Source of the DNA: Negaprion brevirostris
Lineage: Eukaryota
Assembly (NCBI GenBank): GCA_030324005.1
Contig: JARDVH010000163.1
Location: 66,384,063 to 66,448,062 of the forward strand
DNA: 64,000 nucleotides
Reading direction: 5' to 3'
The notes under the pieces were generated by a model. That model saw only the letters and a program-made list of their open reading frames with translations. It was not told the DNA's origin and did not search any database. A program made the position numbers and the translations under genes. The first letter of the stretch is position 1. The number at the start of each line of letters is the position of its first letter. Below, piece after piece: positions 1 to 64,000 of the stretch.

Positions 1-675
1 ACACAAATGTCCTTGTTATTTAGGTGTTCCAGGGTTGGGTGCAGGGCCAGAGAAGTGGCATCTATAATGGACTTGTTGCGGCGGTAGGCAAACTGTAGTG
101 GATCCAAGTAGTCCAGCAGGCTGGAATTGATACGTGCCATGACTAACCTTTTGAAGCACTTCATAATGATGGATGTCAGAGCCACTGGCTGATAATCATT
201 AAGACAAGCTGCTTGCTTTTTTTTAGGTACCGGGATGATGGACACCATCTTGAAGCAGATAGGGACCTCAGATTGTTGTAAAGAGAGGTTGAAGATGTCT
301 GTGAATACCTCCACCAGCTGATCCGAACAGGATCTAACTGCACATCCAGATACCCTATCCGGGCAAGTTGCTTTCCGTGGGTTGACCTTCAAGAAAGCTG
401 CTCTGACATCTGCAATGGTGATCCCAATTACAGGTTCATCCAGGACTTCCCGGGTGGGGGGCATGCTCTTACTGACCTCTTGCTCAAAACAGGCGTAGAA
501 TGCATTGAGCTCATCGGGGAGGGGTGCTTTGGAGCTGGCGATGTTACATGCCTTCATCTTGTAGCCTGTTATGTCTTGCAGACCTTGCCATAGTCGGCGG
601 GGATCGGTGTGGCTAGCCTGGGACACTAGATTGGTCCAATGTTGTCTTTTGGCATCTTTGCTGGATCTCCTTAAT
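1..675 (-). mobile_element. Rex1/Babar-type LINE ORF2 fragment
   Basis: Minus strand encodes ...CFKRLVMARINSSLLDYLDPLQFAYRRNKSIIDA..., the RT-proximal LDPLQFAYR motif typical of Rex/Babar. Confidence 0.75.
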
Positions 676-900
676 CCCATGGGCTTCAACTTTTAACAAG
701 TCCGTTATGCAGTCCTTTAACAATCATCTTTTGGAAGCTAAAATGTACCACATCAACAGCAATGCTCTTATCAACCCTTTTCATTATGTCAAATAACTCG
801 ATCACAAATCCATGCTAACTTTTATTAGCCTGTACTTCCTAAATGCCAATTCATTTTATCTGAGAATATTGTATGTAAAATGTGCACCATTCTGTAGACC
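676..900 (-). mobile_element. Degraded CR1 LINE RT fragment
   Basis: Minus-strand remnant of the VDVVY.DFQKAFD motif (gttgatgtggtacattttagcttccaaaag). Confidence 0.55.
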
Positions 901-1180
901 TGTAGTTATCCAGTCAAATTTTCTTCCCTCTTTAAATTAGGATTTTAAGATTTGCAATCCTCCTGTGCTCTGGAATCACAGCATGGGTTGTGCCCACCCT
1001 GCACTTCTGAATTACTGACTATGTCAGCTATGGAGCACACCCAAAAGGAAATCTCCCCATTCCCTAAATCATTACATTGTATGTACTAAGGTGAAATGGG
1101 GCTACAATCAGCCAATGCTCATTAGCTCCATCAATATTAACTTGTTCATGTGTAAACAATCCCCACAGCTATTTGCTAAC

Positions 1181-1363
1181 CCTCTCTCAACTTCTTTCTT
1201 GGCTTGCTCCTTGTCTTTGTGTAACTCCTCCTTCTCATCTTCGAGATGATCTCGCTGGTGTTGCAGATCACTATTCACTGTTTTCAGCTGCTCCACTTCC
1301 AGCTGCAAGTTGTCGATTTGCTGGTTCAGCGAATGCACCAACTTTTCCAAATTGCCTTTCTCA
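1181..1363 (-). CDS. crocc2: CROCC2-like coding exon K; the gene continues beyond the window start
   Basis: ccttttag|T GAG...GG|gttag, 183 bp, phase 2-2. Encodes EKGNLEKLVHSL...LQHQRDHLEDEKEELHKDKEQAKKEVER. Confidence 0.92.
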
Positions 1364-3069
1364 CTAAAAGGAGGAAAAAGACACAGGAAAAAGGACATTT
1401 TGAATGAATATTATCAACATTGCCTGTGACTCATAACTGTTAACAACAGAGAAGTGTCAGTATTCGTGTTCATGATCAATTATAGTGGCACAGATGCAAT
1501 TCAGACAACTGGGGATTCATGTGATTGAGTGCTGCAGTATTCTCTAAAAGGAAGACGCAGGAAATACTGATTTCTTATAGCAAATGACTTTCTAACCGTT
1601 AGCTCTATAGATTGAAAATAATGGGCTACAATTACAAAGTTTTGTGACCTATAATCTCTGGGAGGGGGGCAGGTTTGCTCACTTGGTTAGATGGCTAACG
1701 TTTGGTTCAGAATTAAAGCAAAGTTTCAGTTCCCATTCGAACTGTGGTAGACTTGAGATTTGCCTCCAGCCCTGCCCTCCTCAACAAAAGACAATGACAA
1801 AGCACCACTGACAGAAGTGACCAAGAAAACAGCTCAGGATGAATCAGCCAAGGGTCTACCTTTGGGCAGAAGACTAATGGAATGGAATTGGTGCTTCTGA
1901 CAGTGCTCTAAATTCTTGAGTCAGGAGGTTGTAGGTTTAAGTCCTGCTCTGAGACTGGGGCACATAATCTCAGCTAATATTTCAGGCTGAAGATTTTTCT
2001 AGATGCAAGGACTGGTCACATTTGACCTAACATTTAGAGACAGCTTTGAGCTATGCACAGGTGTTGTCGAGATAGGATTGGAAGGTATTGTAATTGGCAG
2101 TCCCCTGCTCTCTAAGCAGTATGTGTAAACCTTCTTAGTGAAGGTCTGCAAAGACCAAATAAATTTAACTGATTAGTTTGTTTTATTAAACCTTTCCTAA
2201 ATTGGTTCAAAAGCTGATGAAATTAGGTTGACTTTAAATAGTTGTGCTTATTGCTGGAAAAGGGTATTTGAAGATAAACTTGTTTGCCAAGTTAGTCTGT
2301 TACAAAAAAGTGGCACAACTGAAATCAATNNNNNNNNNNNNNNNNNNNNNNNNNNNNNNNNNNNNNNNNNNNNNNNNNNNNNNNNNNNNNNNNNNNNNNN
2401 NNNNNNNNNNNNNNNNNNNNNNNNNNNNNGAAATCAATCTTCTGAAATGGTCATTGGCCTGAAACATTAGCTCTGTTTTTTTCTCTCTCTCTCCACCAGT
2501 GCTGTCTGACCTGCTGAGCATTTCCAGTATTTCCTGCCTTACATCTTCTGAAGTGATGTCCGTATGCATCAGAAGTCTCATGCGTAACCTAGGAGCAATT
2601 AATGTGTCCGCTCGTCCAGGGTATGCAAATAACTCTGAGCACAACATTCCTTTTTACTTTATAGGAAGGCTGGGTTTTGTTGGTGACAGGTTACACATTG
2701 GCTCTCTTAAGGGGACATGATTAAGATCTATAAATCACGCGTGACATTTATGAATTTGAATTGTTTTGAAAATCAAATAAGACTCTATTTGGAATGTGAG
2801 GCAAAACACAACAATCTTACGAGGTGTCCTGTCCACTAAGCTGCACTGCCATCTCTACAAAGAGACTTTGAGTTTCCAATTGGCAGAAATCTATTTCCAG
2901 TTGCACAAGCGTTCACATGAATACTCTCTACGCTCTCAGAACTAACAGGAAATGTTTCTTAATTTTACTTGGACGTACAAAGTAGCATTCTCTGTTTAAA
3001 CCCATTTCCAATTAACTTTCTGGACAACAATGAGGAAATTGACTCAAATTCAGTGATGATCACTGGCTG

Positions 3070-3210
3070 CCAGCTGTGGCTCAGTGTCAGAAGGTTATGG
3101 GTCCAAGTTCCATTGCAGTTATGAAGCATAAATACCTAGGCTGACACAACTCTGTGGTACTGAGAGAGTTCTGCATTATTGGAGGTGCCAGCTTTATAGA
3201 TGAGATCTTG
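3070..3210 (+). mobile_element. Deu/SacSINE-like SINE fragment; related copies near 1890-1985, 23630-23765(-), 32160-32350(-), 44670-45100, 57110-57460(-), 62400-62620(-)
   Basis: tRNA-like head (gctgtggctcagt...gtcagaaggttatgggtccaagt) followed by ctaggctgacac...gtactgagagagttctgcattattggaggtgcc core. Confidence 0.5.
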
Positions 3211-4049
3211 ACATTTCTACTCCATAGGAGATCTGCATGTCTGTGATCTCAGTTTGCAAAATACTTTAAATGGCTAGGATGGTGTGGGGGAGATGGGGAG
3301 GAATTGTATGGAGCTGCAGTGATTTTGCTCTCATTGTGATCCTGCTGCTAGGGCACTATCCCAGCCTTGGAAGCAGAAATGGAGAGGCTGCTTGCTTCAG
3401 GGAAGTGGGCAGCCAATTTTCATATACAAAGGTCCAATTAGGGACCATTTTATAGTTAATATTTGCTGAAGGCAGAGCAAACTCCAAAACATGGGGAGGC
3501 CGCCAGTTAAATGGAGGCAGCCTTCCTGTGGCAGCCGGAGTACCAGATAGATGTCCCTAAGACTAGCAGACCGGGAAAGAAAGAAGGCAGCCTCCTGTAC
3601 CCTCAACAATCTCCTTGCTGGAGTTTCCACTTTGACACTAATTTTTTTTGGTTTACTTANNNNNNNNNNNNNNNNNNNNNNNNNNNNNNNNNAAGTAACA
3701 CTGCTGAGGTAATCACTGAGCAAGCAGCATGGAGAAGTCACAGGCTAGATCAGGTGGTGGGTCTGCAGACAGCCAATCAGCAGGAGGCTGCTGCTGACCG
3801 TTGCAGGCTTGGGACTCACTTTTCACCGATACTGGGGCACCCATGAACCTCGTGAAATTTAATCAATGTCTTCACTTCACAAGTGGATGGTGTCACTTGC
3901 AAAAGATGAAACCTGGATTCAGTTACCTCACTTTGATGATATCTTGAAATAGTGGAAACCTCCATTTAAAGCTCATTGGCATATCCCTGAATTAAGCGCT
4001 AACAAAGTTTCTTCATTGTGTCTTTTCCAAGCAGAATGCCAACGCTCAC

Positions 4050-4249
4050 CTTCCAATGATTTCCAGAGAGGATCGGTAGCGGGCAGCATCTCTCCTGGCA
4101 TCATCCTTGGCTCGGCTTGAATCATCAGCTTCATCTTTCAGCTTTACCATCCTCTGCTCCAGGAGCCTCCGTTCACTCTCACTCTCCCCCAGCTGCTTCT
4201 TCAAAGAGCCCACTACGTCCTGAACAGCATTCAATTTTCCACGAAACTC
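4050..4249 (-). CDS. crocc2: CROCC2-like coding exon J
   Basis: ttcctcag|GAG...AG|gtgag, 200 bp, phase 0-2. Encodes EFRGKLNAVQDVVGSLKKQLGESESERRLLEQ...SLEIIG(S). Confidence 0.93.
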
Positions 4250-5234
4250 CTGAGGAAATGGCCACACTTCACTGATTTTAAACTGACTTGCCTCTTGCAT
4301 AGCCGTTTACAGTATATTATACAAGCAGAATCAACCTTCTAAAATTTCTTGCCGTCTTTTTAAAAGTCATGAAGTTTCAAAGAAGGATGTGCAACATCCA
4401 TAAATTTCTGCCTTTACTAATTTTATTCACAGTTGCACCTGAGTAAGCCACTGAGGTTGATAACAAAACTGAATGGAACTGCTATCACCACAAGTCCAGT
4501 TGGTGTAACAGGCACAGTGAATAATGACTGAGCACTAAGTAAACTACAAAAGGGTATGTGTAGGGGAAGCTTTACTTTGTATCTAACTCATATTTCCCCG
4601 AATTTCAGAGTCTCTGATTGCAGGGAGACCTTTATTCCAGGAAGAGTATTAACCTTTACTTGCCCAGCGAAAACTGGGCCAATTAAAAAATAACACGCTT
4701 GTTCCACTTATAACCTGACCATTGCTCATATCAATTTGTTGAGTTTGCAGGCATGACGTGACTGCCTAAATTCACGCAAGTTGGAGTCTTATTATATGAT
4801 GAGGACCACAATGCAATTTTTAACTGGGCCCAAGTGGGGGAGTTGCATAGCTTTCCTGCACGGACAAAGTAGTCTGTGGTTAATCTGAGGACAGAAATGG
4901 ACTTTCAGTTAAGCCTAGAACTTTCCTTTGTAGGGGTGGGAGCAGTGGGAGTGCTCCTTTGGGCCCCATAAATTAAGTTTTTGCATCCCCTGCCCCAGGC
5001 CTTTCCTCCGTGAAGCCCTTCTGAAAACCTCGCTCTGTGACTTATCTGGAGTCCTTAGCTGCACAGTCTTCACCTGCTCGAGCTCTGTGTCCTTCCAGTA
5101 GAAAGTGGACGGGTGGTCTTTATGTCAGGTCTTACAATTAAAGCTTTCCAATTCCTGCTGTCTTTGTCTGGCAGGAAATCAACCTGTTGGAGCAGTTTCC
5201 CAATGGAAACCCATTGTCAATTAAAATTGGCCTC

Positions 5235-5405
5235 TCTGTAACTAACCAATGCTGTACTTCCCTGAGTGTTTTATGGGACAGTGTTGGGGAGCTTTACCCT
5301 GTACTGGACCTTTGCAGTCATTTTCAGATTAGGAGTCTTTGATGGGGCAGTGTAGAGTAAGTTTAACTGTGCATCTAATCTGTGTTAGAGTTACTAGGGA
5401 ATTGT
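5235..5405 (+). repeat. About 2.5 degenerate copies of a ~69-bp shark tandem/satellite unit
   Basis: Repeated gggacagtgt.g.gggagcttta..ctgta.ct.ac...tgctgtac...ggagtgtttgatg; single copies at ~4555-4625 and ~58160-58220. Confidence 0.6.
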
Positions 5406-8400
5406 CACGACTAATACTACATTCAAAAGGTGCATAAGAAGCCTGCTTATCTGAAATGAGACTTATACTATGATTGAACATGTTCAGTGCACCCCACCCC
5501 AGCAATAGTGTGACAGGGACAGATATCAATAAATCCCTCCATAATAATGCAACATTGAGTTGTAATGTGATAGCTCACAAATAATAACTGTGACTGGTAC
5601 TGCCAGAAAGTCTGAGTTGCTGAGACAACATGCTCCATTACATGCATGTTGTGACTGGAACTATGGACCCTAATGGCAGGGGCTTTCTTTCCATCTTCAT
5701 GGTTGACCAGGAATTTCTCCCATTCTTACCACCCACCTTTGGTGTGTATTGGAGGAACTTGCAGGATGATAATCAACCTGATTTTGCCATGTTATGAATG
5801 CACCTTCCTCGGCCATCATGGGACTTCAACTCTGAGCTCATGGCTCAGAGGCAGAGATTCAATCCATTGTGTCACAGGACTTCCTAATAACTGTGAAGGG
5901 ACCCTTTAAAGTTTTGATTTTGTTTTTTTCTAAAATATGCAGCTTTGTAGTGCCAGTGAGCTGTTGTCTATTAAATGTATAAAGAGTGCAATTGTGATCA
6001 AAGCAGCCAGGCCAATAACTCATTCCCCTGTTTGACAGGGCTGACAGGTAAAGGCTAATTGCAATGGCCCAAGACTTATAATACTGCTGGGCTAGATTTC
6101 AAGGCAACTGAGGAAATCCTTTAACCAATTTTTAACCCTTTGCCGCTCCAACCCCAGAGATCAGCATTAGACAGTTTAGATTGGGAATTTTGGTCTCATA
6201 TGTGTAGCTGTCGCATTGGATTTGAGAAGCAAGATAATTGTTAATGCAATAGCACTCTGACTGAGAGTGAGTTACAGCTTCAGGGTTCTGCCAAAAAAGA
6301 ACACTGCTGTGAATTTAAAATCACAAAGGCAGTTGCCTTGTATGAAGCAGCCCCTAGTATGACTTGGGTGCAGTCAATGATGCCATGAATCTGTGGGAAA
6401 CCTGCAACTCATGTAGCTCTATTTATACAGCTCCATCCTGCTGCTTCCTGACATCAAAAGAAGGAATGAAAGTAATTGCTTTAACCTCATCACTAATCTA
6501 GCACTACAGCCTGAGACTCTAACAGACCTATTGCTGACTTAAATTAAAGCCTTGCCTCTGATCTTGTGCTTTATTCCTATTTCCAGCAGCTGTAACAGTA
6601 TTTCTAATTTAGTGTTATAATCCCAACTCTGACCATGTCTTCCTGCTTGTTGTGTATCCACTCTGGGTGTTTTGCCTGACAAAATTATTCCAAGAATGTT
6701 ATGAGTGCAGGATAACATAGCTCAATGTAGCTGACTGTTCGTCCCCTTTAGCTCAGCTATGCTGTGGTCAGTGTTAGCATCCCTACCTGATGTAAAACTT
6801 TGTTAGTGCAGATAGGGGTAAAGATTAAACTAGGGCATACCATTTTATCAGTCAGCCTGTTGGATAAATCTACTTGATTTTTTTTCTCCTGTTTTGATAT
6901 TGCTTCCCTCCACCTCACTCAGNNNNNNNNNNNNNNNNNNNNNAAAGAGGAAATCTGCCGTATGGTTTCTGACGATAGTTCTCCAGCTGTGTATCTAAGA
7001 TGATCACCCAAGGTATCTCTCCCAACAGTCCTCCCTCAGTAATCCCTGCTCCACATCTTACATATTAGCTTCACTAGCACAAAACTCCTTGTCTCCTGCT
7101 CAATGTTGAAGGAAATTCTTGCTTAACAATGGCAGTTAAAGGTTAACATCAGATAGTGCAGATTTGTTCACTCCCTCTGGGTCGAATGTGTGTCACACTA
7201 AATTAATGCATGATGCCCCACTAATTGCCAGTAAAATATTATTCAAGCTCCATAATCCTTCTTACTAATTCTAAATTCGAATCACTCAACAGACTGAGCA
7301 TCAAATCGGTTCAGCTATTTTCATCTCATTAAATGCAATTGAAAAGCAGACAACTTAAAATACTTTCCCTCAACCTTTTTGGATTGCAGTTCACAGAATT
7401 ATTGTGCAATCTATTTTTTTTCCTCTCTTTTTAATAAGAACTATAAACAAGATTGTCACAGTAGTTAAAAGGTTTCAGTGTTTCCGTGGCCTTCACATCT
7501 TTGCAACCACAGGTATGCATGGCTGCCTTTGAACTTCTGTGAACAAAGTAGAAGGTGGGAGGTGGGAAGAAACTACAGTCTGAGCAGTTTATGGATCATG
7601 CAACCCACTGCAAAGCCACAATTTCTTTCCAGGAGGTATGAGCAGGCATTCAGAGATAAGCTGTGCTAACTATTTAACCTGTTCTTGCCCTTCATCTCTT
7701 ATCGAAAGAACTCTAGAGTTCAAGTAGCTATTGACAAAGACATGTCTCCTCTTTTTTTATCACTTCTTTTTTCTTTTAGTGTCAAATCTGTGATTCTCAA
7801 GGTGAAGAATATCAGGGCAAATTCTAATTTCAGCCATTTAGCACTGGCATCAAGCACTCACAAGCCAGTTACAGCATATTTTAGATATAGAGGATACTAC
7901 TGCAATAGCACTGAACTGAACCTCTGGACAATCAATTGAATGACTGAGTATAAGCAGTCAACCATGGCTTAGGATGTGTTACAACCTTCGTGGAGACAAG
8001 TAACTTTACAAAATGTACTCTCAGATATTAACTGAAAGAATTATGCCACAAGATTTCATGTTTTAAACAAAAATTGTTACAATGTAAGAGTCAAACAATG
8101 TAAGTGCTACTAACTTAGCACTAATTTCAAAGACACTTACTCTTTAAACCCAAATGTCTCAGTAGCACACTTCCAGTTCTACTTTTAATTCCACCCAAGA
8201 TTCCATATACATGATTAGATCTTGAGGGTTCCTTTTCTTCTCCCGAGACTAAACCAAGGTGTGCCACAGCTTTCAGAATTCACTTTGATTTTCTACAGTG
8301 CTCTCATTGTTCTGCGAGCTATGAGAATTCTTGGAGTTCTTTCATTAGCAATCCTTCAACTCTCCTTAAGCATCTCATAATTGTGGACACTCCAACTCTA

Positions 8401-8448
8401 CAAGTGCATCACCCACAGATCCTGAGCAGTGACCTTCTAAAGACTCAG

Positions 8449-8532
8449 AAAGAGGTCTCACAGCACCAGGTTTTAAAGTCCAACCTGGTTCTTTGGAATC
8501 ACGAGCTTTCAGAGCACTACTCCTTCATCAGG
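8449..8532 (-). ncRNA. Penelope pLTR tail with minimal hammerhead ribozyme core
   Basis: Minus strand: cCTGATGAaGGAGtagtgCTCTGAAAgcTCgtgattcc...gttggacttta..cctggtgctgtgagacctctt. Core and stem II are intact; stem I is imperfect. Confidence 0.7.
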
Positions 8533-8566
8533 ACTCAGTTGTTTAAAGGTCTTCCTCTTTACTCAC

Positions 8567-8818
8567 CTGCACCTGGAGTTCTCTTCTTTGTAGAGCTGAC
8601 TGGACTGCAGACAATGTGGAATCACCAAAAGATGGTGACATGCTGCGTAATGGAGACTGGGAACGGGTAGGTGATCTGCGCCTGTGAGGGGAAGGCGTGC
8701 GCAACACTGGTGACCCAGACAGGTGGGGTGAGCTGAGCTTTCCACTACCAGTCTCAGTCACTTCGGCAGCTGCTTCCCTGGAGAGGGAGCGCATAGACTC
8801 GGCATCAGCAACAGCAAC
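8567..8818 (-). CDS. crocc2: CROCC2-like coding exon I (Ser/Pro/Arg-rich linker)
   Basis: ttcatag|GTT...CAG|gtgagt, 252 bp, phase 0-0. Encodes VAVADAES...RTPSPHRRRSPTRSQSP...DSTLSAVQSALQRRELQVQ. Confidence 0.93.
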
Positions 8819-9450
8819 CTATGAATAAAAATCAGAATGACCAATGTAAATACTTACACATTTTAAACATTATCATTAAAAAGAGGTTACAGTTCCAGAT
8901 CATCTGAAAATTCAAGTCTGAACTTACTTCTCAGTCCCCAGATGATATTATTTAATCTCCAAGTCAGGGATTATACCTATTACAAGATGGCCTTCAACAT
9001 GCCTTCCATAACCAACAGGAAGACTGCCACTGCTGAGGAGGACAAGTTAGTGATAATGCATCATGATGAGCAGAAAACCCATTTAGGGTGGTTGGGGGTG
9101 ACAGAAGCACCCCAACAAAGCTCTGGAAGTCTTCAATGAGACCTTTTAGCTAAACATGTTTCATATCCCATATCCCACTCCACCTACTGAATCTCCTTAA
9201 ACAGCCCGTCTAACGTGCCCTAATGTGAACTCTATCCCCCTACTGAAGACCCTGGGGGAAAGTCCTGAATAAAGACTGCTAGTTCCACAAGGCAAGTTAT
9301 AGATTATTCACTCAGCCTTGTATCCCCAATATTCAACCTGAGCTGATGCTGTTTATAAGCGACCCTCTCTCCATGTGCTTCCATAACATTTTCATCTTTG
9401 AAGAGCTGATGGACAGATGAATTTCATGGATTTGACTCTTGTTTTTGTAC

Positions 9451-9549
9451 CTGAGCAATGTTGTGTAAGGCTTGACGTAAGGATTCTGTCTCATTCCACA
9501 GAGCTTCATTCTCCAAGGTTTCACTTGTAATTTCAGTTTTTCCCAATTC
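9451..9549 (-). CDS. crocc2: CROCC2-like coding exon H
   Basis: cacag|GAA...CAG|gtac, 99 bp, phase 0-0. Encodes ELGKTEITSETLENEALWNETESLRQALHNIAQ (cf. rootletin LQQTLRDLAQ). Confidence 0.85.
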
Positions 9550-9724
9550 CTGTGATCAGCCAGGTTTGAGAATTAGCAATCCACACATGAAGCAGGCGAG
9601 CTGTTAAAGGTTGGAGTGACAACAAATGCTTCCTCTCTTAACTGTTAATTAAAACTTCCCTGAAGACGACTGACAAGCAGTCATATCAGATTAAAAAGAC
9701 CATAATGAATTCAAGTAACATACA

Positions 9725-11795
9725 TATCGTTTCAAATCTGGATGACCTTTCATCAGAACTGAAAACAATAGAGAATAGGTTGATATTTATACTGCTGGGG
9801 TGAGGGGGTGGAGGGATTGATAAAGATGTCATACACAAAAAGACAAAAGGAATGTGGTGGTAATCATGGCTGAGAAGGGTGCTGATGGCAGCCCATGAAG
9901 AGATCAGAATGTGTTAATAGCAGAGCAACCGTAAGCAAAGTGTCAAAAGTTAACATGAGACATGTAATGGATGGCTAGAGTAGAGTGGGAGGGAGAGGAG
10001 ACTGTAGGGAGCAGGAAAAGATGGAAAGCAAGATTTAAAAAAGATGGAAACATGAAACAATGGAAGAAATAAAAATAAAATAATTTATAATATAAATAAA
10101 TAAGATAAAATGACATGAAGCAAAATAAACGGAAATGGGGTGAAGAAGAGAGTTCATGCTCTGAAGTTGTTGAACTCAACATTTGAAAGGCTGCAGAGTG
10201 CTTAATCAGGAGATGAGTTTCTCTTCCTCCAGTTTGCATTGGGCTTCACTAGAACATTGCAACAGGCCAAGGATGAACATGTGGTCAAGAGAGCAGGTGT
10301 GTTGAAATGACAAGCGAAAGGAAAGTCTGGATCCTGTTTGCGGGTGGGCCATAGGTATTCTGCAAAGTGGTCATCCAGTTTGTGTTTGGTCTCTCCAATG
10401 TAGAGTAGACCGCATTGGGAGCTACGAATGCAATAGACCAGATTGAAGGTGGTACATGTGAAATATTGCTTCACCTGAAAACAAATATTTAGGCCCTTGG
10501 ATGGTGACTAGGGAGGAGGAAAAGGGATAGGTGTCGCACCTTCTGCATTTGCATGGTAAGGTGCAATGGGCAGGTGGTGAAGGTTGGGTTGATGGAGGAG
10601 TGGACCAAGGTGTCCTGGAGGGAATGGTTCATACGGATGCTGACAGGAGGAATGGAGGGAAGATATGTTTGGTGCTGATATCATGCTAGAGTAGGCGGAA
10701 ATAGTGGAGGATGATCCTTTGAATGCGGAGGCTGATATGGTGAAAAGTGGGGACAAGGGAGACCCTATCCTGCTTCTGGGAAGGAGAGGGGATGCGAGCA
10801 GTGTTGAAGGCCTATGAGTATAATTTTTGCTTTGGTCTGACCCATCTCCCATGCCACTGCAACTCTAACATACCATCCTGCTCTCACGTCCACATGTCCA
10901 CTCTTGGCCTGTTGCAATGTTATGGAGATGCTGGCGTTGGACTGGGGTAAGCACAGTAAGAAGTCTCACAACACCAGGTTAAAGTCCAACAGATTTATTT
11001 GGCACTAGCTTTTGGAGTCTCAGGAGCCTTCATCATGTGAATGAGGACTTATGTTCACAAACAGATCATATACAGACACAAACTCAATTTACAACTTAAT
11101 GGTTGGAACGCGAGTTTACAGATAATCAAGTCTTAAAGGTAAGTCAGCCTGAATCTATGGCCGCTTTCACCATCTGGAACTGTCAGTCAGGTATTGTGAC
11201 GGTTTCAGATGGTGAAAGCGGCCACAGACTCAGGCTGACTTACCTTTAAGACTTGATTACCTGTAAAGACTCGCATTCCAACCATTAACTTGTAAATTGA
11301 GTTTGTGTTTGTGTATGATCTGTTTGTGAACGTAAGTACTCACCTGATGAAGGAGCCTGACACTCCGAATACCATTGCCAATTAAACCTGTTGGACATTA
11401 ACCTGATGTTGCAAGACCTCTTACTGTTGCAAAGTTCCAGTGAAGCCCAACACGAACTGGAGGACCGGCACCTGATATTTGATTTGGCACTTTACATCCT
11501 TCCAGACTGAACACTGAGTTCATCAAATTCGGAGCATGAAATCTCCCCTCCACCTTCACTCCATTTCTATTTATTTTATTTCATTTTGTTTTATCTTTAT
11601 TTGTATATCTTTCAAAAAAAACTCATTTCTTTCATTGTTTCATTTTTAACTTTTTAAAAATCCTGCTTTCCACCTTCACCCAAGAATCGCAGCATTAGCT
11701 CTATTCTCTCTCCACATAAGCTGCCAGACCTGATGAGATTTTCCAGCACTTTCTGTTTTGTATCAGATTCCAGCATCCACAGTAATTTGCTTTTA
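9725..11795. mobile_element. Penelope-like element with inverted ends (GIY-YIG C-terminus), hosting a nested insertion
   Basis: Minus ORF 10202-10474 FTCTTFNLVYCIRSSQCGLLYIGETK (GIY-YIG). The same C-terminus and 3' tail recur on the plus strand at ~10850-11795. Hammerhead-like CTGATGA..GAAA at 9728-9760(-). Confidence 0.85.
10922..11426. mobile_element. Palindromic Penelope pLTR-derived insertion (second family)
   Basis: Inverted arms ~10954-11184 and ~11197-11426, each with a degenerate hammerhead core. Flanked by tgttgcaatgtt (10910-10921) and tgttgcaaagtt (11425-11436). Confidence 0.85.
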
Positions 11796-12329
11796 ACATA
11801 TATCATAGCAAGAACATGGAGAAAGCCATCTGTGTTGCACAAGGTTCTAAGCCCGGGGGCTTTGTTCAACTCATGAAAGAAAACTTAAAAATATCTTGGA
11901 AATATTTGAAAAAGCAGAGATAATTTTACAGTAGGAACAGATAAAGTAGCCAAACACATCTCAAAATTTCCATTCCGTTCTCCCATCCTCTGCCAAAACA
12001 CGCTGCCTCTTGTAGGAACACACTTTCAAGGTTGCCGTTGCCTCTCATTAGACAGTGAGTGCTGCATGCTATTCCATCATGGAAGGCCTCAATGCCAAGC
12101 CCAATCTAAGGCAACTGCTTCAATGGTCATTCCTCAAGGCCTTGCAGGTTTCACCTGATCTCTAGTGTCCAAAGAGACAGTGGTCTATTTGATCTCCCAG
12201 AGTCCCATTACCATGAGAATAATGACTAGAGATGGTTGAATATACTGTCAGGCATGGCATAACTACAACATATTGCCAGCCAGTTCAGTCAACATGCAGC
12301 AGAAAATAGCCCTGGCAGAAAAGATTTTG

Positions 12330-12463
12330 GCTGGGATTCTTCAATCTTGTTCATCCCGCCACTGCTGCCAATGAGAACGTGGAATTTGGCAATCAGCCAA
12401 ATCTCCATTCCCTGCAGCAGAACCAAAGAACCCCAGTCACAGGCGAGGTCAGAGAATTCCGCT
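12330..12463. mobile_element. Harbinger-type MITE
   Basis: Imperfect inverted termini ggctgggattct...agaattccgc around a short internal segment. Confidence 0.5.
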
Positions 12464-12768
12464 TGTTATCTTTAGAAGAAAATAATTTTTTTTCAAATTG
12501 TTTTGGTTATACTGATATTTTGGATTTGAAATATTACTTCCGTTACTTAGAATCATCTTTCAGTGGTTTGCATATTGCCACTTCCCTTGACAGTGGAATA
12601 TTGTTTTAAAATGAATACCAATGACCTTGAATTTCCTGTCATGGTTGTATTCAAGAGTGTTTTGGACAATATACCCAAAGGGCTGACTGGACTATCCTGT
12701 TCCTAATTTCTTATGTTCTTTTGCTATTCACCCTACAAGGTTATAGAGTAGCCACAGCACTTATTTAC

Positions 12769-12865
12769 CAACTTCTCTATGCTCCGGTTGAGTGACATGA
12801 TTGTTCTCTCCTTTTCAGCATTCTGGATCTTCAGCCTCTCCGTCATGGCAGATAGCTCATTAATC
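12769..12865 (-). CDS. crocc2: CROCC2-like coding exon G
   Basis: ttattctag|G ATT...TTG|gtaaat, 97 bp, phase 2-0. Encodes INELSAMTERLKIQNAEKERTIMSLNRSIEKL. Confidence 0.9.
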
Positions 12866-13324
12866 CTAGAATAAGATCATAGAAGTAACAGTGGGCTGCA
12901 TAAATATCAGCTAAAAACTTTCCTTAAAAGATTCAAAACACTTCACCCAAATCGGGACTGTGAAAAAACTTCTGCTGACTGTCTCAAGGACTGGATATTC
13001 TACTAAGCTACTTTTTCAGGTACTGTGCCCTAACAGGGCATTAGTGATCCTGGACTTCCATTGGATTTGTCTATGTATATGTTTGGCAAAATACAGCAGT
13101 GGTTTGCTGTTGCCTTTTGCAATACGACTGGCCAGGAGATGCTTTACTGCCGGCCACCAGTGCATTGAAGGATTTATAGGCAGAAGTTTAACCTGTTTGA
13201 CTATGTTATTCTGCACTTTCCACAACTATCAAGGCCTGCGATAGGACTTGAACCCAAAGGTATAGGCACTGCACCACAAGACCTCCTGCCCACCAAGTTA
13301 TTTATTTCCTTTATAGCTTTGATA

Positions 13325-13622
13325 GGGTGGCACAGTGGGACAGTGGTTAACACTGCTGCCTCATAGTGCCAGGGATCCGGGTTCTATTCTGGCCTCGGGT
13401 CATTATCTGTGTGGAGTTTGCACATTCTCCCGATATCTGGGTTTCCTCCAGGTGCTCCAGTTTCCTCCCACTGTCCAAAGGTGTGAGGGTTAGGTTGGCC
13501 CTAATGTCAGGAGGATTAGCAGAGTAAATATATGAGATTACAGAAACAGGGCCTGGGTGGGATTGTGGTCAATGCAGACTCAATGGGCCTAATGGCCTCC
13601 TTCTGTCTTGTAGGGATTCTAA
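13325..13622 (+). mobile_element. HE1-like (V-SINE) tRNA-derived shark SINE; 3' part of another copy at ~41750-41910
   Basis: ggtggcacagtgg..cagtggttaacactgctgcctca..gccagggatccgggttc head, gtgtggagtttgcacattctccc V-domain, and CR1-like tail. Confidence 0.8.
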
Positions 13623-14839
13623 GAAGAAAGCAATTCTGAGCTATCTGATTAGTCTCATTCCCCTGTTCTCACTCCATAAATTTGCATATCGTTTCATTTC
13701 AAGTATTCCTGACCATTAAAACTCATTGCATTGAAATGAATTTGTGGGTTTTGTTGCCAATGATTTAAAATCTGTATCCAATGGTTATTGACCCTACTGC
13801 CAGTGAAAACAATTGCTCCTTTTCACTCTGTCGAAACTATTCCTAATTTTGAAAACGTCCATTAAATCTCCCTTTAACCTGCTCTGCTCTAAGCAGAACA
13901 ATTCAAATTTCTCCAGTCTCGCCTTGCAATTTGAAGTTCCTCATTCTTGATACCATTCTAGTAGATTTCCTCTACACATTCTCCAAGGACCCTGGAAACT
14001 TTGTCAACTGCTTTGGTTCACTTCCTCCTATTTTAAAGGTTACACATAAATGCCAATGGACAAAGACCCTTCAACCTCTGTCATAAATCACAATGCCTCT
14101 TCCACAAGGGGACATTTCAATATTCAACTGGCTCCATGAGGTCCTCTTGTGGTGTAAAAATTCACTACTTCAGCAATGCAACTTTAATTGGACTGTGACA
14201 AAATCCCTGAGCAGAGTGGAGTGATGAAATGCTCTTAGATTTTGGAGTAGAATACCCAGAAATGTATTCTGTGCCACAATGTAAAGTCCACCAAAGATGG
14301 TTGGCCAGATCGAGGGATTTCCTTCACACACCGTCCTGGAATAATTTTTACAGTCACTGTAGAGTATCTCAATGTTCAAGATAAATGTGTGGAATTTATT
14401 TTGAAAAACATACTCCCTGCAATTGCTGGAAGATGCCATCAAAACTCTCACACTTGGATTAAATATTAGAATTGTGAAATGTTCACATGGAAGAAAGCTA
14501 TTGTACCCATTCAGTCATGCCTGCTATGAAAGGAATATCCACTTAATCTTGACTTCCATCCCTCTCCCTATACTTGATTAAAATGTTCTTTTCCAAATAT
14601 TATGGATTGTGTGTCTCCCATTGTGTCCGGTTGGATGGTCCACATCCTAACTATCCCCATGTAACCTCAGAAATTCCCCTCGTCTTTCATTTTGTCAATG
14701 ACCTTAAATTCATGCCTTCGAGTTATTGGTCATGGAGAAGTAGAAATAGAATTTGTCACTTTGAACTTGCCAAATCCCGATCAGATCTCCTTGTAACTTA
14801 TAAGTGCCATACAAGTGAGGCTTTAACCATCGCCAAGAG

Positions 14840-15500
14840 ATAATCTGACTATCTCCGCATGACATTCAATGGCATTACTATAGCAGAATCCACTGAATCC
14901 ATTGTTAACATCCCAGGGATAACTCTTGACCAGAAATTGAACTGACTACAACAGCAGGAGAGAGGCTGGGAATTCTGCAGAAAGTAATTCACCTCCTGAT
15001 TACCCAAAGCCTATTCATCATTTACAAGGCTTAAGTCAGGAGTGCCTTAACTATATGAGTGCAGCTCCAAAAACACACAAGAAGCTTGATAAAACAGCGC
15101 ATTCAGTTTGCACCTCTTCTACCAACGAAAACATTCACTCCGTCCCACCACTGACACACAGTGTCAGCAATGTGTACCATCTACAAGATGCACTCCAGGA
15201 ACTTATGAAGGTTCNNNNNNNNNNNNNNNNNNNNNNNNNNNNNNNNNNNNNNNNNNNNNNNNNNNNNNNNNNNNNNNNNNNNNNNNNNNNNNNNNNNNNN
15301 NNNNNNNNNNNNNNNNNNNNNNNNNNNNGCCATTCCTTCACTGTCACTGGGTCACGACCTTGAAACTTACAGTCTAACAGCGCTTTAGTTGTACCTATAC
15401 TGCAGTGTCTACAGCGATTTCAGAAGGCCACCATTGCCTTCTCAAGGACAATTAGGAATGGGCATTAAATGCTGGTCTAGCCAATTATGCATACATCTCA
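14840..15500 (+). mobile_element. LINE 3' fragment whose tail is shared with 30720-31060 and 33430-33680
   Basis: ORF2 remnant (tacaaggc..aagtcaggagtg, gcagctccaaaaacacacaagaagc) and tail ccttctcaaggacaattaggaatgggcattaaatgctggtctagcca. Confidence 0.6.
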
Positions 15501-17449
15501 TGTATAATATCCTAACTATGTTAAGCATTGTGGATATTAAACTAATAGATGTGATTTGCACACCTAGATTCAAACTAACAACATCAGATTTATTCTAGGA
15601 GATTTTTCCCGTGTAGGTAGAAACTGAAACAAAAACAGCAGCCAGTGCAACACCCTAATAACATCGCCATCAAATCACGTGACCTACTCTTAAAGCAATC
15701 ATGCAATCATTTAAATATATAACACCATATAAGCACAAATTTTAAATAATCTCCTCTAACTAAAGCCTCTCTTCATTAGTATTGTGTAATTGAATCTCAG
15801 CTGGACCCTCTCCTTCATCTTAACACTTTTTCTAAATTAAGGTGCCCAAATGGCATTGGCTGTAGTAGGTGATCTTTTATTTTTCACATAAAGTGCTGGC
15901 AAATGCCTGTTTCCCTTCAATGAAATGAAAATAACATTTCTTAAATGAGAACATAGGGTTGCTAGTTTATAAAAGGCCATAGGTCACCTCTGACCAGTCT
16001 AGTAGTCACATTATACAATGATACTGGAGTTGTTTACTAATTATGGCAATTTAGTCTCTATCAGACATAAACATGATAAAGGTATTGTTCCAGGGAGTAG
16101 CTGAGACCAAGACAATCGTTTCAGTCTCAGGGGAACAAAGAGACTGTGTAAGTATTGTGAAAATACACAAACTGCTTCAGATTATTTTCTACTTGCAGCT
16201 GAGCTCTTTTTACATGAAATAACAGTGGTGTCTGCACCCTAGGTAGAGTATGCTCAGTTATACCAACTGGAAATCAAAACCTCATTCTTTTTGACACATT
16301 CTCACTCAGTGTGGTGATAGCAAGTCAGCTGCCCATTCTATACATATCCCCATTTCTATGAAGTCAGAGGGATTAGAACTTGAGAGGGATGTAAAGCAGA
16401 CTTGCTGCTTCACTTTCACCTTTCTTACACAATTGTAGAAAGTCCAACTCTTATCTCACAGAGGTGACTTAATTTTTACTGAGAAAAGGTTTTTGTTTTC
16501 TTCTAAGTTCTACTTGGTGCAGATGATTAATTTTCCCATTTTGTCTGCAGGTGGGCTCATTTTGAATGATATGCTATTAATTACCATTTTTTCCGTGACT
16601 GTCTAATTCACAGCGGTCTAGATAGGATCATATTTTGGGATGGTATAATGTCTTTCACCTGTGGATCAATGAAATGCCTGAGGTGGCACGGAGAATAAAC
16701 TGACTGCAGCATCCCTGGGTTTGATTACCAGTCTGTGTTGAATTAACTAATCTCAGGTAATGAGCTAATGGGTTGGTAAGATTGGTCTCAATAGTCCAGG
16801 CTGACGAGGAGTTGGAAGGAAATCAGCCAGATTTCCTGCTTTGAATCATTATCCAAAGACCCCCACTAGAGAAAATACATCTGCACATGTGCCAGATCAG
16901 TTTAGTCAGTCTGCCTTCACAAGAGGGGTAGGTCCTCCTCCCCTCTGTGTAATAGCGTAAAACAAGTAATTGTAAATCAGCAGCTCTTTTAAAGTCAATG
17001 GAAATAAAATTTGAAGAAATTCAAAACAGGTTGCTCACAATCATCTATTTTATACAAATGAACAAGACAGGATCTACACCAAGGTGTGCAGAATAACAGA
17101 GAATAACCATCCATGCTGAACATTCCAAAATGGAGAAACANNNNNNNNNNGAAACAGAAGGATTGAGTCATGGAATTATACAGTGCAGGCAATCTCCACT
17201 CAGTTCCATCCGTCTGCCCTCGACACATCGTTTTACAATTTACTTCTCAAAAATCTATTTCCCCTTAAAAACATTTGTGAATTTTGCCTCTTGAACTGTT
17301 TAAATGCCTTATCAATCCTCCATATAGAACAAAAACTTTCCTTTCATTCTTTTAATGAATAATCTTAAATTTGTGCTACATTGTTACAAGCAAAACCATA
17401 AACAAAGATGTAGGACAAAAACTGGTCCAACACAACTGTCCCTCAATTT

Positions 17450-18460
17450 AAAAATCTATCTTTATGTTCAAACCGCTCCATGGCGTCACCCCTCAATATC
17501 CCTGCTACCTCCTTAAGCCCCTACAAGTCTTTGAGAAACTGTGTTCCTCCAACTTAAGCCTCCCTTATTCTTCCATACCCTTTCTCTCATCATTGGTGGC
17601 CATGCGTACAACTGTCCAGGCATTAAGCTCTTGAATTTCATCCTTAAATTTTTTTCCATTCTCTTCCTTTAAGACTCTTCTTAAAATCTACCTCTTTGAT
17701 CCCATTATCCTTCCGAGTATCTCTTGCTTTTGCTTTGTCTGACCTATGAAGCACTTTAAGGTTTTTTCCTACGTTAAGCACTCTATAAACATATAAGTTG
17801 TTGTTTCTATTTCTAATACTACCCCACTGGAATGTCATACAGGAACATAACATCCAGTTCTTCGTATACGTTCAGCTCTATTTCACCCCCAAGTTTCTAA
17901 ACCCCCTTGTAGTCTCTGATTTGTCACCTGCTTGTCTAACATCCAGTATCGGATGAGCAGAAATTTCCTCCATCTAAATACTGGAGTGCCATTAACATTG
18001 TTCCCCATCACAAACTTGGGCCAGGATTTTATAGCCCTGCCAAACTGTGCTCCCCGCACCCCCCCTCACTCCGCGAATGTGGTCGATTATTTGAATTAAT
18101 ATTCCATTGGGCGTGAGGGGCCATAAAATCCTGGCCTTGGTTCTCTTCAACCTTTTCCCAGCTTGGCAACTGTTATAAGCTGAGCAAGAAAGTTGCTCCC
18201 TTGCTGTTGCTTTTTCTTAAAGGTGTGTTTCCGACCACATCTCTGCACAATCACCAAGAAAGTCAACTTCCGCCTCTAATGTGGATCATCTCTGACCCTG
18301 CCTCTGCTCATCAGCTACTGAAAATCTCATCCATGTTTTTATTTAACCGATTCTAACATTCTTCTGCCTGGCCTCCAATCTTCCATCTTGTGTTCTTCCA
18401 TATGTCTGGTGCCCATACATTAAGGACCTCCAAAGTTCATTCACCCATCAGACCAGTCAT
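17450..18460 (+). mobile_element. L2-like LINE fragments; similar remnants at ~46880-47560 and ~59820-60650
   Basis: Degenerate L2 3' region: tttaaaa.tct..atcttt.tgttcaaacc.ctccatggc, ctcttcttaaaatctacctctttga, tail gcactctataaacatataagttgttgtt. Confidence 0.55.
18018..18136. mobile_element. Harbinger-type MITE inserted in the L2 fragment
   Basis: Inverted termini ggccaggattttat...ataaaatcctggcc. Confidence 0.7.
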
Positions 18461-18685
18461 TCTGGACAGAGATGAGAGAGAACTGAAGCACCAGTTTATT
18501 TCTCTTGCTGTCTACTTTGGAAAGAAAAATTTGTCTGTTTCTTAACTGCTGAGTGTATGGTAAATTAAACTTTCAGCAGCAAGCTTTTAATGAGTTTGAA
18601 TAAAAAGGACTGTTTATTCACATCTCACCCTGAAAATCTAACACCACATCACAAACTCAAACATTCCATGAGAAAATAGTTAGCG

Positions 18686-18755
18686 CGCACACATACACAA
18701 ACACACAAACACACACACACACACAAACACACACACACGCACGTGCGCAGACACA
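18686..18755 (+). repeat. Imperfect (CA)n microsatellite
   Basis: cacacatacacaaacacacaaacacacacacac... Confidence 0.9.
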
Positions 18756-18879
18756 TGAGAAAATACAGTTAAAGAGGACAGGGTACTTTTGCAAGTTACA
18801 AAATGATAATTCATAAGCCAAATGTGCCAAGAACCAGAATTTTTTTAGTTGTGGTTATTGGAAGTGAGTTATAGCTTTA

Positions 18880-19966
18880 AGCAACTTTACTTTTGTGTTT
18901 CTGTATTTGAAACAACTAATTACTTGAGTTTGGTTTAAATGTATGCATGGTAATGAGGATTTATGACATGAAAGCAAACATGGTTTCAAGGAAAACTAGG
19001 CTGCTTAGCAGCCAGGGACTACTACAGGACAAGAAGAACTTTTGAGTTAGTTGTAAGCTCGAGACAGGAGGAGCTGGACAGGTCAAAGGAGCTGCAGAAA
19101 GCAGACTTCCTAAAAAAAGGAAGTCCCGAAAGAAACAAAAGTGAGGACAAAGAGGTTGTTTCAAGAAGACAGTTGATTATAGGACATGGTGCTGTTCAGA
19201 AAAATTCAAATAAAAACAGATAAAGAGCTCTGAGTTAAAAGGACAACTTCAAGAACCAGATTTAAAGTTTGCTGGATGAGAAGTCAGGCATTTAAGGTAT
19301 ATCAAAAGTTTGGTGACATCTTAAGACAGCCCGTGAAACAACAGTGTTCTGTTGGCATGGTTGGATGCCTGAAAAATTGCATTGAAGCTTAAATGCACGT
19401 GGCAATCCAAGGCAGAGGAATACCGAAAAGAGAGAATGAAATCCTGGAAGTGGATCATTCATGAAAGCATCCGAGGTAAAGCTTTGCTGGGAGGAAGATT
19501 CCAAACATATTCTTCAAGAGTGGCATTTGGAAACACTCATGTGGAAGCCAGAGTTCCAGTGAGGCCAGTTGGTTCAGAGTATGAGGAGCTGATCAGAAAT
19601 CCACAGAAGTTGTGTTGGGTGACATCTGCCACTTGGTTTCATAGTGTGGTGCGTCTGACCACATTTGGCCTGTTGGATTACATGGACTGAGAATATTTGA
19701 GTGTAAGATATACTTTGTACCTTGTGCTATCCTTACAAATCTGTGTACAGCTGTAAAGATATAGGTGGGGTGAAGGAGTAATGCGTTACAGTTAATACTT
19801 TTCCTGTTCAATAAATGTTTTATTCGTTTATTAAATGTTAATCATCATTCCTCTGGTTTTATTCATCCACATTTCTAAATAAAAAATTAGAATGTACAAT
19901 CCATCGAGCTGGAGTTCCACTCTGGGACTTGACTGCCCAGTAGTAACATCAAATGGGATTGTATAC
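18880..19966 (+). mobile_element. Probable solo LTR
   Basis: About 1.1 kb purine-rich non-coding block with AATAAA at ~19810, ending ...taacatcaaatgggattgtataca. Left boundary uncertain. Confidence 0.4.
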
Positions 19967-20168
19967 ATGATTGGCTCATCTTGGTGCAGGGGTCTGATGA
20001 TAAAGTGTTTTTTTCCATTTTTTAAGTCTGGCTAGGAGAATTCAAAATCCAAAGTGGTTTCTGAAAGTTGTTACAAGATTCCCTGAAAGAGGAGGATTTT
20101 CAGCAAGTCACAAAAGTTATTTGCTTGTTGGCTTATTACCAGGAGATCAGTTTACTGCATGGTGGCCA

Positions 20169-20388
20169 AAAGAGAAAACACTAGAAAATCTCAGCAGGTC
20201 TGGCAGCATCTGTAAGGAGAGAAAAGAGCTGATGTTTCGAGTCCAAATGACCCTTGTCAATGCTTTGGCAAAGGGTCATCTAGGCTTGAAATGTCAGCTC
20301 TTTCCTCTCCTTACAGGTGCTGCCAGGCGTGCTGAGATTTTCCAGCATTTTCTCTTTTGGCTTCAGATTCCACAGTAATTTGCTTTTA
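20169..20388. mobile_element. Short palindromic Penelope pLTR-derived element
   Basis: Arms gaaaatctcagcaggtctggcagcatctgtaaggagag...tgaccctt and aagggtca...ctctccttacaggtgctgccagg..tgctgagattttc. Confidence 0.85.
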
Positions 20389-22192
20389 CTGTACTGGTGG
20401 ACTTCAAAAGAAATAGGCTTGGGGAACTTAACAACGTTGCAGTGTACAGTTTTGTAGCATTGATGTTACTGACATTGTTGATGATGTTTTTGTTGTGTTT
20501 TTTGCAGACTGGCTAGCTTTTCGGGGAATAAGATTCGTTATGTGTGGTCAGTTTCAGGCATATAACCACATGATCAATACTTTTCTATTGTTTATAAAGA
20601 ATGATGTAAAGGTAGAAGCCATTACAGCACAATAGTGATCATTCACACCAATATATGATGACCTTGTTTCTCTACACCTTTTTTTACTTTAGAGCTCAGA
20701 GGCCCTGAGTCTGGGAATCCATAGATTTTGAGTTCTGGGTGAATCCATAAACAAAAGGAAGTGTGAATTCCACAGATAATTTTGTCTAAATATGTTCATT
20801 CAAGAGGTGGACCCCACCCATGGTCATTCAATTGGGAATTTTCAAAAGTCTTAAGGTCATTCTGAGTTTGAGCAGAAATTGCAAAAACCACCTGATCCTT
20901 AGCAGACTTTTAGTATCAATTTTTAGAAGACAAAACATTCCGGACAATTGTATACTGAATGCAACCTATGTTTACAGTTATGTATATGACTCACTTTCAC
21001 TAGTCATGTCAGTATGCTTGTGATTGTGAACTGGTGCACCGTATAAGTGCACATTAATTTCAATATCCTCATCATTGATTTCAAATCTTTCCATTGCCTT
21101 CTCCTTTCATGCCCCTGTAATCTCCCCCAACCTGACAAAATTCGAATCTCCCTGCATTCAAATTGTGACTTCTTGTGAATCCATGTCTTTAATCAGTCCA
21201 ACATTGGACAACCGTGCTTTCAGCTACCTGGGCTCAGGAATTTATGCCCTAACCCTCTCCAACAGAGGGCCAAATGGACAACTCCTACTTCTTGTTTCTA
21301 TGTTTTGATTAAAGGGATCAAGGCACATGGGGCAAAGGTGGGATCAGGATATTGAATTTGCTGATCAACCATGATCAAAATGAATGGCAGAGCAGGATCG
21401 AAGCGCTGAATGGTCTATCCCTGCTTCTAATTTCTATCTATATACTCTCTCTCCTCTTTAAGAAGTTTATAAAAACCTTTGATTCTGCTGTTGGGTATTA
21501 AAAATGTTTTGATTTATTTTGCTCTTGTTAGGCACCTTTGGAGGTTTTACTAAATATAATTTGTTTTTGTTGCTGTTATCCCCTATATCTGTGATCCCTT
21601 GCGCATCAGATCAAGGGATTCCCTACGCTGCTCGATACCATCTAGTCTCTTGAGACAGATAAATATAAAACTCCAGATCCAAAACCCAAAGTCATCTGGA
21701 AGTAATAAAATCTGCAAAATTCCTTCCTGATTCCTTCAAGTGGTCAAAGTTAGTTCAGGAGTCCACATTAGTCATGACTCATATTAATTGATACCCATTT
21801 TTAATGCAATCTCTACTTCAGCCAAAAACTCCAGCTCTCTCTTGAAGGCACGCAGTGAATCATCAGGTACATTCGCACCCTGTCCACCAAACCTAGGTTC
21901 CACCAGAATGCAGAATAATGTGATGGAAGGGATCTCACCCTTTCCCCACAGCAATTTAAAATTACAATAGCACAAAGCAGCCATGTTCTACAAATTACTA
22001 ATCAGTTAGTAGTCTGGGCACTTAATAGCCTTGACTAGTTAATTATGAAAGAGTAAACTGGTTAACATGAGATCTGGGAAGGTCATGTTGGCGCTCAAGG
22101 GAAACTCTCTAAAGGCTGGAATCAAGATACATTGAGCAGGAAACACCTCTAAAGTCCTTACTTCATTACCACCAAGTGTTATTTCACCCTAC

Positions 22193-22420
22193 CTTGCATG
22201 GAGCTCTGCCTTGTCTGCATCACACTTGCTCTGCAGTTGAATCATCTCTTTGACCTTATCTCGGAGCTGCTGTTCAAGCCTTCCACTTTGCATTGTGTGC
22301 TTCTCCAGTGTAGAAGTAGTACTCGCCTGAGACTGACGCAAGTTGGACTCCAGGTTCAAGCAGGCCATCTGCAGGCGCCGGGATGTCTGAGCAACATCAG
22401 TTTTCACCTCCAGGAGACTC
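22193..22420 (-). CDS. crocc2: CROCC2-like coding exon F
   Basis: ctcttcag|G AGT...AG|gtag, 228 bp, phase 2-2. Encodes SLLEVKTDVAQTSRRLQMACLNL...QLRDKVKEMIQLQSKCDADKAELHA(R). Confidence 0.93.
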
Positions 22421-23129
22421 CTGAAGAGTTGGGGGTTGGTGTTGGGGAACAAACAGACAGATCTCCTGGTCAACCCATACAGTACAAAGACAATTATTGT
22501 TAGTGTTTGTCAAAACAAAGGAACAAAACCAGAAATCATGTACCCTGCTCTTTCCCCCTCCCCAACATGGTTGAGCAAATTTAGCCATTAAGCAGGAGAG
22601 AATACAAAATGATTGAGGAGATAGAGGGATTGAATAATAAGGTGCAATTATGTAACTTTGTTCACAGCATATGAACATATGTAACTTCTAACAAACGTAC
22701 ATGAGTTAGATTGCAGACCACGACTAATAATCTTAAATTGGTTGCGAGTGTAATTCTCAGCTGTCCAATTGCAAAATCACATCAAAAGTTAGACATTATG
22801 TTCTGAGTTTTGCAAGCATGGACTGATTGAAAATGGTCAGTACTCTACCTATTGTGAACAGCTGGAGGACATGATGTTTGATACCATCCATCAGTTATTA
22901 GAATGTACAACCTATGTACCTGACATCGTACTGGCACTGAAATTCATATACCACATTGCTCATTCATGTGACAGTAGCATCCTGTTACTGGTGAATCATA
23001 CTTGTGCTGTTACTGCATAATAGTAGAGTGAACAGCTAGCTTCACCTGTTGCTCAAATTTTTGAGACATTTTGCCCTTCTCGGTAATTGAGGTTCAATGG
23101 GCACTTTTCAGGACAGAAGTTGATGACCT

Positions 23130-23640
23130 TCGGCCCATTCACGACTATACATTATACACAATGAGCAATGATCTGAGTGAGATAGTCATTATATCACAGG
23201 ATAGATTTGATGCACCCAATTTCAGTCTCAAGTTTGCACAGTGAATAAGTTGTTCAGAGCCTATTTACAAAATTACCAATAAGGGCAATCTTACAATATG
23301 TGGAGTTGTAGGAATCCTAAACAAGAGAATTCTTACATGTAGCTGCAGATTCAAATATAGCAAGGATGCTGGGAATATGTAAGGGGTACGAAGTTAGGTG
23401 TCATCCCATTGAAAATGTGTCTCTTGTGGAAACTGTGAAAAAGATTAACGAAAGCAAAGCCTCGAGGGAATCCCATGGCAACACCATCTATTTGGGCATT
23501 CATGGTGCCATTAAAGTTAAACTGCACTGTGCAAGTTGCTGAATTCATAAGTTCACCGAACACAGATCCAGAAAACAGCAGCACATCTAGATTCGCAGGA
23601 TATAGTGACGCAGTGCAAGCATCAATGGCTTCCTTGAGAT
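23130..23640 (-). mobile_element. Penelope-like RT fragment
   Basis: ORF 23351-23584 VQFNFNGTMNAQIDGVAMGFP matches the PLE F.FNG..Y.Q.DGVAMGSP motif. Confidence 0.75.
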
Positions 23641-23959
23641 GGCACCTCTGACACTTCAGTGTCCCTCAGAATGGAATGCTATTCTTGATTTTCCAGCTCA
23701 AATTGGACTTGAGTCTGGAACCTTCTGGTGCAAAAGCAAGAGTTCTACCAATTGAACCATAGCAGAAGGCAAACTAAACAGATTTTTTTTTAAATCTAGC
23801 AATTCCAGTGTTCTCATAAAGAAGGTGCCAAGTGCCATGCTGAGCTAATTGAAGGTAGTTAGGTGTAACCATGATTGTACCCAATGGTTTAAAAGGGAGG
23901 ATTTCTTCTTCTTTGTTGTGACAACAGTCCAGTCCAATTCGACAGCTAATAGGGCTTAC

Positions 23960-24066
23960 CGCTCCGTCCCACTCCTCAGATCAGTAAGATCACTGCGGAC
24001 CGTGGCTACCTGCTGCCATAGTGCCAGCAGCCTGCCATGCTCACTGCAATGGCGCAAGCCATATGT
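23960..24066 (-). CDS. crocc2: CROCC2-like coding exon E
   Basis: tttttctag|ACA...CG|gtaag, 107 bp, phase 0-2. Encodes TYGLRHCSEHGRLLALWQQVATVRSDLTDLRSGTE(R), matching rootletin EHSRLLLLWRQV. Confidence 0.92.
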
Positions 24067-24559
24067 CTAGAAAAAAATAAGAGACAAAATGGGAAGTATT
24101 TTTTCTGATGCCTTTTAACATTGCTGTTACAAGAATATTGAACATTGAGTTAAATAATTTATTTTAGGGTTACACCAGGTAAAATTTTTCCTGAAAAAGC
24201 AGTTGTCATCTTAAGAGAGTACCTTAGAAGCAATGGTGTGATGTGTTGCAGTTCACTCAGGGAGTCTGTGTTTCTGTGGCAACATGTATATGTTTTTATA
24301 TTGTTGTAGTCTGCAGCTGTGAAAATTGATGGTAGAGGCTCCAATATCCTTTCCAGGAAATGTTGACCAAGAATCTCTCCCGTTCTTACCGCCTGTCATT
24401 GGCTTTATGAATGCAGCTGCCATGGCCATCAAGTCCTTGGGTATTACCCAAACCTTGAGATTCTTGCTCAGCAGCAGAGGTGCTACCCACTGCACCACAA
24501 GACACCCTAGAAGAGTTTGTAAGCTTAGACAACTTGGACAATTTACTCTGCCCCTCATC

Positions 24560-25060
24560 TAGAGGAATAACTGGAACAGGCGAAAGATGTATTGGGGGAT
24601 GGAAATATAGAACGGGACATTGCTGCTGATTGGCCAAGCTTGTGTTAATACATGCTAACTGATTAGTTGACTGTGCAGAATAGATGGTAATATGTTTCTT
24701 GAACAAAGGTAACCAGATGTCACTAACCAAAAGGCACCTGTCCTGGGGGATGGTGTGGCATTGCAAATTTCCATGGCGGTTTTGGTAAGTCTTGCATGCA
24801 AATGTATGATGCATGAGATAAGTCTAAAATTGGACCATTGGATGTGGTGTCCATGTTTGATAATAGTTGACTTGTTCTATTTGTGACAATTGAAACAGAT
24901 TTGATGCTCCTTGAGTATAGTGTGCAGGCTGCCAATTGTTTCCCCAAAGTACACGGGTCCACAAGCATTTTTCGCAGTATAACAACTGGAATTCAACATC
25001 AACAAGGTAGAGAAATAGCACCAAGGATCTTCTTTTAGACACTTCAATTCATATATTTAC
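24560..25060 (-). mobile_element. Penelope-like thumb/linker fragment, probably the same family as 23130-23640
   Basis: Degenerate FLDV.VE (ccttgttgatgttgaa), YTRW-like (acccgtgtacttt) and GP.KCP..L.LPW-like remnants. Confidence 0.5.
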
Positions 25061-25129
25061 TGCAGATCAGAGGAATTTCATAGTCACCAAGACCAAGAAG
25101 AGTATAACAAATACTCTATACCTTCTCAA

Positions 25130-26700
25130 CATTGATATCTATTTTTAAAAAACTCACAAAGATCCCACCTCTGCTATTGAGGGAAAAATCAATACCAAGT
25201 CACTCTCAACACAGGGATAATGTTTTATCCAAGGCTTTGGATAATAAACGTTTATTACTTTTTCTTCTAGTCCAATTTTACATTAGAAGCACGAAATCCA
25301 CAGATCAGATGCCCTGCTGAGACCTATCTTCATGGAAGGTTCCCCAACAGGCAAGACAGCTCAACACCTGCAGCCACTAATTGGGAAACATACACAAAAT
25401 ATCACAAACTCTAAACATTTCATTTAGGGAATACAGCAAACCACAAACATCTCTTAAAAAACACAGGTCACTTTTGATTTTGGGTTACTGTTCATCAATG
25501 TACACATCTTAGGAACCTGTCTCATTATCAAACAATGTTTGGAAAAAGTCTTTTCCTTATCTACAAGAACTGCGATGTCACCAGATCAAATTTTCTACTC
25601 GTGTTGAAATTGAGCATCACTCCAATGGCAAGGTTCCTATTTCAAACAAATAAATTATGCTGCTATGGGATCTCCATTGTCACCAACATTTTTATGGTCG
25701 AGATCAAACAAGCAGCACTTCAATTTGCTCATCTTCAAACTAGACTCTAGCTTCGATATGACACATTCCCCATATGGTTAGATAGGAGAGAATTTCACAG
25801 CTTTCTACAGCACCATAATAGCCAACATTCAAGTATTGTCTTTACTGTGGAGATTGAAGTATAACATTACTTATCTCTTCTTGATGTTGCCATCACCAAG
25901 TCTCACAGTGCATACAAATACATCAAGTCAACTGTAAACCCATTCAAACTGACAGATATCTCAACTATCGGCACTGTACTTTTCTTCATCTCTTCACCCT
26001 CTAATTGGTTTCCAACATCCTCTTTAAAAAAGCCTACTCCATCCTTGACTAGAAACATCTAAGAACATAAGAACATAAGAAATAGGAGCAGGAGTAGGCC
26101 ATCTAGCCCNNNNNNNNNNNNNNNNNNNNNNNNNNNNNNNNNNNNNNNNNNNNNNNNNNNNNNNNNNNNNNNNNNNNNNNNNNNNNNNNNNNNNNNNNNN
26201 NNNNNNNNNATGCTATCCTTAATCAGCAGAGCTACGCCCCCCCCCTTTTTCCTCCCGCCTATCCTTCCTAAACACTTCTACAACAAGAGTGTTGTCATGT
26301 TAAGTCTACACATCAATTCAAAGGGCTCTCTACATACAAAGATAACACATACCCATCTGTTACTCACTCCATAGCAGTTACTTCCACAAAAACAAAAGTC
26401 AGCTTCCTGTACATCAATCCCACCTTGCACAGAGTGCAACATATACTGAAGTCAGTGGACATCAACTCCGATACAAGTCATCTAAGAAGCTACACTCACA
26501 TCTACACATCTACAAAGACAAGGAACCACCTTGCAACAAATCACAAACTCACAGCAGTACATTTAATTATGGACCTGTTTGCATTGAGGAAACAGGTCAC
26601 AGCCAACACATTAGATTCAAGGAATATCAAACTTGCTTTAATGCGACAAGTCAGCTATAGACAAACACACTCAACTTAATAATCATCATATCCATTAATC
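25130..26700 (+). mobile_element. Old, heavily degraded Penelope-like element, interrupted by a CR1 tail at 26060-26109 and a gap
   Basis: Collinear remnants of GLPKIHK (~25380), SLFTNV (~25485), AAMGSPLSP (gctgctatgggatctccattgtcacca, ~25660), FLDV (~25875) and KP..TDRYLNY (~25935). Confidence 0.65.
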
Positions 26701-27977
26701 CACCTCTTGACTTAATTCAGCCATAATGTGTCAGAGAGGCCATGGGGAGATCTACTAACAAGCACCACACTTTCCCCCAAGACAGCAACCCTAATTCTCA
26801 TCAGTAACATCAAGCAACTCTTATTCAAGAGACTATTCTGTATAGCCAACCAATAAATAGCAAGAGTTTCAATATGTACCTACCTATTATAAACACAATA
26901 GTTTGACCAGCAGTAAGATCCTGCCCATATCTCAGTCTCGACTCTATGTAACTACCTCTTACAGTCATTCCTCCCAGTGATGGGCAGGGTATGCTGCTTG
27001 ATGCATTGAGGCCTACCACTTCTAAAGAACTTTTTAAGGTAACAACTTATTTCCTCAAAGCAAATTTTTAGATGGCATAAAAGTTAAAGTTGTTTTAATG
27101 TTACTGCTGAAACCATGAAAATCTTCAAATAACTTTTAAATCTTTGTTGAAGTCACTTTAACAGATTTAGAAGCCCCTAGAGTGATGTCAAGATAGGAAA
27201 ACTCTTGAGTAGGTCAAAGGTAGGAAATTTTCCAATTTCATTCCCCAGCTGGGTTCATTCTGGACTCATGTTGAAAATTTGACATATGCTGGGTGTGATG
27301 TTCTGACTCCTACCAGCAGCATATAGCATTCCTGATGGGCATGGGCCCATAATACAAAAATACTGGGAGGTAACAAGTAAGAGCCTCAACCATTGTAATT
27401 TAAGCAGAGAAATCACAGATGCACTCTCAATAAATAACACTTCTGCCAGGAACCTTTCCAAGAAATTGAAAACTCTTAAATTGAAGCTTCATTAAAAAGA
27501 TCTACATTTTAAAAAGATTATTTATGGGAGTTTATTTTTATGTTTTGTATCTTCATTCACTTTTTCCTTGGGAGTAGTGAAGAAATGTTGGAAGGATTAT
27601 CAACCATTAATTGGGTGTGAATGGGTGACAGGGAAAACTGAAAATATTTTCTATTGTAGCAAGAAGAATTCTGAGGGTATAATGTGGTGGAAAAGTCAAT
27701 GCANNNNNCATTGTCCAACTGTGACACTACAAACAAGAGAATGTTCCATTTCCCAGAACTAACACCCATCACTACAATGAGCACACAAAATAAAACATAC
27801 AGCAATAAACAAAAAGGACAGAATTATTTTAGAATTGCACACAACCCAAGCAGATTGTCTTACAGTTATGGCTGTCACAGCAGCAATTTCACATTGCGTC
27901 TTGTAAGACAGTCCACCAGAGTTGTGTGGGAATAAGCAAGTGCGATAGCACTGAGTAATGTGAGAACAGATAGCTAC

Positions 27978-28143
27978 CTCCTGTTCCCACCGCGCTGTCA
28001 TTTCTCTGTGCTCCAGTTCATTCCTTGCTTTGCCGAAATCAACTGTGAGCTTGCGAAGATCCTCATCAAGTCTCTGACTGGCTGTGTTGGCCTGTTCTAG
28101 TTGCTCCCGCAACATGGCATTGACCTGAGTCAAGCTGCTGGTT
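27978..28143 (-). CDS. crocc2: CROCC2-like coding exon D
   Basis: ctgatag|A ACC...GAG|gtag, 166 bp, phase 2-0. Encodes TSSLTQVNAMLREQLEQANTASQRLDEDLRKLT...RWEQE (rootletin domain). Confidence 0.93.
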
Positions 28144-28687
28144 CTATCAGAGAGATTAAACCCAATCACATTCGGTACTGATCTTGACATTCTGATCCTG
28201 ATTTGTGGCAGTTAATTTTCCTCTTCATTTCACTTCAGATTTNNNNNNNNNNNNNNNNNNNNNNNNNNNNNNNNNNNNNNNNNNNNNNNNNNNNNNNNNN
28301 NNNNNNNNNNNNNNNNNNNNNNNNNNNNNNNNNNNNNNNNNNATTTGTTAATCTATATTTGAGGTCTCATTGTCTAGTCTGAGTTTGTTGAAATGGTTAT
28401 GTATTTAACCTGTACGTGCAGGATTATCCTTTTATAGGTACTTCATTTGTCCTCTACTGAAACTGGAGCAAATCATCATCCTCCCACCCATTCTCTTCAA
28501 TCCTTTGTTCAAGTTTTTTAATTGAGCTCTTTTGAAGTTATAAACATGGTTCCTGGTCTTTTAGTAGAATTGTTTCCCAGATCATATCAAATTTGATAAT
28601 TCGGAGCTGTAAATTCCATTTCCCATTCATTGTCTTGATCAGTTACAAATACTGAGTCAAATTAAGAACTGCTTCTCATTGCACTGC

Positions 28688-29200
28688 CTCAGTGTTTCAG
28701 CTGCTAACAGTGACTCTTGGTTGGCATTCCTCGTTTTACTCACAAGGAAAGCCAACATTCTTTCTCTCTGACCTTTCCTCTCAGTCTTCCAATTATTTTC
28801 TGTTATTGCTGAACAAAGACATTTTGTTGAAGCTTTTCGTCTTGCACCTATCAGAACAATCACCAGAATACCAATGTCAAGGAAACAACAATATCATATG
28901 AGAATAAAAGTGCTGATTGGTTGGCAAGGGGTTTCTGATTGGTAGAGGGCTTGCAATGGAGAATGCAGTGTAATGCATTTGCATGTCCTGGAAGCTACAT
29001 ATGTTAATACACACGGCCATGTGCCTTGCAGACAGACAGAACATTTATACACATTGCCTCTGTTTCAGCTGAACAAAATAAGTGATGGTCATTTGCTGGT
29101 TCATTCCTCATGGCAAAACCTTGAGCAATAAGAATCAAGATGCCTCACTTAAATTTACAAACAATGCTTGGGAAGATTTTTGCGATTGTTCTGATGAATA
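28688..29200. mobile_element. Penelope-like 3' end with inverted pLTR (third family)
   Basis: Plus-strand HVLEATY.NT..P..CRQ.E C-terminus at 28980-29080. Inverted copy at 28688-28970 carries a hammerhead-like motif at 28823-28860(-). Confidence 0.7.
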
Positions 29201-30719
29201 TGGAGGGCAGAGTGTGGTAATTGTAAAATTAATTAAGTGAAAAATGTTGATTCTGGTGAAGTTAAAGACTGTTAAAGACAGGGCTGTGAAGGGGAAGGGT
29301 AGTTAAGTCTTGTTCTAATTCATAAAAGGCAAAGGTTGGTGAACTTGTTGGACAATGGAATGAAATGCTTGCCTTCATCCTTCTGAGATTGAGCAAAGCA
29401 AAATGAAAGAGTCAATATAGCTGGACTCAATATAACCACTTCAATTCCTTTGATACTGAAACACATTTTCACTTACTCCAATATAATTCTTTGCAATGGA
29501 TTGCCAAAAGAAAGACACACTGTTTGTACTGCACAATAATAATATTTTAAGAAACAGCCTTTGACCCAAAGCAATACAGTGAAGGAAATTTGTAATATTT
29601 AAAATGTCTGTGGAATCTATATTACTTTGAATATATTTGAAAATGACTTTACAATTTACATGAGTTGCAAAGGGATCGATTGTAATTTTCTTTGACGATA
29701 AGACCTGGTGATCCTTATATGGCATCAATACCAACAGGAGATAAGTTAAGACCAGAAGCCATGTGGTTAGACACAAAGGAGAGCCATAACAGAGAGAAGG
29801 ACAGAAAAGGCACATTTACAAGGAGCTGCGTGTGTATTACAGTTAGACAGGACAGAAGGCTAAAGGCAGGGTTAGAGAAGTGATGTCAATTGAACAATTT
29901 TACCACTACTGAGTTTTGCCAGTGTTGGCCAGACTGTTTAATGGGGTGAATTCAATAGATGGGATAAATTAGTCTCTGAGGAATCCATGCCATCAANNNN
30001 NNNNNNNNNNNNNNNNNNNNNNNNNNNNNNNNNNNNNNNNNNNNNNNNNNNNNNNNNNNNNNNNNNNNNNNNNNNNNNNNNNNNNNNNNNNNNNNNGAGG
30101 AATCCATGCCATCAAGACCAGCTAAGGCGGTTCTACAGGACTGTGCCATTTTGGGATTTGGGGGAGGGGGGGTGGTGGTACGGGTGGTGGGTGGTGGTGA
30201 TCATCTCCTGACGGCTCATATAGAATATGGCTGCCAATGAATGCGACTAAAGGGCTGAAACAGTTGACTGGGAAAGTGAGAGATCTTATATACCAGAGCC
30301 CAAGTTAAAGAATTTTGGACTGTACGTGGTATCACGTGTCTGCGGGGCATGATGCGGGTGGTTGTGTAAGATGAATCTTTGTTGTACTATTTAAAGTGAA
30401 ATTCAACTTTTCATTTAAAATATCACTTGCCTCTTAATTCATGTTTAATATGCATTGGTGCCAATTCATAATAAAAGGATCTCATTAGTAATTACTTCAT
30501 TTGGGGGTCATTCATAAAATTTGGTTATTACGGCCTATTGCTTCTCCATAGGGAACATAACAATTAAATTTAATCCTGTTTATTATAGCAATAGAATGCA
30601 TTCACATTCCAAAGTTTTAACATCTCATGAGTTACTTCAAAAGTGCAGTTAGTATTATCATGCCACTGTATGTGTTTCTACTTTTTCACACAAGATTCTA
30701 CAATGACATAAGTGAGGGA

Positions 30720-31060
30720 GTGACATAAGGTGATAGCACAGTGTGATCGTCACTGAACTAGTAACCCAGAGACCCAAGGTAATGCTCTGGGGATCCGGGT
30801 TTGAATCCCAACATGGCAGATGATGAAATTTGAATTCCATGAAAATCTGGAATTAAAAAGTCTAATGATGACCATGAAACCATTGTCAATTGTTGCAATG
30901 TCCTTTAGGGAAAGAAATTTGGCCTGCATGTGTCTCCAGATCTACAGCAATGTGGTTGATTCTTAAAAAAGATGTTGTTTGAAATGGTCCAGCATTTGAG
31001 GAAATTAGGGACGGGCAATAAATGCTGGCCCAGCCAGTGATGCCCACAATGAATGAATAA
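30720..31060 (+). mobile_element. tRNA-derived SINE
   Basis: gtcactgaactagtaacccagagacccaag..aatgctctgggga.ccgggtttgaatccca head and tail aattagggacgggcaataaatgctggcccagccagtgatgcccac. Confidence 0.7.
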
Positions 31061-31065
31061 AAGGT

Positions 31066-32140
31066 GAACAAAGAACAAAGAAAACTGCAGCACAGGAACA
31101 GGCCTTTCGGCCCTCCAAGCCTGCACCATGTTGCCCATCTGAACTAAAATCCCCGGCCTTTCTAGGGACCATATCCCCCTTATTTCCATCCTATTCATTT
31201 ATTTATCAGGATGTCGCTTAAAAGTCACTATCATATCCGCTTCCACTACCTCCCCCAGCGTGAGTTCCAGGAACCTACCACCCTCTGTGTAAAAAACGTT
31301 TAAAGGAGACGTATGTGCCTCATACATCTCCTTTAAACCTTGCCCCTCACAGCTTAAACCTACACGCCATAGTAAGTGACTCTTTGACCCTGGGAAAAAG
31401 CTTCTGGCAATCCACTCTGTTCATGCCTTTCATAATCTTGCAGACTTCTATCAGGTTACCCCTCAACCTCAAAGGATGACAAAGGGTCAGTTGGACTCGA
31501 AATATCAGATCTTTTTTCTCCTTACAAATGCTGCCAGACCTGCTGACATTTTCCAGCATTTTTTCTTTTGGGGGCTCTTGCGCCCTCACCTCAATGAATT
31601 CCGGACTCACCATGATATTGAACTCTTCTTTGGGCAAGAGTCCTTCTCCTGTTCTACATGCCTCCAACATTCTGCCTCCAATTGGACACCCGCTCCAGGA
31701 CAATTGCCTGCCCTCAATCTTTTCATTAGGAACTGTTGACGAGATAGTGGCTGTCTCAATTTTTCTGTCCCCGTCACCCATTCCAACCTCTGTCCTTCCG
31801 AATTTTCCACTCTTTGTTCCCTCAGGTCCAATTCAGATTGTCATCAAACCTGCCAACAGAGGGGGTGCTGTTGTCGTCTGGCGTACTGATCTCTACCTTG
31901 CAGAGGCTGAGCGCCAACTCTCAGATGAGCTTTGACAAAGGGTTATCTGGGCGCAAAACATTAGTTCTTTTCTCTCCTTAGAGATGCTGTCAGATCTGTT
32001 GAGATTTTCCAGCATTTTCTCTTTTGGTTTCACCCCTCAACCTCTGTCATTCCAGTGAGAACAAACCAAGTTTCTCCAACCTCTCCTCATAGATAATGCC
32101 CTCCATATTGGGCAACATTTTGGTAAATCTTTTCTATATT
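31066..32140 (-). mobile_element. CR1 LINE 3' end, interrupted at 31471-32031
   Basis: Minus LRGNLIEVCKIMKGMNRVDCQKLFPRV followed by a gaacaaa tandem tail at 31066-31085. Confidence 0.85.
31471..32031 (+). mobile_element. Internally deleted mini-Penelope with direct pLTR repeats and 13-bp TSD
   Basis: pLTR copies at ~31476-31571 and ~31929-32031 enclose IVIKPANRGGAVVVWRTDLYLAEAERQLSD. acccctcaacctc is duplicated at 31458-31470 and 32032-32044. Confidence 0.85.
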
Positions 32141-33814
32141 AATCAATTATTTGCTGGCAGTTCTTGTTGAAAGGGGAATATTAACCCTGCACTTCCTTGA
32201 CTGCAACTGTGGGATCTTTCAATCTAAACAAATTTCTTTGAAAGGTGGCACTTCTTACAAATCAGCAGTCCCTTGGTGCAAGATCAGGTTATCAGGCCCT
32301 GGGAGTAACAACTTTCTACTCTAGTGCTTACACGTAGCCTGAGCTGACACAAGGTTAAATTGTAATATACTCACCAAATAATTATGGGTTGAAAGCTAAG
32401 AATGAAAGGGAACAGAAAGAAATTCAGTGATTCTACCATCTGATTTTTTAAAATACGTCTACAAGTGTAACTCAAATGTGAGATGAGTCTCGGCTGGGAG
32501 GTAAAGATGAGGACACCAGGCAGAAACAGTCAGGCTCACACCAGTACAGTCAACTCCAGAAAAACACAAATCTCAATTCAACAGCTGTGTGTTAACCACT
32601 TCCCATTCTCTGCCATCAGGCAGGCCCCAGAGCCAAGAACAACAGTGAAGCAGAAATTCTAAGTCAAATAGAAAATATTCCCTTGTGACCAGATTCCAAC
32701 GCCACCTGCAGCCAGGTGTCACGCACACAGAACAGCACTGATTTTAAGTCAGTGAATGTTATAAATACTCAGTTTGTGAGTTATATATTTCTGGGACCGC
32801 GTTCAATTTTAGGTAAAATAGAGTAGTCATGTGACCTGTTCTGAATACTGCTTGACAATAAGTCTTGGTGGCTTTGTTGCTAAGGGGACATGGAGGCTGA
32901 TTTATAGGCAAGGCGACACAGTGTGCTCACAACTGTAAGCAATGACTGGAACAGTTGTGCTGACAGTTGGTAACCTGGCAGGGTTGAATTCTGACACAGT
33001 AGGGCAGACATTGAAAATAGTGGACGGACCTGGATGTGGAAGACCCACCTGCCATTTCTGACCGATCCAATTTTCTTCCGATAGAGGAAAGAGGATGGGT
33101 TGTGATTTGCACAGGATGGAAACCTGAGCTCAGCAAAACCATGCAAAATAAGTTCAATCAGACCTCATTTTGGCTTTTGCAAGGGCCTTAACCCACAGTG
33201 TGGAAGTCACTAATTGATGAGTAGACATACATGCACTTGAAGGGCAGATAAGATCCCTGTGACACGATTGTAAGGGCAGCCTGTAGTATGTAATAAAGGA
33301 AGTCAGACACTGTCCTTCCCCCCCTCTGGGGCAGGGTGGCATACTGTCCTTTCCCCTTCTGGGATTGGGTGGCACAATCTTCTATCTTGATAGAAGATAG
33401 AAGGATAACACTATAATCTAGAAGGACATAGGCAGCAGAAATCTAGGACACCACCACCTCGATATTCCCCTCCAAGATATTCACCACCCTAATCTGGAAA
33501 TATATTGCCATTCTTTCACTATAACAGGGTAAAATTCCCTCTCTGACAGCACTGTGGATGTACCTACACTTCCGAGACTGCAGCGGTTCAAAAAGGCAAC
33601 TCACCACAACCTTCTCAAGGGGAATTAGGGATAGGTAATAAGTGCTGGCCTAGCCAGCGATGCCCACATCCTGAAAATAAATTTAAAAGTATAGATTTGG
33701 AGGAATTGGATAATAAATCTCTTTTAATGGGAGTCAAAGTTACCTGTAAGAATGAGGTTTGGCTGTGACAATCCAGCTTCTCCTGGGCATGGGCACATCG
33801 TGCTATATTAACTC

Positions 33815-34912
33815 AAAATCAGTTAAAGCTCTCATTATGTGGAATAAAGTGCACAGTAGCAATTTGGATGCAAAACTGGCTGAGAATAATTGTCAATGTA
33901 TATTTGTCAAGCCAGAGAGAGGTTTGTAGTGGAGCTCCCCAGGAATCGGTATTAGAACTTCTACTTTTTCTGATAAGCATTACTGATCTAGATCATGGTG
34001 TGCAGAAGACAATTACAATGCTTGCAAGTAACATAAAACTAAGAAGCATTGTAAACTGTGAGGGGGACAGCACTGAACTTCAAAAAGACAGACAAGTTGG
34101 TGGAGTGGGCAGATAGGTGGCAGATGAAGTTCAATGAGGAGAAGTATGAGGCAATACATTTTGGTAGGAAGAACATGGAGAGACAATATAAAATAAGCCT
34201 TACAGTTGTTATGATAATGCAGGAGCAGAGGGATCTGAGTGTACATGTGCATGGATTATTGAAGGCAGAAGGACAGGTGGAGAGAGTAGTTAACAAAGCA
34301 TAAGGTATCCCAAGTTTTATTAATAGGGGCATAGAGTACAAGGGCAAGGAGGTTATGCTGAACTTATACAAGACACTTGTTAGATCTCAGCTGGAATATT
34401 GTGCACAGTTCTGGGTGTCACATTATAAGAAAGACATGAATGTATTGGAGAGAGTACAGAAGAGATTTACAAGAATGGCTCCAAGGAGGAGAAACTTCAG
34501 TTATGAGGATAGATTAGACAGGTTGGGGCTGTTTTTCTTGGAAGGAAAAAGGCTAAGAGGAGATTTGATAGAGATGACCAAAACCAGAATGTACTGAACG
34601 GAGTAGATAAGGAGAAACTGTTTCCCACTCATAAAAGGATTGAGAACAAGAAGGCACAGAATTAAAGTGATTTGCAAAAGAGCAAATGTCAATGAGAGAA
34701 AACATTTTTGGGTCTGGGTAGCACTGCCTGGAAATGTGGTGAAGGCAGCTTCAATCGAGGCACTCAAGAGGGCATTGGATGATTACTTGAATAGTAACAA
34801 TGTGCAGAGTTACGAGACAAAAGTAGGGGGATGGAACTAAGTCATAATGCTCACTTAGAGAGCTGGTACAGACATGATGGGCCAAATGGCCTCCTTCAGC
34901 ACTAATAATTCT
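33815..34912 (+). mobile_element. CR1 LINE 3' fragment (RT C-terminus)
   Basis: SGAPQESVL, EWADRWQMKFNEEK, LYKTLVRSQLEYCAQFW and RLRGDLIE motifs, with stops and frameshifts. Confidence 0.92.
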
Positions 34913-35233
34913 GTAATTGACTGTCATCCTTGAGAGAAGACATTGGGAAGCTGTGGTGTAAGAAATACAATGATATCATACAAATGCAAGAGAGTTACTC
35001 ATTGGAGGTCGCAATGAAACTGCAGTTTGAGGCAGTGTAGAAGTTTTTTCACACTTTGCCTTGAAATGCACAAGATTCAGTGGAGAATTTTCCAACTTCA
35101 CACATTAACACCACAGTCTGAGGAGTGTAAACCTCATCCATGCAACCTTTCCCTTTTGATCTCTTATATGCTCTATTTCTTTCGAGGGGTTTCCCCCACA
35201 GCACAAATTGGAAACTGAATGAGCTAAAGATCA

Positions 35234-35452
35234 CAAAAACAGAATATTTCAGCAGGTCTGACAACATCTGAGGGAAGAGAACAGAGCCAGTGTTTCGAGT
35301 CTAGATGACCCTTTGTCAGCTCTGGTGAAGGGTCATCTAGACTCGGATCATTGGATCTATTCTCTCCCCACAGATGCTGTCAAGAATTGCTGAGATTTTC
35401 CAGCATTTTCTGTTTTTGTTTCATATTCCAGCATCCACAGTATTTTGCTTTT
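35234..35452. mobile_element. Short palindromic Penelope pLTR-derived element; also 44761-44930, with partial copies at 2440-2540, 53995-54250 and 54375-54650
   Basis: Inverted arms centred on tgaccctttgtcagctctggtgaagggtca. Confidence 0.8.
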
Positions 35453-35543
35453 AAGCTAAAGGCCACAGACGGTGCCACCCTGCATAGAAAGATTGGCAAG
35501 AGCTCTAGGTACTGTTGAGTAATACAGAACAAACGTCGCTCAC

Positions 35544-35650
35544 CTCTGCTGCTCCTCCTCCAGGCGAATGAGGGTGGTCTCCAGTTCAGTGCTGTGCTCA
35601 TACTCTGCCTCCCTTAAGTGAGATTCAGTTGTTTCTAAGCGGGTCTGTAA
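35544..35650 (-). CDS. crocc2: CROCC2-like coding exon C
   Basis: ttttcag|TTA...AG|gtgag, 107 bp, phase 0-2. Encodes LQTRLETTESHLREAEYEHSTELETTLIRLEEEQQ(R). Confidence 0.92.
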
Positions 35651-37289
35651 CTGAAAATTAAGGATAGTGCCCAACATAGCAATAACACTAGTATGGATTT
35701 GGGAATTATGTTACTTTTGCATAAATGAATATGGTAGAGGTAAGAAGAGCCCCGTGTTTGGATGAAACCTCAATGGAAAACTGCTAGCCTACATATTCAC
35801 AATACCTTTGTTGCTTTTTGCTTCGCCCTATTGCTGCTGATATCCTTACCCATTTGTTTGTTACCTCCAGGCTGAACTTCTGACTGACTATTCAAATTGT
35901 CTGTNNNNNNNNNNNNNNNNNNNNNNNNNNNNNNNNNNNNNNNNNNNNNNNNNNNNNNNNNNNNNNNNNNNNNNNNNNNNNNNNNNNNNNNNNNNNNNNN
36001 NNNNNNNNNNNNNNNNNNNNNNNNNNNNNNNNNNNNNNNNNNNNNNNNNNNNNNNNNNNNNNNNNNNNNNNNNNNNNNNNNNNNNNNNNNNNNNNNNNNN
36101 NNNNNNNNNNNNNNNNNNNNNNNNNNNNNNNNNNNNNNNNNNNNNNNNNNNNNNNNNNNNNNNNNNNNNNNNNNNNNNNNNNNNNNNNNNNNNNNNNNNN
36201 NNNNNNNNNNNNNNNNNNNNNNNNNNNNNNNNNNNNNNNNNNNNNNNNNNNNNNNNNNNNNNNNNNNNNNNNNNNNNNNNNNNNNNNNNNNNNNNNNNNN
36301 NNNNNNNNNNNNNNNNNNNNNNNNNNNNNNNNNNNNNNNNNNNNNNNNNNNNNNNNNNNNNNNNNNNNNNNNNNNNNNNNNNNNNNNNNNNNNNNNNNNN
36401 NNNNNNNNNNNNNNNNNNNNNNNNNNNNNNNNNNNNNNNNNNNNNNNNNNNNNNNNNNNNNNNNNNNNNNNNNNNNNNNNNNNNNNNNNNNNNNNNNNNN
36501 NNNNNNNNNNNNNNNNNNNNNNNNNNNNNNNNNNNNNNNNNNNNNNNNNNNNNNNNNNNNNNNNNNNNNNNNNNNNNNNNNNNNNNNNNNNNNNNNNNNN
36601 NNNNNNNNNNNNNNNNNNNNNNNNNNNNNNNNNNNNNNNNNNNNNNNNNNNNNNNNNNNNNNNNNNNNNNNNNNNNNNNNNNNNNNNNNNNNNNNNNNNN
36701 NNNNNNNNNNNNNNNNNNNNNNNNNNNNNNNNNNNNNNNNNNNNNNNNNNNNNNNNNNNNNNNNNNNNNNNNNNNNNNNNNNNNNNNNNNNNNNNNNNNN
36801 NNNNNNNNNNNNNNNNNNNNNNNNNNNNNNNNNNNNNNNNNNNNNNNNNNNNNNNNNNNNNNNNNNNNNNNNGGGGAATACGCATTGCTGGGGGGCTGTG
36901 GGGGTTATGAGGAGTGTGTGTTGCTGGGTGGCTGTGGGGGAGGTATGGTGAGTGTGTGTTACTGGGCTGGAGGCAAGCAGAGTTGCTTAACCTCTCCATC
37001 TGTCTCTACCCTTCACCAAATCCCAATCGCTGCACCCCCCCACCTTCAGATTGACGAGGTGGCTTTTGCAGCGCAATCAATTAGCCTTACTGTTCTTTTG
37101 GTTGCTGCTGGAGCTGAGGAGGAGGAGCAGGAGGATGAATTACAGGCAAAAGAGGCCCAGGCCTTAGCACTCACAGGAGAAGAAGGAGATGGCCACTGGA
37201 GGCAGGGCCTGGCCACCATTCACCCCAAGGGGGGAGGGAGATGAGGAGCAGGAGGACGAGAGAGCAGAGACCCCAGTAGTCCGCACGTG

Positions 37290-38260
37290 AGTGTCCTTTG
37301 AGCAATTGTTGAACATGCCGCTGAAGACTCTGGCTCCAAAAGGAGACAGTGCGACACCTGTGCCATTTGTTGCAGGACCTGGTACCTCGGGGCTCAGGGG
37401 GACAGAGGGCACCCACTCACGGTGGCTGGGAAAGTGATGGCCACCTTAAACTTTTACACCACTAGGTCCTTCCAAACCACCATTGGAGATCTTTGTGGCA
37501 TTTCCCTATCATCCGTCCACAAGTGTGTTAAGGAGATCACAGATGTTCTGTATGCTGGGCTGGCCAGTATATTAAATTTGACTTGGACCAGGCCCAGCAG
37601 GAAGCAAATGCTGCAGGATTTGCGGCCAATGCAGGGATTCCAAATGTGCAGGGCATTATAGACTGCACCCATGTCGCTTTCAAGGCCCTGGTGAAGAATT
37701 CAGGAAAATTCATGAACAGAAAAGGCTTCCACTCAATAAATGTGCAATTAGTGTGTGACCATCAGTGAACATCATGATGTCTGCACCAGATACCCCGGCA
37801 AATGAATGACAGCTTCACAGCAACAGCACCCTGGCACTGGAGGGCTGGCGGCAGCAAGACTCAGGCATGCGAGCGAGCAAGGGAGGCTCTGATTATCACA
37901 TGCTTTGGTCACTAGAGACCTGTGTTGCCAGACATAGGTTTAATTCCCGGCTGGCTCCAACAATTTCCTGCAACATTGTAACACCAGAGTGGTGGGCCTG
38001 GGTACACTGTGCTATCGAGTTTCCGTGGCAAGCAGGAGGGTGATGATGACTCGCTATGCACCATTGTGATGATACACTGGTGCAAACTGACTGCTGCCTG
38101 AGCTCCGCATGCACGCTGGCACCTGGGCCCATGTCTGGGTGGTGGGTAAAGGAGCACTAAACCCCCATGCAGGACCCCATAGCGGGTGGGGTGGGGTGGG
38201 GTGGGGGGTAGTGAGAGGAAATCTTTCATGGGTTCTGGAGATGCCATGGTAGATGCTGTA
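37290..38260 (+). pseudogene. Harbinger DDE transposase pseudogene
   Basis: KVMATLNFYTTRSFQTTIGDLCGISLSSVHKCV and GIPNVQGIIDCTHVA...MNRKGFHSINVQLVCDH, broken by frameshifts and stops. Confidence 0.9.
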
Positions 38261-38621
38261 AGAAGATGTCAATGCATGCCAACCTCTGTACCCAGTGAAT
38301 TATTTGGGCCCTTGATTTTCTCAGTAGCAATGCATTGGGGGGCCTCCCCCACTAACATTAATGTGCAGGATCCCTCTGGCAACCCTTGGGGTAAGTACAT
38401 TCCTGTTAAAGGTTAATCAAAGACAAATTAGTCATAGGTGTGGGGTGAAATAACATTTATTGGTGACAATAAAAGTGCCTTCAAAATAAGCGCTCATATA
38501 ACAAGTGAACATGAGACTTTAAAGTGCCTAAATATTCTATTGAACTAGCGTTGTCCTTCACCCGTGCCATTCTAGTGCCACTACGACAACTTCTTAACTT
38601 TACGTGGCCTTCCACTAAATC

Positions 38622-40681
38622 TCAATGTCTCCCTAGGATGTATATCGGACATAGAGCTGGCCAGCTGCCTACCACACCCTGTGGCCTGTAATGCCCTTGG
38701 TGATCATCCTCTGGAGGGCTGGACCTTGAGGACCGTGGCCAGCTTCCAGGTGTCAAGGGTGTATCCATGACACCCTCTTCATCCCGCTGCCCCCAAGATG
38801 TCTCAGTGTCAGAAACAGGGGAGTCAGAAGGTGTAGCCACAGTGACACTCTCATGGAAGGTCCCACCATGGGCTCGAGCTGTCCTTCCTCCCTTGGGGTT
38901 CCTGTGGGCCCCTGGGTCACTCCCTGGAATGGTGGTGAACTCCAGATGCTCCAGCACCTGGCCCTGCCAGTCCTGGAGGGCCACCTGCATGCTTGCCAAG
39001 GTGGCCAAACCCTCTGCGATGGCCCTCTGAGTCAGGGGCCACCTGTCAACGACAGCAGCAAGTGCTCCCAGAGACCAGGCCATGCTCTGCAGCTCCTCGG
39101 CCATGACCCTCTTTGAGAACATGATTGGGCCACGTACTCAAAGGCTGTTGCCATAGCCTGCTGTGTCTCAGCACTGTACCGCTAGGTCTCCTGTAAGGTT
39201 TGCATCCTATCAGCCATGACCTTCAGTGACCGGGCCACATTCTCAAAAGCTGTAGTCATAGCCCACTGTGTCTCAGCTCTGTCCTGCTGGGTCTCCTGCA
39301 AGCTCTTGAGCATCTCAGCATTGGGCCTCAGAGTCTCAAAAAAACAGTTGAGGCCCTCAGCTGTGGCCTGCTGTGTCTCGGCCGTGATCTTCTGTGATTC
39401 AGACATTACTTGGATCATGCCACTCTTGGTGGGGATTTCCTGCCCCAGGGTTTTCCACTGCGGACAGCACCTTTGTAGTGTTGGCCTGGGAACCATGNNN
39501 NNNNNNNNNNTAACTGGTCCACCTGAAAGCTTTGGGATACCTCCCTACAGCCTTGCAGTCGGTCCAATGTTGCTGTCAGCCCCTCATGCATTCTCTGGCT
39601 CTGTTGCTGTATCTCCAGCAGCTGAGGGAGAAGTGTTCACAGAGGTCCAGCATGTAACCTGGGGCTAGCTGAGTCCCTTGTCTCTAGCAGACTCCACTTG
39701 CCAAAGGCTTTGGACGTTCCTTCCTCCACCCGATGTACATCAGCAGATGTCTCAAACACATTAGAGAGTGACCCAAATGCCTTGCCATTAACTTGACCCA
39801 CTTATGTGAGAGTCTCTGGAATGGTGAGTTGTGAGGTGGAAGCTGATGCAAAACTGGTGCCGACCTCAGTATCCCTTCATCGGCTTCCTCTATGGAGTCT
39901 TCTGAACTGTCAGGGGCAAGATGGATGGGAGCAGCAGGGGGGGCCACGATGTCAGATGGCCAGGTGCCTTGGGGTGCCTTTCTGCAACACAGAACACAAG
40001 ATTAAGTGCAAGGGAGGGAGATGAACCTGGGCTGCACGCATCTTATTGAGCTATCTCCAACCAGTGAAAGATTGGTAGGTTCTATGCTCCAGCCCGACCA
40101 TGCTGTCACTAATGTTCCTCATCCCCTCCTCTCCTGCAAGCTCCAATGCCCACTTCTCAAAGGCAATAAGGTCTCGAATCTTGGGCACACCAGCCTCTGT
40201 CTTCACCCTCTCCCAGCAATTATGGGCATTCTTCTCCTGTGGGGACAGAAGAAGCCATGTAAAATCTGATGGAATGAGTTCTGCAAGGTTTCAGAAGATG
40301 GCCCTCAGAGGGCAAGGGTTGAGATACTCTTGGGGGAGGGGGGGAGGTGCTTGCGGGTCGGGGCTGGAAGCATGTAGGGCGCTGGAATCCGGGGGAACTG
40401 AGGTCATTTAAGGGGAAGATGCGAGATGAGGTTAAACACTGACCTTTGCTGACCGGATCAGGTCAGTTTTTTGCAGCACTGCTTCCTGGTTCTCCTGTTT
40501 AAGACCAGTGCCTTGGCACTAACACATGCCGCCACTGCCTCCCAGGCTGCGCTTCCATCCCTGCCCCTGGGACGGCATCATGCTGGGGAGAGAACAGAAT
40601 GTACTGCCTTGCCTCCATTAACTGCAGCAACCTAGCCAGATAAACATCTAAAAAACGGAGAGCTGCTTTCCTGGGAGCCAT
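38622..40681 (-). pseudogene. Harbinger Myb/SANT DNA-binding partner gene (spliced, degraded)
   Basis: MAPRKAALRFLDVYLARLL...QC.KK..DLIRSAK|gtcagt (~40443), then cacag|EKNAHNCWERVKTEAGVPKIRDLIAFEKWAL (~40238), then a helical C-terminal ORF. Confidence 0.75.
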
Positions 40682-42045
40682 TTCTTTCTGCAATGCCTGC
40701 CAGTCTGTACATCCTTGAGCGTTTTTATGGAGCTTTCTCTTGCTAGGGCAGATCAGCTGCAGTCAGTTTGGATGAATCCGTTAGACCCTTCCAGCGAGTT
40801 TAATGTAGTTTGCCTTGTTACATGGAGGGGAAGCCAAATCAACACTTGCAGGTGTGCTGATAGAGGAGGGGGGGTGGATTTGTTCCTCTGTGATGATCAG
40901 GAGCAGGGGAGAGAAAGGGTCATGTTATTCAGCCATCGAGACTGGGGGGAGTGATGAGGAGGTCTTATGCAAGAGAATCTGGAGGGAGGTGGGNNNNNNN
41001 NNNNNNNNNNNNNNNNNNNNNNNNNNNNNNNNNNNNNNNNNNNNNNNNNNNNNNNNNNNNNNNNNNNNNNNNNNNNNNNNNNNNNNNNNNNNNNNNNNNN
41101 NNNNNNNNNNNNNNNNNNNNNNNNNNNNNNNNNNNNNNNNNNNNNNNNNNNNNNNNNNNNNNNNNNNNNNNNNNNNNNNNNNNCGCATCAGTAATGTTGG
41201 TGGTGTAGAGTGGTTCCTGATATCCATGAGAGGCTGTATCAGGCCTGGGGCGGTTTCTGCCAGGAGAGCTGCTTTTTTTAATCTTTTTTCTGCACAAGCG
41301 CAGTTTGTGGTTCTGATTTGAGCTGCTGACTGGCTGGCGAATTGAGCCCCACCCATTGCCTCGAATGGCTAGAAATGGTCTACGTCACTTTTTCAAAGAC
41401 TGGGTGCATAAGATTCAGCATGAAAACTCATCTGAAAAACAGATGAGGACCTCTCCTGTTTTCACATTAGCTGGACGATCAGAAAAAAATCTTGTAAAAT
41501 TCTGCCCACTATTTCAATTTGCCACATTTTTGCCCACCTGCTTAACGTAACCAGAGTTTGCAGACTCTTGGTGTCCATCTCACAACTTGCTTTCCTACCG
41601 ATCTTTGTTTCATGAGCAAACTTAGCTACAGTACAGTCGATCCCAAGTCATGCATGAAGATCATAAATAGTTGAGGCCCAGCACTGACCTCTGCAGCATT
41701 TCACTAGTCACAGCTGCCAACCTTCAAAGACTCATTTATCCTGACTCTTTGATGTTTCTTGCACATTGGCCAATGGGTTACCTATGGTATATGTGTAGGG
41801 TTGTGGGGATAGGCTGGGAGAATGGGCCTAGGTAGAGTGCTCTTTTGAAGGGTCAGTGCAGATTCGATGGGTTGAATGGACTCTTCCTGCACTGTGGGGA
41901 ATCTATGATTCAATGGTTCAAAATATACTATATCTACTGCTTTGCTTTTGTCCACCCTGCCTGCTACATCTTCAAAGAACGCTAATAAACTTGCTGTCCA
42001 TTTACTCTCTGTGAAGCAGTTGGAGAGATTTACTATCTTTTAACT

Positions 42046-42118
42046 GCTTCTGTAGTGTAGTGGTGATCACGTTCACCTAGCATGCAAAAGGTCACCAATT
42101 CAAAACCGGGCACAAACT
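42046..42118 (+). pseudogene. tRNA-Val pseudogene
   Basis: gcttctgtagtgtagtggtgatcacgttcacctagcatgcaaaaggtcaccaattcaaaaccgggcacaaac aligns with vertebrate tRNA-Val(AAC/CAC); anticodon and B-box are mutated. Confidence 0.85.
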
Positions 42119-42124
42119 CGCACA

Positions 42125-42175
42125 GCTGCGATGGCTGAGTGGTTAAGAGTTCCTCCGCGCATCCTGCTCACAGTG
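42125..42175 (+). pseudogene. Internally deleted tRNA-Ser(CGA-type) pseudogene
   Basis: gctgcgatggctgagtggttaag...ccgcgca..tcctgctcacagtg matches the 5' end, variable arm and 3' end of tRNA-Ser; the anticodon arm and T-loop are missing. Confidence 0.75.
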
Positions 42176-42755
42176 GTTATGATTGTGAAGTGTTTACTTT
42201 CACTGTTTCAGGCAGCCACAGAGCTGAAAAAAACCTACTGATTTGCAATATTATCTGTTATGATGTATAAGTAATTACATTTTTATGATTTTACCTTCGC
42301 CCAAAGAGTGGTCTCTTCACCCAGAGTATGGTCAGTAAAAAAAGACACAATGCACTTTTTATTAGTGAAGAACTGTCTTTGTCTTCCTTCCTTCCTCCTC
42401 ATATGTGTTCAGTCCTTCTTGCACTTTTGGTCCCCTCGCTTTATCTCACTCTTTCTGCCTTTCTCTCTTCTGTACTTTGTTTAGCTCACTCTTTCTCTCC
42501 AACATACCACCCATAATGTTTGTCTGCTACTCGCTCTTTCAGTCTCTCTATCCTGTCACATGAAAAGGCCACACTGTTGGTGCAACCCAGCCACTAAGAG
42601 TTGATGTCTCTCCTGGCAAAAAGTATACAGATAGAGGAGCAAGAAAAGTCTTGCAGGTCACCAACTGTTAGACATTCTCTTGAAACTTAGCATGAAGAAT
42701 GAGACCTTTTCCAAGGCTGAATTCTATACATGAAATATTAGTGGCTCATACTCAC

Positions 42756-42839
42756 TAACACTTTCTGCTGTTCTGACTCAGAGGTCTTCTCGAGGATCTG
42801 CTGTTCCAGCTCACCGCATCGCTTCTTGTACTGAAGGAC
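42756..42839 (-). CDS. crocc2: CROCC2-like coding exon B
   Basis: ttttag|GTC...TTA|gtgagt, 84 bp, phase 0-0. Encodes VLQYKKRCGELEQQILEKTSESEQQKVL; LEKTSESE resembles fish CROCC2 as recalled. Confidence 0.92.
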
Positions 42840-43074
42840 CTAAAAGGGGCAACACATGAAATTCACCTCTAGTCACTTTTGGTGATGAGACTACACACTC
42901 AAACAGTGAATATTACAGTCAAATTATTTTACGGAGTAGAAAGATTATCGGTGCCTATGAAACTACTGCAGCAGGAGAAAGATTTTCACAATGAAAAAAG
43001 GGAGGGAATTCTAGAACAAGATCAGTATGTAAGGTGCAGTCCTTTCGGAATATGTGAGACTTGCTTCTCACATA

Positions 43075-44325
43075 ACTGAGTATTTGGAAAGCAGCGACAG
43101 GATCAGTCCAAGTCAGCATGGATCCACTAAAGGGAAATTATGCTTGATAAATTCTTGTGGAATTTTTTGAGGATGTGACCAGCAGAGTGGATAAGGGATG
43201 TTCTGGACTTTCAAAAAGCTTTTGACAAGTTCCCACACAAGACGTTAGTGTGTAAAATTAAAGCTCATGGTATTGGCGGTAATGTACTGATGTGGATAGA
43301 AAACTAGTTGGCAGACAGGAAGATGTGAGTGGGAATAAATGGGTCCTTTTCAGAGTGGCAGGAAGTGACCACCGCTGGCACCCCAGATATTCACAATATA
43401 CATTAATGATTTGGATGATTGAATATCTCCAAATTTGCAGATGACACTTAGCTGGGTGGTAGTGTGTGCTGTGAGAGGATGCTAAGAGGTTACAGGCTGA
43501 CTTGGACAGGCTGGCTGAGTGGGCAAATACTTGGCAAATGCAATATAATGTGGACGATCTACTTTGGTGGCAAAAATAGGAAGAAGGATAATTATCTAAA
43601 CGGTGATAGTTTAGGGAAAGGGAAGTGCAACGTGACCTGGGTATCATGGTGGAACAGTCAAAGAAGGTTGACATGCAGGTACAACAGGTGGTAAGGACAT
43701 GCTGGTCTTCATAGCAAGAGGGTTTGAGTATAGGAGTAAAGGTGTCTTGCTGCAGTTATACAGGGCCTTATTGAGCTTACACCTTGAATATTATGTGCAG
43801 TTTTAGTCTCCTAATCTGAGAAAGGATATTCTTGCTATTGAAGGAGTCCAGTGAATGTTCACTAGACTGATTCCTGGAATGGCAGAACTGACATGTGAAG
43901 AGAGACTGGATCAACTAGGCTTCTACTTACTGGAATTTAGAAGAATGAGAGGGGTCTCATAGAAATATATAAAATTCGAATGGGACTGGACAGGCTAGAT
44001 GCGGGAAGAATGTTTCCGATGTTGGGAGAGTGCAGAAATAGGGGTCACAGTCTAAAAATAAGAGGTAAGCCATTCAGATTGTGATGAGGAAGAACTTATT
44101 CCATCAGAAACCAGTGGAATTCAATACCACAGAAAGCTGTTGGAGCCAGTTCATTAGATATGTTCGAGGAGGACCTGAGCATTGCTCTTGTGGCAAATGG
44201 GACCAAGGGAATAGAGAGAAGGCAAGAGTGGGGTAGTGAAAGTGCATGATCAATCACGATCATACTGAATAGTGACGCAGGCTTGGAGGCCAAATTGCCT
44301 ACTCCTGCACCTATTTTCTATGTTT
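43075..44325 (+). mobile_element. CR1 LINE RT fragment with 3' tail
   Basis: SQHGF.KG.SCL.NL.EFFE, LDFQKAFDKVPH, SKFADDT and YRAL...LEY.VQF motifs, ending ctactcctgcacctattttctatgtttcta. Confidence 0.92.
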
Positions 44326-47300
44326 CTACATCTTGCAACCCGAACAGCCTGGCTGGACAGACACTACATCGCAAGGTATCATAGGAGTAACATCCAAATT
44401 TTGCACTCCTTCTGAGGAGTCTCAGTATGTTCCAGATGTTTTTGGGGTGTAAGATCAGCCAACCTTTTAAGTTAATGATCAGATCAGAGTGTGGAATGTT
44501 TCCAATACATGTTCCTAGTTGGTGAGATTTCTTGCTAGAAATGGCAAGTAGGTAAATCACCCTAGGTTTTCAGTCAACAATGAAATATTAATATCTTGTT
44601 TGACCTGGATTTGTCCCCTCAAAGTCAATCTCCCAAACTCCATCAGGAACAAGGAACATAAAAGATTCCATGGCATTGCATTGAAGAACAGCTGGGCCGT
44701 TCTCCCCAGTGTTCTAACCAATACTTAACCCTCAACCAACATCACAGATTATCTGAAGGAATAAAAGCAAAATACGGCAGATGCTGGAATCTGAAACAAA
44801 AACAGAAAATGTTGAAAAATCTCAGCAGGTGTGACAGCATCTGTGGAGAGAGAGTAGAGCTACTTTGCTCTATTTGCTCTCCTCAGATGCTGTCAGGCCT
44901 GCTGTGATTTTCCAGCATTTAGTTTTTATCACAGATTACCTGGTTGTTATCACCTTGCCTGTTCTATGGGATCTTGTTGTGTGCAAATTGGTATTTCCTG
45001 CATTGAACCAGGGACAGAACTTCAAAAAATACTTCATTGGTTGGGAAACACTATGGGACATCTGGAGTTGTGAAAAGAGCTTAAGAAATGCAAGACTTTC
45101 TTTACTTTTCCCAGTCCATTGTCCAATGGTCAAAGTTGAAATTTAAATTGGTTATGTATACATTTTTTGTGCGAAAATCTTCGATTACCAAACTTTCACT
45201 GATACACAGTTTGATTGCCAAGAAACATTAGATCAAATTTTCTATAAATTGATGATAAAAATAGTCAATTAGCCAATCCACGTGTTCAGGCCTCTTAAAC
45301 ATTCATTCATTCAGCTCGTACAAGTAACAGGAAAACTGAAACGCACTCAATTATTATTATGAGCGTGATTAGCCTTGTAACTGTGCTGCTGTGTCTGAAT
45401 GACATGTGCCTGGGGAATTGCCTGTGTTCAACATTTTGGCTATTCAGCGCTAGATAATCCGGAACATTCTTTGCTTGGATCAGTAGTTTGTGTGTTTTAA
45501 CTGTTATTCTTGGAGTACAAATTCTATGCAATGGGAAGTGGTTTGCCCTGTCAGTATTCTGTGTTTAGATCAGATCTTGCTTGGAGCAGGTCTGAGTTTA
45601 TCTAGAGTCATCTGTCCAAACACAGCTTGGATCCAAGCATTACATTAATTTGGCCAAATATTGCAGCAGACTTAACCCTTCAAAGGACTTCAGCATAAGT
45701 ATTCTGAAACTCTCCTACTCTGGCAGAGGATTAGATCTGGCCTTCTTACTGCTGAGATGTGATTCAATCCAGCTTTCACTAATGGTCTTGAGAATCTGCT
45801 GCCTGTAAACATCCTAGGCAATCTAGGTTTCAGACACTTTTGAGTGTGTACGGTTCTAAAGCAGAAATATGCCTCTGATTAAATACTAGTCACCAATAAT
45901 TACCACAGTAAGAAAGGTTGATGTAGGAAGTACCTGAAACAGTAACTGTCAGAACTACTGAATCAAAGGGAGGTTTGGGACTTTTGATCCTGAGCAGGGT
46001 AAAGGCTGTCTGCCACCAACACAATCACAAAACCAGCCCAAGTGCTTTACACAGAATCCTGTTCTGTCTTGGTCAACTCACATAGATCAGTGTCCTATAA
46101 TCAATAAGCATCAAGTTCATGGGACCAACAAGACTGGGGCTATGCTTGACCATGATGCAAATACACCACTCTTGCCACCAGGTGAGCTGACCTCACTGAA
46201 TTATGCAAAGTGAACCGAAGTATGTGCAGGGTATCAGGTCAGGAGTATTATTGGCGGGGAGGAGTAACATTCAGCTAGGCAGCAACTCTTAAACTCTTCA
46301 ACAGGCAGCTGGACTGTTAAAGGGGAGACCATTTTGATAGCCTTGAGAGCTGTTGCTGCAGAAAGAGTGGACTGCAATTAGAATTGCGTGGGTAGAATCT
46401 GTCCCATTTAATCTCAATGCCTTTGGCGTCTTGCTGTTAAGGTAAGATGCAAAAAAGAGAGGCTCTAAATGGGCAGAAGAACATTTTCCTCTGCAAACTG
46501 GAGATGCATGCAGCTGGAATGAGGTGGCCCTATTGAGTCTCTGAAGACAATTTACCAGGGAGCAAATTAGGACAAAGTATATTGATGTCCAGAGATGTGC
46601 TAAGAAATGACGTCTAAAAGATGTCAATTCAGTTTTATCAGACGAAATACGAGGGATGTTCGTAGAGCCACAATGCGTGGGACTGCTTTGGCAAAAAAAG
46701 TTACACATTGCAGGATGCATCCATTGTAGGAATTAGTTCTCAAAAACTGAGTGACTTGTCAATTTCACATCCTTAGTCATCAGCTTCTTCTAATTCACCA
46801 TTCTTCACATTCAAGTCTTGTCTTCTTCATGCTGCAGAGTTCCTACTCTCCCAATGGCAAAATTGTGTGGGATGGGGTAAATGGCCAGGTGTACTGTTCC
46901 TTATTTGATTGAAATCCTATCCAAATAGAGGAGGCATCTCCAGAAATGGTTTTTCTTTGTATCTCCACACCATCAGTGCCAGAGTCACCCAAAGGTCTAT
47001 CCTTAGCCTCTTCCTGATCTGTATCTTAACCGTTAGTGAAATCAGCTGCCCATACAAAGTTAACTTTTACACATACTTTAATGATACCCAGTTCTAACCC
47101 AACCACTTCTCTCCATCCTCATATTGCCTCTGCGCTGTGAGCCTGCATGTCCAAACTCCAACCTTGAACAAGTTCGCTTACTTCCAAGCCAAAACCATCA
47201 CCTTTAGCTTCCAATGTAAAGTGCTCATTTGCTGCTAATGCCATTTCCTCTCTGGCCACTGTCCCCAGTTGTTTATAGGCTTGAGGTTCTGTTCAACAAG

Positions 47301-48389
47301 GAGCTAAGCTTCAGAAGCTTTACTGGCTCTCATTTCCATCACTGTAACAATTATCATCTTTGCTTCCATCTAGCACACCAGCCCATTACCCCTCTATTTT
47401 GAGTTCTGCACTGGTTCCCAATCCCGTAATACCTTAAATTGAAAATCCTTATCTTTGTCTTTGAATCCCTCCATAGCCTCCATAAATCCTGTCTCCACAA
47501 CTTTTTCCAGCTCTATATCCCTTCTGCGCATTACTTCACTGATCCCTTTTCCCTTCATCAAAAAGTTTCTGGCAGAGATACCCCAATAGTGTACCCTTTA
47601 AATGTAACTCTAACATTCCCTGATATTTTATCCTATTAATGAATTTTTATAATATTTTCCTGTAATGTTTTCTGTAAACGTACTTCTTTAATATGTCCCT
47701 GTAGTGTATTCTGTAAATGTAGCTCTACAATATTTCCTACAGCAAGCCTTTTCGAAAGTTTGGGCCAAACCTAGTTCATAAGACTCGGAGCTCGTAACCA
47801 CATTGACTCTTGTTTTCCCACAATTCCCTATTCAGTACAGATTTATTTTGTTAAGCAGTGAGGAGGTTATTCCCACAGAGCCTCAACCTGGATCTCGCTC
47901 ATGGAAACAGCACAAGAACTCATTGTTCGGGAGCTAACTGTAATCCCTGTAGAGTTGTGCCACAGCATCAGCTGGTGATTTAATGAAGGTTACATTTGGA
48001 TTAGACTGGATTAAACTCAATGAAACCCGGATCAACCCAATTCCTTTTGCAAATTTAAACATAGCCATTGTTCATTGAACAATGGGATTGTATGAAATGT
48101 TTTAGCTCTTCTAAGCTTTTAAACGATTTTAGCTAGGCCCCACAATGGTTTGTCAAGTTGAGTAACGGGACAAAAAGCAGCCCCTTGTCGTATCCAGGGA
48201 CATGTCTTTGCCAATGGGAGTCCAACTGCTGGCACACATACCTGGCAGCTTCATTTTATAGTAATGAATACTTGGAACAATTTAAACTTTGGATCTGAAT
48301 GAAACATTTGATTTCTGGATGGTTCCCATCAGAATACTGTAAAAACTGATTTGAGGACTTGGGTAAATCGTCTTTGGAGAAATGTGGTA

Positions 48390-48800
48390 GGAGGCCCTCA
48401 AGAAAGACTGGCCATGATTGTTCCCTTTGGAGAAGTGAATGTTAAGGGGGGACTTGATTGAGGTGTTTAAAATTACTAAGGATTTTGAATGGGTAAATGA
48501 GAAGAAATTGTTTCCACTGACAGGAAGTTCAGGAGCCAGAGGACATTGATTTAAGATAATTGGAATAAGAACCAGAGGGAAGCTGAGAGAATATCGTTAC
48601 ACAGCGAGTTTTTATAATCAGGAATGCACTGCTTGAAAGGATGACACAAGCAGAATTGATAATCCCTTCTGAAAGGAAGTTGCATATACATTTGAAAAGA
48701 GATATTTTTCAGCAATGTAAGAAAATGTGGGAAATGAGTCTAATTGGATAGTCCTTTCTAGTACATGATAAACTGAATGACCTCCTTTTGTGCTGTATTA
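48390..48800 (+). mobile_element. CR1 LINE 3' fragment
   Basis: LRGDLIEVFKI.KDF (ttaagggggga cttgattgaggtgtttaaaatt) followed by KLFPL...TRGH remnants. Confidence 0.75.
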
Positions 48801-48980
48801 CTGTGAGACCATTAACTCTATGGCCCTCCATTAGACAACTTGTATGTCAATACTCAAGTCCAAGCACTACCACCATAGAATCGTAGAATCTCACAAACAA
48901 GATGCCTTCTTGTTCTTTTTGCTGCCAAGTCTTCTCATTACAAACAGCTCAAATGTTTGATGGTTAAAGAGAAGGGGGTT

Positions 48981-51900
48981 GGAGTAGAATTTTCCAATCA
49001 TGCTAGTAGAAGGTGTACGTGGCGGGGGCGTGGGATTTTATGTGAGTGCAAAATTTAAACTTGCACATTGTGAAAACAGGGTGGCGATTGCCCACTCCAG
49101 ACTTCAATGTTGGCATGCATTTCCCAATGCGGCATGTCAGGAACAGTAAATGAATATATTTGAACATCATGAATGTTCAAATGCTCATTATGAAGTTGCT
49201 CACCAGAATCACACCACTGTGCTGGATCAAAAGGCCATGCCAGCATCTAATTAGATTGGCATCATTCACGATTGGATAGAAGGGACAGGCACCTGGCAAA
49301 TTGCACTTTCTTGTGACTTCATGGTGTAGTCACCTCCCTCATGTTGCCCATTGCTCACAGCTCCCCCGAATCTGTGCCTGGCTCTGCAGGCAATAATGCA
49401 ATGATTTCAGGGTGGTTTCAGAACTAAGGTTCTACATTCCAGATCAATGGTAAGGCATGGGGTGAAATTACATGAACTGGAGGGTGTCATAATAATGAAG
49501 GAAAAATATCAACTTATGTCTGGAAATATTGAACTTTAAATAAGACTTGTGAGTTTAAAAAAATTGATATACAAACCAAAGATGGGTGAGGATGTTACAT
49601 CAGTCACAGACTGAATTGCTGGGGAAGATGCAGGGGAGCGAGGAGTGACATTCTGAGAGACAATGGAATCACCTTGTTTCCAGACAAAGATATATCTAAA
49701 GCATCCAGAAGCTTGTTGCCATCTCTGGTGGAGGCAATGGGACATAATGGCAGAAGGATATAATGTCATTAAGAAATATTTGTGAATAATATCCAAATGA
49801 ACTTTTGGATTTGGCCTTCCAGGAACATATATAAACCAAGAAAAAAGCTAACTGAAAAGCTCCCCGAAGTGTTTCTGTATATTTGTGTAAGAACTAGTAC
49901 TGGGATGTTGGAACATGTGTGACAGAGAAGCAAAATGCCAGCTAGTAACTATGGTCCCCCGCAAAAGTGATTTTCAGCTATACCTCCATCTCTTTCTCTG
50001 ATTGCTGAAGTCAGTAAGTCAGTAAAGAGCACAGCTGATATGGAAGCAGGGAAGCTTTTCCACCAAACTACAGAAATCTTCAAATCCAACCATTTGTCTA
50101 CTGAAGGTTGTCTTACTGGAAATTCAGATCATAACTGCCACACTGCTCAATAACCTACACCTCGAGTCAAGGAATGTTTTGTACATTTTTTNNNNNNNNN
50201 NNNNNNNNNNNNNNNNNNNNNNNNNNNNNNNNNNNNNNNNNNNNNNNNNNNNNNNNNNNNNNNNNNNNNNNNNNNNNNNNNNNNNNNNNNNNNNNNNNNN
50301 NNNNNNNNNNNNNNNNNNNNNNNNNNNNNNNNNNNNNNNNNNNNNNNNNNNNNNNNNNNNNNNNNNNNNNNNNNNNNNNNNNNNNNNNNNNNNNNNNNNN
50401 NNNNNNNNNNNNNNNNNNNNNNNNNNNNNNNNNNNNNNNNNNNNNNNNNNNNNNNNNNNNNNNNNNNNNNNNNNNNNNNNNNNNNNNNNNNNNNNNNNNN
50501 NNNATCGATACCTCCACATATTCAGGGATCTGGTGGGACATATCTGTCACATTCTCCAAGTGTTGATGCTTGGGGAGTGGAAGGGCATCTATTGTCAATG
50601 GCTACCAAAGTTACCACAGTTCTAACCACTACACAAGTGGCTCCTTATTGGGCTCCACTGGGGACCTCTGTGGCATCACTCAACCTTCCACTCACAAGAC
50701 GCAAATCCTAGTGCTTGAGCTGCGTGGCTAGCTTGATCTCTAATGACTGCATGTAATTCTGTGCCTTGGCAAAGAGAACATCTGTCAATGGATGCTCTCT
50801 TTGCCAAGGCACAGAATTACATGCAGTCACTCGAGATCAAGCTAGCCACGCAGCTCAAGCACTAGGCTTTGCTTCTGTTTCAGGTTTCCCCACAGATGGA
50901 GGGTGACATTGACTGTACTCATGTGGCTATATGAGCTCATGGCAAAAGCCAGGAAAGGATTCCATTTGCTCAATATGCAACTGGTCTGCAATGACATCAT
51001 GCAGGTATTTGCGAGATGCCCAGATAATTGTCATAATCCTACCTCTTGAGCAAATAACAGATTTCTAACATCTTCAAGGGCCAACACCACATCCAGGAGT
51101 TAGCTCTTTGATAACAAAGGCCATCCACAAAGGGCCTGTCTGATGGCCAAATACTCCAGAAAGGGGAAAGTACAGCAAGGCTCAGTCTGCACACAGACAT
51201 TGGTAGAGCAAACCATTTGGGATCTTGAAAATGTGATTCTGATACATTATCCAGAGGTTTTCATGGATTAATGTGCTTGCTGCACCCAGCACAACCTGGC
51301 TTTATGAAGTAGGAATAGCTTCCCAGACGACGAGAAGTAGGAGCTGCACATCTCCAAGGATGAGGACATCAAGAGGGCAAGGAAGTTGAGACTGCAGGAG
51401 AAGAAGTCATAGCATGGGCCAGATGAGGCGTAAGTGTTAAAAGCCACCAGATTCCAGGGGGATTATGACCAAATACAGTGATTGTGTTTGAGTCACTGGC
51501 CTCTATGTCTCGATGGATTGAAAGGAAAGAATACCTGTCTCCATGCACATCTGGATCTCTCCTTCAACACTATCCTTTCCACAATGTAGATGAGTTGTGG
51601 GACTGCATGACCTCAATCTTACAAAGCCAGGAATGATCATCACTTGTGTCTGTAAGGCATGTCTAAGAGATGTCTTGCACAAGCATACTTTACATTGTGG
51701 GTGTCATCTTTGCAGATGTGTGAAAGAAACTGAACCAACACTCTGAATTGGCTGCATACAACATCAACATGAGTCACATGATGTGGCACACCTATGTTAA
51801 GTGGGAGGAGGAGGGCATGGTGCAAGTCCTGGTTAACCAGCATATTGCTCAGCAAGCAGAAGGGGCAGACACACGAGGAAATGTGCAATTCGATTGGAAA

Positions 51901-53871
51901 TCATGTACACCTGGTGAACATCCATACTTCAATTATGTTCTGATAGTTCTTATTCTGCCTAACCCTACCCTCACATCTTGATGCATCCCTGACACTGCAG
52001 CAGAAGTAGAGGTAGCCTGCTGACAGTTATGCCCTATTATCTGTGGTGATTTTGATGGGTGACCTCTGGGAGGTTTGAACATGAAGGCCCTCGAACTGTT
52101 TTGGATCTCCTGCTGTCGGGCAGTTCATCTTCCTCGGTTTGTGGAGACACAACTCATGGGGTCACAAGCAGAGGGGTTTGGGATTGACCAGGCAATCCTG
52201 GAGTCACATGGGTAGATGGTTCTGGGGTTTCCAGCTGCTGGTCCTTGTCCCTATGGGTGTCCTTGGGCTCTGGCTGACTCCTTGAGGAGAAGATACACCT
52301 TAGTGAGATCAGAGTGCTCTGGCTCCCTCTTGTGTAACCACTGCTGGATGCTACCCATGCCTAAAGTGACATACTGCAAATCCTGCAGCATTACCAGCAC
52401 AGTATCCTGCAGCAAGATCTCCATGGCAGCCACCATCTTACTAGTGTTGACATCGGTGAGTTGGTATGCCACCGCAGTGACCTCAGATTGCTCCATTATC
52501 TGCTGTAATCTGGGGAATGCAGTTGACAATCCTGCCTGATATTCCTGCACTTGTTATTGATGCTCCAACAGCTGCATTAAGAACCAATCCACATGTTTGT
52601 TATCTGATTGGGACTCAGCAGAATCCTGGTCTCCAGCAGTTGTCTGAGAGTCTGCCTACACATTCTGTGGAGCAGATTCTGTGCTCTGCTCACCAAATTG
52701 TGACACTGAGCCTGCTGTAGATTCAGGTCACCTATGTTGTGTGTCTTTGCATTGGTGGATTGTGTGGGTAAGTGCTGTGATGGATCTTCCAGCAGCATCT
52801 GAGCTGTCTTTGGGACTGGAGGTAAGGTGTTCTGTGCTGTGTTGCCTAATAAAGGGAGCAGAGACAATTAGTAAATGGCAGCAGACTCCAAAGCATGAAG
52901 TACTCACAGCATCACTGTCTGAAGGAGCAGCTGGAGCTGGTCTTCACTTGGGACTATGCTCTGACCTCACCATTGTCACAGACATGGTCCTGGTCCTTTT
53001 CTATCAGCTCAACAGCAACAACACCCTCCTCATAAGGAGTGAGGTCCTTGAGCTTAGGCACCCCAACACCAGTCTGGGACTTTTCCTTAATTTTTGGGCA
53101 GCTTTGTCCTGCATGAAGGCGGAATGAGGAAGTGTGAACAGGACATATGCCAAGGCATATGTGAAGGGTGCCTGCCTTGTGCGGGTGATGAGTGAAGTCG
53201 TGTAAGAGATGAGAATGTGAGCTACACAGGTAATGATCCCAGACGGAGAAATCAAGGTGCATACGAGGGAGTGAGTGGTGATGTCCCTTGAGCTGACAGT
53301 GGAGAGTAATCCCACAAATGTCTGATGGGCTTGTGAGTGTATGAGTTGACAGTGATGAGATGGTTGACCTACCTGACAGAACAGGTGAGATCATTCACCC
53401 TCTTCCTGCATTGGATGGCTGGTCTCTTAAGGTCTGATTTGGTACTCATCACCTTTAGCACTTCCTCCCAAGCTGCAATTGTGCAGATTGTAAACCACCT
53501 TTTGCCATCACATGGATAGAGCAATTGTAAATTGACTCTCAACAGTGTCAAGAGGTGAGCCAGTGACATATCAGTAACTTGGGGGGATGCAATCTATTTC
53601 CTTTTTGGGGGTAGGTAGAGGAGGTATCTCTCTGTTAAGCTACTGAGGGTGGGGGCAGTTTAAGTTTAGCATCTGCTGCGATGATCTGCTTAGATCACAG
53701 GAGGGGCAAGTGAATCACAGGCCATTTGCTTATGATACGATGTGTTTCCTGCTGATGTATATTTAATAATGCGAGTAGCATACAATCGGAGGTGAAAACC
53801 CACCATTGCAGCTGCAGGAAACATTTTTCCACCCACCACCACACCCAGTCCACAGAGTGGAAAATCCCACC
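48981..53871. mobile_element. Degraded PIF/Harbinger transposon 2 with both ends probably present
   Basis: Termini ggagtagaattttcc and ggaaaatcccacc. Plus transposase remnants at 50520-51470 (TGDLCGI, IDCTHVAI, RKGFH.LN.QLVC, DKG.P, EQTIG.LKM). Minus Myb gene at ~52000-53570 (AAWEEV...QCRKRVNDL). Confidence 0.8.
50701..50872. repeat. Near-perfect inverted repeat, 82-bp arms with 8-nt loop
   Basis: 50701-50782 is the reverse complement of 50791-50872 with about 4 mismatches by eye. Confidence 0.95.
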
Positions 53872-54438
53872 TTGGATGTGCTGAGTTGACCAATTGTTCC
53901 TTTGTAAACAAACCTCTACTTCAGAAGGGGTTGGTCAATATCTAAGTTACTTCAGAATGAGAACACAATTGTCTGATTCCCAAATCGCAAAGAAATTCAG
54001 AAACAAAAAATACTGGAAAACTTCAGCAGGTCTGACAGCTTCTATGGAGAGAGAATAGAGCCAACCTTTCTGGATGATCCTTTGTCACAGCTGAAGACAA
54101 ATAATTGACAAAGATGTCATGGACAAAAGGACAAAGGGAATATAAATGGTGGTTATAGTGGCTCAGAATGGTGCTAATAGCATCCAATAAAAGATCGGAA
54201 TGTATAAATGGCAGAACAAAAGCATAGAGTGTCAAAGGACAACCTGAGGAATATGGCAGATCGCCTTGGTGAGATGGATGGTGGAAACAAGAAATTCAAC
54301 TGTATTGAAAACAGCCATGTATGCGAATAATGTGGCCATTTAAATTGGTGTTGAGATTTCAACATATATAATCATAGAAAATGCTAAAAAAGCTCAGCAG
54401 GTCTGGCAGCAGCTGTGGAGAGGGAAACAGAGTTAACA

Positions 54439-54572
54439 GCTAGGATTCTCCGACATCATCCGGGGCTGGGATTCTCCGGTCCCATTGCAATGAACGGAGA
54501 TTTCACTGAGTGCCAAGTTCTCTGTTTTACTGGCCGTAGTGGCGGGTTCTACAAAGTTGGAGAATTCTGGCC
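54439..54572. mobile_element. Harbinger-type MITE nested in a Penelope-derived palindrome
   Basis: gctaggattctcc / gggctgggattctccg ... ggagaattctggcc splits the gagttaac|ctttgaagtc junction of the host element. Confidence 0.6.
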
Positions 54573-54759
54573 AACCTTTGAAGTCGGTGTGACTCTTCTG
54601 AATTATTTTTGCTTTATTTCACATTTCCAGCATCTGCAGTATTACATTTTTAACCCATTATCATACATCAGGCATGCAGCAAATGCTACATGCACCTGTT
54701 TGGTGGGGAGAAGCAGGGGTTGAGGGAGGGGATATTAATGGACTCAATAGACCAGATCT

Positions 54760-55080
54760 GACATTTCTGCTACTTAATGGCAGCCAAGATCTCTTAAAGA
54801 GTAGATGTAGAGAAGACAAAAATCTATAATGTGTACCCCATGTGCACAGAGGAATGGCTGCAAAACATGGAGATCAGATCCCTTTGTCCTCCAATATTGT
54901 TTTGGAGTCCCTGGTCCTGGCAGCAGACAGAAGGACAGATATCCTGCATCCCCAAGAGTTTCAGGGGGTGGGGTAGTGCAGCCCAAGAAGCCCTTCACAC
55001 AACAATTCAATGGGAATTACTCAGAGATGGTCAATGCATAGAATTTTGCTCCCGGGACTTGTCCACAATATCAAATGTTC
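54760..55080 (-). mobile_element. CR1 ORF1 esterase (SGNH-like) remnant
   Basis: Minus CLLPG...GSDL.V...CAHGVH resembles the CR1 ORF1 CLPGA...VHVGTND motif. Confidence 0.5.
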
Positions 55081-56722
55081 AGTAATCTTATCATCCTCAC
55101 TTCAATTAGCCTCCCTACACTTGCACCACTGGTACAGAAACTCACAACACTTCCATCCATACTTCTATATACATTCTCCTACAACCATTACAACACATCT
55201 CACTCCTGCTTCTTCTCCTTGTCAAACATTCTATACATCCTACTGTCACTGGTACCCCAACCAAACTTGCCCACACCTTATATCTTGCCCACAAATCAAT
55301 TGGTCAACCCTTCTGTGTGGGGACATAGCTCTCTCCAAATATAAATGACATGGTTTTATGGACAGGTTAAAACATCTGAAAGCCAAAATCAGAAGAATGT
55401 TCTGCGGTAAAAAGAAGGGAAGGTAGCTGATTGGTTCCATTGAAAGGTGAAAAAGTCATAAATAAATTTTTACGTCAACCAAAATAAGCCCAATTTCACA
55501 GTAACTTCATCACAGTGTTAATGTAAGCCTTACTTGTGACTAATAAATAAACTTTACTTTTACTTTTGTTTTATTTTTCCATGAACAGTTAAAGCAGTAA
55601 TGGACTCAATGGGCCCAATGACCTCCTTCTCTGCGTTTATGGCTTATATAGAAATAGCGTGCTTTAAGTGTGATAGACTTTACTCAGCAACTGAAAGATG
55701 CTTAAAGACGAACTATGAAACACTATGAGAGTATGGCAGAAATATTAAATGAATACCTGTGTAGGTCATAAGCTTGAAGAGCATGCTCAACTGACAGCTT
55801 CAAGTGGTCCTTGCTGACAGTTTGTGCCATGGGTTGTGACATGAGTTTATATTATGGTGAGTCAGAATAGGCCAATTTCACAAAAAGCTTCTACATCCAA
55901 TGTAGGAACACATATTTAAATATTGTAATAAGCTTTCTGAATCATTCTGCTTTATGCTCTGGTTGCCTACAGAGAAACTCAAGCTGACATGGCAAATGTT
56001 ACAGTTCCATTGAGGGTCTTTGTCTGGTTAATTCCTGAAATAATCAGGGCACGATTAAATTGCTGGCTCAAGTGTTCAGTCGATTCAGAGCTCCGTTTCT
56101 CTGTTTCTCTCACTCCCTTGAGATTTAAATGATCCAATTATTTTCTGGACAAGACAAAGCAAAGACTCAATGTTGCAGACAGCTTCCTTTTTAACTGGTT
56201 TACATTTAGTTCCAATTACATGTAATGCAGTCAATTTTTTATGCACTCTGCAATGACTTTAGCAAACCCCTCAGTTATAGACAGTCCCTTATGGATAGCT
56301 ATGACTGGACAATAAATGCTGTCACTTACTAAGAACAAATGTGGGGGAACTCCCTTCACACAAACCCCACATGGTAAAACAATGTGCTGGGCAAAAGCCT
56401 CCTACCACCACCCCCCCACCTCCATCCCTCTCCTACTGACAAGGTTNNNNNNNNNNTTGTGGTGGTGCAGAAACACTGGGAGCAGTATTTTATTTGGGGA
56501 GTATCATCCGTGAGCTGAAGAGCTGGCAAGAGCCCTGTCTTGCCTTCTTTCGGATATTAAGTGCCTGCAGCAGTGGACCTTCCCCCAAGGGCAGAAATCC
56601 TCTGCAATTTGGCAACATTCATTCCACTCCCCTCCATTCCAACATCCTGATTTTCTGGTTTGAATCTGCCTTTGATTTCAATGAAAATTGGAATCTGTTT
56701 GGAAAGGTTGTTCTCTTCCTAC

Positions 56723-56902
56723 CTTGATCTGAAGCTTTTGTACAAGTTGAGCCTGACGCTGCTGACCATCTTGATATGCCTGGAGCTTTCTCCTATAAAC
56801 CTTCTCTTCATCCTCAAATTGGCGGCGGAGATCTGACACAGCCTTTGTCTCAGCCCCCTTTTGCTCCCTCTCAGAAACTTCAACCTTGAAGGATTTCTCC
56901 AA
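56723..56902 (-). CDS. crocc2: Rootletin-family (CROCC2-like) coding exon A, first exon recognised in the window
   Basis: tccttcag|TTG...AAG|gtag, 180 bp, phase 0-0. Encodes LEKSFK...YRRKLQAYQDGQQRQAQLVQKLQIK, the rootletin N-terminal signature. Confidence 0.9.
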
Positions 56903-58599
56903 CTGAAGGAAAGGAACACAGAAAAAACAATTAGGTCTAAGGGCTACCAAAGAAACCCCATTACAGCCAACTGAAATGGTATACCAGTGTGTAACATGTG
57001 GCATGATAGCATGCAGTAAAATGCATCTCTGATAAAGTGGTTGCCTGCACGTTGTCTCTTACAGGAAATCAAGCATTGAGTCTCAGAACTGTCTTCTGTT
57101 CACTTGTCACCGTTGAAGATCATTTTTGTTAGAGGTATCTACAAAAAAACTTGCATTTCTACAGAGCTTTTCACTATCTCAACATGCTTTACAGCCAAGA
57201 ATTGTCTTTGCTGTAATGCAGCATACACTGACACAGAACAAGTTCCCACAAATAACATTGCATGGCCGGATCACCTGTTTAAAATATTGGCTGATGGATA
57301 CATGTTGTCCCAGACATACATCCACCTGAGACTGCAGACTGTTTAACTTCTCAGGCTAAAACCAGGACCTCTGCCTCTGCAGAACTCTCTTAAACTGCAC
57401 CAAAATGTTAACAAGATTCAGAATTGGGACTTGAATCCACGGCCTCCTGAGCTAATGCTGATACCTTGAAGAAGAAAACTACACTTATCAACAACTCCCT
57501 CTGCTATTAATTCAATTTTTTACCAATGGCCAGTGTAGCAGCATTAAAAAGACTGAATATATTGGGTGCAAGTTCACATTGTATCAGAAGTGCACACTCT
57601 CTCAGTACACCATTTCCTTTTACACGTGTACAGGAACTGACACTGTAGGGCCATTTTTAACAATGCCCTTCCAATGGGAAATGGATATTTAAAATTCCCC
57701 GGATGATTAAACCATCGTTGTTGCATTCCCTTTCCAAAGTCTTCAAATGCAACCAGTTTTTCTCAACAGTAAGGAAAGGGACTGCTGCAAAGCAGCATGC
57801 TTCTCCATCAAATATACAAAGCTCGCTCCAATGAATGGGAAGCTGCTGTAAACCCACTGGAGTGATATTCAGCTCCACACAGATTTCTGGTTGATTATGC
57901 TGGAAATCCAGGGCCAGCAATAAGCAGAAGTCATGACACCGAGTGGGAAGTCTGCTACAAGGCCCCCACTAATGTTGGAATGGCTCCCTACATCTTAATT
58001 TCCTTATGGGGCCAAGAAATGCAGAAAATATTCACCAGTGGTCCTTTCTTTGTGACTTACCTGAGTGACAGGGAACATTCCTTCAGATAATTAGTGCAGG
58101 AAATGCAAATGTCATGCTCATATTGTTGGTGATCATCTGTAATATAGAGATTGAGCTGGGCAGAGCTGTACTTTACATCTAACTGTGATGCTGTCCCAAG
58201 AGAAATGCTTCATTGAACACAGCAACAGAAGGAACCCATTCAGCCTCTCAAACCCATTCTATCATCCAATTAGCTGATCTCTAACTCAACTCCATTTGCC
58301 CTGTCATCCAAGGTTCTTTGATTCTCATCTAGCAAAACGCTAAGTTAAAAATGCAAATTAGGCCCATTTGCAGATGCTGAGTTCTCCCATGCCTAATGGT
58401 AAGTGGTGAGGTGAGCACAAAAAAAATTCATGTTACCTGCTACTTCCATAATTGTGGTATCCAACCCAGCTTCAAATGCACTGCTCAGTGGCTGCGTACT
58501 CAGCAGGGGGCCCAGGTTGGTGCAAAGGTAACATTATTTAAAGCTGGCCTGCACCTTTTTAAGGAGAAGATGCATTCTGCTTGGAACAAGTATTGGAAG

Positions 58600-59300
58600 T
58601 CACTAGGAAAGACTTTCTGAGCAGGATAAATTTCAGAGCCATAGAGTAGCAGTCCAGTGCAAGGCCTCCCACTCCCAGGAGGCCTAGCTGCAGGAGGATC
58701 TTTCTGCAGGGGGCGGTAGGTGATCCTCTGGACACACACAGTGAAAGCTGAGGAAACAAATAGCCACGGTGTTCAATGGCAGGAGTCTGGTCCTGAAAAC
58801 CTGGATGCTGTTCTCGAAAAGGGTGAAAGATTCCATTCACTTATATTTCAAATGGCATCTCCTATCAATCTCACAAATGTCTCAGTACACCCCTCCAAAC
58901 CTCTGTCCCATCACTAGCTCATCAACAATCTCCAAGTTGAGCTCATGCTCAACTTTCCTATGTTCCATCTGCCCCTCACATTTTTACCTATGCTGCCGGC
59001 CTCACCCCCACATCTCACAGCTTGCACATATTTGTAGCAATTCAGTGATAACACTCACATCATCAAATGGATAACAACAAACTCACTGATACTCTTTCCT
59101 GACCTGTACATCACAATGAGACAAACAACAGTGAGAAGCAGTGAAGAACCAGAGAGGGTAAGGCACAGCTGCATGCATACCCACCCTTGGAAGCAACAGC
59201 GCTCAGCATTATTATCAGGCCATTATTGAGGCTGGGACAGCCATTGTCGCTGAAGACATCCAGGATGATATTACATTCCTGTCTCAAATCCCATTTCACC
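58600..59300 (+). mobile_element. Third Harbinger remnant (Myb partner gene only)
   Basis: RSLVLKTWMLFSKRVKD (cf. RT..QCRKK.NDL) at ~58780 and N.EK..RT.EG.A.L....PLE second-exon motif at ~59125-59200. Confidence 0.45.
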
Positions 59301-62300
59301 CTCATCCTGCAATCTGCTATGATATACCAACTGCAGATGATGCGAGCAAGAACTTCTTGCTTTTCCACCTTCACCCCCACTAACACCCTCACCTCCACTC
59401 CCATCCACACCTCCACCTCATCCCCACTCACACCCCCACCAATTCTCACACCCACATTCTCAGGAAGCAATCCATCTGAGAAAGCACCATGGGTAAAAAC
59501 CAACACAAATGAAAAAAAAATACTGTCCTCACAGATTCGAGCAAAAAGGATGCAGGGAACTTGACATTTACCCAAACCATNNNNNNNNNNNNNNNNNNNN
59601 NNNNNNNNNNNNNNNNNNNNNNNNNNNNNNNNNNNNNNNNNNNNNNNNNNNNNNNNNNNNNNNNNNNNNNNNNNNNNNNNNNNNNNNNNNNNNNNNNNNN
59701 NNNNNNNNNNNNNNNNNNNNNNNNNNNNNNNNNNNNNNNNNNNNNNNNNNNNNNNNNNNNNNNNNNNNNNNNNNNNNNNNNNNNNNNNNNNNNNNNNNNN
59801 NNNNNNNNNNNNNNNNNNNNNAGCTCACCCAAAGCTCTGCCCATCTTCTAGCTTGCACTAAGTCCTGTTTACTCATCACCCTTGTGCTCGCTGGAGTTAC
59901 AGACGGGATCTGTGAAAGTGACGGAGTCAGGCCTTGTTATGGGGTTGGAAGTAGAGTTAGTGTGGATATGTGATCAGAAGATCATCTCGGCCTTAAATGT
60001 GACACCGAGGGTGTGAAAAGTTTTGATAGCTACTGGAAGAGAGATGGAATTGGTGGTTAAAGAATGAGTTAATCTCAGGAACTGATGACAATGGCTTTAC
60101 TCTTCCCAATATTCAGTTGATGGAAACCTCTGTTCATCCAACACTGGTTATCAGACAAACAGCCTGACAGGTATTGGTAAGGAATTAAAGCTGGGTGCTA
60201 TCAGCCCATACAAGAAAACTTACATTACTTTCAGATAATGAAAGCAATGCAACAGTTTTGAAATGTTCACCCTCGTTTTCATATCACTCTGTGGCCTCAC
60301 TCTTCCCTTTGTCTATAATTTGTTCTGTCCATATAATGCCATGAGACATCTGCATTCATTCTGACCTTTTGATCAGTCCTGATTTTAACTGATCCACCAT
60401 CAAAGGATATGCCTTCAGTTGCTAAGGCTGGAAGCTCTGCAATTCCCTTTCTAAATGTCTCTGCCTCGCTACTTCTCCTCCTTTAAAATGTTCCTTTAAA
60501 CCTAACTTTTTGACCAAGCTTTTGATCATCAGCTCTAACATCTCACCACTACCTCTCAGATTTTCTTTGGTAATGATCCTGTAAAGCATTTTGGGACATT
60601 CTATGACAATAAAGATGCTATATTAATAAAGTAGCTGCTGCTGAAATTTTAAATTTAAACAAAAAGGCAAACATTTCATGACGGTCACACTAACCCATAA
60701 GCAGCATTGCCAATATTTAATCTCATTCTGGAGAGTTAATAAAGCCTGTAGCCCGCCAATCATTTAGTGGGCTCTCTTGTTTGGATGCTGCATATGGTTG
60801 AGGTTGTGTGAGTAGTTGGCTTGTTCAATTTATCATTTTATTGCTGGTACCTGGTCTCTGTTTCCATTGAACAGTTAACAGATTGGGAAACGGGCCTATA
60901 TGGCCTTGATTTAAAGAGAATGCTGGGACTGTGAAACTGATATCTAGCTGAGTGCTCTATGATCTTCACACACGCAATCTCGGAACAATTCCAAAGCGCC
61001 GCATCCTCATCAAAGCGATCAGGGTCCTATACACACGGCCAGCGCTTTGGTCTGCCTCAGATACAGGCATTTCTAGTGTTCTGACAGGGAATGTTGCCCT
61101 CAAGTTACGGCATGTTCCAGAGCCTTTAGTGAGGGGCAGAGTAGGGGGTGGGTGGGACAGGGAGTTTGCTGAGTCAAATCGAATGAGTTGGCTCATCCTC
61201 TGCAGGCAGGTTGTTCTTGTTAACAGGAAACAGCTGGTGCTGGGCTTCAACAATCCAACTTCGGTGATTGCGGGGGGGGGGGGGAGCAGAGAGGCGGAGG
61301 GCACAATTAACTCCGGCTCCTCAAAATAAACATTCTTTGTGTTTAATCTTCACTCGTTGGGCAGATAATATTCCACAACACTGTTTTAATTGTTAAAAAT
61401 GTCCCCACACTGCTATAATTATTCTACTATGTCAGCTGCTTTATATCATTGTAATAATCTTTATTTGGTTCCAGTGGCGATTGAAACCAGACCCTATCAA
61501 TCCAATGCTACTGAACTGCCTCATTGCCTCTGGGAGTTCACGGGTTTAAAACTCATTACTTCTTCCATCAATCCTGCCAAGGCCAAGCGGAGACCCACAG
61601 CTATAAATACACCCATCAAGAGTTCTGGTTCTGCCCTTTCTAACTGAAAGTACTGTGCCCCTGAGCTTTGCTCCCTTGATTTCCCTCCCTACCTTCCTTC
61701 TCTAGAGTGACTCATGGCAGCTACGCTCTGATGGCTCAGCCGCAAGACTGTAAACTTGGCATATGTTAGGCTGGCACTGGAGGGCCACTAACTCACATTG
61801 TACCATGTGGATGCATGATACAGTTTGTTCCTGTTGAATAATCTCTTTGTATTGCAAGGATTAACTGAGAAATTGAAAAGTATATACACATAATTGAGTA
61901 TTTCTGTAATTCTAATAATACAAGCTGTTTCATTATGATATTTTAGTTGTGTTTTCTTTACCCTTCTGCAAAGAGGTTTTTATTAAGACACTCAGTTCAA
62001 TTTGCTGCAGTTCTCTCTTCCCTTTTAAGTTTCCTCCCCTCTTGCTACCCAAAGTTGATGGCTCAGGGCTGCCGTGGCCATCTGCATGTACGAGGCTAGA
62101 CGATCAACATCACGGGCCTATTCAACTTTGGGAAATGTCAGAGTCAAGCTTGATGCAGTCCTCACTTCACACATAAACACGCACCCACCCAGAGACAAAG
62201 CCACACATGTACACATTCCAACAGTGAGTGCAGATTAGCAGTTATGATTTTATCTCTCATGTTGCGGTGCTGTGATTAGTTGCAGAACTACTTAGCTGAG

Positions 62301-63555
62301 ATATTCTAACACAGCACAGAATACTGATTGATCCAGGAACCTTCCTGCATGGCAAATAACAAATTTGACATAAAACACCCAGAAAACACTTGGTGCTGCT
62401 TCCAAATATAAAAAGACTTGCAATTTCTATAGGATCTTACACAACCGCAAGATGTTCCAAAACACTCGACAGGTAACAATGTTCTCTTGAAATGTAGTTA
62501 ATGTCATGAAAAAATGCAGCAGTGACTTGGTGCACAGAAAGATTTCACAAACAGCACAGAGCAGATGGGTCTCAGTTTGTCTTATTTGAAGGACAATGTC
62601 ACTGACCGTTTCTCTGAAAATATTATGAGGTCATTTTAATGAATACACATGACTGATAGCACTCTTTGTTCTCCAAATTTACCAATGGAACTTGGATGGT
62701 GGGACTGCAAGTTGGGGGGTGTACCATCCATGATTTTCCATCCATTGACAGCCACCTTACTTGAGATTTTCTGATAAGTGCGGCCAGCAACCCATGGTTA
62801 GAGCATATTCCTAAACTAACAAATGATCGCACAGGTCAACTGGGTTCAGGTCGTTCTCACCAAATTACTGCCTGAATACCAGAGAACAAATGTCTAATTT
62901 GGTGAAGCTCAATAGTGGAGGAAAAAATGTGATTATAGACCAACAAGATCCAGTTGTATTCATGGACAACAGTTGAGAATAGTCTTGGGCACAGTTGTGG
63001 AGCTTGTGTGTTCAAGTGGTTTCCTCACACTCATCATCAAGGCACATACATGAGAAATGACAATTGGCTTGCGTATGTGTGGATGCTAAGTGCTTGCGAG
63101 GTCATACACAAAATAAGGAATCAATACTGCCAAGAGAATAAATAATAGGTATATTGGTGAGAGTGACCAAAATAAACAGTGGTGAAGCTCAGAGAAAGTG
63201 GCCCTGGTTTTAAAATCATTTTTGAAGAAACAACTGGGTGGTCACATCCCCTCCTTCACCAAAGCTCCCAACAAGGTCCTCACTTTTATCTTTTGGTACT
63301 AATTCCAAGGATTCTCAGCTCTCTGCAATGTACAAACCCTTTTGACAAGCTACCATGTCTCAGGAGGTTCTTTTAAATTCTCTCTCACAATAAATTGTCT
63401 AGTAATCAATCCTTCTCTTGTCTCCAACCCTCCTCTCTCTTTCTATCACAAGCTTTATTTTTTACTCAACTACTTCTCTCTTTCTCCTGCCACATTCCAA
63501 TACCTCATTGCACGCTCTTTTCCCTCACTGCATCTTCACATGCAAATCTCCCACT

Positions 63556-63604
63556 CTTACTCCATCTTTCCTGAACTTACTCCATCTTTCCTGAACTTAC
63601 TCCA
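63556..63604 (+). repeat. Perfect 20-bp tandem duplication, about 2.4 copies
   Basis: cttactccatctttcctgaa twice, plus cttactcca. Confidence 0.9.
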
Positions 63605-64000
63605 ACTTTCCACTTTATGCTCCCGTGTTCCAACATAAGCTTGGTGCCATGTAATCTTAAATCTTCTTGACATTATCTTTTCTACCATCTTTCTTCTTTT
63701 CAGAGTTAATGGCATCAAGCGTGCTACAGATAATAACCTAGACAAGGTAATTTTAATCAGAAAGTTCTTCTCACAGAATCAGCGGCATCCAGTTAGGGTA
63801 GTGGAGCAAAGCATCTNNNNNNNNNNNNNNNNATATTATTTTTTCAGAAAATTGAACTTTGTGATGGAGAAGCTGCAGGGCCATTCAGCCTTTCACATTT
63901 GAAATCCAGAAGAGTGGAATTTTATAGCCCATCATGAAGTGGGCGGGGCTGGAAAATGCAGCGAGCATTCAAACATTCATTCACTTCAGCAGGAGTGGGA

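What the first reader, a model, noticed from the sequence alone, without database searches (positions are those of the whole stretch)
20169..35452. Recurrent non-canonical hammerhead-like core (YUGACAA for CUGAUGA) in one Penelope pLTR family
Seen: copies at ~20236-20260(-), ~20264-20292, 31476-31503, 31930-31958, 35294-35320(-) and ~54066-54088(-) mostly read (U/C)UGACAA-aGGGUC-aucYR-GACUC-GAAA. A related copy at 9728-9760 has canonical CUGAUGA in the same position. The shared change means the master element carried it while it was transposing. Known: G8 of the core is normally essential and pairs with C3, and U3-A8 would be a compensatory pair. The UUGACAA form fits that. Inference: this is either a natural U3:A8 hammerhead variant or a lineage that transposed without self-cleavage.
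Basis: partly seen in the sequence, partly recalled or inferred. Interest (0 to 1): 0.7.

Follow-up and report, generated by a model that had tools for sequence, protein, structure and literature searches.

The report
Swapped-pair hammerhead in Penelope subfamily
One of two sister families of an old jumping gene carries a small self-cutting RNA motif with a swapped core base pair that likely still worked, a variant already described in other animals, while the look-alike copies in the sister family are ordinary mutational decay.

Summary
The flagged copies mix two sister subfamilies of an extinct Penelope-like element (PLE). Subfamily A carried U3 and A8 in its master: 59 of 67 cleanly aligned copies read U3:A8, and UUGACAA has 2,636 exact genome-wide matches. 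Subfamily B had canonical CUGACGA. Its CUGACAA and CUGAUGA copies are the two decay products of that CpG (CG 9, TG 22, CA 24 of 64). So 'YUGACAA' joins a real variant with an artefact. Four of the six flagged cores are A and two are B. All A-versus-B differences keep the minimal hammerhead fold. A neutral simulation gives 2-4% for C3U once G8A is fixed, so A is likely a functional compensatory variant; cleavage is untested. Copy 5' ends pile up 30 nt below a TATA box at the first base of stem I, not at the cut site, in both subfamilies. Most inserted copies therefore likely came from uncut RNA. U3-A8 PLE hammerheads are published for Schistosoma (PMC4209133), and this scan has noted them in other genomes. 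Verdict: a new member of a known kind.

The parts
20166..20264 (-). Subfamily A pLTR arm; minimal hammerhead with U3:A8 core at 20260-20254, GAAA at 20238-20235, predicted cut between 20231 and 20230; the unpaired base after A9 is lost and stem III is decayed
20262..20394 (+). Subfamily A pLTR arm, head-to-head partner; core UUGGCAA (U3, A8, A6G) at 20265-20271; runs to the outer 3' end (tail)
31476..31573 (+). Subfamily A pLTR copy, 5'-truncated at about hammerhead position 4; A8
31575..31927 (+). Decayed fragment of the PLE ORF upstream of the RT core (I-K-P-A-x-x-G-G-A-V-V-V-W stretch)
   Evidence: 23 of 31 residues identical to RT-bearing P0002, E 3e-14
31928..32032 (+). Subfamily A pLTR copy starting exactly at +1; core UUGACAA at 31932-31938; G12 decayed to A
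35242..35323 (-). Subfamily B arm; core CUGACAA at 35319-35313, the CA decay product of CUGACGA
35318..35453 (+). Subfamily B partner arm; core CUGGUGA at 35322-35328 (C3 and G8 kept; TG decay product; A6G)
54001..54092 (-). Subfamily B copy; core GUGACAA at 54088-54082; stem II partly deleted
9728..9791 (-). Third-family pLTR fragment: TATA-like box at 9791, +1 at 9760, canonical CUGAUGA at 9756-9750, ends after GAAACG
44762..44920 (.). Head-to-head pair of pLTR stubs without the core, both starting near the predicted cut site
11684..11796 (+). Subfamily B pLTR stub without the core

Best explanation
The UUGACAA copies are ends (pLTRs) of one extinct subfamily (A) of a Penelope-like retrotransposon whose master carried a U3:A8 pair in a minimal type I hammerhead that likely still cut slowly as a dimer, while the CUGACAA copies of sister subfamily B are post-insertion CpG decay of a canonical CUGACGA core. 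Shown: two masters; U3 and A8 fixed in A; CpG-type decay at B's positions 7-8; the same predicted stems I and II and the same palindromic ACGU in both; A's pLTR runs directly into PLE ORF sequence. Inferred route: G8A arose at the hypermutable C7-G8 CpG and was rescued by C3U, and the lineage also changed the cut triplet from GUU to GUC. Inferred function: transcription starts at the first base of stem I, 30 nt below a TATA box; two motifs pair through ACGU to form stem III; cleavage after nucleotide 35 would clip a capped leader from the ORF-bearing RNA or cut tandem read-through transcripts. Most new insertions were copied from uncut RNA.
For: Genome-wide exact 22-mer counts: U3C7A8 2,636; C3Y7G8 487; C3C7A8 370; U3Y7G8 78 (odds ratio 44; this reflects two lineages, not independent events). 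Copies not chosen on the core and classed by six markers 3' of the cut site: A has U:A in 59 of 67; B has C:G in 21 and C:A in 13 of 40. Dinucleotide 7-8 in A: CA 73, TA 7, TG 4, CG 1, other 7 of 92. In B: CG 9, TG 22, CA 24, TA 2, other 7 of 64, like the other CpGs. Of 12 listed head-to-head pairs with a B arm and both cores aligned, 7 differ at 7-8. The six A/B differences in the 39-nt motif fall at 3, 8, two loop II bases, H17 and a stem I wobble, all compatible with the fold. Neutral simulation: P(C3U given G8A) is 2.0-4.4% and P(all changes compatible given G8A) is 0.3-0.8%. No amplified mismatched master was seen: A-loop-type C3A8 and U3G8 are about 5% and 2% of A, from hand counts of listed rows. 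A pLTR sequence lies upstream of and contiguous with ORF sequence in 5 of 30 ORF-selected loci, 3 of them with the U3:A8 core in view. ORF pieces match RT- and GIY-YIG-bearing proteins. Perreault 2011 states that the covaried pair is active in vitro, citing a paper I could not open.
Against: No cleavage was measured. There is no pile-up of 5' ends at the predicted cut site: A has 1 of 159 at +36 (8 within +34 to +38) against 41 at +1 to +3; B has 0 of 110 at +36. The genome therefore holds no trace of cleavage for either subfamily. Substitutions are not rarer inside the motif (6 in 39 nt) than just downstream (6 in 55 nt). The simulation rests on an assumed ancestor, polarised by a handful of copies from other families read by eye, and the family was picked because it shows the pair. 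The predicted monomer minimum-energy fold pairs the core with the cut-site strand, 1.5 kcal/mol below the open fold in A and 2.6 in B. Metazoan minimal hammerheads cut weakly even as dimers, and non-cleavage roles are not excluded (PMC4209133). Catalytic mutants did not impair insertion in vitro by the anole PLE. The start site is inferred from DNA only.
Confidence: 0.7

Rival explanations
1. Subfamily A's ribozyme was dead. G8A was fixed at a CpG hotspot, C3U was a chance passenger, and the element amplified without self-cleavage.
For: Insertions derive mostly from uncut RNA. Hammerhead cleavage is dispensable for insertion in vitro in the anole PLE. Naiad PLEs lack canonical hammerheads and proliferate. 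G8A is an expected hotspot: 23-36% of simulated 3-5-change paths include it.
Against: Chance of the restoring C3U is only 2-4%, and of all changes being compatible under 1%. A keeps both constrained CpGs (C11.1-G12 and the stem III palindrome) in its master. The same swap is published in schistosome PLEs and other hammerheads.
Confidence: 0.18
2. The two changes were kept for a non-catalytic reason: together they make +3 to +13 a near-perfect palindrome (CUUUG-A-CAAAG), which could favour fold-back priming, endonuclease recognition or RNA pairing.
For: The sequence shows the palindrome directly. 17 of 101 aligned A cores are fold-back junctions that read through it.
Against: A single template switch copies one arm from the other and cannot give both changes (reasoning from the sequence). 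Head-to-head pairs are not clearly more common in A (36 A-A pairs among 238 copies) than in B (19 B-B plus 20 B-unassigned among 137).
Confidence: 0.08
3. All A8 copies are independent CpG deamination products of a canonical master, so there is no variant.
For: True for subfamily B.
Against: In A, CA outnumbers TG 73 to 4 with 1 CG, while A's real CpGs decay both ways (TG 33 and CA 46; TG 26 and CA 55), and position 3 is U.
Confidence: 0.02

Closest known systems
U3-A8 minimal hammerheads of Cercyon PLEs in Schistosoma mansoni (Cervera and De la Pena 2014, PMC4209133; parts 1-2 of 4 of the text read, supplements not seen)
   Same: Same U3-A8 covariation in a PLE pLTR hammerhead, over a thousand mostly solo copies, an unpaired base between positions 9 and 10.1, a G10.1-C11.1 pair, palindromic 15.2-16.2, no helix III, and close inverted pairs.
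   Different: Here the host looks like a cartilaginous fish (nearest named proteins are from Mobula and Hypanus) and the element is Neptune-type. Helix II is 5 bp rather than 7-8. A canonical sister subfamily of similar age sits beside it, so the two-step change can be traced. I saw no activity test of the U3-A8 form in the parts read.
Natural U3-A8 hammerheads of Perreault et al. 2011 (PMC3088659, passages)
   Same: C3-G8 covaries to U3-A8 in several natural hammerheads; stated to be active in vitro.
   Different: The passages read do not tie them to minimal dimer-dependent PLE motifs; tolerance may depend on surrounding elements (title of the cited paper, which is not held).
PAc, a Poseidon PLE of Anolis carolinensis (Frangieh et al. 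2024, PMC11167929, passages)
   Same: Hammerhead at the pLTR/ORF start; two 3' ends about 30-40 nt apart (tail); insertion from uncut RNA; no RNA reads ending at the cut site.
   Different: PAc has canonical C3:G8 and its ORF starts inside the ribozyme. Here the likely ORF start is about 170 nt downstream, and the motif begins at the inferred transcription start.
Neptune clade of endonuclease-bearing PLEs (Craig et al. 2021, PMC8557442, passages)
   Same: RT, then a CX2-5CxxC linker, then a C-terminal GIY-YIG; pLTR hammerhead; inverted 5'-truncated copies; optional tail.
   Different: No tree was built, and Nematis shares the linker, so the clade is likely rather than shown.

Membership tests
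Minimal type I hammerhead of metazoan PLEs | Core positions U4 G5 A6 A9, G12 A13 A14, A15.1-U16.1 and H17 | tested here: met
   Majority states in A and B copies; compatibility check passed for both masters
Minimal type I hammerhead of metazoan PLEs | Watson-Crick pair between positions 3 and 8 | tested here: met
   U:A in 59 of 67 A copies; C:G master in B
Minimal type I hammerhead of metazoan PLEs | Helix I (4-5 bp) and helix II with G10.1-C11.1, and an unpaired base after A9 | tested here: met
   Predicted 4-bp stem I and 5-bp stem II in both masters and in real copies (z-scores -0.4 to -2.7, weak on their own)
Minimal type I hammerhead of metazoan PLEs | Palindromic 15.2-16.2 allowing dimer helix III | tested here: met
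   ACGU in both masters. The active dimer itself was not modelled; the cofold minimum-energy structure was an inactive form.
Minimal type I hammerhead of metazoan PLEs | Self-cleavage (as a dimer) | not testable with these tools
   No assay; the genomic 5'-end test showed no cut-site pile-up in A or B
Endonuclease-bearing Penelope-like element | ORF with RT and C-terminal GIY-YIG | tested here: met
   Decayed pieces had no direct Pfam hit (0 of 5). The RT piece hits P0002-P0004 at 59-68% identity, which score RVT_1 (two) and GIY-YIG (one) below Pfam cut-offs. The endonuclease piece matches P0004 at E 6e-24.
Endonuclease-bearing Penelope-like element | pLTR carrying the hammerhead and contiguous with the ORF | tested here: met
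   A pLTR sequence runs into ORF sequence in L095, L107, L114, L116 and L118
Endonuclease-bearing Penelope-like element | Inverted 5'-truncated copies and optional 30-40 bp tail | tested here: met
   92 head-to-head pairings among 466 hits; 3' ends cluster in model bins 100-119 (51) and 140-159 (76) of 178 hits
Neptune clade | CX2-5CxxC linker between RT and endonuclease | tested here: met
   Seen in translations of L096, L110 and L117; also shared by Nematis
Neptune clade | Placement in an RT phylogeny | not tested
   No tree built

The most novel reading that the evidence does not exclude
The hammerhead begins at the very first transcribed base of these PLEs and acts as a dimer-triggered self-decapping switch: when two transcripts meet, each loses a 35-nt capped leader, and only uncut RNA is translated and reinserted. 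Subfamilies A and B then form a natural matched pair, showing that selection rescued a CpG-driven G8A with C3U to keep this brake working in a vertebrate.
Probability: 0.2. Interest if true: 0.6.

Novelty: new member of a known kind. Interest (0 to 1): 0.3.

Why it matters
The role of PLE hammerheads is still open: they are conserved, yet dispensable for insertion in vitro. A compensated U3:A8 pair fixed in a subfamily that made thousands of copies, beside a canonical sister, is indirect evidence that catalysis was under selection. It also gives a ready pair of natural sequences for a cleavage assay. As a practical caution, CUGACAA in methylated genomes is often CpG decay and not a ribozyme variant. 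The variant itself is already published.

Tried and rejected
1) CpG decay as the whole story: my first guess; holds for B only. 2) Cut-site pile-up of 5' ends as a fossil of cleavage: suggested by the 44861/44867 pair but not seen in 159 A or 110 B copies (18 and 5 copies dropped for gaps or short 3' cover). 3) Rfam: no hammerhead family among 18 matches at E<=10; the top ones are hairpin microRNA models below their cut-offs. 4) Pfam on decayed ORF pieces: 0 of 1 and 0 of 5. The ESM Atlas gave no result. 5) An 89-nt GT-AG intron joining an AUG at +57 to the ORF: the acceptor-to-ORF distance was 56 nt in two copies and 58 in one, so the frame is unresolved, and an in-frame AUG near +170 makes the intron unnecessary. 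6) A pattern search for outgroup families returned only 2 matches, so polarity rests on scattered copies. 7) Expression: no RNA holder listed; only contigs were available, so the start site and cleavage could not be read. The difference table was empty even for the reference copy's private changes and is uninformative. 8) Papers not held, so nothing seen: Lunse et al. (PMC5785218), Przybilski and Hammann 2007 (PMC1986816), Nelson and Uhlenbeck 2008 (PMC2271363). Lunse et al. and the unread supplements of PMC4209133 may already list this or a related vertebrate variant. Searches with no report of it in a cartilaginous fish: 0 papers; 1 review, 'shark' used only for the shape; 0; only PMC4209133; one irrelevant hit.
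Full report
Observation. The six flagged motifs and the canonical one are at the stated coordinates. Read as hammerhead positions 3-9 they are UUGACAA (20260-), UUGGCAA (20265+), AUGACAA (31476+), UUGACAA (31932+), CUGACAA (35319-) and GUGACAA (54088-). All six have A8; three fit YUGACAA. A 21-mer with positions 7-8 free has 4,113 exact matches in the 2.69-Gb genome, against 0 for the reversed control.

Two subfamilies. The first 30 loci split into two types. Type A has U3, A8, a G-ending loop II, C17 and an A1.1-U2.1 pair. Type B has C3, C7-G8 or its decay products, an A-ending loop, U17 and a G1.1-U2.1 wobble. They also differ downstream and have different upstream promoter regions. Whole-genome exact counts: U3C7A8 2,636; C3C7A8 370; C3Y7G8 487; U3Y7G8 78; the other 542 of the 4,113 carry other letters. 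Hand counts of the listed rows: 96 of 100 U3C7A8 rows have the A-type loop; 85 of 100 C3Y7G8 rows have the B-type loop (33 CG, 67 TG); C3C7A8 rows are 62 B-type and 38 A-type; U3Y7G8 rows are 49 A-type of 78. Patterns placed wholly 3' of the cut site give 2,827 A and 2,515 B matches, so the two subfamilies are of similar size.

Unbiased test of the core. I pooled 261 sequences (1.83 Mb; loci chosen around pattern or ORF hits, not at random). A profile search gave 485 hits, 466 unique. Six markers 3' of the cut site classed 238 as A, 137 as B and 91 as unassigned; a few copies of other families are misassigned. After removing copies chosen on the core and fold-back junctions, A has U3:A8 in 59 of 67, and B has C:G in 21 and C:A in 13 of 40. 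The dinucleotide at 7-8 in B is CG 9, TG 22, CA 24 of 64, the same two-way decay as its other CpGs (19, 33, 31 of 91; 21, 27, 38 of 105). In A it is CA 73, TA 7, TG 4, CG 1 of 92, while A's true CpGs decay both ways. In 7 of 12 listed head-to-head pairs with a B arm, the two arms differ at 7-8, as at 35319/35322 here. So A8 is ancestral in A and post-insertion decay in B. Non-CpG divergence from the majority is 9.0% in A and 11.7% in B (B is heterogeneous), so both are old.

What the element is. The window's 31575-31927 piece matches an RT-bearing protein. In 5 of the 30 loci found with it, A pLTR sequence lies on the same strand about 750 nt upstream and runs straight into shared body sequence; 3 of these show the core. 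Downstream pieces show RT motifs, a CX2-5CxxC linker and a GIY-YIG region. They match proteins named from Mobula and Hypanus that score RVT_1 or GIY-YIG below Pfam's cut-offs; the decayed pieces had no direct Pfam hit. The linker marks Neptune or Nematis PLEs (PMC8557442, passages). Two preferred 3' ends about 35 nt apart and many inverted pairs match the PLE tail and inverted-pLTR pattern. Contigs from seven runs under seven organism labels lay across an A-type core. In one search (four runs) no change at 3 or 8 was listed at 5% or more, with six rows hidden and mapping biased toward A; one run may be the window's own sample. So A is probably shared by related species.

Anatomy of the motif. 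With +1 as the first base of stem I: stem I is 1-4 with 36-39, the core is 5-11, there is one unpaired base, stem II is 13-17 with 23-27, then GAAA, the palindrome ACGU, and H17 at +35. Both masters fold these stems. The monomer minimum-energy form also pairs the core with the cut-site strand, by 1.5 (A) and 2.6 (B) kcal/mol, so A is not more trapped than B. This matches the published minimal hammerhead (PMC4209133, parts 1-2 of 4 read).

Was the A motif under selection? The six A/B differences in 39 nt are the 3:8 pair, two loop bases, H17 and a stem wobble, all tolerated. Scattered copies of other families, including 9756(-), mostly have C3, G8 and U17 (read by eye), so U3, A8 and C17 look derived in A. 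Using substitution rates measured from the copies, a neutral path of 3-5 changes that includes G8A also includes C3U in 2.0-4.4% of cases and stays fully compatible in 0.3-0.8%. Mismatched A-type cores occur only at background mutation levels, and the few such copies inspected carry no shared B-like markers. Against this: the family was picked for showing the pair, the ancestor is assumed, and changes are no rarer inside the motif than beside it. Perreault et al. state that the covaried pair is active in vitro (passages); the primary paper was not held. That GUC is a better cut triplet than GUU is recalled, not checked.

Where copies begin. In copies not chosen on the core, 41 of 159 A copies start at +1 to +3 and 36 run further upstream; only 1 starts at +36 (8 within +34 to +38). 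For B, 33 of 110 start within two bases upstream to +3, and 0 start at +36. Loose ends in four other runs also cluster at +1 (199 contigs in X15). A TATAAAT box lies 30 nt upstream of +1 in 15 of 26 pattern matches (17 at 30-31; about 7 of the 26 are unrelated chance hits), including one B copy and the third-family copy at 9791. I infer that +1 is the transcription start and that most insertions were copied from uncut RNA, in the canonical and the variant subfamily alike. This agrees with the anole PLE, where uncut RNA is the main substrate and catalytic mutants still insert (PMC11167929, passages). The test therefore neither shows nor excludes cleavage by A.

Mechanism. Shown: two masters, U3:A8 fixed in A, CpG decay in B, conserved fold, PLE context, 5' ends at +1. 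Inferred (about 0.7): G8A at the CpG hotspot was rescued by C3U, and the A motif stayed a slow, dimer-dependent ribozyme. More speculative (about 0.2): because it starts at the cap, its job is to decap or trim surplus or tandem transcripts rather than to make the insertion template. Rivals are a dead passenger (0.18), selection for the near-palindrome that U3 and A8 create (0.08), and pure decay (refuted for A).

Novelty. U3-A8 in PLE hammerheads was reported in 2014 with about 1,300 hits in S. mansoni, and natural U3-A8 hammerheads in 2011. Earlier notes of this scan describe U3-A8 PLE hammerheads in other genomes and ordinary PLE hammerheads in this genome; these are unchecked AI notes, not support. 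My searches found no report for a cartilaginous fish, but a key paper and supplements were not seen. Also seen as passages, without bearing on the verdict: PMC6765202, PMC6155905, PMC7151607 and bioRxiv 10.64898/2026.07.22.740005. Verdict: a real variant, a new member of a known kind, interest 0.3.

Noticed in passing
window 9791-9760(-); L042, L058, L061, L239 and others: A TATAAAT box sits 30-31 nt upstream of the first base of hammerhead stem I in three related pLTR families, although the sequence between differs; copy 5' ends pile up at that base.
   Followed up: partly
pLTR positions +40 to +56, +88 to +106 and about +190 to +210 (e.g. L118, L095, L116): Three polypyrimidine-AG stretches resemble 3' splice sites; the first is followed by an AUG and a short ORF, and a possible 89-nt GT-AG intron ends at the third. 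The frame is unresolved.
   Followed up: partly
subfamily A positions +3 to +13 (e.g. window 31930-31940): U3 and A8 together make the core a near-perfect palindrome, and fold-back junctions often read through it.
   Followed up: partly
window 31476-32032: A short composite of pLTR stub, 350-nt internal ORF fragment and pLTR stub, with the roughly 750 nt that normally separate pLTR and this ORF part missing; likely a template jump.
   Followed up: no
window 44762-44920: Head-to-head stubs that both begin near the predicted cut site; not a general pattern in the wider sample.
   Followed up: yes
subfamily B position +21 (loop II): B splits into C (48) and T (32) forms, suggesting sub-subfamilies.
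   Followed up: no
L082:4797-5240: Tandem and inverted B pLTRs that run about 70 nt into the element body before a new copy starts.
   Followed up: no
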